Sequence record: OZ346151.1
Strand: one strand, 5' to 3'
DNA from: a phage
DNA length: 64,000 bases
Shown here: one piece after another, positions 1 to 64,000 of the stretch
Layout: each line of letters begins with the position of its first letter
How positions within the stretch are numbered: the stretch's first letter is position 1
Position numbers and translations under genes: made by a program
The notes under the pieces: generated by a model
What the model saw: only the letters and a program-made list of their open reading frames with translations
Told to the model about the DNA's origin: nothing
Databases searched by the model: none

Positions 1-1397
1 TGAGTGCTTTAGAGTTCAAAGCCCCACCTAAGCGAGCATTTACCTCTACAGGAGATGTCAGTAAGATGGGGATAAAATGGTGTGAAGAGATGGGCTGCAA
101 AGACCACGATAAGATGGCTGATTTCTTGAGAGGTTATATTAAGGGCACCTCCACACCACAACCTTTACCTAAAGAGCTGATGGATCAGGCAATAAGCGAT
201 CTGCAACAGAAGCGAATGCCTGACTGCAAGATACCTATGAAAATCAGCAATCAGGACGACATTAAGCGATACCTGATCAGTGCTGGTTGGCTTCCGACAA
301 TGTGGAGAACTAAGGATGTAACTAAGGACAGCAAGAAGAAAGCTCTACCTGATGCAGATGTTGATGCACGAGTATATGCATACATGGACGAGCTTTTAGA
401 GTCAGAGTATTGTGACCTAATTATCAACTTCTGGAACAAAACTGATGCTAAGTTTCAGACAACAGTGCACAAGTTCCGAAGCTTTCCTAACTCCGAAAGG
501 ATTAAAAAGGAAGTGTTCGGGAAAATACGCAGAAAAGCCAGGGCACTTATTACTTCTCCGCAACTGAAAGATACGTTTGGACACCTATGTCCGAATCTTG
601 AAAAATTGAACGGAGAGATGGCTAAAGATATCGTCTTGTGGTTATCATTGCGAAACCGCAGATCGGTCCTTGATCCAATCAAGGAGGATAAGGTTGATAC
701 TGGTCTTCTTAATCACCCACGTTTGAAGATTGACCATAAGCTTCCTGCTAAAAGCTCTGGATTAACAAACACTTCCCGACAGAAACACAGTATTTGTGCA
801 AACATGCCTAAACCATCTCCTAAAGTGGTTATGGGTAAAGAGATGCGTAGCTTGTGGGGTGTTCCTCCTGGATACTTTGAGATCGGTATTGACGGGTCCA
901 ACTTAGAGCAGCTTATCGGGGCTTGGGGTGCCTTTGAGTTCGACAACGGCTTGTACTATGATGTTGTAAGTAACGGGGACGCACACCAAAACAATGCTGA
1001 GGCATATACAAAAGTAGCAGGCAGAGAGGTGTCTCGTAACGACGGTAAACCTATCACGTATGGGGTTATGTACGGGGCACAAAAAGATAAAGTTGCAGAT
1101 ATGCTGGATATCTCCCCAGAGTTGGGGCAAAGGGTGATCGATGCACTTTGGGATGCCAACCCAGGTCTTAAGGGGCGCAAAGAGGATCTGGAGAAATTCT
1201 GGGAAGCAACAGGTAAGAAGTTTATCTACTCTTTTGATGGTCATGCTATCTGGACCCGATCTAAACACTCTTTACTTAATGCATACCAACAAAATGGCGG
1301 CGCATCGTTGTGTGACTTAGTTGGGATACTCATGCACCATCAAATGGTGAAGCGTGGGTGGTACGATGAAGGTGTTCGTCGTATTATCTATTACCAT
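1..1397 (+). CDS. DNA polymerase, family A (Pol I/T7-like), exon 1; 5' end lies outside window
   Basis: Frame 3 is open from window start. Motif A-like GIDGSNLEQL and motif B KPITYGVMYGAQ present. ORF track 66..1403 ends ...IIYYHK-stop exactly where motif C HDE is expected. Confidence 0.85.
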
Positions 1398-2239
1398 AAA
1401 TAACATTGTGGCTTCGTGCAGTGATGCACGTCGAAAACCTCTTTAATTGACGGGAAGGCTAAGTTGACTTTTACACCTAAACATGGTAAAAGCTCAATAT
1501 GCTAATCCGCAGCGAAGACTAAAGGGGTGTAGTTAAAATGGCTAGATCAGTTGAGTATCACGGATATACCGTGTTTGATGATGGAACAATACCTTTATCG
1601 AAACGTGATCATACAACAATGTTTTGTTTTGATAATGGTCGAGGTTACCTTTGCGTAACCATGTTCATCGAGGGGAAGCAGTGCACAAAAGGTGTCCACC
1701 ACTTGGTTGCTGAATGCTTTGTATCAAACCCTGATCCTGAAAGGCTCACATGGGTGAACCATAAGGACGGAAACAAATACAACAATGCATACTGGAACCT
1801 TGAATGGACCACCCCTGGTGGAAATATCAAACACGCTTATGATAATGACCTCAGAGTAAGGCCAGTCGGTGAGTATAATGCCAACGCTGTACTGACCGAG
1901 GATGAGGTAACGGAGATTTGCGAACTGTTACAAAGTGGTTTACGACAATGCGAGATTAGGGATCTTGGGTATCCTTATGAGACGGTCAGAGCCATAAAGC
2001 AAAGAAGACAGTGGAAACATATCTCTAAAAACTACACCTGGTAGTAACGTTCAGAGACTATCGAAAGCATAGCGCCAACATAAATTGGTGCGAAGAAGCG
2101 AGTAGAGTAGACCAGCAAGTGCGGTCGAAATGGGAGGTGCCTTGGTAACAAGGTAGTGAGATAGTCCGATCCATACAGGAAACTGTATGGCTGTGCACGT
2201 AATGGTGCGGGGTAGCTTAACGACCTACCTGAACTATTG
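1398..2239 (+). mobile_element. Group I self-splicing intron inserted in DNA polymerase motif C
   Basis: Conserved core elements in canonical order: P AATTGACGGGAAGG (1445-1458), Q AATCCGCAGC (1504-1513), R GTTCAGAGACTA (2049-2060), S GAGATAGTCC (2158-2167). Exon 1 ends with U (1397), intron ends with G (2239). Joining 1397 to 2240 restores ...YYH-DEYQL... in frame. Confidence 0.8.
1538..2044 (+). CDS. HNH homing endonuclease (intron-encoded, between Q and R elements)
   Basis: 168 aa; HNH motifs VHHLVAECFV ... VNHKDGNKYNN ... NLEW; ATG at 1538 inside intron. Confidence 0.85.
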   Translation: MARSVEYHGYTVFDDGTIPLSKRDHTTMFCFDNGRGYLCVTMFIEGKQCTKGVHHLVAECFVSNPDPERLTWVNHKDGNKYNNAYWNLEWTTPGGNIKHAYDNDLRVRPVGEYNANAVLTEDEVTEICELLQSGLRQCEIRDLGYPYETVRAIKQRRQWKHISKNYTW

Positions 2240-2593
2240 GATGAGTACCAACTTCAAGTCCCTGACACACCGAAGTATAAGACTGTGTACACCTTCGACA
2301 CAATCGAAGAACTGGAAGCATTTAAGGCAGAGCAGGAGGCCAAACTTCATGTGTTCGACGGTCATAAGTACAAAAAGGCACGCAAGGATGAGGACGGAAA
2401 CGAAGTGGTTGACAGAGACGGAAACACGGTGTACGATCCTATCCTGAACGATGACGGAAAGCTTGAACTTATCTGGAGCCCTGTGGGTGAAATGGTGGTG
2501 CATTGCTTCTGGCAAGCTTCTAAAATGATGGGCGTCCCGTTCCAGATCACGGGTGAATACCTGTGTGGTCGTAATTGGGGTGATTGTCACTAA
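2240..2593 (+). CDS. DNA polymerase family A, exon 2 (C-terminal 117 aa)
   Basis: Begins GAT GAG (DE) completing motif C; ends ...GVPFQITGEYLCGRNWGDCH, resembling Pol I (VPLLVEVGSGENWDQAH) and T7 pol (GPNWAICH) C-termini. ORF-track 2237..2593 begins 3 nt upstream at a TTG. Confidence 0.8.
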   Translation, partial: DEYQLQVPDTPKYKTVYTFDTIEELEAFKAEQEAKLHVFDGHKYKKARKDEDGNEVVDRDGNTVYDPILNDDGKLELIWSPVGEMVVHCFWQASKMMGVPFQITGEYLCGRNWGDCH

Positions 2594-2642
2594 TGTAAAC
2601 TATCAACACATGGAAGTGTTGTTGAGCAAAGAGGAGACTTTT

Positions 2643-2927
2643 ATGGTAGTAGAACCAACAAAAACATTTACATCCATGACTATCCCTGTTATTATGCAGG
2701 TGGAGTGTGTTCAGGTATCTCAAGTGTGGCCTGGCACCAAAATCCCGACAGGGCCTGATTTCTTTCAGGTTGGCAAAGTGTACAATGTCTGGAAGGCACC
2801 AGATTGTTACCCTTTCATCAAAGATGACCGTGGGATGCTGTGGTATCTTGGAAATGATTTGACACTGCACCTTGGGAATGCTATTATTGCAGTATTCAGA
2901 CTTAACAAGAAGGAGACTGATCAATGA
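2643..2927 (+). CDS. hypothetical protein
   Basis: ORF track 2553..2927; start refined to ATG 2643 preceded by GAGGAG. Confidence 0.45.
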   Translation: MVVEPTKTFTSMTIPVIMQVECVQVSQVWPGTKIPTGPDFFQVGKVYNVWKAPDCYPFIKDDRGMLWYLGNDLTLHLGNAIIAVFRLNKKETDQ

Positions 2928-3151
2928 CGACTTTGGTTAAAGCTACCTTTGTAGAAGAAAAGATGACAGACCTGTCATTCTTTAAAGAAGGAAAGACCTA
3001 CGAGGTTTATTACGATAAAGCTCGTGCAAATAAAATGATTAAAGACGAGGAAGGGGTTGCCTGGTTTATCTCCCATCTGGCAAACGGTGAGTATCATATC
3101 TACGGAACCACCCTGCTTGCCAAGTTTGTAGCTGTTGAAGAGGACCTATGA
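2924..3151 (+). CDS. hypothetical protein
   Basis: 75 aa ORF, start overlaps upstream stop (ATGA). Confidence 0.45.
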   Translation: MTTLVKATFVEEKMTDLSFFKEGKTYEVYYDKARANKMIKDEEGVAWFISHLANGEYHIYGTTLLAKFVAVEEDL

Positions 3152-3342
3152 AAGTAAAGTATCTGGCTGAGGGTATGAGTAGGTATTTCACCCTTGGTGA
3201 AGAATATTGGCCATTTACAAGCAACGGCGATGTCTACGTGAAAGATAATTTCGGCACGCCATGGTTTTTGCACCCTAACGGGTTAGGGTATTCTATTTAT
3301 CGCAGTGCAATGAGCGACACAACCCTTGCAGAGTTTGTATAG
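3148..3342 (+). CDS. hypothetical protein
   Basis: 64 aa ORF, translationally coupled. Confidence 0.4.
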   Translation: MKVKYLAEGMSRYFTLGEEYWPFTSNGDVYVKDNFGTPWFLHPNGLGYSIYRSAMSDTTLAEFV

Positions 3343-3352
3343 AGGAGGTAGA

Positions 3353-3724
3353 ATGTTAGTAAAAGGTACTCACACAGTCAAACAACGTATCGAAGTTGAG
3401 ATCGATGACTGCGAGCTGAAGCATATTTTACGGTCATGTTCCAACGTTTTGCTCCTTAGTATTCTCCAGGAGCGAGCGGAGAACGAGTTCTTAAATGCAC
3501 TGGCAGGCCGCCCTGGTGATTTCTGTGTGCGTAAGCGTGGTGACAACAAGTCATGGCTGTGGGAGATAGACGCAGAATGGGATTACCATAAAAATGAGGG
3601 TATAGATGAACCTATTCGTGAATTGACGGACAACGAGGTTCAGATGTACAATGAAGTTTGTCAGTGGGCAAAAAGTCAACAAACTTATCTTGATCCTTGG
3701 TGGATGATCGAAAATAGTCGTTGA
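3353..3724 (+). CDS. hypothetical protein
   Basis: ORF track 3326..3724; ATG 3353 preceded by AGGAGG. Confidence 0.45.
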   Translation: MLVKGTHTVKQRIEVEIDDCELKHILRSCSNVLLLSILQERAENEFLNALAGRPGDFCVRKRGDNKSWLWEIDAEWDYHKNEGIDEPIRELTDNEVQMYNEVCQWAKSQQTYLDPWWMIENSR

Positions 3725-3749
3725 CAGGAAGTAAGATTAGATATAAGAT
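3721..3749 (+). promoter_or_regulatory. sigma70-type promoter (TTGACA-N17-TAAGAT)
   Basis: TTGACA 3721-3726, -10 3744-3749, upstream of ORF 3801. Confidence 0.6.
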
Positions 3750-3800
3750 GCTTCACACAAACAGAGCGTTGATTGTTTAACACTTAAGGAGACCGCTAAG

Positions 3801-4055
3801 ATGAAAATTACTCTGAAGCCAGAATGCGTTGAAAATGACCGAGCTTTTAAAGATTGCACAATCGGTGCAATTTATGAAGCAGAGTTTTGTGAGAACCCTT
3901 TGGTAAAAGCCCTTCTGGAAGAAGGAGCTCCTCTATCACAGGAAGAGCTTGATGAGTTGGAAAACTCAGCACAGTGCCTTACCTTTAAAGATGATGAAGG
4001 AGACTCTGTCTGGTGCACTGTTAATGAAGTAGTTTTTGTAAAACCTGAACATTAA
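3801..4055 (+). CDS. hypothetical protein (paralog of 4119..4391)
   Basis: 84 aa; shares KPECVENDRAFKDCT and FKDDEGDSVWCT blocks with next gene. Confidence 0.5.
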   Translation: MKITLKPECVENDRAFKDCTIGAIYEAEFCENPLVKALLEEGAPLSQEELDELENSAQCLTFKDDEGDSVWCTVNEVVFVKPEH

Positions 4056-4058
4056 TGC

Positions 4059-4087
4059 TTGACAACAGTCATAGGGCCTACTATAAT
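4059..4087 (+). promoter_or_regulatory. perfect consensus sigma70 promoter (TTGACA-N17-TATAAT) with -10 in hairpin loop
   Basis: TTGACA 4059-4064, TATAAT 4082-4087; ATAGGGCC / GGCCCTAT inverted repeat flanks the -10. Confidence 0.7.
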
Positions 4088-4118
4088 GGCCCTATCAAAA
4101 CGAAAGGGGACCACAGCA

Positions 4119-4391
4119 ATGACCAAACAATATCAACGAATTAAAGCCAAGGTTAAGCCAGACTATCTGGAGAAGGACTCTGCTTTTCGGGACTGCACAG
4201 CTGACAAAGTTTACACAGGGGCCGTCCTGTTGAACGATGAACTTGAAGTAGATATTCTGGGTAAAGAGGCCACTATTAAGGACGACCAAGGCGATTATGT
4301 TTGCTGCACCACACGTGAGCTAGAAATCTTAGAATACTTCGGTGAAATCTTCACCTCTCTTGATGATTACTTAGATGATGAGGAAGCGTGA
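4119..4391 (+). CDS. hypothetical protein (paralog of 3801..4055)
   Basis: ORF track 4059..4391; start refined to ATG 4119 downstream of the promoter. Confidence 0.5.
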   Translation: MTKQYQRIKAKVKPDYLEKDSAFRDCTADKVYTGAVLLNDELEVDILGKEATIKDDQGDYVCCTTRELEILEYFGEIFTSLDDYLDDEEA

Positions 4392-4780
4392 TGAAAAATA
4401 TTTGGGATATCGATATCTTTGAAGCCTCTAAGCTTGATGGTGCTGATGGAGTGATTATGGTGTCTGATGGCAAAGCAACACTAACTTCCGGAGATATCAT
4501 CTATGCCTTGGACGAGCTGGCGCTTCTGAAATCTACCGGTAACACTTTAGAGGAGCGTCTTCAAGGCTTCGCCTTCAAAGAAGGCACAAATACCGCCATG
4601 ATGTGCACCACACGGACAGTTCAAGTTGGTAACGGTGTCTATATGATCATTGCTGTGTGTCCTAAATTCAGCAACGTCAACAAAGATGATGCTGACGCTG
4701 TCAACGATGTGGTTGTTCTCTTCGTGGGTGACGCTATGGCAGATCTGATGAATGCAGGAGAAGCAGCAAATGAAGACTGA
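4388..4780 (+). CDS. hypothetical protein
   Basis: 130 aa ORF, ATGA overlap with upstream gene. Confidence 0.45.
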   Translation: MMKNIWDIDIFEASKLDGADGVIMVSDGKATLTSGDIIYALDELALLKSTGNTLEERLQGFAFKEGTNTAMMCTTRTVQVGNGVYMIIAVCPKFSNVNKDDADAVNDVVVLFVGDAMADLMNAGEAANED

Positions 4781-5072
4781 AAACATCACCCCCGCAGGGT
4801 TCTTAAAAGTATACCGTGAACTGCTATATACTACAGAGGACAGTGTTCTAGAGTATCCAGAATATCTTTTGCTGTATAAGTATCTGCAGGAGGCTGGTGA
4901 AAATCTGCCAGTTAGTGCAGAAGGTGGTCCGAACTGGATATACAGCGCATGGAGAAAGGTTGACATTCTCCCAGATCCGGGTAAAGATATGGTAGTTTGG
5001 CAGCTTATCAACAACATCGGGATTCCAATCTTTGATGAAGCTGTTAAAATCTATTTTGAACTTGACGATTAA
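4770..5072 (+). CDS. hypothetical protein
   Basis: ORF track 4752..5072; ATG 4770 preceded by AGGAG. Confidence 0.45.
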   Translation: MKTENITPAGFLKVYRELLYTTEDSVLEYPEYLLLYKYLQEAGENLPVSAEGGPNWIYSAWRKVDILPDPGKDMVVWQLINNIGIPIFDEAVKIYFELDD

Positions 5073-5089
5073 TATCAGGAGACCTTAAG

Positions 5090-5335
5090 ATGGCTGAAGT
5101 AGTTGCTCGCGCAGGACAGAAAGTACGTTGTGTGGAAGTAGGTTTTGGTGGCAAAGGGTGTCAAAACTTGACTCAAGGTAAGGAATACGCTGTTATTTCT
5201 GGTGGTGGCGACGAGAGTATTGTGTTCGAGGGCCACATCCTGGATGCTGAAAACTTTGAAATCTTTGACGACGATGGAGATCCGATCACCTGCCTGCTGG
5301 ACGGGAATTGGGGAACTTTCGAAGTGATTGGCTAA
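5090..5335 (+). CDS. hypothetical protein
   Basis: 81 aa, RBS CAGGAG upstream. Confidence 0.45.
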   Translation: MAEVVARAGQKVRCVEVGFGGKGCQNLTQGKEYAVISGGGDESIVFEGHILDAENFEIFDDDGDPITCLLDGNWGTFEVIG

Positions 5336-5418
5336 CAAATACCTATTGTAATTTACAGAAGGGGATGCTAAAATAGTGTCTCCTTCTATGTTGTTCAAAT
5401 AAAATCGGAGATTCCATA

Positions 5419-5784
5419 ATGGAACAAATGAACGATCAAGCGTCGGTTGCGATGAACGAGCAAGAACAACCTCAAGAATTTTTCTTAGGGTTAAGTAAAG
5501 ATCAAGTGTCTCTTCTGCTAGTGCTTTCTTCTTTCATGGGAAGACTTCAGGAGCTCACACAACAGCCAGAGGCTGAACAATTATTCCAAGCTTTGCGTGA
5601 AGAAGAAAAATATCGTCGTTTGGACTATGCCTTAGGTTGGGTAGCTCAACAACGAGATATGCTGATGGCCCTCTCTGGGACCACAAGTTTTGCAATGGGG
5701 CTGTTGGCTCAAGTTCAGGACAAATTAATTCAAGCAGGGTTTGCACACACGGCAAACACTAACGAAGAACAAGGAGACAAATAA
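5419..5784 (+). CDS. hypothetical protein
   Basis: 121 aa, RBS GGAG upstream. Confidence 0.45.
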   Translation: MEQMNDQASVAMNEQEQPQEFFLGLSKDQVSLLLVLSSFMGRLQELTQQPEAEQLFQALREEEKYRRLDYALGWVAQQRDMLMALSGTTSFAMGLLAQVQDKLIQAGFAHTANTNEEQGDK

Positions 5785-7010
5785 TGAGCGTTATTCAACA
5801 ATTCGCTAACCCGATGAATCCGCGTGAAACTGTTTTACTGGCTCACGGCATGATTAAACGTGTCAGCATCAAGCCTATCAAAGGTGCTGATCCTACAACA
5901 GGTATTAAAACCACTGTGTGGCAAGGTAAGAAAATTGAATCCAGCCACACCATCTCTTTACTGATTTCTGAACTGGATTCCTCTGATAACCTGCTTCAAG
6001 GTGGTGAAGAAGTTTGGATCAGCATGGGTGATAAGCTGCTTAAACCTGGTCATCAAGACTCTGTCTCTGTTAAAATTGATGACAAGTGGGAAACCGTAAC
6101 GCCGGGATGGATCGTAAATATTCCTTTGAAGGCAAACGAGCATAACGGTAAGACCTATTACAAAGGCTCACTGGCTAAGATGGTCAAGCTGGGTGCAGGA
6201 GAGGCTCCAGCAGCGACTCAGCAGCAAAAACAGCAACAAGGTGCACAATCACAAGGCCAGAAGCAGAAACCTCAGCAGAATGCCAATCAGGACGTTTTAC
6301 GCATCTATGGTGATGTGACTCAGATTGTTGGCAACGTGGTTACTGTTAATGACCACAAGATTGGCGAAGGTGCTATGGTTGTAACTGATGAGCAGCTTAA
6401 AGACCTGGTGGTAGGTGGTCGTGTTGCAGCCATTGTTGACAAAGACACCGGAAACATTATCAGTGGTTTCAAGGCCTATCCTCCTAAGGCAGAGAACGGC
6501 ACTCAAGGCTCTGGTGGCAAGCGTAAATCCTCTTACGACCCTATCGGTGTGGAAACGGGGCATAGCATCAATGCGTTGCAGATCATCCTGGATCGCGGGT
6601 TTAAGGTAGACGACCCACTGGGCGTGGCTAAAACACTGCACGTAGTCACCATTGAGCTTAAGAAAGAGTATGCTCAAGCCACCAACCGAGCTGAAGATGA
6701 AGTAGGTGCCAGTGTCGGTAATGCGGTGTTGAACGCTTGTCGCCGTATTGACAAGAAAACGAAAGTTGATGATTTTGCAGTGGCAATTACTGCAGAAGCA
6801 AAAGATGTCTTGACTAATCTAGCTGAGCCGTTGTACGATTGGATCAAGAACGGTGCTGAGTCCACTGACCATCAAGAACCTCAGGCTGCCAAACAGGAAG
6901 CAGCTCCACAGCAAAACACTGTAGACGCTCCTCCTGTAAATGATGCGGAAGATGACCCAATGGATCAGAATCCAGCACAGTACGTCTTTGATGATGACAT
7001 CCCATTTTAA
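5784..7010 (+). CDS. SSB-like protein with conserved acidic C-terminal tail (DDDIPF)
   Basis: 408 aa; Q-rich linker; terminates ...YVFDDDIPF, matching the bacterial SSB C-terminal tip. Confidence 0.55.
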   Translation: MSVIQQFANPMNPRETVLLAHGMIKRVSIKPIKGADPTTGIKTTVWQGKKIESSHTISLLISELDSSDNLLQGGEEVWISMGDKLLKPGHQDSVSVKIDDKWETVTPGWIVNIPLKANEHNGKTYYKGSLAKMVKLGAGEAPAATQQQKQQQGAQSQGQKQKPQQNANQDVLRIYGDVTQIVGNVVTVNDHKIGEGAMVVTDEQLKDLVVGGRVAAIVDKDTGNIISGFKAYPPKAENGTQGSGGKRKSSYDPIGVETGHSINALQIILDRGFKVDDPLGVAKTLHVVTIELKKEYAQATNRAEDEVGASVGNAVLNACRRIDKKTKVDDFAVAITAEAKDVLTNLAEPLYDWIKNGAESTDHQEPQAAKQEAAPQQNTVDAPPVNDAEDDPMDQNPAQYVFDDDIPF

Positions 7011-7072
7011 CATTTAGTTAACATAGCCCTGCCAGAAAGGGTGGGGTATTTTTGTATAAGGAGATCTAAAAA

Positions 7073-7489
7073 ATGACATTAGAAGATATCATTGTTAAAC
7101 CTGAGAACTATGACCAATACAACCTGTCAACTCAATCTGTAGACCTTGGATGCGCCACGGTCAGTGCGTGGCTGGTTAACGGAAAAGAGCTGGATAAATG
7201 CTTAGAAGCTCACATGTCTATTAACAAGTTTCTGGATGAAAATACTCACTGGCTTGAGGGTGCAGGAGTATATGCTTCATGGTTGGAAAGTATGGGATTC
7301 GACTACCAATCTGAAGAAGGGTGGTGGAGCTATTTAGCTATCTGCCCAGAGACGCTGCAATGCTTCATGAAATATTCTGAAGATTTGGAGTACCGGGCGG
7401 TGGTTGATAGTGCTATTGCCCGTTATAGCCGTAAACCTTTTTCCCACGACATTAAAACTGTGGAAGAGTTTGTTGAAGTTTTCTGTTGA
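7073..7489 (+). CDS. hypothetical protein
   Basis: 138 aa, RBS AAGGAG upstream. Confidence 0.45.
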   Translation: MTLEDIIVKPENYDQYNLSTQSVDLGCATVSAWLVNGKELDKCLEAHMSINKFLDENTHWLEGAGVYASWLESMGFDYQSEEGWWSYLAICPETLQCFMKYSEDLEYRAVVDSAIARYSRKPFSHDIKTVEEFVEVFC

Positions 7490-7585
7490 CACAGGTGGAA
7501 AGGTGTGCAATTATAACTTCATAGAACGGGAGGACGTGATGAACGAAGAAAACTGGGATGTATAACTAACAGGAGGCCACTGCCC

Positions 7586-7783
7586 ATGATTTATCGAATC
7601 CGTGTAAGAGAAGATGCACCAGGCTGTTACTTTGACTGGCGTGGGTGGTGGTTTCTCCACCCAATGGATGGACTCACAGATAGAATGCTGGATGCTGCCC
7701 TTTATACAGATACCGACATAGAATATAATCTCTATCTGAAGGACGGTATAGATAACGGCCTGTTTGAAGCAATTCCTGTGTAA
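7586..7783 (+). CDS. hypothetical protein
   Basis: 65 aa, RBS AGGAGG upstream. Confidence 0.4.
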   Translation: MIYRIRVREDAPGCYFDWRGWWFLHPMDGLTDRMLDAALYTDTDIEYNLYLKDGIDNGLFEAIPV

Positions 7784-7851
7784 GAGACTGTAATAGCTAT
7801 GTTTTATGATCTTCCTGTAGCACCACCACCTGTTGAACCCGGAGAACTAAG

Positions 7852-8277
7852 ATGATCTATGAAATGCCAAAACTGATTCGTGACGATGCCCAAAACGCCC
7901 ACACCTTTATCATGGGCAAGCGCATGGATATTATTTGTCATAAAGATTTCTGGGAAGGTAGTTACTTCACAGAATATTTTGGTAAACTGGATAATGGTCT
8001 GCTGATCCAGTTCTACACCGATGCGGAAAACAATATCTGCTGGGAGTTCGAAACTGAAGATATCCATAAACTTTTCACCTTCCTAGGTATTAAGGTTGAG
8101 GCCAAGTTTGAAGAAGGCGAGTGCGACGATTGTGGATTCTACGAGGTAACAGATTTCTATCTCCCAAGTGGTGAGAACCTTTACTATGAAAGCCACTTCG
8201 GCAACTCAAATATGCCACAAGGTTGGGATGAGTTTTTTGAAATTGCGGAAGAGGAGCTGACATACCGTGATTATTGA
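7852..8277 (+). CDS. hypothetical protein
   Basis: 141 aa ORF. Confidence 0.45.
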   Translation: MIYEMPKLIRDDAQNAHTFIMGKRMDIICHKDFWEGSYFTEYFGKLDNGLLIQFYTDAENNICWEFETEDIHKLFTFLGIKVEAKFEEGECDDCGFYEVTDFYLPSGENLYYESHFGNSNMPQGWDEFFEIAEEELTYRDY

Positions 8278-8725
8278 TACTGTAGCGGGAGATTTAATCT
8301 CCCTTTTTAAGAGCGGTGCTGGTCACCTGATCCACGGTTGTAACTGCTTTCATACAATGGGTGCAGGCATAGCGAAAGATATTGCCCGTGAGTTCCCTCA
8401 AGCACTGGCAGCCGACAAAGAGACTGCCTATGGTAATCTGGACAAGCTGGGTATGTTTTCTTGTTGGGAGCATTTTGCCAAGAACAGGGTCGTATATGGA
8501 ATCAACCTGTATACCCAGTTCTACCCAGGGCCCAATGCTGAATACTTCTCAATAATGAAAGGTTTTGAGCGAGTCAACGAGGTATTCAAAGGTGTGTCAT
8601 TGCCGTTCTACATTCCTAAAATTGGATGCGGTATTGGCGGTCTAAAGTGGGAACATGTAGAAGATGTAATTAATCTTGCAACCACAGATATTGATGTGGT
8701 TGTAGTAGAGTACAAAAAGTGTTGA
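8267..8725 (+). CDS. Macrodomain protein (TARG1/DarG-like ADP-ribose hydrolase family)
   Basis: 152 aa; motif HLIHGCNCFHTMGAGIAKDIAREFP typical of TARG1-like macrodomains; GTG start with GAGGAG upstream. Confidence 0.55.
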   Translation: MIIDTVAGDLISLFKSGAGHLIHGCNCFHTMGAGIAKDIAREFPQALAADKETAYGNLDKLGMFSCWEHFAKNRVVYGINLYTQFYPGPNAEYFSIMKGFERVNEVFKGVSLPFYIPKIGCGIGGLKWEHVEDVINLATTDIDVVVVEYKKC

Positions 8726-8750
8726 CGACCATCTTCTGAGGTGATATAGT
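8722..8750 (+). promoter_or_regulatory. sigma70-type promoter (TTGACG-N17-TATAGT)
   Basis: Sequence match at 8722-8727 and 8745-8750. Confidence 0.45.
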
Positions 8751-8976
8751 TTCCACAACAACTAAGAGAGGAGAGCACTGTGGAGACTAAAATCTTAATT
8801 CTTGCTGTGGTAGATACAACCGAAGGAGCTATATTCGAATCTGCAGGGAGGTATTTCTACCTACCATACGGAAAAAGAACTTCCGAGCCAAGTAAAGATT
8901 CAATCCTCAAGGTGTTCCCGTGTGCTTTCTGGCTGGAGATTTTGGTATAAGATTGCAGAGGATTTGGGAGAGAATT

Positions 8977-9171
8977 ATGAGAAACAAGAAAGAGCTTTAC
9001 TCTGGTGAGTGGATCAACGATCAACAGGTGGGAGAGGTAACCTGCTTCCGATGTTTTACCAGGTACAATCTTAAAACTGCACCAAAAAGTGTTCCAAAGA
9101 CTGACGGTTATTACATAAAAGAACCTCATTGCCCAAAATGTAAATGCCGATTATACTGGAGTAACCTGTAA
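8977..9171 (+). CDS. small zinc-ribbon protein
   Basis: ORF track 8920..9171; ATG 8977; CFRC ... CPKCKC motif. Confidence 0.45.
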   Translation: MRNKKELYSGEWINDQQVGEVTCFRCFTRYNLKTAPKSVPKTDGYYIKEPHCPKCKCRLYWSNL

Positions 9172-9175
9172 AAGA

Positions 9176-9203
9176 TTGACATCTGAAAACTGCAGTGTAT
9201 AAT
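9176..9203 (+). promoter_or_regulatory. consensus sigma70 promoter (TTGACA-N16-TATAAT)
   Basis: TTGACA 9176-9181, TATAAT 9198-9203. Confidence 0.65.
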
Positions 9204-9234
9204 ATATGCATAAACTAACAGAGAGTGATGTATT

Positions 9235-9426
9235 ATGGTAATTTTTAACCGGGATGGTATCATAGTTAGACAGCACCCGTTCCTTGAATACTATCAAATT
9301 GAGCAATGGTGCTACGGGGATTGCAGTCACTCCTATGGGCAAAGTTGGGGATATCGTACAGTTTTTGAATCCACAGACCTTGACAAAGTAAAACAGAAAG
9401 TTTTAGAACTTCTTAACAACAAGTGA
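9235..9426 (+). CDS. hypothetical protein
   Basis: 63 aa ORF downstream of promoter. Confidence 0.4.
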   Translation: MVIFNRDGIIVRQHPFLEYYQIEQWCYGDCSHSYGQSWGYRTVFESTDLDKVKQKVLELLNNK

Positions 9427-9436
9427 GTATCGTGCC

Positions 9437-9769
9437 ATGGTAACATTGGAAAGACGTAAAGCTATTGCCGCCACACTGGCAGACATCTTTTGGGATTGTA
9501 ATTTAAAATCTACCCGAAATTGTGGTGCATCTGTAGATGTATTATTCCCACGGCCTACTATTGTTGCAATGGGCAACCTGCTCGATGTGGTATATGGAGC
9601 ATGGGACAAGGAAGGTGGATTCTATATCTGGCAACCTGACTACGGGACTTGGAAAGAGGTTAGTGGTTCTTCGGACTTCACTCCTGCAGTGGCTAAAATG
9701 GATGGCTGGAAAATCTATGTCGGTAACGACATGGAACTGAAAGGCGAAATTGTTTACTGGTTACCTTAA
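9437..9769 (+). CDS. hypothetical protein
   Basis: 110 aa ORF. Confidence 0.45.
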   Translation: MVTLERRKAIAATLADIFWDCNLKSTRNCGASVDVLFPRPTIVAMGNLLDVVYGAWDKEGGFYIWQPDYGTWKEVSGSSDFTPAVAKMDGWKIYVGNDMELKGEIVYWLP

Positions 9770-9790
9770 GAAAGTCCAGGAGATAAAGTT

Positions 9791-10036
9791 ATGAACAAAG
9801 GGTGGACATTTGTAGACGGCGTTAAAAACATGCCTCTAGGAAAGTATATTGTAGCCATGGCAGATGAGAATGGCAAGGTTGATTTCGGAGTTTGCGAGGT
9901 TGTTCTTGCAGGATCTGGTGACTATGCTCACAAAACTGGGATAATTAACGGTCATTTCTACTTTGATTACAACCCTGTTGTGGCGTATATGGCTATGCCA
10001 GAGTTCGAGCTCCCAAAGGAAGGTGCAGATGTTTAA
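9791..10036 (+). CDS. hypothetical protein
   Basis: 81 aa, RBS AGGAG upstream. Confidence 0.45.
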   Translation: MNKGWTFVDGVKNMPLGKYIVAMADENGKVDFGVCEVVLAGSGDYAHKTGIINGHFYFDYNPVVAYMAMPEFELPKEGADV

Positions 10037-10226
10037 GCTTAAATCTGCATGGAACATCGCTGTGGGGGACGAGATCCGTATCCCAGGTGGAAAGACCATT
10101 ATGAAAATATCTCGTATCGAGTACGAAGGTGATCGTGTATTTCATATCTTTGCAGAAGATGGTCGAGAGATTTATATACAGGTAGGATCTCACATCTATA
10201 TTCGTAAGAAAGGGGAGGACAAATGA
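10029..10226 (+). CDS. hypothetical protein
   Basis: ORF track 9963..10226; ATG 10029 preceded by AAGGAAGG. Confidence 0.4.
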   Translation: MFKLKSAWNIAVGDEIRIPGGKTIMKISRIEYEGDRVFHIFAEDGREIYIQVGSHIYIRKKGEDK

Positions 10227-10552
10227 CAGAGATCATCATTTCAACTGCAGGGTATGTATTCCTGACAATCATTGCACTGGCTATTTTGGTGACAGTGTAT
10301 GGGTTTGTTATCCTTCCTATCCTTGAGACATTTAGTTTGTGTCGGTGTTGGAGAAAAGCTTACGGTCCACAACCATGGAAGGACTGGCCCCACCTGGTGC
10401 GCTTAGCGTTCTCTTATGCTTACGATCACTCCAGTAGTGCATGCATAACCGGATACCACGCCCACAACTGGAGCTGGGAAGGGTTGAGGAAATGGAATGT
10501 TACAAAGACCATACCTCTGCGCATGTACAAACCTAAAAACAAAGACAACTGA
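10223..10552 (+). CDS. hypothetical membrane protein
   Basis: 109 aa, N-terminal hydrophobic helix. Confidence 0.45.
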   Translation: MTEIIISTAGYVFLTIIALAILVTVYGFVILPILETFSLCRCWRKAYGPQPWKDWPHLVRLAFSYAYDHSSSACITGYHAHNWSWEGLRKWNVTKTIPLRMYKPKNKDN

Positions 10553-10589
10553 TACTTGAAAATTCCTGGCATATCAAGTATAAGGGGGA

Positions 10590-11050
10590 TTTCTAAAATG
10601 GATTTCCTCCTTTTGATATTTCACCGGGCTGGATATTTTAAAATTCTTAGAAAATCAGAAAATGGATCGAAAACTAAAATGGATTTTTCAGAGTAGGCGC
10701 GACAAGCTGAATAACTCATCCTATCGTTTGCACCATATTCCAGGCCACCATTATAGATTTCCCACACATGCTAACCTCTCCCTACTAGAACTTCCTCCAC
10801 TTACCCTTGACCTTCTATGGTAACAATCTAACCGCTATCTTGAAGTTGCGGTGCAGCTTTCCAGGTACTCGATCTACTTTTCATTTCAGGGCTTGGATTT
10901 TCTGAAAATTTTTCTCGATAAATTTCTCAGTACTCGATCTGTTTTTCGTTTTCTGAATCGGATTTTCTGGAAATCGTTCCGGCTCTCAACCTGAAATTTT
11001 TGGGGACGAAATCGATTTTTCGTTTTCAGAAATGGATTTTTAAAATTTCT
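10590..11050. repeat. AT-rich region with degenerate direct/inverted repeats built on GGATTTT / AAATGGATTT / GTACTCGATCT
   Basis: GTACTCGATCT at about 10866 and 10931; GGATTTTCTG at about 10893 and 10960; AAATGGATTT at about 10597, 10681, 11031. No credible ORF. Confidence 0.5.
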
Positions 11051-11157
11051 ATATGGGAATATTTTAGTGGATACTGTTTTATAGGAAATTGTTACGGAGG
11101 GTAATTAGCATGCTAATTAAATTTATTAAATGCGAGGAGTTCTCATTTAGAATTTTG

Positions 11158-11370
11158 AATGATAATCATTCTCGTTTGCAGAATAACGGGCAGGCCCGGT
11201 GATTGTCTCCCGGCCCCTGTTGCCCCGGCTTGTTATTATAGTATCACACAGGACAAAGAAAGCAAGGACTTTTTGCATAAATTTTTAAATGATAATGATA
11301 ACCGTTCTCATTTTATGCAGCGCCCATCCCCGGTGGTTGTCTCCCCCGTCACCGGTGCCTGCCGTCCTTT
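11158..11370 (+). repeat. Two imperfect direct repeats (about 75 bp) with core CCGGTG(A/G)TTGTCTCCC, GC-rich
   Basis: Copy A about 11158-11240, copy B about 11283-11370; followed by repeated ACCTGGCGGGG motifs. Confidence 0.5.
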
Positions 11371-11736
11371 CGATATGTATATTGTGCCACCTGGCGGGGC
11401 CGCTGTCAACACTTTTCAAAAAATTTTTCTAACCTGGTGCGCTAACCGTTGCAACCTGGCGGGGCCAGCCTGGCAGGACCTAACTGACCAGGTAGGGGAG
11501 AATGAAGGCTTGTAAACCTGGTGGGCCTATGCTACAGGATAGGTAACAATTGAAGAGGAGGTACAAAAATGATATGATCCCCCTGGAAAATGTAGCTATT
11601 AATGACTCTGAGGCTATCGCCCTGGTTGAAAAGGCTATGGCGGGAGCGTTGGAACATAAAGAAGAGTACGAAAATGGTGGTTAACCTGGCGGGGGCGGCA
11701 GGTGGATTCTATCATAAAAATAATTTAAAATAGTAG

Positions 11737-11764
11737 TTGACAACAAGGTTAATCATGGTATTAT
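11737..11764 (+). promoter_or_regulatory. sigma70 promoter (TTGACA-N16-TATTAT)
   Basis: TTGACA 11737-11742, -10 11759-11764. Confidence 0.6.
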
Positions 11765-11814
11765 TACCCTACAAGGTGAACAACACCGCACTAACCAGTA
11801 AAGAGGATAAATTT

Positions 11815-12012
11815 ATGAACGCATACGGGATCAAAGTACGTCGCAACACTCGCCAGGTGGTCACCAATCAAGTGATTTGCCGGGTGGATGTAACCATCAA
11901 CAACGGGCAAGGCCTTTATAAATTTCGTCGCGGTCATAGCTATACCCTGCAACAGCTTAATCGTTGCGCCCTGACAAAAGGTCAGATCAACCACTGGTTT
12001 AATAAAAAATAA
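11815..12012 (+). CDS. hypothetical protein
   Basis: ORF track 11737..12012 starts at TTG inside the promoter; ATG 11815 preceded by AGAGGA. Confidence 0.45.
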   Translation: MNAYGIKVRRNTRQVVTNQVICRVDVTINNGQGLYKFRRGHSYTLQQLNRCALTKGQINHWFNKK

Positions 12013-12015
12013 GTA

Positions 12016-12044
12016 TTGACATACAGTCAGACACCAAATACACT
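12016..12044 (+). promoter_or_regulatory. sigma70 promoter (TTGACA-N17-TACACT)
   Basis: TTGACA 12016-12021, -10 12039-12044. Confidence 0.55.
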
Positions 12045-12076
12045 AAAAGCACAAAAGACACTAAGAGGATAAAATC

Positions 12077-12262
12077 ATGAAAACCACTACCTTTAATTTT
12101 GATAATGCAGACTTTTCTTTTTCTGATGTCAAGAACTGCCGCCGTGATCGTGGATTTTACAAGGCTTATAATCTGGTGGGCCTGGACGATGACAATAATT
12201 TGCACGAAGTAGCTGAGATCCAGCTTGACAGATTGGACGGGAAAGTACTAAAAACTTATTGA
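12077..12262 (+). CDS. hypothetical protein
   Basis: 61 aa, RBS AGAGGA upstream. Confidence 0.45.
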   Translation: MKTTTFNFDNADFSFSDVKNCRRDRGFYKAYNLVGLDDDNNLHEVAEIQLDRLDGKVLKTY

Positions 12263-12263
12263 G

Positions 12264-12309
12264 TTTATTTTTAGATGGCCTTGACACCAGGGCCATCAAT
12301 AAAGTAAAC
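12264..12309 (+). repeat. Repeated promoter/stem-loop element, copy 1
   Basis: TTATTTTTAGATGGCC-TTGACACCAG-GGCCATCAATAAAGTAAAC; stem GATGGCC/GGCCATC (12274-12297) encloses the -35 hexamer TTGACA. Confidence 0.6.
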
Positions 12310-12342
12310 TAACCACAGTTGAGCGGAAAAGGAGGCTTAAAG

Positions 12343-12462
12343 ATGAGCACTACACGCCAGCACACAAAGGTAACCATCATCGTTTGCATCATTGGGTACA
12401 TCCTGGCGCAAATGTTGATGGGTAGCGCCAACGGTGTCGCAAAATTTTTCTTAAACTTTTAA
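12343..12462 (+). CDS. small hydrophobic peptide (39 aa), below ORF-track threshold
   Basis: ATG 12343 preceded by AAAGGAGG; MSTTRQHTKVTIIVCIIGYILAQMLMGSANGVAKFFLNF; stop abuts next promoter. Confidence 0.4.
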   Translation: MSTTRQHTKVTIIVCIIGYILAQMLMGSANGVAKFFLNF

Positions 12463-12490
12463 TTGACAAGCTAACTTAAATCGATATAAT
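12463..12490 (+). promoter_or_regulatory. consensus sigma70 promoter (TTGACA-N16-TATAAT)
   Basis: TTGACA 12463-12468, TATAAT 12485-12490; leader hairpin GGGAA-AAC-TTCCC at 12503-12515. Confidence 0.7.
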
Positions 12491-12541
12491 AAGCACATAA
12501 ACGGGAAAACTTCCCAGAACACACAAAAGGAGAAAAACACC

Positions 12542-12883
12542 ATGACTACTATGACCGCCTCAGAAAAAGCTATGCAGATCGCTGAACTGAAAAAACAGAT
12601 CGCAGACCTTGAGAATAAGATCGATAACTTTGAAATCGACGAGGACAAGTACGACGAAAACTATGATGAATGGTTAGACGAGATCTACGGCGAAATTATG
12701 ATCGGAAACATTTCTTTTCTTCCGTCGCGTATCCTCAAGGAGCTAGATCCTATCGCTTACCGCTGCGGATTTAGCGACTACATCGACAGCCTGGATATTG
12801 AGGACGATGAAGAATACCAGGAATTACAGACAGAGTTAGAAGAAGCAAAAGAAGAGCTTGCGGAGCTGGAAGAAAACGAGTAA
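12542..12883 (+). CDS. hypothetical acidic coiled-coil protein
   Basis: 113 aa, D/E-rich; RBS AAGGAG. Confidence 0.5.
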   Translation: MTTMTASEKAMQIAELKKQIADLENKIDNFEIDEDKYDENYDEWLDEIYGEIMIGNISFLPSRILKELDPIAYRCGFSDYIDSLDIEDDEEYQELQTELEEAKEELAELEENE

Positions 12884-12884
12884 G

Positions 12885-12930
12885 CTTATTTTTAGATGGC
12901 CTTGACACCAGGGCCATCAATAAAGTAAAC
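12885..12930 (+). repeat. Repeated promoter/stem-loop element, copy 2
   Basis: Near-identical to copy 1; stem GATGGCC/GGCCATC 12895-12918. Confidence 0.6.
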
Positions 12931-12972
12931 TTTATACTGTTAACACTGAACTAATGCATAGGAGTTAAAACC

Positions 12973-13218
12973 ATGGCAGCACTAATCACCAAATATTATG
13001 CCCCTACCAACACCAAAAGCGCCCGTATCATGGTAAAAGGCTTCGGACGTAAAAAGGTGTACACCTGGGATTATGCCTTAGACACGGAAGACAACTACAC
13101 CAACGCAATGACCGATTTTATTAATGAACTAAATAAGCAGATCTTGACAAGTTATAAAGTGACCGATATTGCTTATATAGGTGAAGGCGGGATCTGTTTT
13201 GTAGGCATTGTGAAATAG
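12973..13218 (+). CDS. hypothetical protein
   Basis: 81 aa, RBS TAGGAG. Confidence 0.45.
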   Translation: MAALITKYYAPTNTKSARIMVKGFGRKKVYTWDYALDTEDNYTNAMTDFINELNKQILTSYKVTDIAYIGEGGICFVGIVK

Positions 13219-13292
13219 TTATTTTTTCGGTGGTCCTGGTTGCAGGGCCATCTATAAAGATAATTTATTAACACCATGAAAGGAGAAAGTAC

Positions 13293-13646
13293 ATGATCAG
13301 CGGGGCAAGTTTTATTATTGGCGCTATTGCTACGGCTTTAATTGTAAATAAGATCCAGGATAAAAAGGAAAGAGGAAGTACCGCCCTTGCAGAATATCCA
13401 TTTTGGGCATTCAACGATAACGAAGATTATATTATAAAGTATAAAAATAAAGAAGGTGACCAAGTAACACCGCGACCGATCCCGGCTTACAAAATGCAGG
13501 AAACACTATACCGCCTGGAGGCGGGTGGCGCAAAAATTGTAGACTTTTGGGGATACGACCACACAGATCAGGAAGTTATAAAGCGCCGTATCCGGGCTAT
13601 TCAGGCCAATATTGAAGTTAGCAAGGGGGGAATATATGAAAATTAA
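13293..13646 (+). CDS. hypothetical membrane-anchored protein
   Basis: 117 aa, N-terminal TM; RBS AAAGGAG. Confidence 0.45.
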   Translation: MISGASFIIGAIATALIVNKIQDKKERGSTALAEYPFWAFNDNEDYIIKYKNKEGDQVTPRPIPAYKMQETLYRLEAGGAKIVDFWGYDHTDQEVIKRRIRAIQANIEVSKGGIYEN

Positions 13647-13833
13647 TTTCGAGAAAATTGTAAAGCGCCCTCATGATTCCGAAGAGCTGCCAGAACGCCG
13701 CCAGCGTAACAATAAACTGAATAAGCCAAAAAGGTTTGGGAAGATCTGGCGTAATCATTATGATCGTAAATTGCCCGGCCTACTTTTGGAACGTGAACGA
13801 CAGGCAGAACGATACCGCCATAAAGACAAATAA
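13636..13833 (+). CDS. hypothetical basic protein
   Basis: ORF track 13612..13833; ATG 13636 after AAGGGGGG. Confidence 0.4.
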   Translation: MKINFEKIVKRPHDSEELPERRQRNNKLNKPKRFGKIWRNHYDRKLPGLLLERERQAERYRHKDK

Positions 13834-13841
13834 CAACCAAC

Positions 13842-13868
13842 GCCCCGCCATTGTGCGGGGCTTTTTAT
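13842..13868 (+). terminator. rho-independent terminator
   Basis: CGCCCCGC-CATTGT-GCGGGGC followed by TTTTT. Confidence 0.7.
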
Positions 13869-13990
13869 TTCTATCCTACGAATAGCGCCCCTGGTTGGCC
13901 CTGTAAGCGCCAAAAAGGCCCCCACCTATGCAATCGCCCCTTTAACCTGAAAACATCGCCCAGGGCCGTTTCATGGCGTTAAAAATATCA

Positions 13991-14018
13991 TTGACATCGT
14001 CAACAGGTTAGCTATACT
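13991..14018 (+). promoter_or_regulatory. sigma70 promoter (TTGACA-N16-TATACT)
   Basis: TTGACA 13991-13996, TATACT 14013-14018. Confidence 0.65.
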
Positions 14019-14050
14019 AACCACATCAAAGAGAGAAAGGAGTAAACGCC

Positions 14051-14311
14051 ATGCGTAAATTAAAAAATTTTGATAAAGTTGATGTTATCCTGAATAATTT
14101 TTACTACTGCAACAACAAGGCTATTTGGTGGCGTGATAGTTCCACCGATAAAGTCAGGGCGCGCTTTCTTCAGGGGCACTGGCAAGGCCGCCCAGTGATT
14201 AAAATCATGGGGCAATCGGTAGCGTTTAAAAATTGCCGCCGTGTTGATGACGTTGAGGAGATTTTAAACATTTTGCGCCACAATAATTTAAAAAATAGTG
14301 TTGACAAGTAA
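14051..14311 (+). CDS. hypothetical protein
   Basis: 86 aa, RBS AAAGGAG. Confidence 0.45.
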   Translation: MRKLKNFDKVDVILNNFYYCNNKAIWWRDSSTDKVRARFLQGHWQGRPVIKIMGQSVAFKNCRRVDDVEEILNILRHNNLKNSVDK

Positions 14312-14328
14312 GCCTCAATAAGTATACT
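14301..14328 (+). promoter_or_regulatory. sigma70 promoter (TTGACA-N16-TATACT)
   Basis: TTGACA 14301-14306, TATACT 14323-14328; leader hairpin GGCGGGAA-AAC-TTCCCGCC 14339-14357. Confidence 0.65.
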
Positions 14329-14385
14329 TAAACACACAGGCGGGAAAACTTCCCGCCACTAACAAAGAAAATAGGAGAAAATATC

Positions 14386-15009
14386 ATGACCACCGTTAAC
14401 ATTACCGCAGGTTACAATTTATCTTTCGACGTGCTGACCGACGAACAAAAAGAAAAAGCCGTTGAAATGGTCCGCGAAAGAGAAGAACACAGCGGGGATA
14501 ACTTTTTTGCAGAAAGTGTAATTGAATACTATAAAGAATATGTTTTTCCAGAGTATGGCCTTGAAGATACCGAAGTACATTGGTCAGGCTTTTGGTGCCA
14601 GGGTGACGGCGCGTCAATCAGTGCTGAAAACGTGGATTTAGAAAAATTTTTACGTAAAGTAAAGGCCCTGACCAAGTTCCGATCAATTCGTCACTTGTTC
14701 GGCACAATGCACGATGGCGAGTTATCAGCCAGTGTTGAACGCGACAAGTACAGCCATTACAGCCATGAAAACACTGTAAGCGGGTACATTGATACCACTT
14801 GGCTAGATCTGACCGCCAAACAAGAAAACAAAGTGGAAGACCTGGAAGAACTGATCACCGAGACGGTACGGGAGCTATCCCGCAAGGTTTACGTAGACCT
14901 GGAGGAGGCCTATCTAGAACAGTTCACCGCAGAAAACCTGATCGGCCTTATCGAGGCCAATGATTGGCGGTTTGATGTCGATGAATATGGTGAGATGACT
15001 TTTTCATAA
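14386..15009 (+). CDS. hypothetical acidic protein
   Basis: 207 aa, strongly D/E-rich; RBS TAGGAG. Confidence 0.5.
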   Translation: MTTVNITAGYNLSFDVLTDEQKEKAVEMVREREEHSGDNFFAESVIEYYKEYVFPEYGLEDTEVHWSGFWCQGDGASISAENVDLEKFLRKVKALTKFRSIRHLFGTMHDGELSASVERDKYSHYSHENTVSGYIDTTWLDLTAKQENKVEDLEELITETVRELSRKVYVDLEEAYLEQFTAENLIGLIEANDWRFDVDEYGEMTFS

Positions 15010-15017
15010 ATAAAGTG

Positions 15018-15045
15018 TTGCAATAACCTAAAAACCTGCTATATT
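15018..15045 (+). promoter_or_regulatory. sigma70 promoter (TTGCAA-N16-TATATT)
   Basis: Leader hairpin GGGGCAA-GACG-TTTGCCCC 15056-15074 then CA-rich tract and RBS. Confidence 0.5.
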
Positions 15046-15099
15046 AAAACTCAAGGGGGCAAGACGTTTGCCCCAACACAAAACAAAGAGGATAACATC

Positions 15100-15480
15100 A
15101 TGAAAAACACTACCAAGGCTATTGACACCGTTATGTTTAACCTGGTTACATTCCGTGAAGATATGAAAGATCTTCCTCGTGAAACAGTGTGCGACCATAT
15201 CGAAAACTATCGCAAACTAATCAAAGAGTTGCCTTTAAAACGTGATCAATATGCGGCTAACGCCATGCTTAATGCCATGATCAAAAAGATGATCCAGTGT
15301 GATTTAACCCTGGCCTATGATTATGCAGGCGGTCGTTTTGCAGTATACAATCAGCCCGTGCCCGGTATGAGCACCACCGAAGAATTGCACGCGCTCAATC
15401 TAAAACAAGACGTGTGGGATAGTATGCCTCGCGTGGTGGTATGGGTAGAAAGCGGAAAGATTTACGGCGATAATTTTTAA
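15100..15480 (+). CDS. hypothetical protein
   Basis: 126 aa, RBS AGAGGA. Confidence 0.5.
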   Translation: MKNTTKAIDTVMFNLVTFREDMKDLPRETVCDHIENYRKLIKELPLKRDQYAANAMLNAMIKKMIQCDLTLAYDYAGGRFAVYNQPVPGMSTTEELHALNLKQDVWDSMPRVVVWVESGKIYGDNF

Positions 15481-15490
15481 TCAGGTAGCA

Positions 15491-15515
15491 GGCGGCATAT
15501 TTGCCGCCTTATTGT
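15491..15515 (+). terminator. putative rho-independent terminator
   Basis: GGCGGCA-TATT-TGCCGCC followed by TTATTGTT. Confidence 0.5.
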
Positions 15516-15544
15516 TAATCAGAACTGTAAAAGAGGTACATAGA

Positions 15545-15916
15545 ATGGAATTTATTATTTTGGCTGTATTGGTTGCCTTGTTTAACGCCTGGATCGCTGG
15601 CAAGATGGGAAGATCCGCCTTTTTATGGTTTATTATATCTATTTTCCTGGGGGTGGTTGCAACTATTGTATTGGTTATCCTTGCAATTGTTGACAAGGGG
15701 AATAATAGAAAGGGTAAAGTATTTTCAGACCTGTACGACGCTCAAACGTTTGTCAACGCCTATTATAGTGATCTTCCAGTCTCCCTACGTTGCAGCCTTG
15801 CACAACAGGTTTTCGATGAAGCTAAAACCAGAGATCACGCCCATGAGATTTGTTTAACTGAGGCGGATCGCCTATTTGAGAGGAATAGAAAATATGTGGA
15901 CCAGCCGTTTAAATAA
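15545..15916 (+). CDS. hypothetical membrane protein (two TM helices)
   Basis: ORF track 15512..15916; ATG 15545 after AAGAGG. Confidence 0.45.
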   Translation: MEFIILAVLVALFNAWIAGKMGRSAFLWFIISIFLGVVATIVLVILAIVDKGNNRKGKVFSDLYDAQTFVNAYYSDLPVSLRCSLAQQVFDEAKTRDHAHEICLTEADRLFERNRKYVDQPFK

Positions 15917-16026
15917 TGCCACGTTAATTAACCCCTTTAGTAAAGATTTGAAGCCAGCCGCCTGGCGGGATGGATTCAATAACGAACGCTTTATTTTCAG
16001 GCCTGATCTTGAGGAATTTTATAACA

Positions 16027-16254
16027 ATGGATCGAACAACAGCGGAGATAATTTTTCTTGTGGTGTGTGTCGTGATAGGACTCCTGGGGGCCATTGTAGA
16101 TCGCGTCACTACTACCAGAAGGAAAGGGGAGACGATGACAACCAAGGATAAGCCCCGCACCGATAAGGTGCGCCGTGTTATGGTATGGCTTGAGATCATC
16201 GCCCTTGAAATATTGTTAGGCGTAGGGATGTATTTTATCTCTGTAAGTAACTGA
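16027..16254 (+). CDS. hypothetical membrane protein
   Basis: ORF track 15970..16254; hydrophobic segments; start uncertain. Confidence 0.4.
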   Translation: MDRTTAEIIFLVVCVVIGLLGAIVDRVTTTRRKGETMTTKDKPRTDKVRRVMVWLEIIALEILLGVGMYFISVSN

Positions 16255-16258
16255 TAAC

Positions 16259-16290
16259 GGCCCCCGATCCCTGGGGGGCCTAACTTTTTT
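16259..16290 (+). terminator. rho-independent terminator
   Basis: GGCCCCC-GATCCCTG-GGGGGCC followed by TAACTTTTTT. Confidence 0.7.
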
Positions 16291-16313
16291 CAAAAAATTT
16301 TTCTTCCGGGGTG

Positions 16314-16341
16314 TTGCAATCCGGTCCTGAATATGGATAAT
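16314..16341 (+). promoter_or_regulatory. sigma70 promoter (TTGCAA-N16-GATAAT)
   Basis: Leader hairpin GGGGA-AACA-TCCCC 16352-16365, then CCAACACAAAAACC and RBS. Confidence 0.5.
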
Positions 16342-16397
16342 AACAATCAACGGGGAAACATCCCCACCAACACAAAAACCAGAAAGGAGAAACAAAA

Positions 16398-16598
16398 ATG
16401 AGCAACAATATCCGCGTTATTAACTTCAAAAAAGAAGAAAAAATTGCCGTGCTGATTGACGGTCAAGAAATCTTCAAGGGCGACTATGAAGATCATCAAA
16501 CGGCGATTAGTATCACTCGCGTGATTGGTTACCATAATTTTTACCCCCAAGGCGCTGAGGCGGCGGTTAAACGAATCAAAGAGATTGTAGGCCTGTAA
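16398..16598 (+). CDS. hypothetical protein
   Basis: 66 aa, RBS AAAGGAG. Confidence 0.45.
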   Translation: MSNNIRVINFKKEEKIAVLIDGQEIFKGDYEDHQTAISITRVIGYHNFYPQGAEAAVKRIKEIVGL

Positions 16599-16600
16599 AA

Positions 16601-16646
16601 TTTATTTTTAGATGGCCTTGACTCTAGGGCCATCAATAAAGTAAAT
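16601..16646 (+). repeat. Repeated promoter/stem-loop element, copy 3
   Basis: Stem GATGGCC/GGCCATC 16611-16634 conserved; loop differs from copies 1 and 2 (TTGACTCTAG). Confidence 0.6.
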
Positions 16647-16685
16647 TTAAACCCTGTTAAAATACCACGCAGTTAACAAGGAGTA

Positions 16686-16991
16686 ATGATCATGTTTATC
16701 CAGGCTAATAATCTTTATTTCTTTGATGGTCAGATCGTAGATGGTGTGGAAGTGGAGATCACTGGGTGCCCTGGTGGTCAGGCTATGACTTTTCGGAATA
16801 ATGCCTTTGATGATTCTCATATCGTTATGAGAATGGAAGTTACAAAGCTGGACGACAAGAAAACGCTCATTGACTATTCCGTGAAAGATCATCCAGACTA
16901 CCACATGATCTATGGTGATTTGTGCATTGTTGACCGTGACAAGGTGGGCGGCATTGTGATCGCTATTGTGAACGATGTTTTCTCTGTATAG
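16686..16991 (+). CDS. hypothetical protein
   Basis: 101 aa, RBS AAGGAG. Confidence 0.5.
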   Translation: MIMFIQANNLYFFDGQIVDGVEVEITGCPGGQAMTFRNNAFDDSHIVMRMEVTKLDDKKTLIDYSVKDHPDYHMIYGDLCIVDRDKVGGIVIAIVNDVFSV

Positions 16992-17049
16992 TTCCGGCAA
17001 ATGATGCAAAATAAGGCCCCTAGCAGGGCCTACAGCGATATAATCACAT

Positions 17050-17085
17050 AAAGGCCATGCAACCGCATGGCCTTTATTATTTTGG
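17050..17085 (+). terminator. rho-independent terminator
   Basis: AAAGGCCATGC-AACC-GCATGGCCTTT followed by ATTATTTT. Confidence 0.7.
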
Positions 17086-17130
17086 CGTTACAGCGGCCCC
17101 AAGGCGCTTAAAAATTTTTTAAAGAAGTAC

Positions 17131-17158
17131 TTGCATCAAGCCCTACAATATGGATAAT
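17131..17158 (+). promoter_or_regulatory. sigma70 promoter (TTGCAT-N16-GATAAT)
   Basis: TTGCAT 17131-17136, GATAAT 17153-17158. Confidence 0.5.
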
Positions 17159-17216
17159 AGGACGTGTCAGGGGGGGGAGGCCCCAATCATTAACCGGATA
17201 GATAGGAGTTAAAACC

Positions 17217-17501
17217 ATGGCTATTGTTACCGCTGGCGATGTAGTAGAAATGGAAGCAAAATACTTAAAAGCGGGTATGCATATCCTACGCAACGATCTT
17301 GAACTGGTCCTGACAATGGTTGACTATAACCCAGGGCAAGATTATCCAAGTGTTGACTACTTTTTTGAGTATGTTGATGAAGAGTTGAAAGAGGATGAGG
17401 CCTATTGCGGTGAGTTCTGCAACTTCTTTTGTCCTGATGAGGTTGTAAAGGTTATCTATCAACCTGGCGTAGCTTTCCCGCTGCACGCTATCAATAAATA
17501 A
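17217..17501 (+). CDS. hypothetical protein
   Basis: 94 aa, RBS TAGGAG. Confidence 0.5.
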   Translation: MAIVTAGDVVEMEAKYLKAGMHILRNDLELVLTMVDYNPGQDYPSVDYFFEYVDEELKEDEAYCGEFCNFFCPDEVVKVIYQPGVAFPLHAINK

Positions 17502-17505
17502 ACCT

Positions 17506-17530
17506 GGCGGGGGCCTTTTCGGCCCCCGCC
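17506..17530 (+). terminator. strong GC hairpin (terminator-like; no U-tract)
   Basis: GGCGGGGGCC-TTTTC-GGCCCCCGCC, perfect 10-bp stem right after stop codon. Confidence 0.45.
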
Positions 17531-17564
17531 TGAAATTATGAAAAATAAAAAGAGGCAAACTATC

Positions 17565-17798
17565 ATGATGGAACAAATTAAACGCGCTGAGGCTATTAAT
17601 GGCAATGTAATCTATTTTGTCAGCAAAAACGAAAAAGGCGTACCCTATGCGGCGGTAATAGTACAGCCTGACGGCGATTATTGGTGCACTGTGTACGGCG
17701 CTTATTCTTTTGGGCGTCCAGTGCATGATAAAATTTTGAAAGTAGCGAACCCTACCGGGAAAAATATTACAGCAGAAAAATTTTTTGAAAAAAGTTGA
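17565..17798 (+). CDS. hypothetical protein
   Basis: ORF track 17538..17798; ATG 17565 after AAGAGG. Confidence 0.45.
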   Translation: MMEQIKRAEAINGNVIYFVSKNEKGVPYAAVIVQPDGDYWCTVYGAYSFGRPVHDKILKVANPTGKNITAEKFFEKS

Positions 17799-17822
17799 CA
17801 TGACCATATAAAACTGTAGTAT
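17795..17822 (+). promoter_or_regulatory. sigma70 promoter (TTGACA-N16-TAGTAT)
   Basis: TTGACA 17795-17800; leader hairpin GGGGC-AACAA-GCCCC 17834-17848. Confidence 0.5.
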
Positions 17823-17874
17823 ATAAATCAAAGGGGGCAACAAGCCCCACCAACCACAAAGAGGATAAAAAATC

Positions 17875-18054
17875 ATGGCTATTATTGCAAAGACCGAGAT
17901 CGTAGGCTTAGATTCTATTCTCCTCGCATATGAGGAAGCTATAGAAATGTATGTGGTTTCCTATGGTGAGTATATCCGTGAATATGAATCTATTGATCTA
18001 GCTTTTGAATGTTATATTCGCCAGGTTAATAAAGCGTACGATGATTATCGTTAA
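17875..18054 (+). CDS. small protein (59 aa), below ORF-track threshold
   Basis: ATG 17875 preceded by AGAGGA; MAIIAKTEIVGLDSILLAYEEAIEMYVVSYGEYIREYESIDLAFECYIRQVNKAYDDYR. Confidence 0.45.
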   Translation: MAIIAKTEIVGLDSILLAYEEAIEMYVVSYGEYIREYESIDLAFECYIRQVNKAYDDYR

Positions 18055-18145
18055 AATAGTTTGACAACAAACAACCATCTAACAAAGCATAATACATAAG
18101 GTGGTAGAATGATCCGCCACCCGGAACAAAGAAGAGGTAAACACC

Positions 18146-18391
18146 ATGAAAAGCAATAAAGGTTATAACGGTTACAAAAACAAAACTCATTGGAATGTAA
18201 GCCTTTGGATTAATAACGATGAGTCATTGTACCGGTTGGCCCAAGGATTTATTAACGCTAATGCTAATCGTAATGATGCGGCGCGGGATATGATGCTTTT
18301 TCTGGAGCTAACCGGACAAGATAAGACCCCGGACGGCTTCAAGTACAGCACTACGGCGATCCGTGCCGCGATGGTTGGAATGAAACACTAA
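18146..18391 (+). CDS. hypothetical protein
   Basis: 81 aa, RBS AAGAGG; last gene of rightward array. Confidence 0.5.
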   Translation: MKSNKGYNGYKNKTHWNVSLWINNDESLYRLAQGFINANANRNDAARDMMLFLELTGQDKTPDGFKYSTTAIRAAMVGMKH

Positions 18392-19524
18392 AAGCACATA
18401 GCCGCCAGATCTCAGAATTTACGTACGCTCACCAGTCTATAGCCTGCTAAGTATTTATTCCAACCATAGAATAACGGAATAGTCAATACCTGCATAAAAT
18501 AATTATTCGTGTAAACTGCATAACATAAATCGGCTAGGATGTCAACATTTTTCGTAAACAGCTCGAAATTATAACGGTGAGTTATAATAAACAGAGAAAT
18601 CTTTAGTCGTCTAATGTTTACTGTACATTACTATACTGACTGGAATCATTAGATGACTAAGAGAAAGATAAGAAATCATTAACAATGCAATTGTTTTATT
18701 CGTAACAATAAGGCAACTATGCAAACGGATGGCATGGCGCGACGGAGTCGCGACATAATATAAAAGCAGTAACCATCACCCCCGTGATAGTTTGTCTGCA
18801 AACTATTAATCAGATCATAGTTGCCTTGTATTTAGTTAATCATGACATAACAAGCAAGGCAACTATAGATCTGCTAATAGTTGCCCTGCTTTTATATTAT
18901 GTCATAGATTATTAGCCTGTTAATTGTTAGTCAGTCAAATCAACAACGTTATCATTTCAGTCTTTATTGTTGTTGATCGTTATTGTTATCATGCAAACGA
19001 ATGGCATGGCTTATCATTTTTGAGTAAACAATCTATACGTGAACAGTGAGGCATGCAATAGTAAGGGCGGGAATAATGAGAGTGTAAACTGTCAAGGGTA
19101 ATGTCAATTATATCAATCGTGTCAGTTATGTCACCATTATGTCAGCAGAGTTTTTCTCCTCTTTGTCAAGTGCTGCATGCCCACACAAATAGTAAGAAAT
19201 ATAATTGTTATGTGCGTAAACAGTAACTCATGTTATCAATCCCTGTATGTATCGCCAGTGGTGCGCATAATGGGTATTATGTTAAATTGCCCGTAATGAT
19301 AATGGTTCTCACAATGATAGGTATTCTCATTCCCCCACACAAAATAGATTGCAAATGTTGTGCCACTATGTGAACGGCCTCACCTATTAATTTGCCTCAC
19401 TGCCTCGATATTTGAGAATTATCATAAGAATGAGAAGTATTCCCATTTCGTCCGCCTGGCAGCACTCCAGTCGCTACGGCTCAGAACAGGGCAGAATTGT
19501 GTCCATTCAGATATTTCTGTCTGG

Positions 19525-20732
19525 CTCTTCAGGTCTGTGTGGGAAAAGTCCACCTCTCTGGCGGGGCATGGGGTCATGACGGGAAAATTGCAGGTCAATT
19601 AAAAAATTTACGTGGTGTATGAAGCGCTCTTCAGGTAAGGCATGTATTATGGGATGAAACCCTCTTCAGGCAATGATATTTGTGGGTGTGATATTTGCTG
19701 GAAAGCCAGATATGACGGGACTCCCGGCGGGGCAGGGGTAGTACAGACAGGGGAAATATGGAGGATGTGGTTAGGTGAATTGATCAGACAGGTAGAGTAT
19801 GGAATATGTTACAGGTATGTTAAATAGGGCGGCTGAATATCTGTAGGATTTGTGTGTAAAATCAAAGACTTAAGTGGTGTTGTGGTATTTTCTATAAATA
19901 ATTCAAGTTTAATAGGTAATATTTGTCTCTATTCGCTTTGTGTGGTAAACAGATTCAGATGAGATTGGTTTACAAGCGTATACATAATATACAAATTAAA
20001 GATACAAGAAACCCCCCTCCCCCTTCGGCTACCATTCACCTTTTCCTCTGACTGGTACTTAAACACTTATTCAGACTCTTCAGGTTATCACCCATATATC
20101 ATATGGCAGTGACTGGTGTCCTCCGGCCCCTCTTTCGTCACCCGTCCGCTTCGCCATGCTAATGCCATAGCCAATGGTTCGGTTGTTCACCCTGTTCACT
20201 CAGGTGTATCTCCATACCCCTTCAAAACGAAGAGAACAGAAAACCCGAATTACTCGGTAAAAGAAAAGAGAAGAACTTAATTTTATCAGGATAGGCAAGA
20301 ATGTCAAGGCATGACTGCTCACTAAACAAGCAAACAGTCATGTGTGGGAGGTAAGTGATTGTGGTGGTAGGAAATTTAGTTGAAAGATGTGTTATAGGTG
20401 CTTCCAGCACTTTAGCCGGGCAGCTAATTGTGTGTCAGTCCAGCGGTTCATCCTCTACTTCACTGAAATCAATGTTCATGGTCTCTTCCCAACCATCGAT
20501 CTCAGCACAAGAGTGGAGTTCTTTAGGGTTTACTCCTAAAGCCTCAGCAACAGAGTCTATATTTAACACCTCTGGCAGGTATGATTCATCAAATTCAAGG
20601 TAAATCAGGCCACGAGTGTTGTCAGCTCCACCAAATATTTCTATCTTCATAAAATCTCCTCTGGAAATGAGAGTGTGAACAGGGTTTTATACGTCCCAAT
20701 GCACAGGAATTATGCACGTTTTCCTCTTCAGG
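19525..20732 (+). repeat. Five dispersed copies of the 9-mer CTCTTCAGG in a noncoding region
   Basis: Copies at 19525-19533, 19627-19635, 19662-19670, 20076-20084, 20724-20732, all same strand. Confidence 0.5.
20435..20650 (-). CDS. hypothetical protein
   Basis: 71 aa; last ORF of leftward array. Confidence 0.4.
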   Translation of the reverse strand: MKIEIFGGADNTRGLIYLEFDESYLPEVLNIDSVAEALGVNPKELHSCAEIDGWEETMNIDFSEVEDEPLD

Positions 20733-20771
20733 CCATGCTTTAGCATGAGGAACCTGTGTGGGCTCGGTGCT

Positions 20772-20984
20772 TCATAGTCTACCACCTCTGAACTCTTCGT
20801 GCTCAGGCATAATAGAGAACCAGATATCTACGATGTCCTCCCACGTCAGGTCATCAGCCTCAGGATCTGTCTGGGACGAAGATGAAGAGTCCTCAGAATC
20901 TAAGTTTTCCTCTTTAACTGGCTCATCCAAGGGACATATGGTCACTCCTTCGGATGTCTCTTCAGATGCATGTGTGTTGATCAT
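20772..20984 (-). CDS. hypothetical acidic protein
   Basis: 70 aa ORF. Confidence 0.35.
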   Translation of the reverse strand: MINTHASEETSEGVTICPLDEPVKEENLDSEDSSSSSQTDPEADDLTWEDIVDIWFSIMPEHEEFRGGRL

Positions 20985-21344
20985 GTTCCACCCGTGAGTA
21001 TTCCGGCAACAGCTGCTATGGACGTAATGATCATCAGGATCACCACTAAAACTTCGGACAATGTTCTCATTGTGTACTCCATATTCTACAAACTATGTGT
21101 GGATACTATCACTGGATCGGTAATGTGTCAACAGAAACGCCGCGAGGGTTTGGTTAAAATCCGAGCGTATGGTGATTTGGGTCAAAACGGACGTGCGTTC
21201 TCGCTACGCTCGAAAGAGAGATTTGTTTGTAGGAAGCTCTTAAACGCTCTGTAATGAGATTATCTGTCCAAGGTATGCAATCGTGCACCAGATAAAGAAA
21301 AGGACGCCACAGAGCGTCCTAGGTGTCTTAAATTTGATATTTTG

Positions 21345-21656
21345 CTATACCCATGAGGGCTTATCAAGGTTGGAGTAGCTGAAAGGTGTCAAAAGGTGAC
21401 TGTCAAAATCTCTCAAACTATCTAAATCTTTTTCCTCGTCCTGACACCATCTGTGCCTACATTTATTGTTGTAGTGCATAGAATGCATAGCGTTCTGCAA
21501 CTTAACAGGTACAAGTGATTCAGGAGTAGATAGTATTGTTGGGTATGCCAGAATCACCTCAAACAGTGGAAACACATCGAAACTAAAGTCTACCTCTGCA
21601 GAGGTTGATGGCATATAGGAGTATTTAGCCGCCTTTGTAGACATAATCCACCTCAC
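21345..21656 (-). CDS. hypothetical protein
   Basis: 103 aa ORF. Confidence 0.4.
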   Translation of the reverse strand: MRWIMSTKAAKYSYMPSTSAEVDFSFDVFPLFEVILAYPTILSTPESLVPVKLQNAMHSMHYNNKCRHRWCQDEEKDLDSLRDFDSHLLTPFSYSNLDKPSWV

Positions 21657-21979
21657 ACAGGTTTGATAATACCTTTACCGAATAATTCTTCGTATCTAAT
21701 CTTATCCGGATCCCACTCTTGGATAATTTCGAAGACAATATCCAACCCAGGGATAATCACTTCTCCAGTGTCAAGTTTGGCAAGAACAAAACCAGAAGGC
21801 TGAATGGTTTCCCAGTTGCGCCGATTGGAATAGAAGACCTCGAAAATATCGCCGACCTTTATCTGTTGATCAAGATGTTCAAGATTCTCTTTCATATAGA
21901 CGCAGCGGATTTTTCGTGCAGGCCATAGACCACCTGCATCACGTTCATTTAGCTCTTTTACAGTAATCGGTATACCCAT
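21653..21979 (-). CDS. hypothetical protein
   Basis: 108 aa, coupled to downstream ORF. Confidence 0.45.
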   Translation of the reverse strand: MGIPITVKELNERDAGGLWPARKIRCVYMKENLEHLDQQIKVGDIFEVFYSNRRNWETIQPSGFVLAKLDTGEVIIPGLDIVFEIIQEWDPDKIRYEELFGKGIIKPV

Positions 21980-22034
21980 CTCAAATCTCCTTCATAGATA
22001 GTAAAAAGAGGGGCCCAAGCCCCCCTCTTTGTCA

Positions 22035-22340
22035 TCATTCTACAGAGCGTTTGAACAGAATGTCTGCCTCAGACATGTGCTCAACCTCTTCTTCGATTTT
22101 AGCGCGACGTTTTTCAGCCTCATAGCGAATATCGAACTCGGTAGCCACCAGAGATTTGATGAATTTAGGAGAATACAGGTGATCCTGCTTCTCAACGAGA
22201 ATGATATCCTTAATGGCATCTTTCAGATCTTTAATCTGAAGTTGGAGTTCTACCAGTTCTTCGATTGTTTTGCGAAGGCGATCACGCTCTGCAGTGTCAG
22301 AAGGAAGAGAGGTGAACAGTTCAACTTTAGATTTAGCCAT
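22035..22340 (-). CDS. hypothetical coiled-coil protein
   Basis: 101 aa ORF. Confidence 0.45.
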   Translation of the reverse strand: MAKSKVELFTSLPSDTAERDRLRKTIEELVELQLQIKDLKDAIKDIILVEKQDHLYSPKFIKSLVATEFDIRYEAEKRRAKIEEEVEHMSEADILFKRSVE

Positions 22341-22368
22341 AGTAAGAGTCTCCTTATGTTGTTTTAAA

Positions 22369-22686
22369 TTAACGTTCTACAAAAATACCGTTCAGTTCAA
22401 TAACCAGGAATTTCTGGTCTTCACTATCGTCTCGTGCCAGCACCTCACAGACGTATCGGTCATCCCCATCATCATCGCAGTCAAATACAAGACTGAGGAC
22501 TTTATCATGGTAAACCTTCGCCACTACCGCCTCGTAAGTATTGCCGATTGTGAATCCAAGATAATCTCCGATGCATTTGACAACAACATGGTCTCCAGCA
22601 TTTAAGTCAATCTTCGTCATTACTGCGCTCCTTGGGTAATAATACTGTATGTAAAACTTTAACCAGAGATGTGAATAACGCCCCAA
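22369..22686 (-). CDS. hypothetical protein
   Basis: 105 aa ORF. Confidence 0.45.
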   Translation of the reverse strand: MGRYSHLWLKFYIQYYYPRSAVMTKIDLNAGDHVVVKCIGDYLGFTIGNTYEAVVAKVYHDKVLSLVFDCDDDGDDRYVCEVLARDDSEDQKFLVIELNGIFVER

Positions 22687-22775
22687 AACACACCGATAGC
22701 GCTAAAACAGACAAGGCCATCATTAAAGCTTCAGTAAAATCAGTCATTCCTCACCTCTTGTTAGCCACTATACTA

Positions 22776-23039
22776 TCATTTATCCTTTTCGTCAAGAACT
22801 TTTTTAAATCTTTCAGGGATATCTCCCGTTCTTAGATAGTTCATGACCTCGCAAGGTTCCCACTTGAATTTCTTACAGAGCAGGGCGGCTGAGATTGTTT
22901 CATTGCGAAAAGAAAGGATATTAATATCCCACTCTGAGAACCCCAACTTCCGAAGGGTAGCTACAGAAATCCTCACCGCAACCCAGCAGCAAAAACATGC
23001 AACAAACGCCACTGCTACAACCCACATCAGGATGTTCAT
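22776..23039 (-). CDS. hypothetical membrane protein
   Basis: 87 aa, N-terminal TM. Confidence 0.45.
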   Translation of the reverse strand: MNILMWVVAVAFVACFCCWVAVRISVATLRKLGFSEWDINILSFRNETISAALLCKKFKWEPCEVMNYLRTGDIPERFKKVLDEKDK

Positions 23040-23128
23040 ATAAGCACCTTACTGAAATACAAGACACAGTGTTAAGGTTACTGACCAGCAAATAATTAGC
23101 AGGACCATTGCAACCTTGGCAAGATTTA

Positions 23129-23416
23129 TCATAGTGCCTCTAAGATTTCATATCCTTCAGGTCGAAATACAAGCCACTCCGTGGCTCCGTTTGGTCGATA
23201 CGCTTTATACAGAACAACCTGATCTCGGCACATGCACATGGCTACATAGTTTTCATCCACACCTGCAGCCTGCATTGCATCTTCTTCTCCGGCAACTGCT
23301 TTGCTTACAACTTCCTTGGTAGGTAGGTGTGCGATCAGCTCGTCACCATCATTAATTCCAAAATGACTGAGTTCTCCATTGGTATCTTTAATCTTAATCT
23401 TAACCAGATCTTTCAT
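23129..23416 (-). CDS. hypothetical small protein
   Basis: 95 aa, begins MKDLVKIKIK. Confidence 0.45.
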   Translation of the reverse strand: MKDLVKIKIKDTNGELSHFGINDGDELIAHLPTKEVVSKAVAGEEDAMQAAGVDENYVAMCMCRDQVVLYKAYRPNGATEWLVFRPEGYEILEAL

Positions 23417-23745
23417 TAGTCTTTCTCCAGGTTCAAAGGTCCTAAGATTTCATATGCCAGATTAGAAGTTACCAGAGGGTCTTCTGCATCTTTAGTATTG
23501 TACCACCCGTGAATAACCAGAGTCCCACTTTGTTTCATATCCAACTGGAACTGTTCTGCAGTTTCCTCATCCAGCTCCAAGATTTCCATAAGGTATTTGA
23601 TGTTAGGAAGGTATGCAGCTGTTACAGTTCCCTCCACCAAACCTTCGGGCCAACCTACATCCGGATGACAAGTAGGAACCAGGTTGGTCAACTTAATGGT
23701 GTACGCTTTTTCTGCACGAGCCTTCAGTAACGGGTCAATCTTCAT
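23416..23745 (-). CDS. hypothetical protein
   Basis: 109 aa, coupled. Confidence 0.45.
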   Translation of the reverse strand: MKIDPLLKARAEKAYTIKLTNLVPTCHPDVGWPEGLVEGTVTAAYLPNIKYLMEILELDEETAEQFQLDMKQSGTLVIHGWYNTKDAEDPLVTSNLAYEILGPLNLEKD

Positions 23746-24095
23746 TATTCGTCCTCCTCTTCGGTGCCTGCTTCCAGTAATAAGTTAAGAATATCTTCTG
23801 CACAAGGCTCATAGAACTCTTGGCCTTCATTATCGATGATTTTGTAGTCATCTCCACGAATAATCAGGGGATCACTCTCAAAATTATCGAGACCTTTAAC
23901 AACGACAACACGATCGATTGCCATCATTGTAAGAACTTTATCGACATCTTCCTCTGCTACACCATACTGCAGCAGAATGTCTTTGGTAGGAGGAACAGCA
24001 TCCACCACAACGCCGTTACCAAAACCTTCTGGAAGTTTAGCTAAAATATCTTCCGGAACCACATTCACATCAAAACCGGTAATTTCTACTTTCAT
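23745..24095 (-). CDS. hypothetical small protein (MK-V/I-EITG start family)
   Basis: 116 aa, begins MKVEITGFDVN. Confidence 0.45.
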   Translation of the reverse strand: MKVEITGFDVNVVPEDILAKLPEGFGNGVVVDAVPPTKDILLQYGVAEEDVDKVLTMMAIDRVVVVKGLDNFESDPLIIRGDDYKIIDNEGQEFYEPCAEDILNLLLEAGTEEEDE

Positions 24096-24356
24096 TTACA
24101 GCACCTCTTCGTCAACTACTTCATAAAAATGGCCTGGGATTGCAATAGCGTTCTCACCTTCACCTGCAAACACAGTTCCGTCAAGAATCAACATCATAAG
24201 AATTTCTGTAATATCCTCTTCCGGAACGTTGCCAAAACCTTTAATCAGCTCGTAGGTTGGAATATTTACATCTAAGATGTCACCATCTTTAGAACGGAAA
24301 TCAACACCGTCCTGAATCTCTGCCGTTTCAAGGTTTTTCAATTTAATCTTCATCAA
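24096..24356 (-). CDS. hypothetical small protein
   Basis: 86 aa, begins MMKIKLKNLE. Confidence 0.45.
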   Translation of the reverse strand: MMKIKLKNLETAEIQDGVDFRSKDGDILDVNIPTYELIKGFGNVPEEDITEILMMLILDGTVFAGEGENAIAIPGHFYEVVDEEVL

Positions 24357-24432
24357 TCGGTCTCCTGTCTTGTTAAGATGAAGGTATTATTTCACACAGG
24401 GTTGGCGTTGTCAACACCTGTGTGCAAGAAAA

Positions 24433-24828
24433 TTACTGAAACAGTGCGGATAAATTACCTTCTGGTGGGAACTTATCTGCCAAAAACGGTGTTAGCACAG
24501 TAGCCTTCTGAAGATCTGGGGTCCACTCGTTGTTCAGAACATCCCAGTAGTACGCAATGTTGCTGTGTGGGTGCCGCATTACGAACTTTTTCCCTTCGTA
24601 GTCGTCTGAAACCTCTACAGAAGAAATAACAACAGAATCTTCAAGGGTTTCTTCATAGAAAGATCCCCCTTCAAATTTCCAACGAGATGCAAGAGCCCCT
24701 GCCTTGAACGCTGCAGATAACGGACTGTCGGCAAGAACATACATTTCTTGCACTCTGTCGCTGCGATCTTTGCTTCTTACGTTGTATACAGTATCTGAGC
24801 TATACTCAACACGGTATAGGCTTACCAT
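24433..24828 (-). CDS. hypothetical protein (paralog of 26640..27038)
   Basis: Shared block HP-S---YW----WTP with 26640..27038. Confidence 0.5.
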   Translation of the reverse strand: MVSLYRVEYSSDTVYNVRSKDRSDRVQEMYVLADSPLSAAFKAGALASRWKFEGGSFYEETLEDSVVISSVEVSDDYEGKKFVMRHPHSNIAYYWDVLNNEWTPDLQKATVLTPFLADKFPPEGNLSALFQ

Positions 24829-25160
24829 TACCGCACCTCCTCAATAACTTCCACATCTGAACCTACCACAAATGCAAAAGGACAGGTTTCATGAAAGACA
24901 TCTGGATCGCCGCCAAGCTTGCTAACAATCTCTCCACCACTAATAAACACAAGCTCACCGATATTCATCAGATTGCTGAAATAGTACCCATAATGATTAA
25001 AGAATGCAGCAGGGTCAGGTAGACTGGTAGCCTCAAGCACTACATCGGTTGAGGTTACTTTCTTATCATAACCTCTCGCCTTTTGAGATGCAAGATCTGC
25101 AGAATCCTCAGGAGACCGGAGATGCACAGGAATTGTTTCACCAATAAAGCGTACTTTCAT
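24828..25160 (-). CDS. small protein, MKVK-family paralog
   Basis: ORF track 24828..25187 starts at TTG; ATG at 25160 gives MKVRFIGE...; C-terminus VVGSDVEVIEEVR resembles 27040..27294. Confidence 0.5.
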   Translation of the reverse strand: MKVRFIGETIPVHLRSPEDSADLASQKARGYDKKVTSTDVVLEATSLPDPAAFFNHYGYYFSNLMNIGELVFISGGEIVSKLGGDPDVFHETCPFAFVVGSDVEVIEEVR

Positions 25161-25164
25161 ATTA

Positions 25165-25428
25165 TCACCCAACAACCATAGCTTCAAAAGGAGTCATGAA
25201 CGAATAAACGGCATCATCATCTGCTTCAGGGAATGCTCCCAAAGACTTCATATCTGAACCCTTGACAAATACAAGGTTTTGATCAAAGGCTTCTTGGGGG
25301 TCAATCCGATACATATTTCGTAGAATATCGCTTACCTCCTCATCAAGAGGTGAGTATGCTGTGCACGTTTTTCCGATCAAGCTTTGAGAATCAGGGTATC
25401 CACCTGAAGTTTTAAAATAAACAATCAT
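25165..25428 (-). CDS. hypothetical small protein (paralog family)
   Basis: 87 aa; block LVFVKGSDMKSLGA resembles the family. Confidence 0.45.
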   Translation of the reverse strand: MIVYFKTSGGYPDSQSLIGKTCTAYSPLDEEVSDILRNMYRIDPQEAFDQNLVFVKGSDMKSLGAFPEADDDAVYSFMTPFEAMVVG

Positions 25429-25519
25429 ATAGTATCACCTCTGGTAAGAGATTGGGATTCCTTTCCCACAAATAATTACAAATCTTCCTTATCGAGGAAG
25501 TATGCTAATCCAAGCAGGA

Positions 25520-25789
25520 TTATTCCTCTACAATCTCATACACATCAGGAGTTACAATCAACTCTTCTCCGTTACCCGGTGCAACAAACACCACCAAACC
25601 TTCAGGTGTGTGCTTTTTAGCCATCTCGATAACATCTTCTCGCAGAGCTGGCTCCATCAGATCAAAACCTTCACCCAGGGCATCACGAACCACCTTCATA
25701 TAGTCAACTGGTTGTGCTTCAACAATCATGCCTTCAACCAGTCCACAGTTTTTGTCTGCCAGCTCAGTTTTGAATAATTTAATTTTCAT
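25520..25789 (-). CDS. hypothetical small protein
   Basis: 89 aa; ends ELIVTPDVYEIVEE. Confidence 0.45.
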   Translation of the reverse strand: MKIKLFKTELADKNCGLVEGMIVEAQPVDYMKVVRDALGEGFDLMEPALREDVIEMAKKHTPEGLVVFVAPGNGEELIVTPDVYEIVEE

Positions 25790-25926
25790 TTAGAGGTCTC
25801 CTCAATTATTTGATATTAATAGCCGTAACCTAACACATTAACTACAACTGCGATTGCAAACATAATTTCAAAGCATGCAATCTCTACATTTGGGACTAAT
25901 TTCTTAATCACACCCATTGTAGCACC

Positions 25927-26247
25927 TCATTCTCCAAAGTCAATCTTTACTTTGCCTTTCCCCTTACCTTTCTTTCCACCGCATTTAGCCAGCTGACGTG
26001 CTGCAACATCTACCATACGGTCAGTTGCCTCGTAAGCATCACTGCCTTTAGCCTTGGCAATAACTTCTTTTCCAGAATTGTCAAAAATGAACGCCATAAC
26101 TTCCTGGTGATCATTTTCAACTTTTACACTTACACGTGCATAGTTAACAGAGGGATGTAAACGCTCCAGCTTGGACATTTTGCGGGAAATAAAAGATACC
26201 ATACCTTCTGTGATTTCTACATTGTTGCCAGTGATTTCAATTTGCAT
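25927..26247 (-). CDS. hpf: Ribosome hibernation promoting factor / RaiA (YfiA-HPF family) homologue
   Basis: 106 aa; N-terminus MQIEITGNNVEITEGM closely matches E. coli HPF MQLNITGNNVEITEAL (recalled from memory); RBS AAGGAA. Confidence 0.7.
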   Translation of the reverse strand: MQIEITGNNVEITEGMVSFISRKMSKLERLHPSVNYARVSVKVENDHQEVMAFIFDNSGKEVIAKAKGSDAYEATDRMVDVAARQLAKCGGKKGKGKGKVKIDFGE

Positions 26248-26331
26248 AACGTGTTCCTTTTAAGGAAGAGGGAATAACTATCTCTCTTTGAAAACAATGA
26301 TACTAAATCTGAAGCGTTGTGTCAACAGTTT

Positions 26332-26622
26332 TTACAGCTTGTTGTCGATAGTTTTTAAAATATCCACAGCAAGATCTGCCATTTTTCGAACATACTCTGC
26401 AAACTCAACAGGATCCTTGATCAAAGAATTCACAGGGTCGTACCCTAGAGCGTTTAAAATGGCTGCAGCATCTACAACCTTCTCATCATTTGCGAAGATC
26501 TCTCCGTCAAACTTGTAGGTCCATTTTGAGTCAACCTTAGCAGAGCAGGGTTTGTCCATGCTTGTTACACCATCGTCTTTAAACTCTCCTGCGTTATCAA
26601 TATTTAGAATTAAATCCATCAT
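26332..26622 (-). CDS. hypothetical protein
   Basis: 96 aa ORF. Confidence 0.45.
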   Translation of the reverse strand: MMDLILNIDNAGEFKDDGVTSMDKPCSAKVDSKWTYKFDGEIFANDEKVVDAAAILNALGYDPVNSLIKDPVEFAEYVRKMADLAVDILKTIDNKL

Positions 26623-26639
26623 GGTGACACCTCACTGTT

Positions 26640-27038
26640 TCAGTTTAGCTTTTCTTCAACAACCCCATAACTTGGGGCAGAGTCAAGAGCTTTCTGGTTT
26701 AAAAGTGGCGTAGCAGAATCTGCAAACGGTGTCCAAGTTTTTGTTCTGGAATTCCAGTAATGCTTCACTCTGGAATCTGGATGCACTATAACAAAAACTT
26801 TTTCACTTGTCAACACATTAATTTCTTCTACACCCTTGCTGATAATTTCTCCGTCATAGCCCCCAGTCTGGTATCCTTCGTACCAGGTTCTTGCATAGGC
26901 ATAGCCAGCCTGCCAGCATGCAGCCTCCTCCGAGGTGGAGACTACGTAGAAGTCTTTCTCAAATTCCGGAATACGCCCTTGCTTTACGCTCCAAGCTCCG
27001 CGAATTTTCATTGTTACTTTGAAAAGCTTGTTCTTCAT
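26640..27038 (-). CDS. hypothetical protein (paralog of 24433..24828)
   Basis: 132 aa; shared HPDSRVKHYWNSRTKTWTP block. Confidence 0.5.
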   Translation of the reverse strand: MKNKLFKVTMKIRGAWSVKQGRIPEFEKDFYVVSTSEEAACWQAGYAYARTWYEGYQTGGYDGEIISKGVEEINVLTSEKVFVIVHPDSRVKHYWNSRTKTWTPFADSATPLLNQKALDSAPSYGVVEEKLN

Positions 27039-27039
27039 A

Positions 27040-27294
27040 CTACCGCTCTACAATCTCTACGTCTGTTCCTACACCGAAGGCATAGTAATGTTCTTCCCCA
27101 AAGTAATACTTGGGGACACCCGCTTTGATCAGATCTAACCCGCGAATAAATACCACACCGTGTGATACAGTGGAATGCTTCTGACGCACAGGATCGTTGT
27201 CAGGCAACCATTCAAAGTACACCGCAGGTACAACCTTTCCCTTCAGGAAGGATTGTCCCAAGTAGACGTTAGAATCAAGAATTTTAACCTTCAT
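27040..27294 (-). CDS. small protein, MKVK family
   Basis: MKVKILDSNVYLGQ...GKVVPA...GTDVEIVER. Confidence 0.5.
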   Translation of the reverse strand: MKVKILDSNVYLGQSFLKGKVVPAVYFEWLPDNDPVRQKHSTVSHGVVFIRGLDLIKAGVPKYYFGEEHYYAFGVGTDVEIVER

Positions 27295-27511
27295 TCTCGT
27301 CCTCCACTATCTCTGCATCCTCACCAAGGGCAAAGTTGTAGGTCCACTGGCTGTCAAAGCAGTCCTGAGATGCACCAGCGGCAATAAGATCTGCACCTTT
27401 TATTTTTAAAAGGTCAGGATAATCTTCGTTAGGGATAGCGGTAAACACTTTCCCCACTAAGGGCTCCTGACCAATATAGAAGCTTGAATCTAAAACTTTA
27501 ACTTTCATCAA
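27284..27511 (-). CDS. small protein, MKVK family
   Basis: MMKVKVLDSSFYIGQ...GKVFTA...GEDAEIVEDE. Confidence 0.5.
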   Translation of the reverse strand: MMKVKVLDSSFYIGQEPLVGKVFTAIPNEDYPDLLKIKGADLIAAGASQDCFDSQWTYNFALGEDAEIVEDENEG

Positions 27512-27795
27512 CGGTCTCCCTCAGGCGGTTGTGGGACGTAAACACTGTTACGAATATCGTCAGCAGTGTAGTAATAAGTGGTTCCAACCCTATCTCGGGC
27601 TGCAATGTACTCTGCTATACCAACAAGTGCCATTGATTTGGTGGCGTATCTTCCCCACTCGTTAGCTCCCCAGTAGAATTTAGACCAGTAGGGAATAAGA
27701 CCGAACAAATATACCTTTTGACGAACTTCCCAGTAAGTGCCTTTTCCGACAAGTTTAAACTCTACTTCACTACTGTTAATCTTTTTCATTATCAA
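27508..27795 (-). CDS. hypothetical protein
   Basis: 95 aa ORF. Confidence 0.45.
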   Translation of the reverse strand: MIMKKINSSEVEFKLVGKGTYWEVRQKVYLFGLIPYWSKFYWGANEWGRYATKSMALVGIAEYIAARDRVGTTYYYTADDIRNSVYVPQPPEGDR

Positions 27796-28088
27796 TCTCC
27801 CTCTACCGTGGTCGGATTGTCAGTAAGAAATTGAGCATTGGCTGGAGGCACGCCTGACATTTTCCACACAACCATAAGTTTATAACCAGGCACTCTATTA
27901 AGTGCAGATCGAGTAGAGTTTGTGCACGTATACTTTCGCTTTCCAAACCCGTTCTCCATCATAATCCAGTACCCAGTATCTTTGTCACCAGGTATCGGTA
28001 GACCACCTTCATCAACCCACTGAATTGACCACGGCACGATGGCTACAGCTTTATATTTAAACTTTTTAAACCACTCAAAAAGTTTCAT
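27792..28088 (-). CDS. hypothetical protein
   Basis: 98 aa ORF. Confidence 0.45.
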   Translation of the reverse strand: MKLFEWFKKFKYKAVAIVPWSIQWVDEGGLPIPGDKDTGYWIMMENGFGKRKYTCTNSTRSALNRVPGYKLMVVWKMSGVPPANAQFLTDNPTTVEGD

Positions 28089-28091
28089 AAT

Positions 28092-28181
28092 TCAGCCCCG
28101 CATAGACATAATCACTATAAATAGGCAAACAATGAATCCGAATGCCACGCCACCCATAAACGTTAATATTGATGCAATCAT
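28092..28181 (-). CDS. small hydrophobic peptide (29 aa), below ORF-track threshold
   Basis: ATG at 28181-28179; MIASILTFMGGVAFGFIVCLFIVIMSMRG; GAGG upstream. Confidence 0.3.
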   Translation of the reverse strand: MIASILTFMGGVAFGFIVCLFIVIMSMRG

Positions 28182-28388
28182 AGTCAATCAGCCTCGCCTG
28201 GCAACTCTTCTACCTTAACATGCCGAAAAGTGTTACCGTAATGGTTGATCCATGACATCAGCTCACTTTCTTGCTCTTCCTCTGGGATGAACTCTCGAAT
28301 ACTGACAAGTTTTAAGAAAACCTAATCACAATCTGCACCCATTCTACCAGACAGACAATAGTGCTTCATAAAAACCCTCCCGCCCGGT

Positions 28389-28583
28389 TTAGAATATTGC
28401 TTCTTCCATTGCGCCTGAGAGCAACAAAGAGGTGATCTGGCTAACATTCATCTCAGACTCTACTTCCTCCCCTTTGAAAGGTTCGCGGCAGAATAGGACT
28501 GTTTCAGGACTTTTACTTCGAACAATATAATACAAATCATTCAATGTGTTGTAGTAATAAGTGTTAAAACGTAAGTTTTTCAT
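28389..28583 (-). CDS. hypothetical protein
   Basis: 64 aa ORF. Confidence 0.4.
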   Translation of the reverse strand: MKNLRFNTYYYNTLNDLYYIVRSKSPETVLFCREPFKGEEVESEMNVSQITSLLLSGAMEEAIF

Positions 28584-28867
28584 TTTCTAGTCCTCTTCTT
28601 AGATTTTTGGGGAGAAACGCTTTCTGCAATACGAGACAGACGTTCTTCTGAAGCCTTACCTACTCCAGGTTTTTTGAGTGGATTATCTTTATGACCACAA
28701 TCCAACTGGATATTGGATACCTCTCCAACTTTGTAAGTCAATTCTAGCAAAAGGTTGTCGTCCTTGTCAAATGTTTTTACGATAAATTTTTTATCGTTCT
28801 CCTGAACTTCATATCTGGTACCTGCAGTATACAGCATGGTGCCATCAGCATAGGATATCCAGATCAT
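28580..28867 (-). CDS. hypothetical basic protein
   Basis: 95 aa ORF. Confidence 0.45.
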   Translation of the reverse strand: MIWISYADGTMLYTAGTRYEVQENDKKFIVKTFDKDDNLLLELTYKVGEVSNIQLDCGHKDNPLKKPGVGKASEERLSRIAESVSPQKSKKRTRK

Positions 28868-29211
28868 TGAGCCTCCTTTTGCTGCAACAGCATTAACTCT
28901 TTGTTAGAGATCTTTACTGCTGTTTTTATTGTTCCATCTTCACGAAACCACGACCAGAACTCTACAGTGTCACCACTATCAAGTAAAGCATGCCCATGGT
29001 AAAAATCTTTGTCCTTAGACAGTTTCTCATCTATATCTGCATCAACACATTCGTGATCCAGAGCATTTTGCCTGAACGCATCGGTTATGCCAATGCACGC
29101 CTTGCTCTCAAGACTGGTATATCCGATATCTTTTAATTCAGTTTCCCAAGTCCAGTACCCTATAAAAGCTAAAACAGCTACCCACAGTAATAACGTTTTA
29201 ATCTTTGGCAT
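28864..29211 (-). CDS. hypothetical signal-anchored protein
   Basis: 115 aa; N-terminal hydrophobic segment. Confidence 0.45.
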   Translation of the reverse strand: MPKIKTLLLWVAVLAFIGYWTWETELKDIGYTSLESKACIGITDAFRQNALDHECVDADIDEKLSKDKDFYHGHALLDSGDTVEFWSWFREDGTIKTAVKISNKELMLLQQKEAQ

Positions 29212-29273
29212 TCTCTCTACCTCTTTCTTAGTTTATTTCACTATGGCACATCCTTTGTGCCATATCTCAACTA

Positions 29274-29744
29274 CTACTTAAATAGTAGTTCAAAATAGTG
29301 CAAAATTAACAGAAGTTGAACTACACCTAGTGCAACGGCGAGTATGTTAATCTTAGAATCGAAAAACTTCTTAACTTTTACTCTAAAAGGTTCCTTAATG
29401 TCCTTTACGATCCTATCTATAGATGACCTCATATCTCTGATTACCATCCTGAACATTAAAGACGGATGCTCCCCCATCTCCGTAACGGAATCGAAAACAT
29501 ACTCTCTTCGGTCATAAGGGCCGCCAGCTCTGCGTATTAACCTCTCCACAGAGACCTCGAACGTCACACCTGTAACGTAATCATCTATAACAAGTCGTGA
29601 CGGGTCTTTACCTTTACTATCAAGAGGTATCAAAGTTATCTTTCCAGATTTTGTTAAAATTTCCCCTTTTTCAAGCAAGGTGTACCAATGCTCTCTGCCA
29701 AGACTGTTGAGGCACGTTTTTACATATTTAACAAACATCGTCAC
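29274..29744 (-). CDS. hypothetical protein with C-terminal TM segment
   Basis: 156 aa ORF. Confidence 0.45.
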   Translation of the reverse strand: MTMFVKYVKTCLNSLGREHWYTLLEKGEILTKSGKITLIPLDSKGKDPSRLVIDDYVTGVTFEVSVERLIRRAGGPYDRREYVFDSVTEMGEHPSLMFRMVIRDMRSSIDRIVKDIKEPFRVKVKKFFDSKINILAVALGVVQLLLILHYFELLFK

Positions 29745-29926
29745 CCCTCATCGCACGTCTGATATAACCACTCTATAAAATCTTGATACCATTCGCCCTC
29801 TGAGCGCTCCGTAGGCCAATAATCTTCACCCTCTCGTGCATTAAAATCTGAGTATTCAACTTTCCACTCCTTTACCAGCTCGTGGAGAAGGTTTTCAGCC
29901 TGCTCTAAAGATTTATTTTTTACCAT
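29741..29926 (-). CDS. hypothetical protein
   Basis: ORF track 29741..29944 starts at TTG; ATG 29926 preceded by AAAAAGGAG. Confidence 0.4.
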   Translation of the reverse strand: MVKNKSLEQAENLLHELVKEWKVEYSDFNAREGEDYWPTERSEGEWYQDFIEWLYQTCDEG

Positions 29927-30145
29927 TGCTGTCTCCTTTTTCAAGATAGTTATACATCAGAACTGCACCACCTAAGATGGCTACCAGTAACAATATCCCA
30001 GATAGCATCTCAATAAACATGGCTTGAAACACTGGAAGGTCTCCCTAAATTAACGCACCATTTTAAATACATGCTCTTTTCCCATAAAGGTGCCTGGCTA
30101 AGATCTGCGTAGAACGCAATCTCTTTAAGAACAGTATAGATAGTT

Positions 30146-30373
30146 TTAGGTGCGGTCTCCATCCCTACTCTCCTTCCTGATATTCTTGTAGTAATCAACT
30201 AGGCACATTATTACGATGAAGATAACAACAGGCCAAAAAGGTGCAGCAGTGATGATGGTGATAAAATCATCAAACTTCACCCTTCGTCTGGACACGATGC
30301 ATACACCTGTCAAGAATACCGCTGTTATAACGGACATTACCAGGTAACCTATTAGCACAACATTTATACTCAT
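30146..30373 (-). CDS. small membrane protein (two TM helices)
   Basis: 75 aa, two hydrophobic helices. Confidence 0.45.
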   Translation of the reverse strand: MSINVVLIGYLVMSVITAVFLTGVCIVSRRRVKFDDFITIITAAPFWPVVIFIVIMCLVDYYKNIRKESRDGDRT

Positions 30374-30403
30374 TGGTCCTCCCTTTGTAGGTTAAATTGT
30401 ATA

Positions 30404-30937
30404 CTACAAATGGTCGCTGAGGGTGTCAAGAAAATTATCCCGTTCTTTCTCAGAGTTTTCATGTGTGTAGCTGAAAAACATATCGAGAATAACCTTATTG
30501 ATATATTCCAGCTCCTCTGTGTTCAGATGCTTAGCAGGATCTACAATGACATCCCAAATATCATACAGACCGCACTCATGATACCCATAACGCCACTCAA
30601 TTGTCAAGCTGAGCGGCAAATCTTTACCTTCACAAACAACCTTCCATCTACATATGTTGGTATCTGGTCGTACCTGTGCACGGTACACCTGCACAAAATC
30701 CAATTTGAATTTGAGGTACTCGTCATACAATTTAAGCACAAAGCTCTCGATTTGTGGAGACACTTTTGCAGCAAACTGTGCGTATTCGTACTTGCACTGG
30801 ATGATCTTTCTGCGTTTTGCAGTTAAATTTTTTGCCGCCAGTTGTTCTTCAGTGTATCTCCACCTACGATCAACAAACGCAACAGGGTCTTTGTCCCCAT
30901 AGAGGTCTTCCCAGTTAATCAGAAGCATACCTGTCAC
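30404..30937 (-). CDS. hypothetical protein
   Basis: 177 aa ORF. Confidence 0.5.
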   Translation of the reverse strand: MTGMLLINWEDLYGDKDPVAFVDRRWRYTEEQLAAKNLTAKRRKIIQCKYEYAQFAAKVSPQIESFVLKLYDEYLKFKLDFVQVYRAQVRPDTNICRWKVVCEGKDLPLSLTIEWRYGYHECGLYDIWDVIVDPAKHLNTEELEYINKVILDMFFSYTHENSEKERDNFLDTLSDHL

Positions 30938-31167
30938 TCCTCCACAACTTCAAGGCCTTTACCGCCTCGCTCTGGCAGATTACTTAAAGATAGGTAATAC
31001 ATATAATCAGGAGAGATCCTGCCAGACTCTGCACCTGCAGCTAGTAAATCCTTCCCTTTAACCAGGACAACATTCTCGTTTGCAGATAGCCGTTTTGCTT
31101 CCACAATTTTACCAACACAGTCAACCAAGGAAGGGTACCCTAAATCTGTAAGAAATTTAACTTTCAT
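30934..31167 (-). CDS. small protein, MKVK family
   Basis: MKVKFLTDLGY...GKIVEA...LVKGKDLLAAGA...LEVVEE. Confidence 0.5.
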   Translation of the reverse strand: MKVKFLTDLGYPSLVDCVGKIVEAKRLSANENVVLVKGKDLLAAGAESGRISPDYMYYLSLSNLPERGGKGLEVVEE

Positions 31168-31204
31168 GCTACCTCCTACCTACCGTCCCTGGTAAGATAA
31201 ATTA

Positions 31205-31603
31205 TTACTGAACAGAGCGCGGTGCTGGGAAGGATAACTCTTCTAAAGAGAAGATTTCATTTCCTACCACCCAAGTTGCTGGGTCATCTGGATCAACAGG
31301 TTGGATAATCATTACCTCATCCGCCTCGCACACACGTTTCCCACCCATAGTAGCGTCAGCCACTAACATACGCGGCTCTTCAGAAATGCACAGGTAGCCA
31401 CCTCGGCCCACTGTTCCTTCCACGGGATCCTGCCCTTTGACCACAATGAATACCTTCTCTCCTGTGGCGATATTACTTTTCACACTAACAGTTTGACCAA
31501 CTTTAGATGTACCGATCTTGGTGGCTTCAAACATTAAATCCCGAATTACTGTTGCATAGTTGCCGGACACTTTCTTACCTTCTTTAGTAATCTCAATCTT
31601 CAT
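31205..31603 (-). CDS. hypothetical protein
   Basis: 132 aa; begins MKIEITKEGK. Confidence 0.45.
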   Translation of the reverse strand: MKIEITKEGKKVSGNYATVIRDLMFEATKIGTSKVGQTVSVKSNIATGEKVFIVVKGQDPVEGTVGRGGYLCISEEPRMLVADATMGGKRVCEADEVMIIQPVDPDDPATWVVGNEIFSLEELSFPAPRSVQ

Positions 31604-31872
31604 AACCTAGGCTCCTTAAATGAATCTATGTAATCAATTAAATCCCAAGCATCGCGATGGGCTGTCAGAGGGTATACTTCTCCGAGAGGGATCATAGCAA
31701 TAAGTCTATCAAAAACCCAGTCTGGACGCAACATTTTATGGTGATATTCCCACTCACCTTCCACAGATTTTTTCTGAGTGATCAGGATCTCTGTGTAGTG
31801 TTTCGCCTGTCTTGAGTAGATTGAAAATGACTTGTACATAAAGACCCCCTCTTGTTGAAAACAACAATACAC
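31600..31872 (-). CDS. hypothetical protein
   Basis: 90 aa ORF. Confidence 0.4.
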   Translation of the reverse strand: MYCCFQQEGVFMYKSFSIYSRQAKHYTEILITQKKSVEGEWEYHHKMLRPDWVFDRLIAMIPLGEVYPLTAHRDAWDLIDYIDSFKEPRL

Positions 31873-31874
31873 AA

Positions 31875-32189
31875 CTACCAGGTTACTGTCAAGTAGGCAA
31901 CCGTATTATTTTTCTCTGGGGAGATGCCAACAACATCTACCTGCAGACCTCCTGCCCTTAAATCTCCAACAATGTGCGGGAAGTAATCTGAGAGATGCGA
32001 GGGTAGATTTATCGAAAATCCGCACCCCAGAAAGCCTGCTAACGCTTTATTTTGTATCTCCCCTACAATCGCATCATAAATGGAGTTAAGCTCGTCAGGG
32101 AGCGTTACAGGACGTTTTAGCGCTAACTGGTGTAATTTGTCCTTAGCACTCATTTTCATTTCAGGTCTACCTCTGGTGGTGCCAACCAC
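31875..32189 (-). CDS. hypothetical protein
   Basis: 104 aa ORF. Confidence 0.45.
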   Translation of the reverse strand: MVGTTRGRPEMKMSAKDKLHQLALKRPVTLPDELNSIYDAIVGEIQNKALAGFLGCGFSINLPSHLSDYFPHIVGDLRAGGLQVDVVGISPEKNNTVAYLTVTW

Positions 32190-32689
32190 ATAAATGGCGG
32201 CAAGCCTAAACGGTTTTTCTTATCCCACACAAAATATGCATATGCTTGCCCGTCAGTTCTGCCATTTGATTGAAAAGATGGACGCTTAGATATTGTGATC
32301 ACAGTGGTAGGTGCATTATCAAGCCACCATTCAAATCTGGCTTTGCTTTCCAGAAAATTAAGACGCAAAAGCATAATAACTACGTCAGCATCTTTCAACG
32401 CCTTGTCTACAAACTCACGAGCCAAACTGTATGGTGGGTTGGTGATAATACAGTCAACATGGTTGTATTCTGTATTCAGATAGTCAACACCTTCTTGGAT
32501 TTCTCCCCATGCAGATCCTAACGGCATACGGGAGTAGAACACACCTGAGGCACTATTCCTGCAAGGCTCTAAGTAGGTCCAGTCTTCTGGGAACGGAATA
32601 AGGTCATACAGCCCTTCTGCACACCACTCCGGTGTCACATACTCATCGTAGGCGTTACGTTGTTCATCAGGTTTTCGAGCACAAGTCAT
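32156..32689 (-). CDS. DNA N6-adenine methyltransferase (small phage Dam-type)
   Basis: 177 aa; catalytic motif DCIITNPPYS. Confidence 0.7.
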   Translation of the reverse strand: MTCARKPDEQRNAYDEYVTPEWCAEGLYDLIPFPEDWTYLEPCRNSASGVFYSRMPLGSAWGEIQEGVDYLNTEYNHVDCIITNPPYSLAREFVDKALKDADVVIMLLRLNFLESKARFEWWLDNAPTTVITISKRPSFQSNGRTDGQAYAYFVWDKKNRLGLPPFMWLAPPEVDLK

Positions 32690-32740
32690 GCAAATCTCCA
32701 GATCATAAAAGCCCTCCGAAGAGGGCTTTAGAATTAATGT

Positions 32741-33790
32741 TTAAGCTTCTTCGACAATTCCTGCACCCAGGATTTTTTCATTGAGCTCTTTTGCTGTTTT
32801 AATAATATTGTCCACCAGACGCTTGCGAGTCTTATCTTTTACCTTAACCTCTTCACCGCCGTTCAGGGTTGTCTTCAATTGGGACAGAATGTCTTGAAGT
32901 TCAACGACAGAGAATCGCTGCAGATCTTCTGAGGTAATCTCGCCTAAGGCAATCTTAACGGTCTCACCACTTTCCATCTGCAGGTTCAGGAACACAGTGT
33001 GAACATCACCTTTCGAACCACCCGCTTTTGCAGATTCAACAGCATGAACTAGCTCATCTAAAGAGGTGCACTGGTGAATCTCCGGAAGACCTGCTTCACC
33101 TAGCACACCTTCTTCATCACCTTTTGCCAAAAGCTTTTTAGGTTTTTGTCCGTTCTGGATGCGTTGTATGTTGCCTTCATCCAGAATGATAGCTCCAGTT
33201 CGAGCTGCCAGCTCCTCTCCGTCCAACCACACTTCGCCACCCGCTGTGATGGATGCGATCTCATCTTCTGTCAGCACCCAACCGTAGTATTTTTCGATCA
33301 GGCGTTCGAAACGTTTTTTCCAGTAGCTGACCTGAGTATTCATGTTCACACCATTGCCATAAGTGCCGCCTTGATAGTAGTGGAACATAAACTCTGTGTC
33401 CGGAGCCACAGTGCGTTCTTTGCAACCCAGCCATAGGATTGTTCCAGCAGAGCAGCACATCCCTTCAGCATGTGCAACAACGCTTGCCTGAGACTCGCGG
33501 AATGCCTGTAGATAAGCCATTGCAATGTGCACGCAACCCCCAGGGCTATTGATGATCACACGAATGCTTTCTTCCGGCTGAGCCATACGGATCGTCTGCA
33601 GACGAGACATATGATCCTGCAGGTCCTCCAAATCGTCGATATAAAGAACGTGGTCAACAACAGGTGTTGGGTAGCTGTATGTTTCCATAATACCACCCGG
33701 CATACCAAACATTTTATTACTCATAGGTTCGAAACCGTTCTGTTTTTCTTTCATGCCGTGTACCATGGTTCTGCGAGGTGTTAAATTCAT
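32741..33790 (-). CDS. ClpP-family (S14) serine peptidase-like protein
   Basis: 349 aa; VIINSPGGCVHIAMAYLQAF ... GMCCSAGTILWLG ... FMFHYYQGG resembles ClpP core. Confidence 0.65.
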   Translation of the reverse strand: MNLTPRRTMVHGMKEKQNGFEPMSNKMFGMPGGIMETYSYPTPVVDHVLYIDDLEDLQDHMSRLQTIRMAQPEESIRVIINSPGGCVHIAMAYLQAFRESQASVVAHAEGMCCSAGTILWLGCKERTVAPDTEFMFHYYQGGTYGNGVNMNTQVSYWKKRFERLIEKYYGWVLTEDEIASITAGGEVWLDGEELAARTGAIILDEGNIQRIQNGQKPKKLLAKGDEEGVLGEAGLPEIHQCTSLDELVHAVESAKAGGSKGDVHTVFLNLQMESGETVKIALGEITSEDLQRFSVVELQDILSQLKTTLNGGEEVKVKDKTRKRLVDNIIKTAKELNEKILGAGIVEEA

Positions 33791-33850
33791 GAGAAATCCT
33801 TAATATTGGAAGTTGAAAGCTATTTATTTAAACCTGATTCACATTTACCT

Positions 33851-34162
33851 TTATTTAGCAATCACTATGGAATACTTACGATTGTCAGAAGCATCACAAC
33901 TCAATGATTGCCAGTCTACCACATACCACGTATCATTGTCAACAATTACTTTATCGCCTGTTCTGTAGCAAGTGCTGCTTTCAATAATTCGAGACTCGAT
34001 AAAGAATCTGTGTCGGCGCTCACGTAGCAACGCTAAGTTAATTATATTACCACCGCTGTCCTTGGTCCACACATTCTTGGATCCCTTATTTGCCAAAATT
34101 GTCTCGCCGTTATAGACAAACAGGCAGTATATTTTATTCAGTTTCTCTTGTATTGTAGCCAT
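33851..34162 (-). CDS. hypothetical protein
   Basis: 103 aa ORF. Confidence 0.45.
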   Translation of the reverse strand: MATIQEKLNKIYCLFVYNGETILANKGSKNVWTKDSGGNIINLALLRERRHRFFIESRIIESSTCYRTGDKVIVDNDTWYVVDWQSLSCDASDNRKYSIVIAK

Positions 34163-34263
34163 ACTGTCCTTCTCTCTGTTTTGTCCGATAATAATATCTA
34201 AAGCTTACCTATTTGTCAACAACTGTTTTAGATATTTAAGGGTGGAATAACCACCCTTCTGTA

Positions 34264-35052
34264 TTACTCGGAAACAGGGGTCCAAATATGATTTGCACGA
34301 TCCTCAATAAGATTGAGTGCGATCTGACGACCCAACCCAGAACGAACGACATCGTCTGGACTATCAAAGCTGATCATTCCAACCTCAGGATCTGGATGAC
34401 GAGTAAAGAAATCCGTCACCCATGCAAGGCCAGATTTACCAGGGATGTCACGTTGGCTATTATCACCCATAATTACAAGGGTGGCTTGATCAGAGATCCT
34501 TGTGATAATTGACAACATTTCTTCAGGGTTAGTTTGCTGTGCCTCGTCAATCAGGACAAAGCATCGCTCATCGAAACTACGACCACGAATGCTTTCAACT
34601 TCACAAATCTCGATACGGCTGTTCTGACCGTCTCCCAGCATTGCGGCAAAAGCACCTTTGCCAACACGACGACAAATCGTGTCCATCATGCTTCGAAGAT
34701 AGGGCCACAGTTTCTGCATTGCATTTCCAGGTTTAAATCCTGAAGTCTTTCCTGTCTGAACGTAAGGACGTGCAACAATAATCTTATCAATCTCGTTCTT
34801 ACGCAGAAGATCACCTGCATATGCAGATGCCATGAATGTCTTACCGGATCCAAACACACCGTTTACAATAATAATCTTACGTGACCCTAGATAATCAAGA
34901 TACTTTTGCTGCTTCTTATTCATTGGTCTGAGAGCTGGAGCGGTGTGCTCTCTTTCGTCAGCAAATTTCTCAGCAGCCTTACGCAGGCGATCAGATTTGC
35001 GAGCCTCTCTAGCTTCATCACGCATGCGTTTTGTTTCTTTAGCTCGACCCAT
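34264..35052 (-). CDS. phoH: PhoH-like ATPase
   Basis: 262 aa; Walker A GVFGSGKTF, Walker B VLIDEAQ. Confidence 0.85.
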   Translation of the reverse strand: MGRAKETKRMRDEAREARKSDRLRKAAEKFADEREHTAPALRPMNKKQQKYLDYLGSRKIIIVNGVFGSGKTFMASAYAGDLLRKNEIDKIIVARPYVQTGKTSGFKPGNAMQKLWPYLRSMMDTICRRVGKGAFAAMLGDGQNSRIEICEVESIRGRSFDERCFVLIDEAQQTNPEEMLSIITRISDQATLVIMGDNSQRDIPGKSGLAWVTDFFTRHPDPEVGMISFDSPDDVVRSGLGRQIALNLIEDRANHIWTPVSE

Positions 35053-35090
35053 GTTGGGACTCCTTTCAGATTGAGATGTGCCAAGTACTT

Positions 35091-35441
35091 TTACTGCAAC
35101 AGTTTTTCAATAGCCGCTTCCATGCTGCTTGCAACAGCCTGAACTCGGATATTCATCTCTTCTTGGTGGATCAGCTCCTTAAGCTCTTTAATGGTAAATT
35201 CTTTAGAGAAACCTTCCACCATAATCTTGTGCAAGGCTTCTTGCGTGTCTACTTGCAAGAACTTTTCCAGTTTGTTGGCAGAGGCTTCTAAATCAGCCCG
35301 AATACGAGGGTCATCTGTGCGATTCAGCATTAGGCGTAAGCCATCAAGATTAGTAGAAATAGCATCTGCATGTTGAGTAACTAACCGTGGCAAAATGAGA
35401 TCTACAAACTTATTAGCCAAATCGATACGTTCTTGTGTCAC
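35091..35441 (-). CDS. hypothetical protein
   Basis: 116 aa; GTG start overlapping upstream stop. Confidence 0.45.
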   Translation of the reverse strand: MTQERIDLANKFVDLILPRLVTQHADAISTNLDGLRLMLNRTDDPRIRADLEASANKLEKFLQVDTQEALHKIMVEGFSKEFTIKELKELIHQEEMNIRVQAVASSMEAAIEKLLQ

Positions 35442-35551
35442 TGTTGCACCCCCTCTTCATCTTCATGATGTTTCTTTTCACGCTTGTGTTTTTTCTTAAG
35501 CTCAAGCGCAATCTCTTTCTTGTACGCCTTCTTCAAGGCTTTTTTAGCCAT
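35438..35551 (-). CDS. small lysine-rich basic peptide (37 aa), below ORF-track threshold
   Basis: ATG at 35551-35549 preceded by GAGGAGG; MAKKALKKAYKKEIALELKKKHKREKKHHEDEEGVQQ; stop overlaps next start (GTGA). Confidence 0.45.
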   Translation of the reverse strand: MAKKALKKAYKKEIALELKKKHKREKKHHEDEEGVQQ

Positions 35552-35613
35552 TTGGCACCTCCTCTGCTTTCATTACGGCAATTATAACCAACTCAACAAA
35601 GCTTTGTCAACAA

Positions 35614-36087
35614 CTAGTCTACCTGAACCCAACCGCCTGATACTTTTTTAAACATTCTTTGGTTATCACTGCCTCGGAACGGTTTCTTGGTTGGTAAATC
35701 TTTTACATACTTACCGTCAATGATGATATCAGCCAGTTTAATAACATCACTAGAGATATGGTCAAATGTGAACCCAGTATATACAAGAATAGTTTTCTTG
35801 TCACCAAATTTTTCCTTAATTTTCTCCATCAGGCTAATAATATCTGGCTCATTATAGTATGCTAAGGGTTCTCCACCCAGTAGAGAGATACCGCACACAG
35901 ACGGGTTATCTAAATCTGACAAGATTTTTTGCAAGTCTTCTTCAGTGAACTTCCTCCCCTTATCTTTTGACCAAAATGCCTGATTAAAGCAACCAGGGCA
36001 AGCGTGTGGGCACCCAGATACCCACAAGGCAGTTCTAATACCTGGTCCTTCGGTGTAAGATATTTCTGTGTATCCAGCAATGTTCAT
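35614..36087 (-). CDS. nrdG: Anaerobic ribonucleotide reductase activating protein (radical SAM)
   Basis: 157 aa; CPHACPGC cluster. Confidence 0.85.
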   Translation of the reverse strand: MNIAGYTEISYTEGPGIRTALWVSGCPHACPGCFNQAFWSKDKGRKFTEEDLQKILSDLDNPSVCGISLLGGEPLAYYNEPDIISLMEKIKEKFGDKKTILVYTGFTFDHISSDVIKLADIIIDGKYVKDLPTKKPFRGSDNQRMFKKVSGGWVQVD

Positions 36088-36200
36088 AGATACTCCGCAT
36101 CACATTTAGGGCAATGCCAAATAAAATCGTCTAGTGCCTTGCACCAACGAAGATTACAACTACAGCCGCACTTGCAAATTTTATAAATACCTGATGACAT
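36084..36200 (-). CDS. small cysteine-rich peptide (38 aa), below ORF-track threshold
   Basis: ATG at 36200-36198; MSSGIYKICKCGCSCNLRWCKALDDFIWHCPKCDAEYL; stop overlaps nrdG start (ATGA). Confidence 0.35.
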   Translation of the reverse strand: MSSGIYKICKCGCSCNLRWCKALDDFIWHCPKCDAEYL

Positions 36201-36263
36201 ACTGCACCTCCTAGCTCACTGTGTGTCAATAATATGCCACATCCTTGTGGCTTTTGTCAAGAA

Positions 36264-37472
36264 TCAGCAACCACAACTTCCGTAGTGCTTAACTCGCTCG
36301 ATAACTTCCGCTTGCTTACCTTTATTGTAAGGACGGGAGTTAGGACTGGAAAGGTATCCAGACACACGTCGAATTACACTGATCGTTCCCTCTTCATGGT
36401 TTCCACACTCTGGGCATACAAAGCCTTTAGCTGTTGCACTGAACTCACCAGAGAAACCACACTTGAGACATTTATCCACAGGTTGGTTAATACCAAAATA
36501 CATAATGTGTTTATACCCGAAGTCAACAAGAGCCTCTAAAGCATCCAGGTTGTTTTTCAGGTTAGGTGTTTCTACGTATCCGATGTTGCCACCAGAGGAT
36601 ATCATAGCAAAACCTTCTTCATACTCCCACTTATCAAAAGGAGAGCTATTGATCCATACTGGCTGATGGAAACTGTTGGTGAGATATTCATGCTCGTGCT
36701 TCAACACTTCAGGATATTCACGATCCAGACAGGTTGCAGCTTTATAGCATAGACTCTCAGAAGGGGTGCCGTACAAACTAAACGCTAGTCTACTTTTCTT
36801 CTTGTATCGCTCACAAGCATCTCTCATGTGCTGAAGTATTCCAAGAGCTAAAGCCTTGTCACCCTCTCTGCCCAAAATCTGACAGGTTTCATACACACCA
36901 ATATACCCAATACTGATGGAAGCGTACCCGTCATAGAAGAGTTTATCAATACTCTCTTCAGGATCCAGGCGAGCAAGAGCGCCTTCACACCACATGATAG
37001 GGTTCTGCCCTGCCTTAGTGCCTTTCAGACGGTTAACCCTTACAAGGTGAGCTTCATATGCCAAATCCAGATACTCGTCAAGAACGGAAAAGAAATCAAC
37101 ACCTTCCGTCTTAGCTTTTGCCGCAATCATTGGCAGGTTAAGACTAACAACACCCAAGTTGAATCTGCCGAGGTATTTCTCCTCACCTGTTTCCAAGTCA
37201 TTGTATTTGCTAAGAAAACTCCGGCAACCCATGCTCGTTACTTTACCATCTGTCGAGCCTGTCACTTTACGATTTAGTGGAACAGAAACAAAGTCAGGAT
37301 AAATCCGCTCTGCAGAGCATTCCAGAGCTAATCGTTTCAAATCATAGTTAGGATCTCCAGGGTTCATGTTGACACCCTCTTCTAGGAAGAACAACACTTT
37401 AGGGAACACAGGTGTGATACGTTCTTCACCAAGACCCATTTTGTGGACTTTCAAGTAGTTTTTGGTAATCAT
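36264..37472 (-). CDS. nrdD: Anaerobic (class III) ribonucleotide reductase, C-terminal portion
   Basis: Glycyl-radical motif RVSGYL near C-terminus; zinc-ribbon Cys pairs CLKCGFSGE ... CPECGN. Confidence 0.85.
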   Translation of the reverse strand: MITKNYLKVHKMGLGEERITPVFPKVLFFLEEGVNMNPGDPNYDLKRLALECSAERIYPDFVSVPLNRKVTGSTDGKVTSMGCRSFLSKYNDLETGEEKYLGRFNLGVVSLNLPMIAAKAKTEGVDFFSVLDEYLDLAYEAHLVRVNRLKGTKAGQNPIMWCEGALARLDPEESIDKLFYDGYASISIGYIGVYETCQILGREGDKALALGILQHMRDACERYKKKSRLAFSLYGTPSESLCYKAATCLDREYPEVLKHEHEYLTNSFHQPVWINSSPFDKWEYEEGFAMISSGGNIGYVETPNLKNNLDALEALVDFGYKHIMYFGINQPVDKCLKCGFSGEFSATAKGFVCPECGNHEEGTISVIRRVSGYLSSPNSRPYNKGKQAEVIERVKHYGSCGC

Positions 37473-38320
37473 TCTACCAAAGACTGAGGTGTCCAGACCT
37501 AAACTTAATGTGATGAATGGAGTCTGCTGTCTCCTCCCTGTGTTTCCACAGGGCCAGACTATCTCTTACTCTACTTCAATAAGATAATAACCCTTTATTG
37601 TGAGATGCTTACCTTCGGCATTTCCTTCGATAGCCCTATGAACGTTACCTACGTTCAAATTTAAGGCTTTTGCACAGGCATAGAGTGAAGGATATTCACC
37701 CACCAAGGTTTTACCTTTGTATGCCTGCACTTTCCTATAGCACTTACCTGGACAAAGTCCTGTTCGGAAAGCATGTCTCTTATTATCTTCCGGCAAAACC
37801 CACTCTAGGTTAGACGGATGATCATTCAATGTATTGCCATCTTTATGATTCACTTCCCAGTTTTCAGGGTCTTCTGGGACATCCGGCAAACAATACAAGG
37901 CAACAATCCTTGAGGTTTGGATTCGAATCTTTTTACCTTTGTGGTTGAAAGAGTACATATAACGGCGTTTAACATGCTTGTTACCTTTTCCATAACCTCC
38001 CCACAATATTGGGTGTAGCATTCCACGTTTTCCGTATACGTTTCCAACCTCATCAATCACATAGTTTGATTCTTCACCATTAAGAATGATCTTTTTCATA
38101 GAGCCTCTCCATTTCGAAGTTAGTATTTCAACTAACCCCTACACTACTTGGTTCAGAAATGTTTGTCAAGCATTTCTGCCTTTCGTTAGTCGTTACAACC
38201 GTTCCAACTCCTGTAAGAACTAGTCACGGGATTGGCATAGCTTTCGCCTTAGCGTTCCCCGTTAGCCGGATTTACCGACCCCTCTTATGAGGTTAGGAGA
38301 GTTTTACAACGGCCAGTTTG
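37473..38320 (-). mobile_element. Putative group I intron (with HNH ORF) splitting nrdD; exact splice sites undetermined
   Basis: On the minus strand: P-like AACGGGGAACGC, Q-like AATCCCGTGA, R-like GTAACGACTAA (about 38184-38196), S-like AAGAGATAGTCTGG (37553-37566) just after the HNH stop. About 220 nt GC-rich non-coding before the HNH ORF. Confidence 0.55.
37566..38099 (-). CDS. HNH homing endonuclease (within nrdD insertion)
   Basis: 177 aa; VNHKDGNTLNDHPSNLEW motif. Confidence 0.85.
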   Translation of the reverse strand: MKKIILNGEESNYVIDEVGNVYGKRGMLHPILWGGYGKGNKHVKRRYMYSFNHKGKKIRIQTSRIVALYCLPDVPEDPENWEVNHKDGNTLNDHPSNLEWVLPEDNKRHAFRTGLCPGKCYRKVQAYKGKTLVGEYPSLYACAKALNLNVGNVHRAIEGNAEGKHLTIKGYYLIEVE

Positions 38321-39184
38321 TTAACCGTTGACAGAAGTTAACGTGTTGATTTGATAGAGCAAAGTCTGCATGCTGTCAAATACGTCTTTATCTGTCATTT
38401 GCATTGCAACAGTTTCAGCATCCGGCAACCAATGTTCCTGGCAAAATTTAAGGTTCTTCTCATAGGTTGCTTCAGCATACTGTGCCAGATAATGATCAAT
38501 ATGGCTCATAGTCTGACCACCATATTGAGCACTAGCTACCGCACTAGAGATTTGGCTAAGGATTGTTGTTGCAACCCCTATTGACTTCGGCTTACTGACA
38601 TGGGCGTTACCAATGTTGAATCCGTTTTCCAACATATCTGGATAATTTACCAAACAACAGTTTGTTAACGGACTGATCAAGTAGTCAAGATCATGCACAT
38701 GGATGAATCCTTTATTGTGCTCTTCGGAGACACGGTCTGGCAGGATCTGTGTTGATGCAAGGTGTTTGCTAAGAATACCTGCAAGCAGGTCGCGATGAGT
38801 GTGTACATGATTAGTAGGCTTATTTGCGTTTTCTTTTGTAAATTCATCACAAGTTCGATCCAAGAAGCCACTAATATCTGCAAGCAGTTTTCCACCTGCC
38901 TCTCTGTTATTATCTCTTGTCTGTCTATACTGGATGTATTCTCTGGCTGCACATTTTAAACCCATATCCATAAGAGCATCTTCAACAAGGATATGGATAT
39001 TTTTTACAGAGATCGTGCACTGGTCGGTTGGTAGATTGTTAGCAACAACTTCATTAACCGCGCAGGCGATCCGGTAAGCTTCTTCTTCAGTATGTCCAGA
39101 CTCAAGTAAGGCGGACTCTGCCGCCTTGATCACCTTAATTCCGTTATAGAACTCTTCTCTACCGTCCCGTTTTACAACTTTCAC
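38321..39184 (-). CDS. nrdD: Anaerobic (class III) ribonucleotide reductase, N-terminal portion
   Basis: ATP-cone-like start MKVVKRDGREEFYNGIKV; GFIHVHDLDY motif. Confidence 0.85.
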   Translation of the reverse strand: MKVVKRDGREEFYNGIKVIKAAESALLESGHTEEEAYRIACAVNEVVANNLPTDQCTISVKNIHILVEDALMDMGLKCAAREYIQYRQTRDNNREAGGKLLADISGFLDRTCDEFTKENANKPTNHVHTHRDLLAGILSKHLASTQILPDRVSEEHNKGFIHVHDLDYLISPLTNCCLVNYPDMLENGFNIGNAHVSKPKSIGVATTILSQISSAVASAQYGGQTMSHIDHYLAQYAEATYEKNLKFCQEHWLPDAETVAMQMTDKDVFDSMQTLLYQINTLTSVNG

Positions 39185-39459
39185 TTTTTCTCTCCAAAAC
39201 CATTCTTAACAAAAGAGATGAAATCGTCGGCACCGCCTATATGGACACTGTCAAGATCGCTTTCTAAGAAGATCTGCGGCAACGTTCTGGGGACAATTGG
39301 ACTGCACTTCTCAATAAGCTCTTCTTTTGTGTAGCCCTCGCCAAGTGTCTTATATACAAAAGGCAGACCTTTGCTGATTGCAAATTCTTTTGCTCTGACA
39401 CAATGTGGGCAGTTATCATTACCGTAAATGATGATGAAAAAAGATTTTTCGCAGCTCAT
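39181..39459 (-). CDS. Glutaredoxin/NrdH-like redoxin
   Basis: 92 aa; CPHC active site after beta-strand IIIYG; adjacent to RNR genes. Confidence 0.75.
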   Translation of the reverse strand: MSCEKSFFIIIYGNDNCPHCVRAKEFAISKGLPFVYKTLGEGYTKEELIEKCSPIVPRTLPQIFLESDLDSVHIGGADDFISFVKNGFGEKK

Positions 39460-39462
39460 ATA

Positions 39463-40551
39463 TTAAAACTCCCAAATTTCTTCTTCAGCGTCGTTAACAG
39501 TTGTGTTGACGCGGTAGTCAGTGTTCGACATTTCTTGGTTCGCCGTCTGTTGTAATGAAGGTTTCATCCACACCTGCATAAACGGTAGCGGGTCCTTTGT
39601 TGGCGGCACAAAGTCTTTGTCGATGTCGTAGTAATCATAAATCGGTGAGCAGTTATAGTCAACCCACTCTTTAAGCAACGGTGAGTTAAGACCTATAATC
39701 GCTCTTCCTTCGCTGAAAATATAGTCACTCCAACCGTACTCTTTGGTTCGTACTTCATCAAGAATCTCTTTTAACTCCCCCTTTATCTCAAGGAAGCTTT
39801 TCTCCCATGCGGGATCATTAAGCAAGATATCAATGATGGCAAAATCACCTTTCGAATGTAGCATTTCGTCAAGCATGATTTTTTGAACAAGCTGCGCCAC
39901 CTGAACAAAGATACCCTGTTCAGCTACTGCGAAAGTGCATGCAAAACTTGCAATAAACTCAATACTTTCCAGAGCTAAAAGTGCAAAAAGCGCTCTAAGA
40001 ATGCATTTCCGCACAACATCTTCTTCAACACTAGAAGGATCCAGTCGGTATTTTGCACCAATAACCTCAAGCTCTTGCATGTATTTGACAATAACGCCAG
40101 ATCTGCTCAGAACGTTTTGGTTTTCCTGAATCTCTTCTATAATCTCACGGGCATTGGGGAGGCATTGTCTAACAATCTCTGAGTAAGTTAGTGCGTGAAG
40201 AACTTCAATCTCTGACTGTTTCATCAATAGAGTGAAAAGCTCACTATTAGTGATGAATGGTGAAAAGAGGCAGATGATCGATCTTGCCGCAACGCTATCA
40301 GCCTCCCATTGCCACATCAAGGTCTGCACCATCACGTCATAAGTTGACTTTGAGCATGTTACAAAATCTGAAATAGATTGCGACAAATCCACTTCATCCT
40401 CTGCCCAATCTTGCTCTTTTTGTTTTTTGTATAGTTCAAACAGTTGTGGATATTTTTTGTTGATAGAGTCGTACATACCCATTTGCTGTCCCAGAAACAG
40501 CGGATAGTCACCAGTTTTATGAGCGGTGTTCTCAGCATTAAATACAGCCAT
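39463..40551 (-). CDS. nrdB: Ribonucleotide reductase class Ia beta subunit
   Basis: ORF track 39463..40611; start refined to ATG 40551 (MAVFNAEN...) with AGGTAG upstream; ferritin-like protein next to nrdA. Confidence 0.8.
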   Translation of the reverse strand: MAVFNAENTAHKTGDYPLFLGQQMGMYDSINKKYPQLFELYKKQKEQDWAEDEVDLSQSISDFVTCSKSTYDVMVQTLMWQWEADSVAARSIICLFSPFITNSELFTLLMKQSEIEVLHALTYSEIVRQCLPNAREIIEEIQENQNVLSRSGVIVKYMQELEVIGAKYRLDPSSVEEDVVRKCILRALFALLALESIEFIASFACTFAVAEQGIFVQVAQLVQKIMLDEMLHSKGDFAIIDILLNDPAWEKSFLEIKGELKEILDEVRTKEYGWSDYIFSEGRAIIGLNSPLLKEWVDYNCSPIYDYYDIDKDFVPPTKDPLPFMQVWMKPSLQQTANQEMSNTDYRVNTTVNDAEEEIWEF

Positions 40552-40589
40552 TATTCTACCTCTAAAATGGGGCCGAAGCCCCTTTAAAA

Positions 40590-42905
40590 TTATAGTGCAC
40601 AGCTTTCGCAATACGGATCTTCAACTGAACTATCTGCAATCAAAGGATAGTTCTTTCTGGTTTCATCTTCAGCCTGTTTCTTGGCATGGAGTTCCTCTGC
40701 CAAGGAGTCACCAGCACCAACCCTAGAGTTTAAATAATACCATGTCTTCATCCCGAATTTAGTGGCACGGATAAGGTACCCTAGCTGCTCCTTCATTGAA
40801 ATTTTACCATCTTTCAACTTGGTGTAGTCTATGTATAAATCCGCGCTGATTGCCTGACCTGTGAATTTTTGAATCACAGCATACATATCGATCATGTCGT
40901 TAGTATCAACGTCCCAAGCCGAAGTGTAATACTCTTTCAACTCATCGTATTCAGGAACGATAAACAGCACCTGCCCTTGTGGCGACTTTTTAAAGATAAT
41001 GTGCTCACGGACAGGATAAACCCCGTTAGTGGTGTTTGTTGCCAGCGAAGAGCTTTCATTAGGCATATATGCTTCAAGAACGCTATTACGTAGCCCACCA
41101 TTTTCAATGATTTCTTTACGTAACCCTTCCCAATCCTGTTTAAGAGAAGGATCTTTCACCACACTATCGACCTCTTTGTTATAAGTGTCGATTGGTAACC
41201 AACCTTCTGGATATTTTGTTTTATACATCCACTCGCAGACACCACGCTCTTTTGCCAACCGTAAACTTGCCTTATGCAAGCTGTAGCTGTGAAGTTCTGC
41301 AAGATCGTGAACAAGCTGTTTACTTTCAGGAGATCCGTAAGTAACCTTGTGGCTGGCAATAAAATGTGCAACATTGGTAAGGCCAACCCCGATGGATCTG
41401 CGTTTTTTAACAGTACTCTCCATGTTTTCATACGGATATGCCATGATTTCCATAACATTGTCAATCATAAGCACCGTGTAGTATGCAACATCCTCATACT
41501 CCTCTGGGGTAACCCTTCCAGCTACAAGAGATGACAGGAAGCACAATGCAACCTCACCATCATCAACATCGTACTTGAAGATATTACGCATATCTGAATA
41601 GCCTTTTGTCGGGAGGGCTATTTCTGCACACAGGTTGCTTGAATAGATCACATCTTTAAAAGGTGTATGTCTATTCATCTCATCTGTCCAGTATACGTAC
41701 AGCCTTCCCACCTCAGTACGCTGCGTGATCAGCTCAACAGCAAGATCTCTAGCCCGGATCCATGTCTTAGGAATACTGTCATCTTTAGCAATACGCTCAA
41801 CCTCTGCATCGAACTCCTCCATAGACATGGTGAAGATACCCTCATACAGTTGAGGAGCGTGCTTATAAGAAACAAGCATCCAATCTAAATTCTTAGCCAC
41901 ACGGTTGATAAACGACCTATTAATACCGATGGAGTAGTCCATGGTGTTGATTCTTTTTGAAGCAACAGTCATAGGGTTTCTCAAACGGATTAGCTCATCA
42001 ATCTGCGGGTCCAGTGCAAGGAATGATACTGTTGCAGAACCGCCACGTGATTGTTGTCTGTTCTCCTTAACACCAGCATCAATACCTCGATAATATGGAA
42101 TCTTACCCATGTGTTTAATAGTGTTACCGCGAACACCATCACCTGCAGATCTTGATGATAAATAGTAGCCGATACCTGCTTGGTTAACCGTCATTGTGTA
42201 CGCAACTTCACGTGCCACACCAATAGATTTTGCTGTATCGTCAGCTTTTATTACACAACAAGATGCATACCCTGTCTTACCTGTGCGCAGCCCGTTTAAG
42301 TACGGTGTCGGGGCATTGATCTTTAAGTCGGACAGATAAGTGTATAATTTTACAACATCGTTGATACGACGTTCTTTCGGCATATTCTTCATGACAGCCA
42401 TTGCTATCCCCATAAACATCATCTGGGGAGATTCAAACAAGGTGTCTTTAAGAGTATCCTTGATCCCGTATTTGTCGCGAAACTGTTTAAGGACTGCATA
42501 GCCATAGCCGAGATCTTTACTGTGGTCAATAACAGCGTCTAAAGTGTTTAGCTCGGTAAAGCTATATCCCATATCCTCCCAATACCCTTTCTCAACCATG
42601 TCGTTGTAAAATGATGGTAAGGAAGGGATCTTTGTAAACCCTCCAAAAGCCTCTTTATAAATCTGACCAATAAGAACACGACCAGCCATACGGGAATGTG
42701 CTTCGTCTTTACGGCTAACACAGGAGTCTATGATAGCTTGGTTAACTTCTTTGGTTGTACATCCATCATACAGTCGTTTGTATGCATCCAGTGCAATATG
42801 TGACCAATTGCCGTTACCGTCGTCACCGAAAATAGCTGCCTTATTTAAACGTTCTGGATCGAATGCCACTTCACATCCGTTGCTTTTAATTACCTTGGTG
42901 ATCAA
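40590..42905 (-). CDS. nrdA: Ribonucleotide reductase class Ia alpha subunit
   Basis: 771 aa; N-terminal ATP-cone; SNLCAEIALPT active-site motif; C-terminal CESCAL. Confidence 0.9.
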   Translation of the reverse strand: MITKVIKSNGCEVAFDPERLNKAAIFGDDGNGNWSHIALDAYKRLYDGCTTKEVNQAIIDSCVSRKDEAHSRMAGRVLIGQIYKEAFGGFTKIPSLPSFYNDMVEKGYWEDMGYSFTELNTLDAVIDHSKDLGYGYAVLKQFRDKYGIKDTLKDTLFESPQMMFMGIAMAVMKNMPKERRINDVVKLYTYLSDLKINAPTPYLNGLRTGKTGYASCCVIKADDTAKSIGVAREVAYTMTVNQAGIGYYLSSRSAGDGVRGNTIKHMGKIPYYRGIDAGVKENRQQSRGGSATVSFLALDPQIDELIRLRNPMTVASKRINTMDYSIGINRSFINRVAKNLDWMLVSYKHAPQLYEGIFTMSMEEFDAEVERIAKDDSIPKTWIRARDLAVELITQRTEVGRLYVYWTDEMNRHTPFKDVIYSSNLCAEIALPTKGYSDMRNIFKYDVDDGEVALCFLSSLVAGRVTPEEYEDVAYYTVLMIDNVMEIMAYPYENMESTVKKRRSIGVGLTNVAHFIASHKVTYGSPESKQLVHDLAELHSYSLHKASLRLAKERGVCEWMYKTKYPEGWLPIDTYNKEVDSVVKDPSLKQDWEGLRKEIIENGGLRNSVLEAYMPNESSSLATNTTNGVYPVREHIIFKKSPQGQVLFIVPEYDELKEYYTSAWDVDTNDMIDMYAVIQKFTGQAISADLYIDYTKLKDGKISMKEQLGYLIRATKFGMKTWYYLNSRVGAGDSLAEELHAKKQAEDETRKNYPLIADSSVEDPYCESCAL

Positions 42906-43210
42906 TTTGCTTCCTCCACTTCATCAACGTATTTATCAAGGCAGGTATCAGTATCTTGCTGGATAAAGGTATCCTCTTCTACAGAGATATTTATAATTTT
43001 GCCTGTATACTCGTCATAATAAACATCATCATACATTTTAATATCGTTTGTCAGGCCGTTGAACCAAAGCCAACCAACATACTCTGACCGACTTGCAAAA
43101 CCAAGATCCTTCCACTTGGAGTTATGACTCATCTTCACCACCTTAGCTTTCAATACCGAATAATTTTTCCAGGCGATGCAGATCTTCAAAATTGAAAGGT
43201 TCATCAACAA
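42902..43210 (-). CDS. hypothetical protein
   Basis: 102 aa ORF. Confidence 0.45.
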   Translation of the reverse strand: MLMNLSILKICIAWKNYSVLKAKVVKMSHNSKWKDLGFASRSEYVGWLWFNGLTNDIKMYDDVYYDEYTGKIINISVEEDTFIQQDTDTCLDKYVDEVEEAN

Positions 43211-43643
43211 TATGAATATCTTCAGCCTTTTCAGATTGTTTTGTATACTTTCTTACATTAACACGATCCTCTACAGGAATATCATACGGAAGATCTTGAA
43301 CAAGCATTGCCTCACCAGGTGCTTTATCCACATCTAAAATATCTACACCGTTATACATTTGCGGGTATCTAAAGTCTGCACGCATGACACCAGCAAATAC
43401 ATCTGCCTTTCGATAATGTGTTGGCTTATTTTTGCATCGAACGTTTTTTCCACGAAGAACATCAATACTTTTTAAATCAAACCCTACGGCAAAGAGTGCA
43501 GCTCGGAGACCGTTTCGTGTGCGAACGTTAAACCCGGGAACGGTAGATAGGAAATCCAAAGTAACTGAAATAAATGTCTTTTTAGGAATCATAACATTAC
43601 TCATATCTGTCTCCATTTCTGGCTCACCAACAAAGTGAGCCAT
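43143..43643 (-). CDS. hypothetical protein
   Basis: 166 aa ORF. Confidence 0.45.
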   Translation of the reverse strand: MAHFVGEPEMETDMSNVMIPKKTFISVTLDFLSTVPGFNVRTRNGLRAALFAVGFDLKSIDVLRGKNVRCKNKPTHYRKADVFAGVMRADFRYPQMYNGVDILDVDKAPGEAMLVQDLPYDIPVEDRVNVRKYTKQSEKAEDIHIVDEPFNFEDLHRLEKLFGIES

Positions 43644-43702
43644 TATTATAGATTATCTAATACTATTAGTCAACACAAAAGTTACCTATCGCTGTGATAG
43701 GA

Positions 43703-44686
43703 TTAACCTTTCACGAAGTGGTTATTAAGCAGTTGTCTGTGCTGAACCCACCCACAAAAGTTGGCAGACCAGAATTTACCATCACGGTCTTGATGGGTTA
43801 CACCTTCCTGCCAAGTACTGATGTCTTGTGTGATTTCACATGAAGACAGGTAGTAGTTTAAACGTTCCATTGCGTTATCGTGATCCATAGGTGTTGCCTG
43901 GTGCTCGTAAGGGCTTGCATGAATACGATCCCCACCAATCAATTTTTTAGCCACACTGTCTGCCTTTTCAAACGTGCTGTCAATATTTCGATAAGATACT
44001 TGTGCACAGCAACTAGCACTGATAGACAGAGCTTCTTTAGTATCGAGAATGCAGAGCTTTCCTTCTGTGTCACGTACAGCGTAGTTAAACTCCCCGTCCA
44101 AATAAACGTGCTCTACATATGGAGTGTGCCATTGACCCGGTTTAAGGATTTCAGGAGTGCTATTCACAAGAGCCTCCCACATACAATTAGCTAACATCTG
44201 AATCGTAGGATCCGCATCGTGCCAGCAACGGAGGTGGAAAAAATTATTCCACTCGGTGCTTGTTACAACTGTTTTCATGCGCTGAAAAGGCTCCACTAAG
44301 CGGTTACATACTTGCTTATGGTAACCAGCAAGGGCAAACTTCTCTGCATGCCAAGCGGCGTTTTTTGCAGCTTCTTTCCAAAACTCTTCCGGAGTTAGCT
44401 CCATATCAGTGTACTCTACACGGATCTTTTGATCGTGTTCCCCACCATCTTCCATTCCTCGCTTATTTACACCGAAGCGAACTGGCATTGCCGGATTCTC
44501 CACAATCTGTTGCAGCATCTTTCCGACAGGCACTGCACGGGAAGACATGGCGTTTCGGCTGAACACTCGGTGCGTCATAAGCTCTGAGTGAATAATTCGA
44601 GGATACTCTAGCTCAAAAGTGGTGATGCGCTTACCTTTCTCGGAAATGCTGTCAGCAATGATCTTTGCAGTGCACAGTTTTAGCAT
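43703..44686 (-). CDS. thyX: Flavin-dependent thymidylate synthase (ThyX-like)
   Basis: 327 aa; ThyX signature region MTHRVFSRNAMSSRAVP (RHR-x7-S pattern with T replacing first R). Confidence 0.65.
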   Translation of the reverse strand: MLKLCTAKIIADSISEKGKRITTFELEYPRIIHSELMTHRVFSRNAMSSRAVPVGKMLQQIVENPAMPVRFGVNKRGMEDGGEHDQKIRVEYTDMELTPEEFWKEAAKNAAWHAEKFALAGYHKQVCNRLVEPFQRMKTVVTSTEWNNFFHLRCWHDADPTIQMLANCMWEALVNSTPEILKPGQWHTPYVEHVYLDGEFNYAVRDTEGKLCILDTKEALSISASCCAQVSYRNIDSTFEKADSVAKKLIGGDRIHASPYEHQATPMDHDNAMERLNYYLSSCEITQDISTWQEGVTHQDRDGKFWSANFCGWVQHRQLLNNHFVKG

Positions 44687-44886
44687 TATTTAGCTCTCCT
44701 TGTTTTAATTTTGGAAATTTCGTCTGGGTTTATGTTGGCCTTAAATGCAAGGTATCTGTTGAACATATCGGAGCACATGTCTTGGGTGATCCTGGAGGCA
44801 TACACCAGCTTACCTCCCAGATCATACACCTCTAGCCAGTCACCGTATCTGACTACAGGATCGCCACCTTTAGAACATCTGCCCAT
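44686..44886 (-). CDS. hypothetical protein
   Basis: 66 aa ORF. Confidence 0.4.
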   Translation of the reverse strand: MGRCSKGGDPVVRYGDWLEVYDLGGKLVYASRITQDMCSDMFNRYLAFKANINPDEISKIKTRRAK

Positions 44887-44887
44887 T

Positions 44888-45481
44888 TCAAATACCTTCT
44901 AAAAACTTTCCTATTTTATACCAGCTATTAGCGGTATAGTCAACACTGACCTTTAACTCCTCAAATTGCTCATAAGGCGTATCTTTTAGGATTTTAATAA
45001 CTTCAGGGCGTGAAGCGAATTGGTTCAGGTATTCATGCCTGTCGTCAATTATAACATCTACAGCCACATTTCCCTTGAAATGCGTGGCGTAGAAGCCGTG
45101 ACCCTGGGTGTGATCGTCCAGATCCATAAAATCACTAGTCCAACGCTTTAAGAACCTTGATTTAGATGCAAGGTGACCTTTCTTGCATACCGAGATAAAT
45201 GCAAGCTTGTGACCACGAGCCACCAAATCTTTCATAACCTCAATAGCCCCCTCTTCAGGCTTAAGAAAGTCGTAGAGGAACGGGTCACTCCAGAAATCAA
45301 AAGGCCCTATGATGTTTTCTTTGGGGCGATCAGGCCAATACTTTGACAGATCGTAATACATTAACCCATTAGAAGGTTTAGTGACTGTCTTACTGGCTGG
45401 ACCATATAAACGCTCCAACCACTCCCACCATGCTGTTCCTGAATCTACCAGTGTCAAATCTACATCAATACCGATTAACAT
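44888..45481 (-). CDS. HAD-superfamily phosphatase (probable 5'-deoxyribonucleotidase)
   Basis: HAD motif I GIDVDLTLVDS and motif IV VDVIIDDR. Confidence 0.65.
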   Translation of the reverse strand: MLIGIDVDLTLVDSGTAWWEWLERLYGPASKTVTKPSNGLMYYDLSKYWPDRPKENIIGPFDFWSDPFLYDFLKPEEGAIEVMKDLVARGHKLAFISVCKKGHLASKSRFLKRWTSDFMDLDDHTQGHGFYATHFKGNVAVDVIIDDRHEYLNQFASRPEVIKILKDTPYEQFEELKVSVDYTANSWYKIGKFLEGI

Positions 45482-46092
45482 TCTTCTTGGGCCTCTTTAG
45501 CATCAATATACTTGCACACAATCTCCGATGCACATTCCCAAGGTGCACCTTCAGGGTTTACAACATCGAACTCAATTCCTTTTATTCCGTTCTTTTCCAG
45601 ACTTAGATAGGTTCTGGAATCATTTCCCCAGTCATATCCGACACGGTGAATACGGAACAACAACAGATCTCCACCTGTGCTGTACGCGTACTCGCTAAGG
45701 CATGCCAGCTCCTCTTTGAATCCACCATCGGAGTAAACAACAACCCCTTTACCTTTAGGGAAATCTTTCTTCAAAGATGCGACTGCGGCTTTACCGAAAG
45801 CATCTTCACCAAAGATAGGTTTAATCAGATTTTCACTACAATGGATCATCCATTCTCGCGGAGAAACATGCTTGCCGTCTATCATTAAGAAAGGGCAAGG
45901 CTCTTCTTTGTAGTGGCGGTCATAAAGTGCATTCCAGAGTTGAGGAGTTACACCAGCTGCCTTAATTGCCACACTGAAGAGCATCTCCTTAACCTCACGG
46001 TGGTGTGAGTTAGGAATAGCTTCCAACAAGAGATCTGCAATGTGATCCTTACCACTGCTGGGTGGGGCGTTAAGAACAATAATATCCATCAA
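45475..46092 (-). CDS. P-loop nucleotide kinase-like protein (possible dNMP kinase)
   Basis: N-terminal LNAPPSSGKDHIADLL resembles T4 gp1-type kinase P-loop. Confidence 0.5.
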   Translation of the reverse strand: MMDIIVLNAPPSSGKDHIADLLLEAIPNSHHREVKEMLFSVAIKAAGVTPQLWNALYDRHYKEEPCPFLMIDGKHVSPREWMIHCSENLIKPIFGEDAFGKAAVASLKKDFPKGKGVVVYSDGGFKEELACLSEYAYSTGGDLLLFRIHRVGYDWGNDSRTYLSLEKNGIKGIEFDVVNPEGAPWECASEIVCKYIDAKEAQEEC

Positions 46093-46292
46093 AAACCTCC
46101 GTGGTATTCTTCAACTGCATCAATAATACTTTTACACTTATCTACCAGCTCGTTAGCCACTACAGCATCGTCTTCCCAAACAGCTTCCTCGATCTGATCA
46201 AGCAATGATCGCATCTTACCCATCATTTCTGGGATAAAGTCTTCTGAAAAGCTGTCTGGAATTGTTAACTTTAGTGTCATTGCGTTCTCCAA
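46089..46292 (-). CDS. hypothetical acidic protein
   Basis: 67 aa ORF. Confidence 0.4.
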   Translation of the reverse strand: MENAMTLKLTIPDSFSEDFIPEMMGKMRSLLDQIEEAVWEDDAVVANELVDKCKSIIDAVEEYHGGF

Positions 46293-46307
46293 TCATACTA
46301 TGCGTTA

Positions 46308-46766
46308 TTAGAAGTTTGTTTTTACACGTCCCTTTTCATCAACCTCGTTGTTGGCTAGAAGCGTTACAAAGTCTGTGAAACGGACATGAAGAACTCTTTT
46401 CTTATCAAGGTATCCTAAAGCCACCCCTGAGAAATTTAGCATCAAAGGGGCTAAAGAAGCTCTGGCACTGAAATGCTGTTGTTCTACCCTTCCAACACCC
46501 TTAGTGTAGGATGGGTTAAGATTGTAAGTTCTGAATCCCAGTTTTGTTGGAGCTTTAGAATTAAAAACAACTTTATAGCGTTTCTTACTCAACTTATGCT
46601 CCAGGATAAGCATTCCCTTATCACCCTTGATAAGTTGAAAATCTGTAAAGTGCTCTTTTAATACGAAAGGTAGTGCCAGTCCCATCGCCTGCCCCCTTTG
46701 TACCGCTGTCTCACCAAAAGCTTTTGCATCAGTAAGTTCTTTGGTCAAGTCTATGCTTTTGATCAT
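46308..46766 (-). CDS. hypothetical protein
   Basis: 152 aa ORF. Confidence 0.45.
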   Translation of the reverse strand: MIKSIDLTKELTDAKAFGETAVQRGQAMGLALPFVLKEHFTDFQLIKGDKGMLILEHKLSKKRYKVVFNSKAPTKLGFRTYNLNPSYTKGVGRVEQQHFSARASLAPLMLNFSGVALGYLDKKRVLHVRFTDFVTLLANNEVDEKGRVKTNF

Positions 46767-47577
46767 ACCTAGTCTCCAAAATGTATTGTAGTTCTTTCTT
46801 ACCTATACTCTTCATTCCGGCAGTCTTACCTGCTTCTTCTTGAAAAGAAGAATAGCATTCAGCAAACACTCTGTCAACACCGTCAACTAAAGATTTTATG
46901 AAATATGTTGATTCTTCAGATTTTGGGTCATCCTCCCCCAATACTTTTCCAGCATTATACCCAACACGTCTTACACAGAAGTCGTAGTCATCTGGAGTGC
47001 TAAAAGAAAATAACTTATTCTCCCCAATCTCTACAGGATCCCTGTTGCACGCCTTTTTCTCCCAAATTTGGAAAACACACGGCACGTCATAAGGTTTGCC
47101 ATTAAGTAGAAACGAGTTCTTAGGGCACCTTTCACTGTAGACAAGGTGCATCGACATGTCCAGTTTGTTTGCAAAAAATATTTTTTCAAATGTCCGTGGC
47201 AAGATGAAGGCTATAGCCCCTCCAAGCTCTAGCAATGATGCACAATGGTTAAAGAATTTGCAAGCTAAAGATGAATTCTTGCCAAATGGTGGGTTACCTA
47301 TGAAGACATCTGCCTTGGGATGCACCTCCAAGAAGTTTGCCTGAATGCACGGTGTTGGTCCTTCAAATTCAGGATCTGGTACTAGATCGTAAGACAGTAT
47401 CTCTGAAAATAGTTTTGAAAAAGAACCCCTTCCAGCAGAAGGCTCAACGTATGCACAATTTCCATACTTATCTTTTACTTTACCAACAAGATATTCTGCA
47501 TACTCAGGGTTTGTGTAATATTTGTCGTTGGACTCTTTCTTGCTCAAAGTGCCTCCAAAAGGAAAAGGGAGGCGCAA
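46729..47577 (-). CDS. DNA N6-adenine methyltransferase (gamma-class, M.TaqI-like motif order)
   Basis: Motif I YVEPSAGRGSF precedes motif IV FIGNPPFG. Confidence 0.7.
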   Translation of the reverse strand: MRLPFPFGGTLSKKESNDKYYTNPEYAEYLVGKVKDKYGNCAYVEPSAGRGSFSKLFSEILSYDLVPDPEFEGPTPCIQANFLEVHPKADVFIGNPPFGKNSSLACKFFNHCASLLELGGAIAFILPRTFEKIFFANKLDMSMHLVYSERCPKNSFLLNGKPYDVPCVFQIWEKKACNRDPVEIGENKLFSFSTPDDYDFCVRRVGYNAGKVLGEDDPKSEESTYFIKSLVDGVDRVFAECYSSFQEEAGKTAGMKSIGKKELQYILETRYDQKHRLDQRTY

Positions 47578-47593
47578 GCCTCCCTATACTTGA

Positions 47594-48583
47594 TTAGATT
47601 ATCTGAATCAGGGTGTTTTTCATTTCTTCTCTGGTACGGATGTTGTTACGGTCACGAACAACAGATCCACAACCTTCGCAGCGATATGTTTTAAATGCAC
47701 TCAGTTGAGTATACGCCAAAGCTTCTTCCTCGTGAAGGTGTTCTCCACCGCAGCGTGGGCAACGAACTTTTGGCTCCTCATCCTGGTAGTACAATGACAT
47801 ATTGGGGTGCTGCTTAGCAAACGGGCGTGCCAGCAAATACAGGCCTTCCAGAGATAGGATATCACCAACATTGTACTCCCGCATCTGTTTAAACGCCTCA
47901 AGATCACCATGAACACACTTGATCCACATTTCAAATGTGTGGTCAATCAGTTTCTGTCGGGCAAGTTGGAAGTATTTGCATGCATACTCCAAAGTGTTTG
48001 CATTCAAACGGAATGCCTTCTTGATCATTTTAAGGGTGTCAACCTCTTTGTATGGGCTTGTTGGAGGCAACCCGTGAAATGCAAATCGTTGGTTTGCCCA
48101 CCCACAGTCAAAACCTGAATTGTGGGCTACTGCGACATCACATTTATCCAGATAATACCACAAGTCCTGAATCAATTCGAGGTCATTGTGAATATCCTCA
48201 TCCCACATTTTGTAATCGGGAAGAGCGCAGTCAACCACACTAGGACTGTCTAACCACTTACCTGCGAAAGTTAGCATATAGGGCATAATTTCAATACCGC
48301 AGGTTTGAATGTTGGTCTTATAGTGCCCAAAGAACCAGCCGTTTGTTGGTGATGTTTCTGTATCATACACCCAAACTTTAGCTCCTTTGTGTTCTTCAAG
48401 GAAGCGCTCAGTTGCTTCTCCTACAATCTCTGACATATTCTCTTGTGCACGTTTAAGCTGTAGTCGGATCCAACTCTCACGTGACTCACGGCCTAAAAAT
48501 TCACGAGCAATTTGTCTATTAGTGTATCCCTGCTGCTTTAGTGTTAAAATTTGCTCAAGAGTTAACTTTGTCATCATCGTCAA
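47594..48583 (-). CDS. DnaQ-like (DEDD) 3'-5' exonuclease with C-terminal zinc ribbon
   Basis: Exo I VWVYDTETS, Exo II AHNSGFDCGW, Exo III REYNVGDIL; CPRCGG ... CEGCGS. Confidence 0.6.
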   Translation of the reverse strand: MTMMTKLTLEQILTLKQQGYTNRQIAREFLGRESRESWIRLQLKRAQENMSEIVGEATERFLEEHKGAKVWVYDTETSPTNGWFFGHYKTNIQTCGIEIMPYMLTFAGKWLDSPSVVDCALPDYKMWDEDIHNDLELIQDLWYYLDKCDVAVAHNSGFDCGWANQRFAFHGLPPTSPYKEVDTLKMIKKAFRLNANTLEYACKYFQLARQKLIDHTFEMWIKCVHGDLEAFKQMREYNVGDILSLEGLYLLARPFAKQHPNMSLYYQDEEPKVRCPRCGGEHLHEEEALAYTQLSAFKTYRCEGCGSVVRDRNNIRTREEMKNTLIQII

Positions 48584-48589
48584 AATTCC

Positions 48590-48811
48590 TTAGTAAAACT
48601 GAAGAATGTCTTTTAAAGCGAAGTCACGATATTCGCCCTTGTCTACATCAAAGGCATGCATCAACCACTGCTCTTCTTTATGATACTCTGTAGAGCCAAA
48701 CCATAAATTAGGCTCAGTAACGCAGCGATCTGCAACAACACCTTTCCAGTTACGGTATTTCATCCTGATCAGGACTGAGTCGCAAGGATTGAATACCTTT
48801 TTCATCCCCAT
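48590..48811 (-). CDS. hypothetical protein
   Basis: 73 aa ORF. Confidence 0.4.
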   Translation of the reverse strand: MGMKKVFNPCDSVLIRMKYRNWKGVVADRCVTEPNLWFGSTEYHKEEQWLMHAFDVDKGEYRDFALKDILQFY

Positions 48812-49355
48812 AGAAATCTCTCTCCTCAGTTTTCTTTATAAACTCCTGCATGTAGGACTCAATAGCCTCATGCTTGGTGCACTCTGGATTAATGACAAGA
48901 TTGAGATCTGATTCTGCTCGTGCAATAATCGTAGCTTTAGAGCATCTCCTCAAGAACTTTGTCATATCATCTCTGTAGTTTTTGTGGAGCGGGAAGTCGC
49001 TGTAGTCTTTCTCCAGATAGTCAGCCATCCGGCGCAACGCCTCTGATAAACTGCAATCTGTATACTCGTTACAGTATTTCATCCAGTATTTAAGCACATA
49101 CCCCTCAAAGGTATTAGTGCACTGAGACAAAACACCCCTGCAACGACCAGTCAGATGATCATGATCTAAACAAGGCTTACGAAGTGGCTCGCACAAGATC
49201 GGATCAAGACCATCCTGCTCCTCTGACAATTCTTTTCGAAAGTTGGCTATGTCCTTAGAATCTTTTAGCCACCCGCTATGAACGGGGGCTTTGACAGCTT
49301 TCTTTCTTATTTTACGCTTTGCGATAACCCCTCCAGATGCGCCCTGCCTATCCAA
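48750..49355 (-). CDS. Endonuclease VII-like (T4 gp49 family) junction-resolving nuclease
   Basis: Motif CLDHDHLTGRCRGVLSQCTNTFEG. Confidence 0.7.
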   Translation of the reverse strand: MDRQGASGGVIAKRKIRKKAVKAPVHSGWLKDSKDIANFRKELSEEQDGLDPILCEPLRKPCLDHDHLTGRCRGVLSQCTNTFEGYVLKYWMKYCNEYTDCSLSEALRRMADYLEKDYSDFPLHKNYRDDMTKFLRRCSKATIIARAESDLNLVINPECTKHEAIESYMQEFIKKTEERDFYGDEKGIQSLRLSPDQDEIP

Positions 49356-49936
49356 TAAGCATCTGCGAGATCGGCCTTACCTTGTACCAAATTGATCCCA
49401 TCTAGGAACCCAGGTTCAGATACTTCGCAGGCCTTAACCATCAACTTTTTATCCATCGTAACAGGTTTCTTCACAGTATGCTCTTTACCTGTCTTTTTGT
49501 CAAGCTTTTTCTTCTCCTCAAAAGCAAGTTCCTCAGGAAGATGACTACGAGCAAACTTTTTGGCAGTTGTTGGTGTCACAGTGTGGACCTTAAACAGGCC
49601 GTCATTTTCACAATCAGCTAAAGCATCCCAAAGCATAACTTCAAGACCGTAAAACAACCCAGCCAGTTCGCGTGTGGCATCCCCGCGTGATCCAAAGGAA
49701 AGCCCTTCCATAACCACGGTGTCAACGCCGTGCGTGTGGATGTAATATCTGACCTGTTTGCAGATCCAGTCAATACGCTCAGCAGCTGTTGCAAAAGAAA
49801 CCGTCCCTGGTTTCTTCTCTTTTGCAGATGAGCTTTGAGTTCGTAACACAACCTTATGAACAGGCTTTCCATCGTCCCATACAACGCAAGCTGTGTGTGT
49901 CAACGACTGGTCTATGGATAATAGACGCTCTCTCAT
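49307..49936 (-). CDS. RuvC-like Holliday junction resolvase
   Basis: N-terminal LSIDQSLTHTACVV, central VVMEGLSF, C-terminal DLADAYWIGRAHL. Confidence 0.6.
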   Translation of the reverse strand: MRERLLSIDQSLTHTACVVWDDGKPVHKVVLRTQSSSAKEKKPGTVSFATAAERIDWICKQVRYYIHTHGVDTVVMEGLSFGSRGDATRELAGLFYGLEVMLWDALADCENDGLFKVHTVTPTTAKKFARSHLPEELAFEEKKKLDKKTGKEHTVKKPVTMDKKLMVKACEVSEPGFLDGINLVQGKADLADAYWIGRAHLEGLSQSVK

Positions 49937-50265
49937 GCTTCCTCGTCCTCCTCTCCTTCATCAGGAGCATAAGCCTTATCTTTGAACAAGACGAGAGAGC
50001 AAAGCTTAACATCTGTTTCCACACTGGTGAACATGCATAACCGCTCGCCCTCAATCAGCTCACAATCCTCTTTTAAAACAGCAGACCATACACGGTCATC
50101 TGCGTAATCATCCGTGTACAGGATGTATGAAATGGTGTCATCTTCATACAACCGCCACATACCTGTGGCAACAACGAATGTATTTTTTGTTTTAAGTGTC
50201 CCTGTTGTGTGATCATCCTCAAAAACAGCTTCCATAATTGCGTTATCTACAGCATTTTTAGTCAT
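49933..50265 (-). CDS. hypothetical protein
   Basis: 110 aa ORF. Confidence 0.45.
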   Translation of the reverse strand: MTKNAVDNAIMEAVFEDDHTTGTLKTKNTFVVATGMWRLYEDDTISYILYTDDYADDRVWSAVLKEDCELIEGERLCMFTSVETDVKLCSLVLFKDKAYAPDEGEEDEEA

Positions 50266-51404
50266 CAGATTGCTCCAACATTTCTAAGAACGTTAACAAG
50301 TTTTGTCTGGTCATTAAATGTCCGCTTCATATACAAACAGTCAAAAATTATACTCATCCATTGACCTACGGAAATTCTACGATCAATACCATTGAAGTCA
50401 GTATACTTAACAACACCTTTCGGGAACCACTTCTTGTACTGATCAATAATAGCCACCCACATCTCCTTTGGAGTGCTGCACTGAGACAGTAGGTAGAATG
50501 CTGAGGCATCCCCGAACTTACCCTTACCGATAAGTCCTTGATACGGCTTGATGTTGTCAGCAGAGTCACCACACAGCATTTGGTATCCGAAGAACAGCAT
50601 CCCGTAACCGCCAACCTCTCCATTGGGCTTCATGAAGATGTTCCCCATACCGTTATCGATCAGCATAGGGGTTTCCCTTACAAAATCTCCCTTATCGTTT
50701 CGCATGGGATCGAACACAAGCCCCGGTAGTGTTCTTTGGTCCTTATCAATAGAGATAATAAACTTGTTGAACTTACCTGTTTTTTGGTAGTGGTTCCAAC
50801 CTTCAAATTGCTGGATAGCTAACCAGTCGTCAGCCTCGATACCGTTGATCACTTGAGCATTATACTGCTTTTGGAGATACTGTCTTGCATCTCCAAGCAG
50901 CAGTGGTCGAAGAGTATTGTTACGGTTGGCTTTATATCTTTCCGGCATGGGAAGATCTAGTCTGAAATTACCTGTGCCTCCAAGTACCCCCACGCACCGA
51001 TCTTCCGGAATACCGAGATAATTAAGGACTGCATTAGCTTTACACTTAATTGTGTGCAAGCAGTTCTCTACAGGATCAGGGGTTTGGATATCCAAGACAT
51101 CGAAATCTTCTCGTGTCCACGGAATAAACTCCTTGCCAGCCTTTTTACATGCAGCTTCACGGTTGGTATTCTCAGCTTTTAACCAACCACCAACGGTGTT
51201 CTTCTGCCGCCCCCAGAACTCTGTTCGTGTTTTAAACATCTTCTTACGTCCGGAGGCTTTGTGTGTTACCTCAATTGTCCTTTTTTCACAACTTGCTGCA
51301 GCTTGATATGCAACCTGATCGAAGTCATAATAAACTATAGCGTCAGGTTCAAGAAGATCAGCCAGACAATCTATGGACTCAATAAGTGGATATTCTCTAC
51401 TCAA
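50265..51404 (-). CDS. 5'-3' exonuclease / flap endonuclease (FEN family)
   Basis: GIEADDWLA and LCGDSADNI motifs. Confidence 0.75.
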   Translation of the reverse strand: MSREYPLIESIDCLADLLEPDAIVYYDFDQVAYQAAASCEKRTIEVTHKASGRKKMFKTRTEFWGRQKNTVGGWLKAENTNREAACKKAGKEFIPWTREDFDVLDIQTPDPVENCLHTIKCKANAVLNYLGIPEDRCVGVLGGTGNFRLDLPMPERYKANRNNTLRPLLLGDARQYLQKQYNAQVINGIEADDWLAIQQFEGWNHYQKTGKFNKFIISIDKDQRTLPGLVFDPMRNDKGDFVRETPMLIDNGMGNIFMKPNGEVGGYGMLFFGYQMLCGDSADNIKPYQGLIGKGKFGDASAFYLLSQCSTPKEMWVAIIDQYKKWFPKGVVKYTDFNGIDRRISVGQWMSIIFDCLYMKRTFNDQTKLVNVLRNVGAI

Positions 51405-51705
51405 AGACCCTCCTGTTAGTTATTCTGCAAGATGGTTGGATGCTGTAATGGAATGCATCATCACTCTCTGCAATAAGTGACTCAACATCCCAATACTTTT
51501 CAAAAAGGAACGGATTAGACCCCCAGTGGTGGGTTATTTTCATCAAGGAGTCTGGTATCATATAACCACAGATCTTAATTACATCGCCAGGTTGAATTGT
51601 GTTTTCATGAAGGTTGCTTGCCTTCTTCAGAATCATACCTTTATGATTCTCGTTTGCATACAACTGGACAATATCTTTATCTTCAACAATAAAAATTTTA
51701 AGCAT
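51397..51705 (-). CDS. hypothetical protein
   Basis: 102 aa ORF. Confidence 0.45.
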   Translation of the reverse strand: MLKIFIVEDKDIVQLYANENHKGMILKKASNLHENTIQPGDVIKICGYMIPDSLMKITHHWGSNPFLFEKYWDVESLIAESDDAFHYSIQPSCRITNRRVFE

Positions 51706-51764
51706 ATCTAGTTCTCCTAGTTTATAGATATCTGACCGATAATATCAGATTAATAACACTTTTG

Positions 51765-52058
51765 TCAAGACTTTTTAGTCTTTCTTGGAGAGCTTTTTGT
51801 TGATCTTTTCCTTTTGTGGTAGATTCCAAGTGCAGCGTTTTCTTGGGCGCACGTTTTAACAGTTCTCAGAGAAGAACTTTCAGCTTTAGGCAGGTTTAAC
51901 TCCCACCAACCGAGCCAGTAAAGTTCTGATTCCGACAGCTGCTCAGATTCAGCCTTCCGATACAATGATTGCATACCTCTAATGATGTCGTCCAGAGGTG
52001 TATCGAATACAAAAGCTGTCTTATCGAATTTCTCTTTTACAGGTCTCTTAGCCATCAA
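51765..52058 (-). CDS. hypothetical protein
   Basis: 97 aa, basic C-terminus. Confidence 0.4.
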   Translation of the reverse strand: MMAKRPVKEKFDKTAFVFDTPLDDIIRGMQSLYRKAESEQLSESELYWLGWWELNLPKAESSSLRTVKTCAQENAALGIYHKRKRSTKSSPRKTKKS

Positions 52059-52494
52059 GGTAACCCTCTATCCACGAAAAGTCAGTCTTCCATTCTGGAA
52101 CTTTACTAAGCTCACGCCACTCTGCAAAGCAGTCTCGGTAATACGCCTCTGCCATACTCTTGGTGATCTTATTCACCTTAGCCAACTGATTAACTGCCTG
52201 AGCATACTTTCCACGGATATTTGCTAACCCAGGATGCACCGATGTGTGACAATCCGGGCACAGTGCTATCAGTCCGACAAGCCGGATCACTCCCTCTTCG
52301 AAAGTGTAAAGTTCATGACACTCCACTGGGTGTTTGCTGCCTTTACCGCCGCACACCTCACAAGTGTAGTTGGCTTCTCTATAGCACTTCTTACGTATCT
52401 TATCCCACTCACTCTTCTTCACAGCGTTTCGGAGGTTATTATACCAAGCTGTTTCTGGGATCAGTTGCACAATAAGCCTGCGTTCAGACTTCAT
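52048..52494 (-). CDS. HNH-family nuclease-like protein
   Basis: ORF track 52048..52563; start refined to ATG 52494; CEVCGG ... HPVECHELY ... CPDCH. Confidence 0.5.
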   Translation of the reverse strand: MKSERRLIVQLIPETAWYNNLRNAVKKSEWDKIRKKCYREANYTCEVCGGKGSKHPVECHELYTFEEGVIRLVGLIALCPDCHTSVHPGLANIRGKYAQAVNQLAKVNKITKSMAEAYYRDCFAEWRELSKVPEWKTDFSWIEGYLDG

Positions 52495-52522
52495 TAAACG
52501 TCCGTCTTCCACGTGTTCTCCC

Positions 52523-52729
52523 TCATTCAAAGAAATGGGTGCGAGGGCAGGAACCTGCCTCACCTTGTTTCACAAGCTCGTAGAGCTCACCTTGACTTGT
52601 CTCATAAAGGCAAATACGTTTACCATTGTCCCGATATACATCGACAAGATACGCTGTTTCACCTGCAAACACGACACCACAGGCCAGACATGCTACCATG
52701 AACAAAATTGCCAATAGAAAATCTTTCAT
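52523..52729 (-). CDS. small secreted/periplasmic cysteine-containing protein
   Basis: 68 aa; N-terminal signal-like FLLAILFMVACLACGVVFA; strong RBS AGGAGG; immediately downstream of endolysin. Confidence 0.5.
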   Translation of the reverse strand: MKDFLLAILFMVACLACGVVFAGETAYLVDVYRDNGKRICLYETSQGELYELVKQGEAGSCPRTHFFE

Positions 52730-52792
52730 GGTTAAGCCCTCCTAAACATTTTATGAGGTAACAATACCACGTCCGTGTGGTTATGTCAATGA

Positions 52793-53263
52793 TCAATCAA
52801 GGACAACACCGCCTGCCTTTTTAAACACCTCGATCAACTTCTCGATCTTCTGTTCATGCTGACCATATCCAGCACCAGGTAACGAAGCCCAGCGGGAACG
52901 GCATTTATGGATAGCCTCGTGGATACGCCCTTCGTCAATGTCGGCGAGAGCCTTGCACTCACGGATCAGTTGCAACGCAATCTTGTCCTGACTGGCGGGG
53001 CCAAAATCTGGCAATCCTAACTGTTCCATGTAGTGTTTAGCAAACTTCTCCAAAACCTGGTAACGACCAGCAGCGGAGGAGGTAAGTTTAGCATTTAGCT
53101 TAACGTACACACCTGGATGCTTGCTGTAATCGCTAAACAGCTTGCCACCAACTATGACATCGTATCCCCGATCCTTAGTGGGTTGCCTACCATTATCTGT
53201 GCCTTCCGAATATGCGATCATGTCCAAGAAAGCTTTTCGTTGAACATTTTTATCAAGTTTCAT
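52793..53263 (-). CDS. Endolysin, lambda R-like lytic transglycosylase
   Basis: 156 aa; QRKAFLDMIAYSEGTDNGRQPTKDRGYDVIVGG ... WASLPGAGYGQHEQK closely matches lambda R as recalled; RBS GGAGAG. Confidence 0.9.
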   Translation of the reverse strand: MKLDKNVQRKAFLDMIAYSEGTDNGRQPTKDRGYDVIVGGKLFSDYSKHPGVYVKLNAKLTSSAAGRYQVLEKFAKHYMEQLGLPDFGPASQDKIALQLIRECKALADIDEGRIHEAIHKCRSRWASLPGAGYGQHEQKIEKLIEVFKKAGGVVLD

Positions 53264-53386
53264 TTTTCATACTCTCCAGTTTACTCATAACTAACACGAT
53301 CAACAACACTACACAGTGTGGTTATGTAGGTGCCGATTGAAAACCATCATTCAATTGGCTACCGTTACCTACTGAACCTTCCTACA

Positions 53387-54670
53387 TCATTCAAGCACCT
53401 CCCAAGTGTCTGGGTTAACATTTCGGACGCAGATACCGACAGGGAATTGGTAATTGTTGTCTTCTGTCCTTGCTTGGTATTTGAAGGTGACAAACTTGCC
53501 GATCATTTCCTGCATCCTGTCATAGCTACGCTCCTCGTGCGTGCCTTTCATCTTCATTTTAACAACAACACCTTCCTTGTCAACACAGATAAGAACACCT
53601 TCATCATTCTTATCTTTCTCAACGTCAATAACTTTCACCTCTGCGTCGTTGAACTTTTTCCATTTCAATGCTTCAGATGTTCGCTGACCATACTCATATT
53701 TACCGCAGAAATTACGCATGATAGTACCTTCATATCCTTCGGACATGAATATACCAACAGATTCTTCGCAATGATCAACTGTGTACGCAAGCTCTGCGTC
53801 AACAACCTTGATATGATCAAGCATCAGAGTGGTAACGGTATCCTCTGCATCCATAAGATCCTTGCAGCGTCCAGACTCTGTTTCTGGATCCCACCACACC
53901 TTGTCGCTAGGAATATCAAAAATGTGATACTCCAGATCGTAGCTACAGTATCCACCGTAACGCAAATCATCACGAACAGGCTCAACATCGACAGGAATAT
54001 CTACCTTGTTGAAGTTTTTGTATGTTGATAAGCCTGCCTTAATTGCTGCATGACGGCGTTTTTTATCTGCCTCATAGTCTTTATCGATCTCGGCCTGAAT
54101 CTCTTCCTGTGTGCGCCACCGTTTAGCAAGAGACACTATTTTCTGCAAAGGAAGACCATGAATGTATAGTTCCCCATCAAGTTGTTTAATCCCAGTGGTA
54201 GAATGGAAAGAACGAAGTTGCTCTAAAAGCTTTCCTTGAATAGGGTAGGACTTATTACCACGGGAAATAAATTTAGGCTCACCATTTTGGAAAACAACAA
54301 GCAGACGAAGGCCATCTAACTTACGCAAGATCCAGCAAGGTAATTTAAGTGCCTTGCCACGCTTCAGGTAGTCATGCACCAGCATAGGTAAAAGATCAAC
54401 ACCCTGCTCGCAATCTTCCATGTTTTCAACATACCCCAGACGGACTTGTTTTTCCCACTTGCTGATAGCCTCAAGCTCGGCCTGTTGCTCAGCTGTAGTC
54501 TCGTTGGCACGACCTACGTTTTTAGGTGTACATACCGTCTCTTTGTACTGCAATTTACCGTCAAGCTTGCCAAACTCTACGATAACCTTTTCGCCATCAG
54601 TGAATACTTTCCACTGTTGGTAGCTGCCATCTTTGTTCAGTGCGTACAGTGTTGTTTTGATTTGATGCAT
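53387..54670 (-). CDS. DNA ligase (nucleotidyltransferase superfamily; ATP-dependent type likely)
   Basis: Motif I KLDGLR, motif III DGELYIHG, motif IV EGTIMR, motif V ALKWKK; RBS AAGGAAGAGG. Confidence 0.65.
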   Translation of the reverse strand: MHQIKTTLYALNKDGSYQQWKVFTDGEKVIVEFGKLDGKLQYKETVCTPKNVGRANETTAEQQAELEAISKWEKQVRLGYVENMEDCEQGVDLLPMLVHDYLKRGKALKLPCWILRKLDGLRLLVVFQNGEPKFISRGNKSYPIQGKLLEQLRSFHSTTGIKQLDGELYIHGLPLQKIVSLAKRWRTQEEIQAEIDKDYEADKKRRHAAIKAGLSTYKNFNKVDIPVDVEPVRDDLRYGGYCSYDLEYHIFDIPSDKVWWDPETESGRCKDLMDAEDTVTTLMLDHIKVVDAELAYTVDHCEESVGIFMSEGYEGTIMRNFCGKYEYGQRTSEALKWKKFNDAEVKVIDVEKDKNDEGVLICVDKEGVVVKMKMKGTHEERSYDRMQEMIGKFVTFKYQARTEDNNYQFPVGICVRNVNPDTWEVLE

Positions 54671-54939
54671 TACTCGGCCTCTTCCTTAAAAATTTTAAAC
54701 ATCTCTTCTTTACTCATTACCAACCAGTCTCCCATAAAGTCAACTAACCAATCTCCCTGGTACAAAACCAAGTTGCCAAACGGCTCAACAAGCTCACACA
54801 TGCGACGAATATCTCTGGTCCGAACAGGTGACGATGTAAACACACCTGTATCAATCCACCGTTGCAGATCAGATACTGATGAAGAGCTTCCATCAAACTG
54901 GTGTGCTTCTACAGGTTTAGCAAGATTAAATAACGGCAT
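54670..54939 (-). CDS. hypothetical protein
   Basis: 89 aa ORF. Confidence 0.4.
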   Translation of the reverse strand: MPLFNLAKPVEAHQFDGSSSSVSDLQRWIDTGVFTSSPVRTRDIRRMCELVEPFGNLVLYQGDWLVDFMGDWLVMSKEEMFKIFKEEAE

Positions 54940-55234
54940 TGCAGTCCTCCTTCTGTAGTAGGTCTTTTATAGGATAAACAAGTAAGTGTGGATCGGAATA
55001 ACGTATAGTCCTATTCTGCCACACTATGAACTTTATTACAACCAAATTTACAATATCTTTATCACCATGTAGCCCAACACACACATTTGTCCATATTTTG
55101 TGGTTGAAGATCTTGCTATCGATGTAGATTTTAGTGTCAAACTTATCTTCCATTCTACCTATAAGTTTGATCAGCTCCTTCATCTGGTCGCCAAACACAG
55201 CATCTTTTTCAAGATCTCTGGAATGCTTGTACAT
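54926..55234 (-). CDS. hypothetical protein
   Basis: 102 aa ORF. Confidence 0.4.
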   Translation of the reverse strand: MYKHSRDLEKDAVFGDQMKELIKLIGRMEDKFDTKIYIDSKIFNHKIWTNVCVGLHGDKDIVNLVVIKFIVWQNRTIRYSDPHLLVYPIKDLLQKEDCNAVI

Positions 55235-55296
55235 AACTAACTACCTCACTGCATACTTTCCATAATAAGTAAAGCCGGGTAATCCCGGCTATGTTG

Positions 55297-62809: not shown

Positions 62810-62820
62810 AATAGTAAATA

Positions 62821-62897
62821 CTCCGCGTAGCTCAGCTTGGTAGAGCGCCTGATTTGGGATCAGGAGGTCGAGTGTTCGAATCACTCCGTGGAGACCA
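62821..62897 (+). tRNA. tRNA-Pro (anticodon TGG), CCA encoded
   Basis: Acceptor CTCCGCG/CGTGGAG (C1:G72 as in Pro tRNAs), anticodon loop TTTGGGA, T-loop TTCGAAT. Confidence 0.85.
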
Positions 62898-62943
62898 CTT
62901 TCAGTTATACTTTAAACATATATAAACAAAAGGAACCTTTAAA

Positions 62944-63213
62944 ATGTATACACTTAAAATTGTAGAGCGTGTAAATCCAACTCATACCGTAGATTTTCGT
63001 GACGATTTCAATCCTCTGGCTGTAAATCTTCGAGAGTCATATCATGAACTCAGCTGCGATGCAGTGGTGGTCTTTTTTGAAGACAACTCTGAAGGGGCGG
63101 TAGCTTGTGTTGTTGATAGTGAGCAGAAGTTTTATATTTACAGAGATGTAGATGCATACTTGATGAATGAAAACGCAGTTACTGTTAGAATCATCCACCG
63201 AGTGCCTCGATAA
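62944..63213 (+). CDS. hypothetical protein
   Basis: 89 aa; RBS AAAGGAA. Confidence 0.5.
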   Translation: MYTLKIVERVNPTHTVDFRDDFNPLAVNLRESYHELSCDAVVVFFEDNSEGAVACVVDSEQKFYIYRDVDAYLMNENAVTVRIIHRVPR

Positions 63214-63268
63214 GTATTAGTCTCCTTTTAGTTAGTTTCGATCTATTTAGGTTACTCAATTTTAACCC

Positions 63269-63300
63269 GCCCCGTTAGCTGTATAGCTGCGGGGTTTTTT
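63269..63300 (+). terminator. rho-independent terminator
   Basis: CCCCG-TTAGCTGTATAGCTGC-GGGG followed by TTTTTT. Confidence 0.65.
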
Positions 63301-63318
63301 CGTTTCTGGAGCCTTAAA

Positions 63319-63717
63319 ATGATTTCAGGTTTAACATGGCTGAGTAGGTATAGAGGGATCATAAAAGGTTTAGTTTTTGCAGCGGCTATAGGTACAGCTT
63401 ATCTTGGGGCCGTGTATTGGTTTAACTCTAAGCTTAATGAAGCCTACCAAGAAGGTGTGTTAGCAACAGAGTTGAAGTGGGAACGGATCCTTGATCAGCA
63501 ACAAAAGCAGGCCGACAAAATTAAAATGGGCCACGCAGAGGAGGTTAAAAACCTTGAAAAATCCCTTTCTGATCTACAGGATAAATTAAATATAGCTGAG
63601 AGGGCAGGTAGAGAAAAGCAGATTATCTACCTCCAATCACCTGAAGGTAAGAAGTCAACACTTCCTGATCAGCTTATAGATATTTATAATGAGAGTATCA
63701 ATCAGGAGGATCGATGA
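63319..63717 (+). CDS. i-spanin (Rz-like) candidate
   Basis: 132 aa; N-terminal TM IIKGLVFAAAIGTAYLGAVYWF then coiled-coil-like periplasmic region; stop overlaps next start (ATGA). Confidence 0.6.
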   Translation: MISGLTWLSRYRGIIKGLVFAAAIGTAYLGAVYWFNSKLNEAYQEGVLATELKWERILDQQQKQADKIKMGHAEEVKNLEKSLSDLQDKLNIAERAGREKQIIYLQSPEGKKSTLPDQLIDIYNESINQEDR

Positions 63718-64000
63718 GAGTTGCCGCACTGTTTATTGCGTGCTTGTTATTATGTGGGTGTGCAACAAGCGTTGAGAGAGAATACAAGATTGACCCTCCG
63801 GATGTAGGAAGGTTGATTGTTAAACCCCCAGAAGGTGCCATGAAACCACCTGCTAAGGCTATGCCTTTGAAGAAAGGTGCGCCAGATGCAGTGAATTCTG
63901 GCATTATGAGGGATAATAATCTGTCTTGTAGCAATGATAGAGCTAAATTGATCATTTTGCAAGACTATATTAGAACACTGTTTCCAAAGGAGAGAGGTTA
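63714..64000 (+). CDS. o-spanin (Rz1-like lipoprotein) candidate, 3' end outside window
   Basis: ATG 63714 after AGGAGGA; MRVAALFIACLLLCGCATS lipoprotein-type signal, proline-rich; not in ORF track because no stop within window. Confidence 0.55.
   Translation, partial: MRVAALFIACLLLCGCATSVEREYKIDPPDVGRLIVKPPEGAMKPPAKAMPLKKGAPDAVNSGIMRDNNLSCSNDRAKLIILQDYIRTLFPKERG

What the first reader, a model, noticed from the sequence alone, without database searches (positions are those of the whole stretch)
25927..26247. Phage-encoded ribosome hibernation factor (HPF/RaiA) homologue
The 106-aa protein begins MQIEITGNNVEITEG..., nearly identical in its first 14 residues to E. coli HPF as recalled, and keeps the overall length and charge pattern of the YfiA/HPF family, with an added Gly/Lys-rich tail (GGKKGKGKGK). 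A phage copy could silence or remodel host ribosomes during takeover.
Basis: partly seen in the sequence, partly recalled or inferred. Interest (0 to 1): 0.7.

Follow-up and report, generated by a model that had tools for sequence, protein, structure and literature searches.

The report
Known phage copy of ribosome hibernation factor
The window is an rV5-like E. coli phage, and the flagged gene is a real, well-conserved homologue of the bacterial ribosome hibernation factor HPF; this was already annotated in 2006 and tested in 2019, when no stable ribosome binding was seen, so its role is still open.

Summary
A 106-aa ORF lies on the minus strand at 25927-26247. It matches Pfam Ribosomal_S30AE (E 4e-15) and TIGR00741 above their curated cut-offs. 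It is 43% identical to E. coli HPF and 25% identical to RaiA. Its predicted fold superposes on solved HPF structures.

The window is a Vequintavirus (99.5% identical to phage nomo). The gene is rV5 ORF144, annotated "sigma 54 modulation factor" since 2006 and present in about 119 phage records. Mizuno et al. 2019 reported it as a viral HPF and expressed it in E. coli. They found it in crude extract but not in salt-washed 70S/100S ribosomes, and 100S levels did not change. The finding is therefore already known.

- The gene is ancient in this lineage. It is syntenic with a 64%-identical relative, and synonymous sites are saturated.
- It is under strong purifying selection (dN/dS 0.04-0.13).
- It is the first gene behind a conserved sigma-70 promoter.
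- Residues that are rare in the family sit at several ribosome-contact positions (Y30L, T53F, H55F, K80V, K89G).
- The end of helix alpha-2 is replaced by a Gly/Lys tail, unique in the family sample, that ends in a conserved K-Φ-D-aromatic motif (Φ = hydrophobic).

The most likely role is a weak, reversible binder of idle ribosomes at the decoding centre. This is unproven.

The parts
25927..26247 (-). Coding sequence of the phage HPF homologue (106 aa plus TGA stop at 25927-25929); equals rV5 ORF144 / ABI79209
   Evidence: ORF list and sequence. Pfam PF02482 and TIGR00741 above cut-off. 97-100% identical to annotated Vequintavirus proteins.
25981..26247 (-). [quoted passage not shown]
   Evidence: AlphaFold2 pLDDT 85-95, elements E2-8 H14-30 E34-43 E48-56 E61-68 H71-93. 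Foldseek top hits are E. coli and V. cholerae HPF. Retains K23, K26, R29, E44, D76, R84, Q85, K88; rare residues at L30, F53, F55, V81.
25930..25980 (-). Residues 90-106: Gly/Lys-rich basic tail GGKKGKGKGKVKIDFGE (net +4), which replaces the canonical [HY]K[EG]K end of helix alpha-2 and ends in a K-Φ-D-aromatic motif. Holds G90 in place of K89, and K92 equivalent to E. coli K91.
   Evidence: pLDDT below 50 for residues 94-106. None of 114 family representatives has a (GK)x3 run: 6 Gly in the 18 residues after K88 (C89-E106) against a family mean of 1.06 and a maximum of 5. The K-Φ-D-Ar end occurs only in the two phage lineages. The tail is nearly invariant across 13 alleles.
26297..26325 (-). 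Sigma-70-type promoter TTGACA-17-TATCAT, about 50 nt upstream of the ATG (rV5 'P144')
   Evidence: 11 of 12 consensus match. Annotated as 'Sigma70-type promoter; P144' in DQ832317. TTGACA and the -10 hexamer are conserved in all Vequintavirus alleles, and a TTGACA is also present upstream in the P0004 lineage. Activity was not tested.
26254..26259 (-). Shine-Dalgarno-like AAGGAA, 6 nt upstream of the ATG
   Evidence: Read directly from the sequence; conserved in the alleles.
25816..25917 (-). 33-aa hydrophobic ORF (MGVIKKLVPNVEIACFEIMFAIAVVVNVLGYGY). It starts 9 nt after the HPF stop, with a GAGG overlapping the stop, so it is probably co-transcribed and translationally coupled.
   Evidence: Translation. 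phrog_15151, unknown function. Annotated as rV5 ORF145. Absent from the P0004 lineage.
25520..25789 (-). 89-aa acidic ORF downstream in the same unit (rV5 ORF146). It is not an HPF, although some records label it 'sigma 54 modulation factor'.
   Evidence: No Pfam hit. phrog_11868, unknown function. The mislabel is visible. A syntenic orthologue (58% identity) sits in the P0004 lineage.

Best explanation
The gene encodes a genuine but diverged member of the HPF/YfiA family. It derives from a gammaproteobacterial short HPF and has been kept as a core gene of Vequintavirus. It is the first gene behind a host-type sigma-70 promoter.

Shown here: family membership, the predicted fold, strong purifying selection, ancient and syntenic inheritance, promoter conservation, the substitutions at contact positions, and a tail that is unique in the family sample.

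Inferred: the protein docks on vacant 30S/70S ribosomes at the A/P-site decoding region, as every characterised family member does. It would use the retained basic face (K23, K26, R29, R84, K88, K92). Its contacts are altered, so binding would be weaker and salt-sensitive. The flexible polybasic tail leaves helix alpha-2 at the point where the RaiA tail leaves and runs toward the mRNA-exit, anti-Shine-Dalgarno and RMF site.

The proposed net effect is that ribosomes idled during infection (after host mRNA loss, or in a slow-growing host) are held as protected, monomeric and quickly re-usable 70S particles. They would not be degraded, and host RMF/HPF would not lock them into 100S dimers.

Confidence that this is an HPF-family protein is about 0.97. 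The confidence value below refers to the proposed mechanism.
For: Family and fold. Closest to short HPF and not RaiA: 43% against 25% identity.

Functional constraint: dN/dS is 0.04-0.13 against 10 other Vequintavirus alleles, and the tail is nearly invariant. The gene is present in 119 of about 121 records that carry the region.

Ancient and vertical inheritance: the gene sits at the same position in a fully syntenic 12-kb block of a lineage whose HPF is 64% identical. Synonymous sites against E. coli hpf are saturated, even in the N-terminus where the amino acids are identical.

Retained contacts: K23, K26, R29, E44, D76, R84, Q85, K88 and K92 match family consensus and the contact list from cryo-EM of enterobacterial HPF.

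Weak binding is consistent with the substitutions Y30L, T53F, H55F, K80V and K89G, and with loss of the protein from ribosomes pelleted through 500 mM NH4Cl.

Tail direction: the YfiA tail progresses toward the RMF site and blocks RMF. The phage tail has 18 residues after K88, between HPF (8) and RaiA (26).

Promoter.
Against: The only experiment found is negative. There was no phage HPF in purified 70S/100S ribosomes and no change in the ribosome profile.

Several strictly conserved ribosome contacts are lost: K80 and K89, plus the T53/H62 and H55/E60 motifs. This could mean real loss of ribosome binding.

Expression timing is inferred only from a promoter consensus. No transcriptome data were found.

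No knockout phenotype is known. The path of the tail on the ribosome is inferred by analogy with RaiA, whose own tail end is disordered in the maps. An A/P-site blocker made early would also inhibit the phage's own translation unless binding is readily reversible.
Confidence: 0.42

Rival explanations
1. Anti-hibernation competitor, the hypothesis of Mizuno et al. The phage protein occupies the HPF/RaiA site, or blocks the RMF site with its tail. It does not promote dimerisation and is easily displaced by initiation factors, mRNA and tRNA. Host 100S formation is prevented or reversed, and ribosomes stay available for phage mRNAs.
For: Proposed in PMC6375957. The tail replaces the C-terminal KHKDKLKQH segment of short HPF and is long enough to reach the RMF side, as the RaiA tail does. 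Altered contacts suggest lower affinity. RMF-linked dormancy has been reported as an outcome of an anti-phage system, DRT2 (review). This overlaps with the best explanation and differs mainly in net effect: release of translation as opposed to protective parking.
Against: Expression in E. coli gave no discernible change in the small 100S peak, although the cells were not in stationary phase. A protein that is not retained on ribosomes is a poor competitor against tightly bound HPF, RaiA and RMF. There is no direct evidence.
Confidence: 0.2
2. Host translation shut-off. The protein silences host ribosomes during takeover by blocking the decoding centre.
For: Family members block the A/P sites and inhibit translation. 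The gene has an early-type host promoter.
Against: An A/P-site blocker cannot tell host mRNA from phage mRNA. Cells expressing it grew to OD 1 with normal 70S profiles, and no toxicity was reported. It was not retained on ribosomes.
Confidence: 0.1
3. Neofunctionalised HPF fold with a non-ribosomal target. [quoted passage not shown]
For: Negative ribosome association. Lineage-specific replacements sit exactly at ribosome-contact positions and are shared by both phage lineages: L30, F55, and loss of K80 and K89. The terminal motif is unique and conserved. The protein scores far below the HPF and RaiA equivalog cut-offs.
Against: Most of the basic RNA-binding face and the family signature D-x-Y...D...RQL-K are conserved under strong purifying selection. 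That pattern is most simply explained by the ancestral 16S rRNA target. No alternative partner is suggested by the gene's neighbours, which are all of unknown function.
Confidence: 0.15
4. Shield against ribosome-directed defence or toxins. Occupying the decoding centre would protect 16S rRNA or the A site from host RNases and abortive-infection toxins that act on ribosomes.
For: HPF family proteins protect ribosomes from nucleolytic degradation (abstract of PMC8406268). The rest is inference.
Against: No specific defence partner is known, and no data were found in the literature searches.
Confidence: 0.08

Closest known systems
rV5 ORF144 / gp144 (ABI79209), 'sigma 54 modulation factor' = viral HPF of Mizuno et al. 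2019
   Same: The same gene. It is 97% identical, at the same locus behind the same P144 promoter, and followed by the same ORF145 and ORF146.
   Different: The window allele (murica/nomo type) has 106 aa with GNNVEIT, as in E. coli HPF. rV5 has 105 aa with GNVEIT. A few conservative substitutions are also present (R22H, V34A).
E. coli short HPF (YhbH, 95 aa; PDB 2rql, 6h4n)
   Same: 43% identity over 92 residues; N-terminal 14 residues 12/14 identical; same fold (TM 0.79-0.88). Retains K23, K26, E44, D75, R83, Q84, K87 and K91 equivalents.
   Different: Rare residues at contact positions Y30L, T53F, H55F, K80V and K89G. One-residue insertion (K60). The C-terminal KHKDKLKQH is replaced by CGGKKGKGKGKVKIDFGE. 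Overall pI is 9.0 against 6.5. Scores 65 bits against the 125-bit equivalog cut-off. No 100S promotion or stable ribosome association was seen when it was expressed in E. coli.
E. coli RaiA / YfiA / protein Y (113 aa)
   Same: Same fold and the same binding-site family. Both carry a C-terminal extension beyond helix alpha-2, which in RaiA heads toward and blocks the RMF site.
   Different: Only 25% identity, and 23 bits against a 158-bit cut-off. The RaiA tail is mixed to acidic (…SVKDANFVEEVEEE). The phage tail is Gly/Lys-rich and shorter: 18 residues against 26 after the conserved RQLxK. NCBI's automatic name 'RaiA' on some phage records is therefore imprecise.
Other phage HPF-fold proteins (Cronobacter phage GAP32 K4F6Q6, E. 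coli jumbo phage PBECO4 L7TII8, Xanthomonas phage XaC1)
   Same: Phage-encoded Ribosomal_S30AE-fold proteins of about 110 aa in large myoviruses.
   Different: Only 22-26% identity to the window protein in the structural alignments (GAP32, PBECO4). They belong to unrelated jumbo-phage lineages, so they are probably independent acquisitions. None shares the Gly/Lys tail as far as could be seen; this was not examined residue by residue.

Membership tests
HPF/YfiA superfamily (Pfam PF02482 Ribosomal_S30AE; TIGR00741) | Significant profile match above the curated threshold over the whole domain | tested here: met
   PF02482 56.7 bits against GA 23.7, residues 3-89 on profile positions 1-83 of 88. 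TIGR00741 56.8 bits against 40.9.
HPF/YfiA superfamily | [quoted passage not shown] | tested here: met
   AlphaFold2 model with pLDDT 85-95 for residues 1-90. The top 35 Foldseek hits are all family members, for example 4hei with TM 0.82/0.94 and rmsd 1.0 A. This is a predicted structure, not a solved one.
HPF/YfiA superfamily | Conserved basic and signature residues that contact 16S rRNA (K23, K26, R/K29, D75, K80, R83, K87, K89, K91; T53/H62 and H55/E60 motifs) | tested here: inconclusive
   Retained: K23, K26, R29, D76, R84, K88, K92. Changed: K80V (V in 12% of family representatives), K89G (1.4%), T53F (0%), H55F (4%), Y30L (6.5%).
HPF/YfiA superfamily | Binds the 30S decoding region of 70S/30S ribosomes | not testable with these tools
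   The published test was negative after a 500 mM NH4Cl cushion on late-exponential cells, and the authors state the caveats.
Short HPF of gammaproteobacteria (NCBIfam NF007780 equivalog) | Equivalog-level score (125 bits or more) | tested here: not met
   65.2 bits. The best cellular relatives are 44% identical or less across 1.84 billion representatives.
Short HPF of gammaproteobacteria | Converts RMF-induced 90S dimers to 100S and is found in 100S particles | not testable with these tools
   The literature reports no effect on the 100S peak and no protein in the 100S fraction. RMF-dependence was not assayed.
RaiA/YfiA (NCBIfam NF007654 equivalog) | Equivalog-level score (158 bits or more) and a RaiA-type C-terminal tail | tested here: not met
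   22.8 bits. 25% identity. The tail has a different composition.
Long HPF (Firmicutes type) | C-terminal dimerisation domain following a linker | tested here: not met
   The protein is 106 aa. No second Pfam domain was found. Residues 94-106 are predicted disordered.

The most novel reading that the evidence does not exclude
The Vequintavirus protein is not a hibernation factor. It is a viral antagonist of host ribosome hibernation. Its re-engineered contact surface would bind the HPF/RaiA site only transiently. Its polybasic tail, unique in the family sample, with the conserved terminal K-Φ-D-aromatic motif (Φ = hydrophobic), would occupy the RMF and anti-Shine-Dalgarno region. That would prevent or reverse 100S dimerisation and dormancy-type defence, and let the phage use ribosomes in slow-growing or stressed gut E. 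coli.
Probability: 0.2. Interest if true: 0.65.

Novelty: already known. Interest (0 to 1): 0.3.

Why it matters
Ribosome hibernation decides whether non-growing bacteria keep a usable translation machinery, and dormancy is a common outcome of anti-phage defence. A phage that carries its own HPF-like factor could show how viruses manage or subvert that state.

The existence of the gene is not new. It has been annotated since 2006, was highlighted and tested in 2019, and is present in every sequenced Vequintavirus.

What is still open is the function. Here the gene is shown to be old in the lineage and under strong constraint, so it must do something useful. The specific changes found here point to a modified mode of action. 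Those changes are the altered contact residues and the unique basic tail with a conserved end motif. A low-salt binding assay, cryo-EM and a deletion phage could test that mode of action directly.

A practical point also follows. Annotation of this gene and its neighbour is inconsistent across GenBank: 'RaiA', 'sigma 54 modulation factor', 'ATP-dependent protease La', or hypothetical.

Tried and rejected
1. A second HPF copy. Several records list two 'sigma 54 modulation factors' in this region. The second one, at 25520-25789, has no Pfam hit and only an unknown-function PHROG. I rejected it as a propagated mis-annotation.

2. Recent capture from E. coli. The near-identical N-terminus suggested this, but a codon-level alignment shows that almost every synonymous site differs. 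The gene is also syntenic in a lineage with 64% protein identity. Rejected.

3. RaiA identity, as NCBI names it in some records. Rejected on 25% identity and 23 of 158 bits.

4. A structured 5'-UTR element. A 7-bp hairpin between promoter and RBS is predicted, but it has only one compensatory change and an A-C mismatch in the window itself. Nothing was found in Rfam. Left as weak.

5. Newer literature on phage HPF. Five searches found nothing after Mizuno 2019 and Mathieu 2020. A search for Vequintavirus transcriptomics found nothing usable.

6. Word-indexed protein search and IMG/VR scan. These returned only near-identical Vequintavirus copies plus P0004. The exhaustive HMMER scan was needed to show that the lineage is isolated.

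7. Resemblance of the tail end (VKIDFGE) to the RaiA tail (VKDANFVEE). MAFFT placed them together, but the stretch is too short to test. I make no claim from it.

Full report
**1. Observation**

The window holds an ATG-initiated ORF of 106 codons on the minus strand at 25927-26247, with the TGA stop at 25927-25929. An AAGGAA Shine-Dalgarno-like sequence lies at 26254-26259. Residues 1-15 are MQIEITGNNVEITEG, and residues 90-99 are GGKKGKGKGK. I fetched authentic E. coli K-12 hpf and raiA from NC_000913.3. BLASTP gives 43% identity to HPF over 92 residues (E 1e-21), with 12 of the first 14 residues identical. Identity to RaiA is only 25%.

**2. Family assignment**

- Pfam PF02482 (Ribosomal_S30AE) matches residues 3-89 at E 4.2e-15, 56.7 bits against a gathering score of 23.7.
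- NCBIfam TIGR00741 (HPF/YfiA family) scores 56.8 bits against a 40.9 cut-off.
- The two E. coli-type equivalog models are not reached. HPF NF007780 scores 65 bits against 125, and RaiA NF007654 scores 23 bits against 158.
- A sequence search of the PDB puts E. coli HPF first (2rql/4v8h/6h4n, E about 1e-14 to 4e-15).
- I built an AlphaFold2 model from a 78-sequence alignment. It is confident for residues 1-90 (pLDDT block means 85-95) and shows the β-α-β-β-β-α topology. Residues 94-106 are below pLDDT 50.
- The top 35 Foldseek hits in the PDB are all HPF, RaiA, pY or long-HPF N-domains. Examples are V. cholerae HPF (TM 0.82/0.94, rmsd 1.0 Å) and E. coli HPF in the 100S ribosome (TM 0.79/0.88).

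The observation and the family-level interpretation are therefore confirmed.

**3. What the genome is, and prior knowledge**

The surrounding 5 kb is 99.5% identical to Escherichia phage nomo and 96-99% identical to more than 100 other Vequintavirus (rV5-like) myophages. The protein is 93-100% identical in 118 of the 119 phage records that tblastn matched; the remaining record is a mis-included Salmonella genome. It is variously annotated 'sigma 54 modulation factor', 'ribosome hibernation (promoting) factor', 'RaiA', 'hypothetical protein' and, wrongly, 'ATP-dependent protease La type I'. In the original rV5 record (DQ832317) it is ORF144, with a curated 'Sigma70-type promoter; P144' immediately upstream.

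Mizuno et al. 2019 (Nat Commun 10:752, PMC6375957) listed this protein (ABI79209) among virus-encoded ribosomal proteins and tested it.
- They expressed it from pBAD24 in E. coli NM522 and harvested at OD600 = 1.
- Mass spectrometry detected it in crude extract. It was not detected in 70S or 100S ribosomes pelleted through 1.1 M sucrose with 500 mM NH4Cl.
- The 100S peak did not change.
- The authors name growth phase, salt stripping or real loss of binding as possible reasons.

Mathieu et al. 2020 noted hpf again in five new rV5-like phages. Searches for later work on phage HPF found nothing. The finding is therefore already known.

An exhaustive HMMER scan of 1.84 billion cluster representatives found one close relative, P0004 (103 aa, 64-66% identity). 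All other hits are 44% identical or less. The phage protein is therefore an isolated, diverged lineage.

P0004 sits on phage-like contigs of 125-137 kb. The 12 kb around it is gene-for-gene syntenic with window 20-32 kb, and neighbouring proteins are 28-86% identical. The gene was therefore present before these two lineages split.

Against E. coli hpf, synonymous positions differ almost everywhere, including in the N-terminal stretch where the amino acids are identical. That identity reflects selection and not recent transfer. This tempers the 'relatively recent' transfer suggested in 2019.

Within Vequintavirus, Nei-Gojobori dN/dS of the window allele against 10 other alleles is 0.04-0.13, at dS up to 0.6. 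This is strong purifying selection. Among 50,697 phage records, HPF homologues detectable with E. coli HPF are almost all Vequintavirus. The exceptions are a Xanthomonas jumbo phage and a few short fragments. BFVD adds the jumbo phages GAP32 and PBECO4 at 22-26% identity.

I aligned the protein with 139 family representatives and used the contact list from cryo-EM structures of enterobacterial and Pseudomonas HPF-ribosome complexes (bioRxiv 10.1101/2025.10.07.680626). Positions below are in E. coli numbering unless marked 'phage'.

- Retained: K23, K26, R29 (family R/K), E44, D75 (phage D76), R83 (R84), Q84 (Q85), K87 (K88) and K91 (K92).
- Changed to residues rare in the family at other contact positions:

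| Position | Change | Frequency of the phage residue in the family |
|---|---|---|
| Y30 | to L | 6.5% |
| T53 | to F | 0% |
| H55 | to F | 4% |
| K80 | to V | 12% |
| K89 | to G | 1.4% |
| E51 (consensus) | to M | not counted |

L30, F55 and the loss of K80 and K89 are shared with P0004, so they are old features of the lineage.

The canonical end of helix α2 ([HY]K[EG]K…; KHKDKLKQH in E. coli) is replaced by CGGKKGKGKGKVKIDFGE.
- None of 114 representatives has a (GK)×3 run.
- The 18 residues after K88 hold 6 Gly, against a family mean of 1.06 and a maximum of 5.
- A terminal K-Φ-D-aromatic motif (Φ = hydrophobic; KIDF here, KWDY in P0004) occurs only in the two phage lineages, although the linker between it and the core differs.
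- The core has net charge -1 and the tail +4, which gives pI 9.0 against 6.5 for HPF and 6.2 for RaiA.
- The tail is almost invariant across alleles. The only changes are K→R, G→R, V→I and one VK deletion.

**6. Expression context**

A TTGACA-17-TATCAT site (11 of 12 matches) lies at 26325-26297 on the coding strand, in the 84-nt gap upstream of the gene. It coincides with rV5 P144 and is conserved in all alleles. The overall count of promoter-like sites in the region is not above the shuffled expectation, so the evidence for this site is its position and its conservation.

Kropinski et al. 2013 place ORF144 in the non-structural unit, genes 82-163. They report only sigma-70-like promoters plus a T4-late-like motif for the structural genes.

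Two ORFs follow closely downstream. The first is a 33-aa hydrophobic ORF at 25816-25917, which starts 9 nt after the stop with a GAGG overlapping the stop. The second is an 89-aa acidic ORF at 25520-25789. Both are of unknown function. The next curated promoter is P150. No transcriptome data were found, so 'early' expression is inferred and not shown.

**7. Mechanism**

Every characterised member of this family binds the 30S subunit between head and body. It covers the A- and P-site mRNA and tRNA positions, and it protects idle ribosomes. RaiA's longer tail heads toward the RMF site and prevents RMF binding and 100S formation.

Most of the basic face is conserved, and purifying selection is strong. 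The most economical reading is that the phage protein still targets this site. Its interface is modified: two exposed Phe residues on β3, and loss of K80 and K89. Its flexible polybasic tail leaves α2 where the RaiA tail does and is intermediate in length, with 18 residues after the conserved RQLxK lysine against 8 in HPF and 26 in RaiA.

Weak, salt-sensitive and reversible binding would explain the 2019 negative result. It would also suit a phage that needs ribosomes back quickly. I therefore favour a 'reversible parking and protection of idle ribosomes as 70S monomers' role, at about 0.4.

The rivals are:
- The closely related 'anti-hibernation competitor' idea of Mizuno et al., about 0.2.
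- A neofunctionalised non-ribosomal role, about 0.15.
- Host shut-off, about 0.1. This is disfavoured because an A/P-site blocker cannot discriminate between mRNAs, and expressing cells grew with normal profiles.
- Shielding against ribosome-directed toxins, below 0.1.

None of these steps beyond family membership is demonstrated.

**8. Verdict**

The finding is already known.

The remaining interest lies in the unresolved function and in the lineage-specific features documented here. These make concrete experiments possible: low-salt binding, an RMF competition assay, cryo-EM, and deletion or tail-truncation phages. Interest is 0.3.

Noticed in passing
window 25520-25789 (-): This 89-aa acidic ORF is annotated 'sigma 54 modulation factor' in several Vequintavirus records (for example nomo_102 and nom_135). 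It has no Pfam hit and only an unknown-function PHROG (phrog_11868). The label looks like a mis-annotation propagated from phage APECc02.
   Followed up: yes
window 25927-26247 (-), as annotated in public records: The HPF gene is labelled 'ATP-dependent protease La type I' in OR062525, OR062530, MT884009 and MT884011, and 'hypothetical protein' in many other records. PHROGs files it in phrog_12469 'unknown function', although it clearly matches PF02482.
   Followed up: partly
phage records MG0656xx: Eighteen records named 'Campylobacter phage' with host C. jejuni match this region alongside E. coli Vequintavirus; the listed ones encode an HPF protein 94-97% identical to the window's. The host label looks doubtful.
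   Followed up: no
window 25816-25917 (-): A 33-aa hydrophobic ORF (MGVIKKLVPNVEIACFEIMFAIAVVVNVLGYGY) starts 9 nt after the HPF stop, with a GAGG overlapping the stop. It is probably translationally coupled. It is conserved in Vequintavirus (phrog_15151) but absent from the P0004 lineage.
   Followed up: partly
window 24433-24828 and 26640-27038 (-); 27040-27294, 27284-27511 and 30934-31167 (-): Paralogous families of small ORFs flank the gene. One is a pair of phrog_7379 proteins of 131 and 132 aa. The other is a set of 75-84-aa proteins beginning MKVK… and ending in acidic …EIVE motifs. Their function is unknown.
   Followed up: partly
window 62085-62897 (+): ARAGORN calls a cluster of seven tRNAs: Arg-TCT, Tyr-GTA, Ser-TGA, Thr-TGT, Met-CAT, Pro-TGG, and a 99-nt tRNA-like gene at 62554-62652 with an odd four-base anticodon call. 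That last one scores 35.5 bits with Rfam tRNA.
   Followed up: no
window about 26262-26287 (-), 5' UTR of the HPF gene: A predicted 7-bp hairpin (AAGAGGG/CCCTCTT) lies between the promoter and the RBS. It is conserved across alleles but has only one compensatory change, and there is an A-C mismatch in the window allele. The evidence for a functional element is weak.
   Followed up: partly
protein P0007: A 1160-aa protein from the representative library matches residues 36-82 of the query in eight separate stretches (E 5e-9). It could be a repeat protein with HPF-like beta-strand units, or a spurious match.
   Followed up: no
window 26224-26229 (-), codons 7-8: The window allele (murica/nomo type, 106 aa) keeps GNNVEIT as in E. 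coli HPF. rV5 and most other alleles, and also P0004, have GNVEIT (105 aa). This is a one-codon indel in the beta1-alpha1 loop, at a position where His8/Asn8 contacts 16S rRNA in enterobacterial HPF.
   Followed up: partly

Follow-up and report, generated by a model that had tools for sequence, protein, structure and literature searches.

The nrdD gene of the phage whose DNA was analyzed here (a stretch of 64,000 nucleotides, referred to below as the window) is very probably a single gene into which a mobile group I intron has inserted, with the full-length NrdD protein most likely produced by RNA splicing. The intron occupies positions 38323-37527 on the minus strand (797 nt, starting with UAACAAACUGG and ending with GGAGACAG, with the terminal G at position 37527) and contains a gene encoding a putative HNH endonuclease. 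The first-pass annotation had described a group I-like insertion carrying an HNH gene and splitting nrdD, and this is borne out by the splice junction, by the core helices of the RNA and by the existence of uninterrupted alleles. The insertion is therefore real, but the range originally assigned to it (37473-38320) corresponds to the gap between the two flanking ORFs and not to the intron itself.

A 3.1-kb region of the window containing nrdD is 99.7% identical to the corresponding DNA of Escherichia phage magaca, and shows 94-98% identity to many other Vequintavirus (rV5-like) phages; on this sequence similarity, the window phage is assigned to the rV5-like coliphages of the genus Vequintavirus. 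The nrdD gene is surrounded by a minus-strand block of nucleotide metabolism genes. It is adjoined by intact nrdA (42905-40590, minus strand) and nrdB, which follows nrdA, and a glutaredoxin gene (39459-39181, minus strand) is located directly upstream of the two nrdD pieces. The ORF past these pieces (36087-35614, minus strand) occupies the position of the class III reductase activator in the records of the sister phages.

Two adjacent minus-strand ORFs had been recognized as the N-terminal (ATP-cone, IHVHDLD) and C-terminal (RVSGY, zinc ribbon) parts of one NrdD, an assignment upheld by Pfam and by the motifs FIHVHDLDY, RRVSGY and CLKCG..CPECG found in these ORFs. The 5' ORF (39184-38321, 287 aa) matches the ATP-cone domain and positions 1-154 of the NRDD domain, while the 3' ORF (37472-36264, 402 aa) matches NRDD positions 180-562 and the Gly_radical domain. 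Exon 1 (39184-38324, minus strand) starts with a GTG codon, which overlaps the glutaredoxin stop codon, encodes the ATP-cone and the N-terminal part of the NrdD barrel, and ends with ..GUC AAC GGU; the first three bases of the intron constitute the TAA stop codon of the exon-1 ORF. Exon 2 (37526-36264, minus strand) starts with CAG ACU CCA UUC (QTPF), 18 codons (54 nt) 5' of its first ATG (37472), and encodes the C-terminus with the glycyl-radical and zinc-ribbon regions. Exon 1 is colinear from residue 1 with the NrdD structures 1h78 (phage T4) and 9d3x, and the predicted spliced protein of 707 aa matches both of them end to end across the junction (E = 1.4e-167 and 7.8e-164, respectively). 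This predicted product has the full composition of a class III ribonucleotide reductase NrdD, i.e. an ATP-cone, the NRDD barrel, a zinc ribbon and a glycyl-radical C-terminus.

The predicted splice junction, ..AAC GGU^CAG ACU.. (NG^QTPF in the protein; the caret marks the splice site), can be fixed to the nucleotide, because four independent lines of evidence agree. Alignment of the two halves with intact NrdD, proposed in the first-pass annotation as a means of locating the junction residue, placed it at NG^QTPF. The alignment with T4 NrdD is gapless at this point, both for NTLTSVNG^QTPFITL (against NTLFSSNGQTPFVTI) and for the longer segment NTLTSVNG^QTPFITLSLG (against NTLFSSNGQTPFVTITFG); the peptide spanning the junction reads ..TSVNGQTPFITL.. 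A 400-nt query comprising both exon ends in spliced form was found as a contiguous sequence (93-98% identity) in many Vequintavirus genomes, and the uninterrupted sister alleles matching it, which include those of nimi, JeffSchatz, S127 and O157 typing phage 14, could be aligned base by base without gaps. When the same splice sites were applied to the DNA of phages MaxBurger and HeinrichReichert, the resulting proteins were letter-for-letter identical to QXV82698.1 and QXV79969.1, the GenBank products of the joined CDSs in the BASEL collection.

The 93 nt between the HNH stop codon and the exon-2 ATG, within which the 3' splice site had been expected to lie, are indeed open in the exon-2 frame, and the alignments and uninterrupted alleles now fix the site at 37527/37526. 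In this frame, the stretch separating the HNH stop from the ATG at 37472 contains no ATG, GTG or TTG codon. Because of this lack of an upstream start codon, the first 18 codons of exon 2, which are conserved (they encode QTPFITLSLGLDTSVFGR, which aligns with QTPFVTITFGTGTDWTER of T4 NrdD), would be translatable only after splicing.

The intron sequence can be folded into a predicted td-like (IA-type) group I core. Numbering the first intron base as position 1, the core is composed of a 5' ribozyme segment (38323-38100, minus strand; intron 1-224), which extends from the P10/P1 guide (8-17) through the start of P8, and a 3' ribozyme segment (37574-37527, minus strand; intron 750-797), which contains the 3' strand of P8, J8/7, P7', P9 and the terminal G. 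The P-, Q-, R- and S-like elements quoted in the first-pass annotation are all present, and they pair with one another: AACGGGGAACGC (intron 61-72) with AATCCCGTGA (91-100) as P4, and GTAACGACTAA (128-138) with AGATAGTCTGG (760-770) as P7. The core helices are complementary throughout (the P3/P7 pseudoknot, P4-P6, P8 and P9). P1 would be formed by exon positions -7 to -1 and intron 11-17 (CAACGGU/GCCGUUG, 7 bp, with U.G at the 5' splice site), and P10, of only 3 bp (CUG/CAG), by intron 8-10 and exon-2 positions +1 to +3. The remaining pairings are P3 (23-28 with 214-219; CUCUCC/GGAGAG), P4 (62-67 with 93-98; ACGGGG/UCCCGU), P5 (within 70-90, closed by a GAAA loop), P6 (104-123; 7/8 bp), P7 (133-137 with 763-767; GACUA/UAGUC), P8 (220-226 with 750-756; GCUCUAU/GUAGAGU), which encloses the HNH ORF, and P9 (771-788, also with a GAAA loop).

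A shorter version of the intron (257 nt), lacking the ORF and inserted at the same site, occurs in phage HeinrichReichert (locus L001) and in the IMG/VR locus L014. It is 86% identical to the window intron over the first 139 nt and differs from it between P7.1 and P8. In both versions the last nucleotide is a G (..GACAG^ in the window, where it is intron position 797, i.e. 37527, and ..GACCG^ in the ORF-less variant). P7.1 is degenerate in the window intron (CGAAAG) and an additional 8-bp hairpin (146-170) is inserted, while P7.2 (185-208) is clear, at 9 bp; the ORF-less variant has CCUUUUGG and a P7.2 of 5 bp in this region. The layout of the 5' part is non-canonical: there is no P2 before P3, 5 nt separate P1 from the 5' strand of P3, and two hairpins (32-43 and 44-60) are located between P3 and the UAA-P4 segment. 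In the td structure, taken here as the model of subgroup IA2, P2 is placed between P1 and P3, with P3 abutting J3/4-P4, and the window intron departs from this arrangement. A 7-nt candidate for the 3' strand of P3 within the HNH ORF (GCCGGAU, against AUCCGGC) was rejected; the sister phages have GCCAGAU in this place.

Comparison of the window intron with its relatives supports the fold, though not conclusively. Within the alignable parts, 96% of the cells pair, as opposed to 30-52% when the 3' partners are slid, a test based on only three distinct sequences, in which 8 of 500 shuffles reach the observed values. Changes on both sides were found in five pairs, one each in P1 (C-G/A-U), P3 (C-G/G-C), hairpin 2 (G-C/A-U), P6 (U-A/C-G) and P9 (C-G/U-A). 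P5 was mis-indexed in the structure string used for this test (helix 6, 0% paired); it is invariant in all three sequences and carries no information. P3 is complementary in seven family members with six different sequences. The ORF-less variant has CUCUGC with GCAGGG or GCAGAG, and four more distant IMG/VR members (L010, L012, L015 and L021) have CACGGUG/CGCCGUG, AUACCU/GGGUAU, AUAUCU/GGAUAU and CACACCC/GGGUGUG, respectively, all complementary and placed alike. The low scores of P6, P8 and P9 of some distant relatives in a simple pairing check are due solely to the bulged form of these helices. Among five phages carrying the version present in the window, the 263 bases outside the ORF contain two differences, both of which convert an A-U pair within a helix into G.U.

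The Rfam search suggested in the first-pass annotation gave a divided result. At gathering thresholds only tRNAs were found, and RF00028 matched the window intron with 27.8 bits (gathering score 50), i.e. below the threshold that had been taken as decisive against an intron; nevertheless, the match had an E value of 8.7e-5 in a search of 1.2 kb (0.0046 in 64 kb). In the same kind of search the T4 nrdD intron, used as a control, obtained 105 bits, and a second, different intron located further down nrdD in L014 obtained 70.5 bits. The ORF cannot be the sole reason for the low score, since the ORF-less variant also reaches only 27.4-29.8 bits. The score probably reflects a poor fit of the model to an intron with two hairpins between P3 and P4. 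RF00028 expects P2 before P3, and in the ORF-less variant it aligns a different, weaker pairing as P3, treating the covarying 5' strand of P3 and the first hairpin as an insertion. This alternative P3 (CGCUG../..CAGGG) was rejected, as it is weak in the window version, while pairing of the CUCUCC/GGAGAG type is found in 7 of 7 members. The fit is best in the 3' ribozyme segment, where J8/7-P7' (AAGAGAUAGUCUGG) aligns to the consensus; the helices that the model assigns upstream of J8/7 are unusable, because the whole model is forced into the 3' end of the ORF and the tail.

Three states of the nrdD allele coexist in Vequintavirus: an intron with the HNH gene, an ORF-less intron, and no intron. 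Among 121 phage records with nrdD, 28 contain the first and 14 the second form, and the sampled remainder are uninterrupted. The sequence at the junction is GGT^CAG ACT in the alleles with intron and HNH gene (four sampled), GGT^CAA ACC in those with the ORF-less intron (two sampled) and GGG CAA in the intron-free alleles (four sampled), whose nimi-type target reads ..AACGGGCAAACUCC.. Thus, the base at position -1 is T(U) in 6 of 6 intron alleles and in 0 of 4 intron-free alleles, and this is the base required for the U.G pair at the 5' splice site. Over 30 flanking codons the protein is identical in all sampled alleles, except that one intron-free allele has a V-to-I substitution 15 codons downstream. 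The other synonymous differences fit co-conversion during homing; they could also affect recognition by the endonuclease.

These data can be accommodated in a model of splicing and mobility. The pre-mRNA would fold into a td-like (IA-type) ribozyme, in which the guide GCCGUUG binds the final seven nucleotides of exon 1 (CAACGGU), with a wobble pair (U.G) at the 5' splice site. An external guanosine would then attack after that U, and the 3'-OH of exon 1 would attack after the terminal G (37527), joining ..AAC GGU to CAG ACU.. and yielding a 707-aa NrdD identical around the site to the uninterrupted NrdD of sister phages. In mixed infections, the HNH enzyme may nick or cut intron-free nrdD near the insertion site, and repair from the intron-bearing genome would copy the intron together with the flanking synonymous markers.

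It is conceivable that the insertion is not spliced and that NrdD is made as two polypeptides assembling after translation, in the manner reported for NrdA of Aeromonas phage Aeh1, split by the endonuclease gene mobE (cited in PMC7344957). The annotation of two separate nrdD CDSs in most GenBank records and the sub-threshold RF00028 score would be in line with such a reading, and there is a precedent in the HNH-containing insertion of the related Certrevirus CB7, which was not removed at the mRNA level (PMC7344957). We nevertheless regard it as very improbable. Translation of ORF 2 could start only at the ATG at 37472, with the loss of 18 residues that are conserved with T4 NrdD and have been kept in frame; the intervening RNA contains a full set of group I core elements with compensatory changes, for which a free-standing endonuclease insertion would have no need; and the splice-site U is fixed only in the intron-bearing alleles. 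It is similarly hard to believe that the intron is a relic, decaying or impaired in splicing, and nrdD effectively a pseudogene, with the phage relying on NrdAB (class I) or on the host: intact nrdA and nrdB are indeed present next door, P7.1 is degenerate, an extra hairpin has been inserted and the Rfam score is low, but the exons are intact and constrained (near the site, the protein matches that encoded by intron-free alleles), the ribozyme cores of five phages differ by only 0-2 bases, with pairing preserved, the endonuclease gene is undamaged, and the intron is retained in 28 independently isolated phages.

Interruption of nrdD by a spliced group I intron is thus the reading we retain, and the first-pass annotation cited the intron in T4 nrdD (sunY) as a precedent. 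The analogy is valid, as the T4 element is likewise a group I intron, contains a gene for a homing endonuclease, is inserted in the same conserved nrdD stretch and has related core sequences in P4 and P7; however, the two elements are not the same. The T4 intron is inserted 32 nt upstream of the Vequintavirus one, within the Tyr codon of AYE-Y-EVN (GAGU^AU); its endonuclease, I-TevII, belongs to the GIY-YIG and not to the HNH family, and its ORF is located near the intron 3' end, 3' of the core, whereas the Vequintavirus ORF is placed in P8. The T4 and Vequintavirus introns entered this conserved part of nrdD independently of each other.

The T4 td intron (IA2) shares with the window intron the form of P1 (..GGU^UAA..GGCC..), identical 10-mers in P4/P4' (AACGGGGAAC...CAAUCCCGUG), the same P7 strands (AACGACUA / AUAGUCUG), the sequence GUAGGG..GAAAC/U followed by the 3' strand of P3 (GAAAU in the window), and the P9 hairpin. 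The differences concern the 5' half and the position of the ORF. In td a P2 hairpin precedes P3, which abuts J3/4, whereas in the window P3 comes directly after P1 and two hairpins precede P4; the ORF of td, for the GIY-YIG enzyme I-TevI, starts a short distance past P4', in the region of P6, and that of the window lies in P8. About 20 of 47 IMG/VR loci sharing the td-type P4 motif show the signature GCU-AACGGGG, and a literature search found no relevant account of hairpins placed between P3 and P4 ("P3.1", "P3.2"). We consider it possible, though on balance doubtful, that these introns form a widespread phage class with a td-like core and a perhaps undescribed 5' half (P3 directly after P1 and two covarying hairpins before J3/4-P4), a layout which RF00028 misses, and that in the present case the location of the endonuclease Shine-Dalgarno sequence in the 3' strand of P3 and of its AUG in P8 makes splicing and translation mutually exclusive.

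The HNH homing endonuclease gene (38099-37566, minus strand; 177 aa), looped out of P8, had also been noted between the NrdD halves, and its presence is confirmed by a match to Pfam HNH_3 (29.3 bits, cut-off 24.8; residues 78-107, VNHKDGN..N..NLEW..N..H). The ORF further matches phrog_59 (1.5e-26) and an HNH homing endonuclease structure, PDB 1u3e (E = 2.7e-4; residues 8-160 against 8-159), which is I-HmuI of phage SPO1. Its score for the Pfam model I-HmuI_NUMOD-like is 18.4 bits, below the cut-off of 27. The nicking enzyme I-HmuI, encoded in the DNA polymerase intron of this Bacillus phage, is of nearly the same length (174 aa as against 177), and the likeness extends almost from end to end, including the HNH motif and the C-terminal NUMOD-like region; the match is nevertheless weak, and the host gene and target site differ. 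The 177-aa protein is classified as a putative I-HmuI-like HNH endonuclease. All five phages compared have an uninterrupted ORF, and their proteins differ at 0-2 residues.

The HNH gene and the ribozyme share sequence at both ends of the ORF. The GGAGAG at 38110-38105 (minus strand), which pairs with CUCUCC as the 3' strand of P3, is also the Shine-Dalgarno sequence of the HNH ORF, 5 nt from the AUG at 38099. The A and U of this start codon lie within the 5' strand of P8, and the 3' strand of P8 consists of the last two codons of the ORF and the U of the stop codon. The folded ribozyme would hide the ribosome-binding site, and a translating ribosome would be expected to unfold P3 and P8. Given this placement of the ribosome-binding site in P3 and of the AUG in P8, we infer that folding of the ribozyme and translation of the endonuclease should exclude each other. 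In the T4 td intron, too, translation of I-TevI is regulated by RNA structure. A scan for sigma-70-like promoters inside the intron revealed none. A TTGACA hexamer is present in the loop of the extra hairpin, and the only terminator-like match at this hairpin is on the opposite strand.

GenBank already contains this intron with its exact junction, and the element is of a textbook kind; what is generally known of group I introns is unchanged by it. The records of the BASEL collection annotate the intron with the same junction: in MaxBurger (MZ501093) bas54_0178 is joined from two pieces, bas54_0179 is named "putative homing endonuclease", and the 797-nt intron, at the same site of the same gene, differs from that of the window at 7 positions. 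The BASEL paper mentions in general terms that intron boundaries were established by comparative genomics (PMC8594841, 2021), and the rV5 genome paper describes introns in the terminase gene only. Our literature search revealed no paper on the RNA structure or splicing of the Vequintavirus nrdD intron. These phages offer a clean natural example of the homing cycle, with three allele states in one genus and synonymous exon markers that track the intron. Most public records split nrdD into two "genes" and list a hypothetical protein or an HNH gene beside them; that of magaca, the closest one, has two nrdD CDSs and no intron. The appropriate annotation is a single joined CDS (707 aa, GTG start). 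In the BASEL records, the nrdD CDS starts at Met72, and the ATP-cone is consequently left out.

The members of the nrdD intron family (the window intron, those of the IMG/VR contigs L010, L012, L015 and L021, and that of the IMG/VR contig L014) have a common organization of their 5′ part, in which the 5′ strand of P3 directly follows P1, and two covarying hairpins lie between this strand and J3/4-P4. The P3 strand and the two hairpins occupy positions 38264-38301 of the window (intron positions 23-60). This order of elements (P1, P3, two hairpins, P4) differs from that of the T4 td intron, in which P3 is preceded by P2, and the same signature is common to approximately 20 of the 47 IMG/VR loci carrying a td-type P4 motif. 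The unusual layout is probably the reason why members of the family obtain low scores with RF00028, the Rfam group I intron model.

In some sister phages, nrdD contains an additional insertion, located approx. 250-310 nt downstream of the nrdD intron site; at this position the gene of the window is uninterrupted. The insertion of phage phita32 (positions 2584-3333 of locus L002) holds an ORF of 170 aa and is matched by RF00028 at 3181-3286 (35 bits), and phages C2 and JEP1 likewise carry a further insertion within nrdD. In L014, a second nrdD intron, distinct from the family member mentioned above and situated further downstream in the gene (2246-2485; RF00028, 70.5 bits), is devoid of an ORF.

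The most likely start codon of nrdD in the window is the GTG at 39184, which overlaps the stop codon of the glutaredoxin gene by 4 nt (39181-39184). This assignment is backed by the predicted product, in which the ATP-cone spans residues 1-91 (Pfam) and the alignment to PDB 9d3x begins at residue 1. The nrdD CDS annotated in the BASEL records (GenBank Vequintavirus genomes) begins at Met72, and most of the ATP-cone is thereby lost.

Approximately 19-23 public records, most of them without annotation, are titled "Campylobacter phage", with C. jejuni given as the host. Their nrdD genes are 95-98% identical to those of E. coli Vequintavirus genomes, which suggests that the hosts were mislabelled or that this data set contains contaminating coliphages.

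Besides the nrdD intron, the window contains a second predicted group I intron (1388-2240, plus strand), which harbours a separate HNH gene and is matched by RF00028 at 1388-2189 (39.1 bits, E = 1.8e-6). The HNH ORF (1538-2044, plus strand; 168 aa) shows 42% identity to its counterpart in the nrdD intron around the HNH motif. The plus-strand ORFs on either side, one ending at approx. 1397 with ..RIIYYH and the other continuing in frame from approx. 2240 with DEYQLQV.., look like pieces of a single gene. Judged by its motifs alone, the interrupted gene would encode a family A DNA polymerase, with the break falling within the YHDE motif.

At the far end of the window, at least six tRNA genes are clustered on the plus strand at 62085-62894 (Rfam tRNA model, 30-77 bits), and two weaker tRNA-like matches were found at 62164-62246 and 62365-62451.
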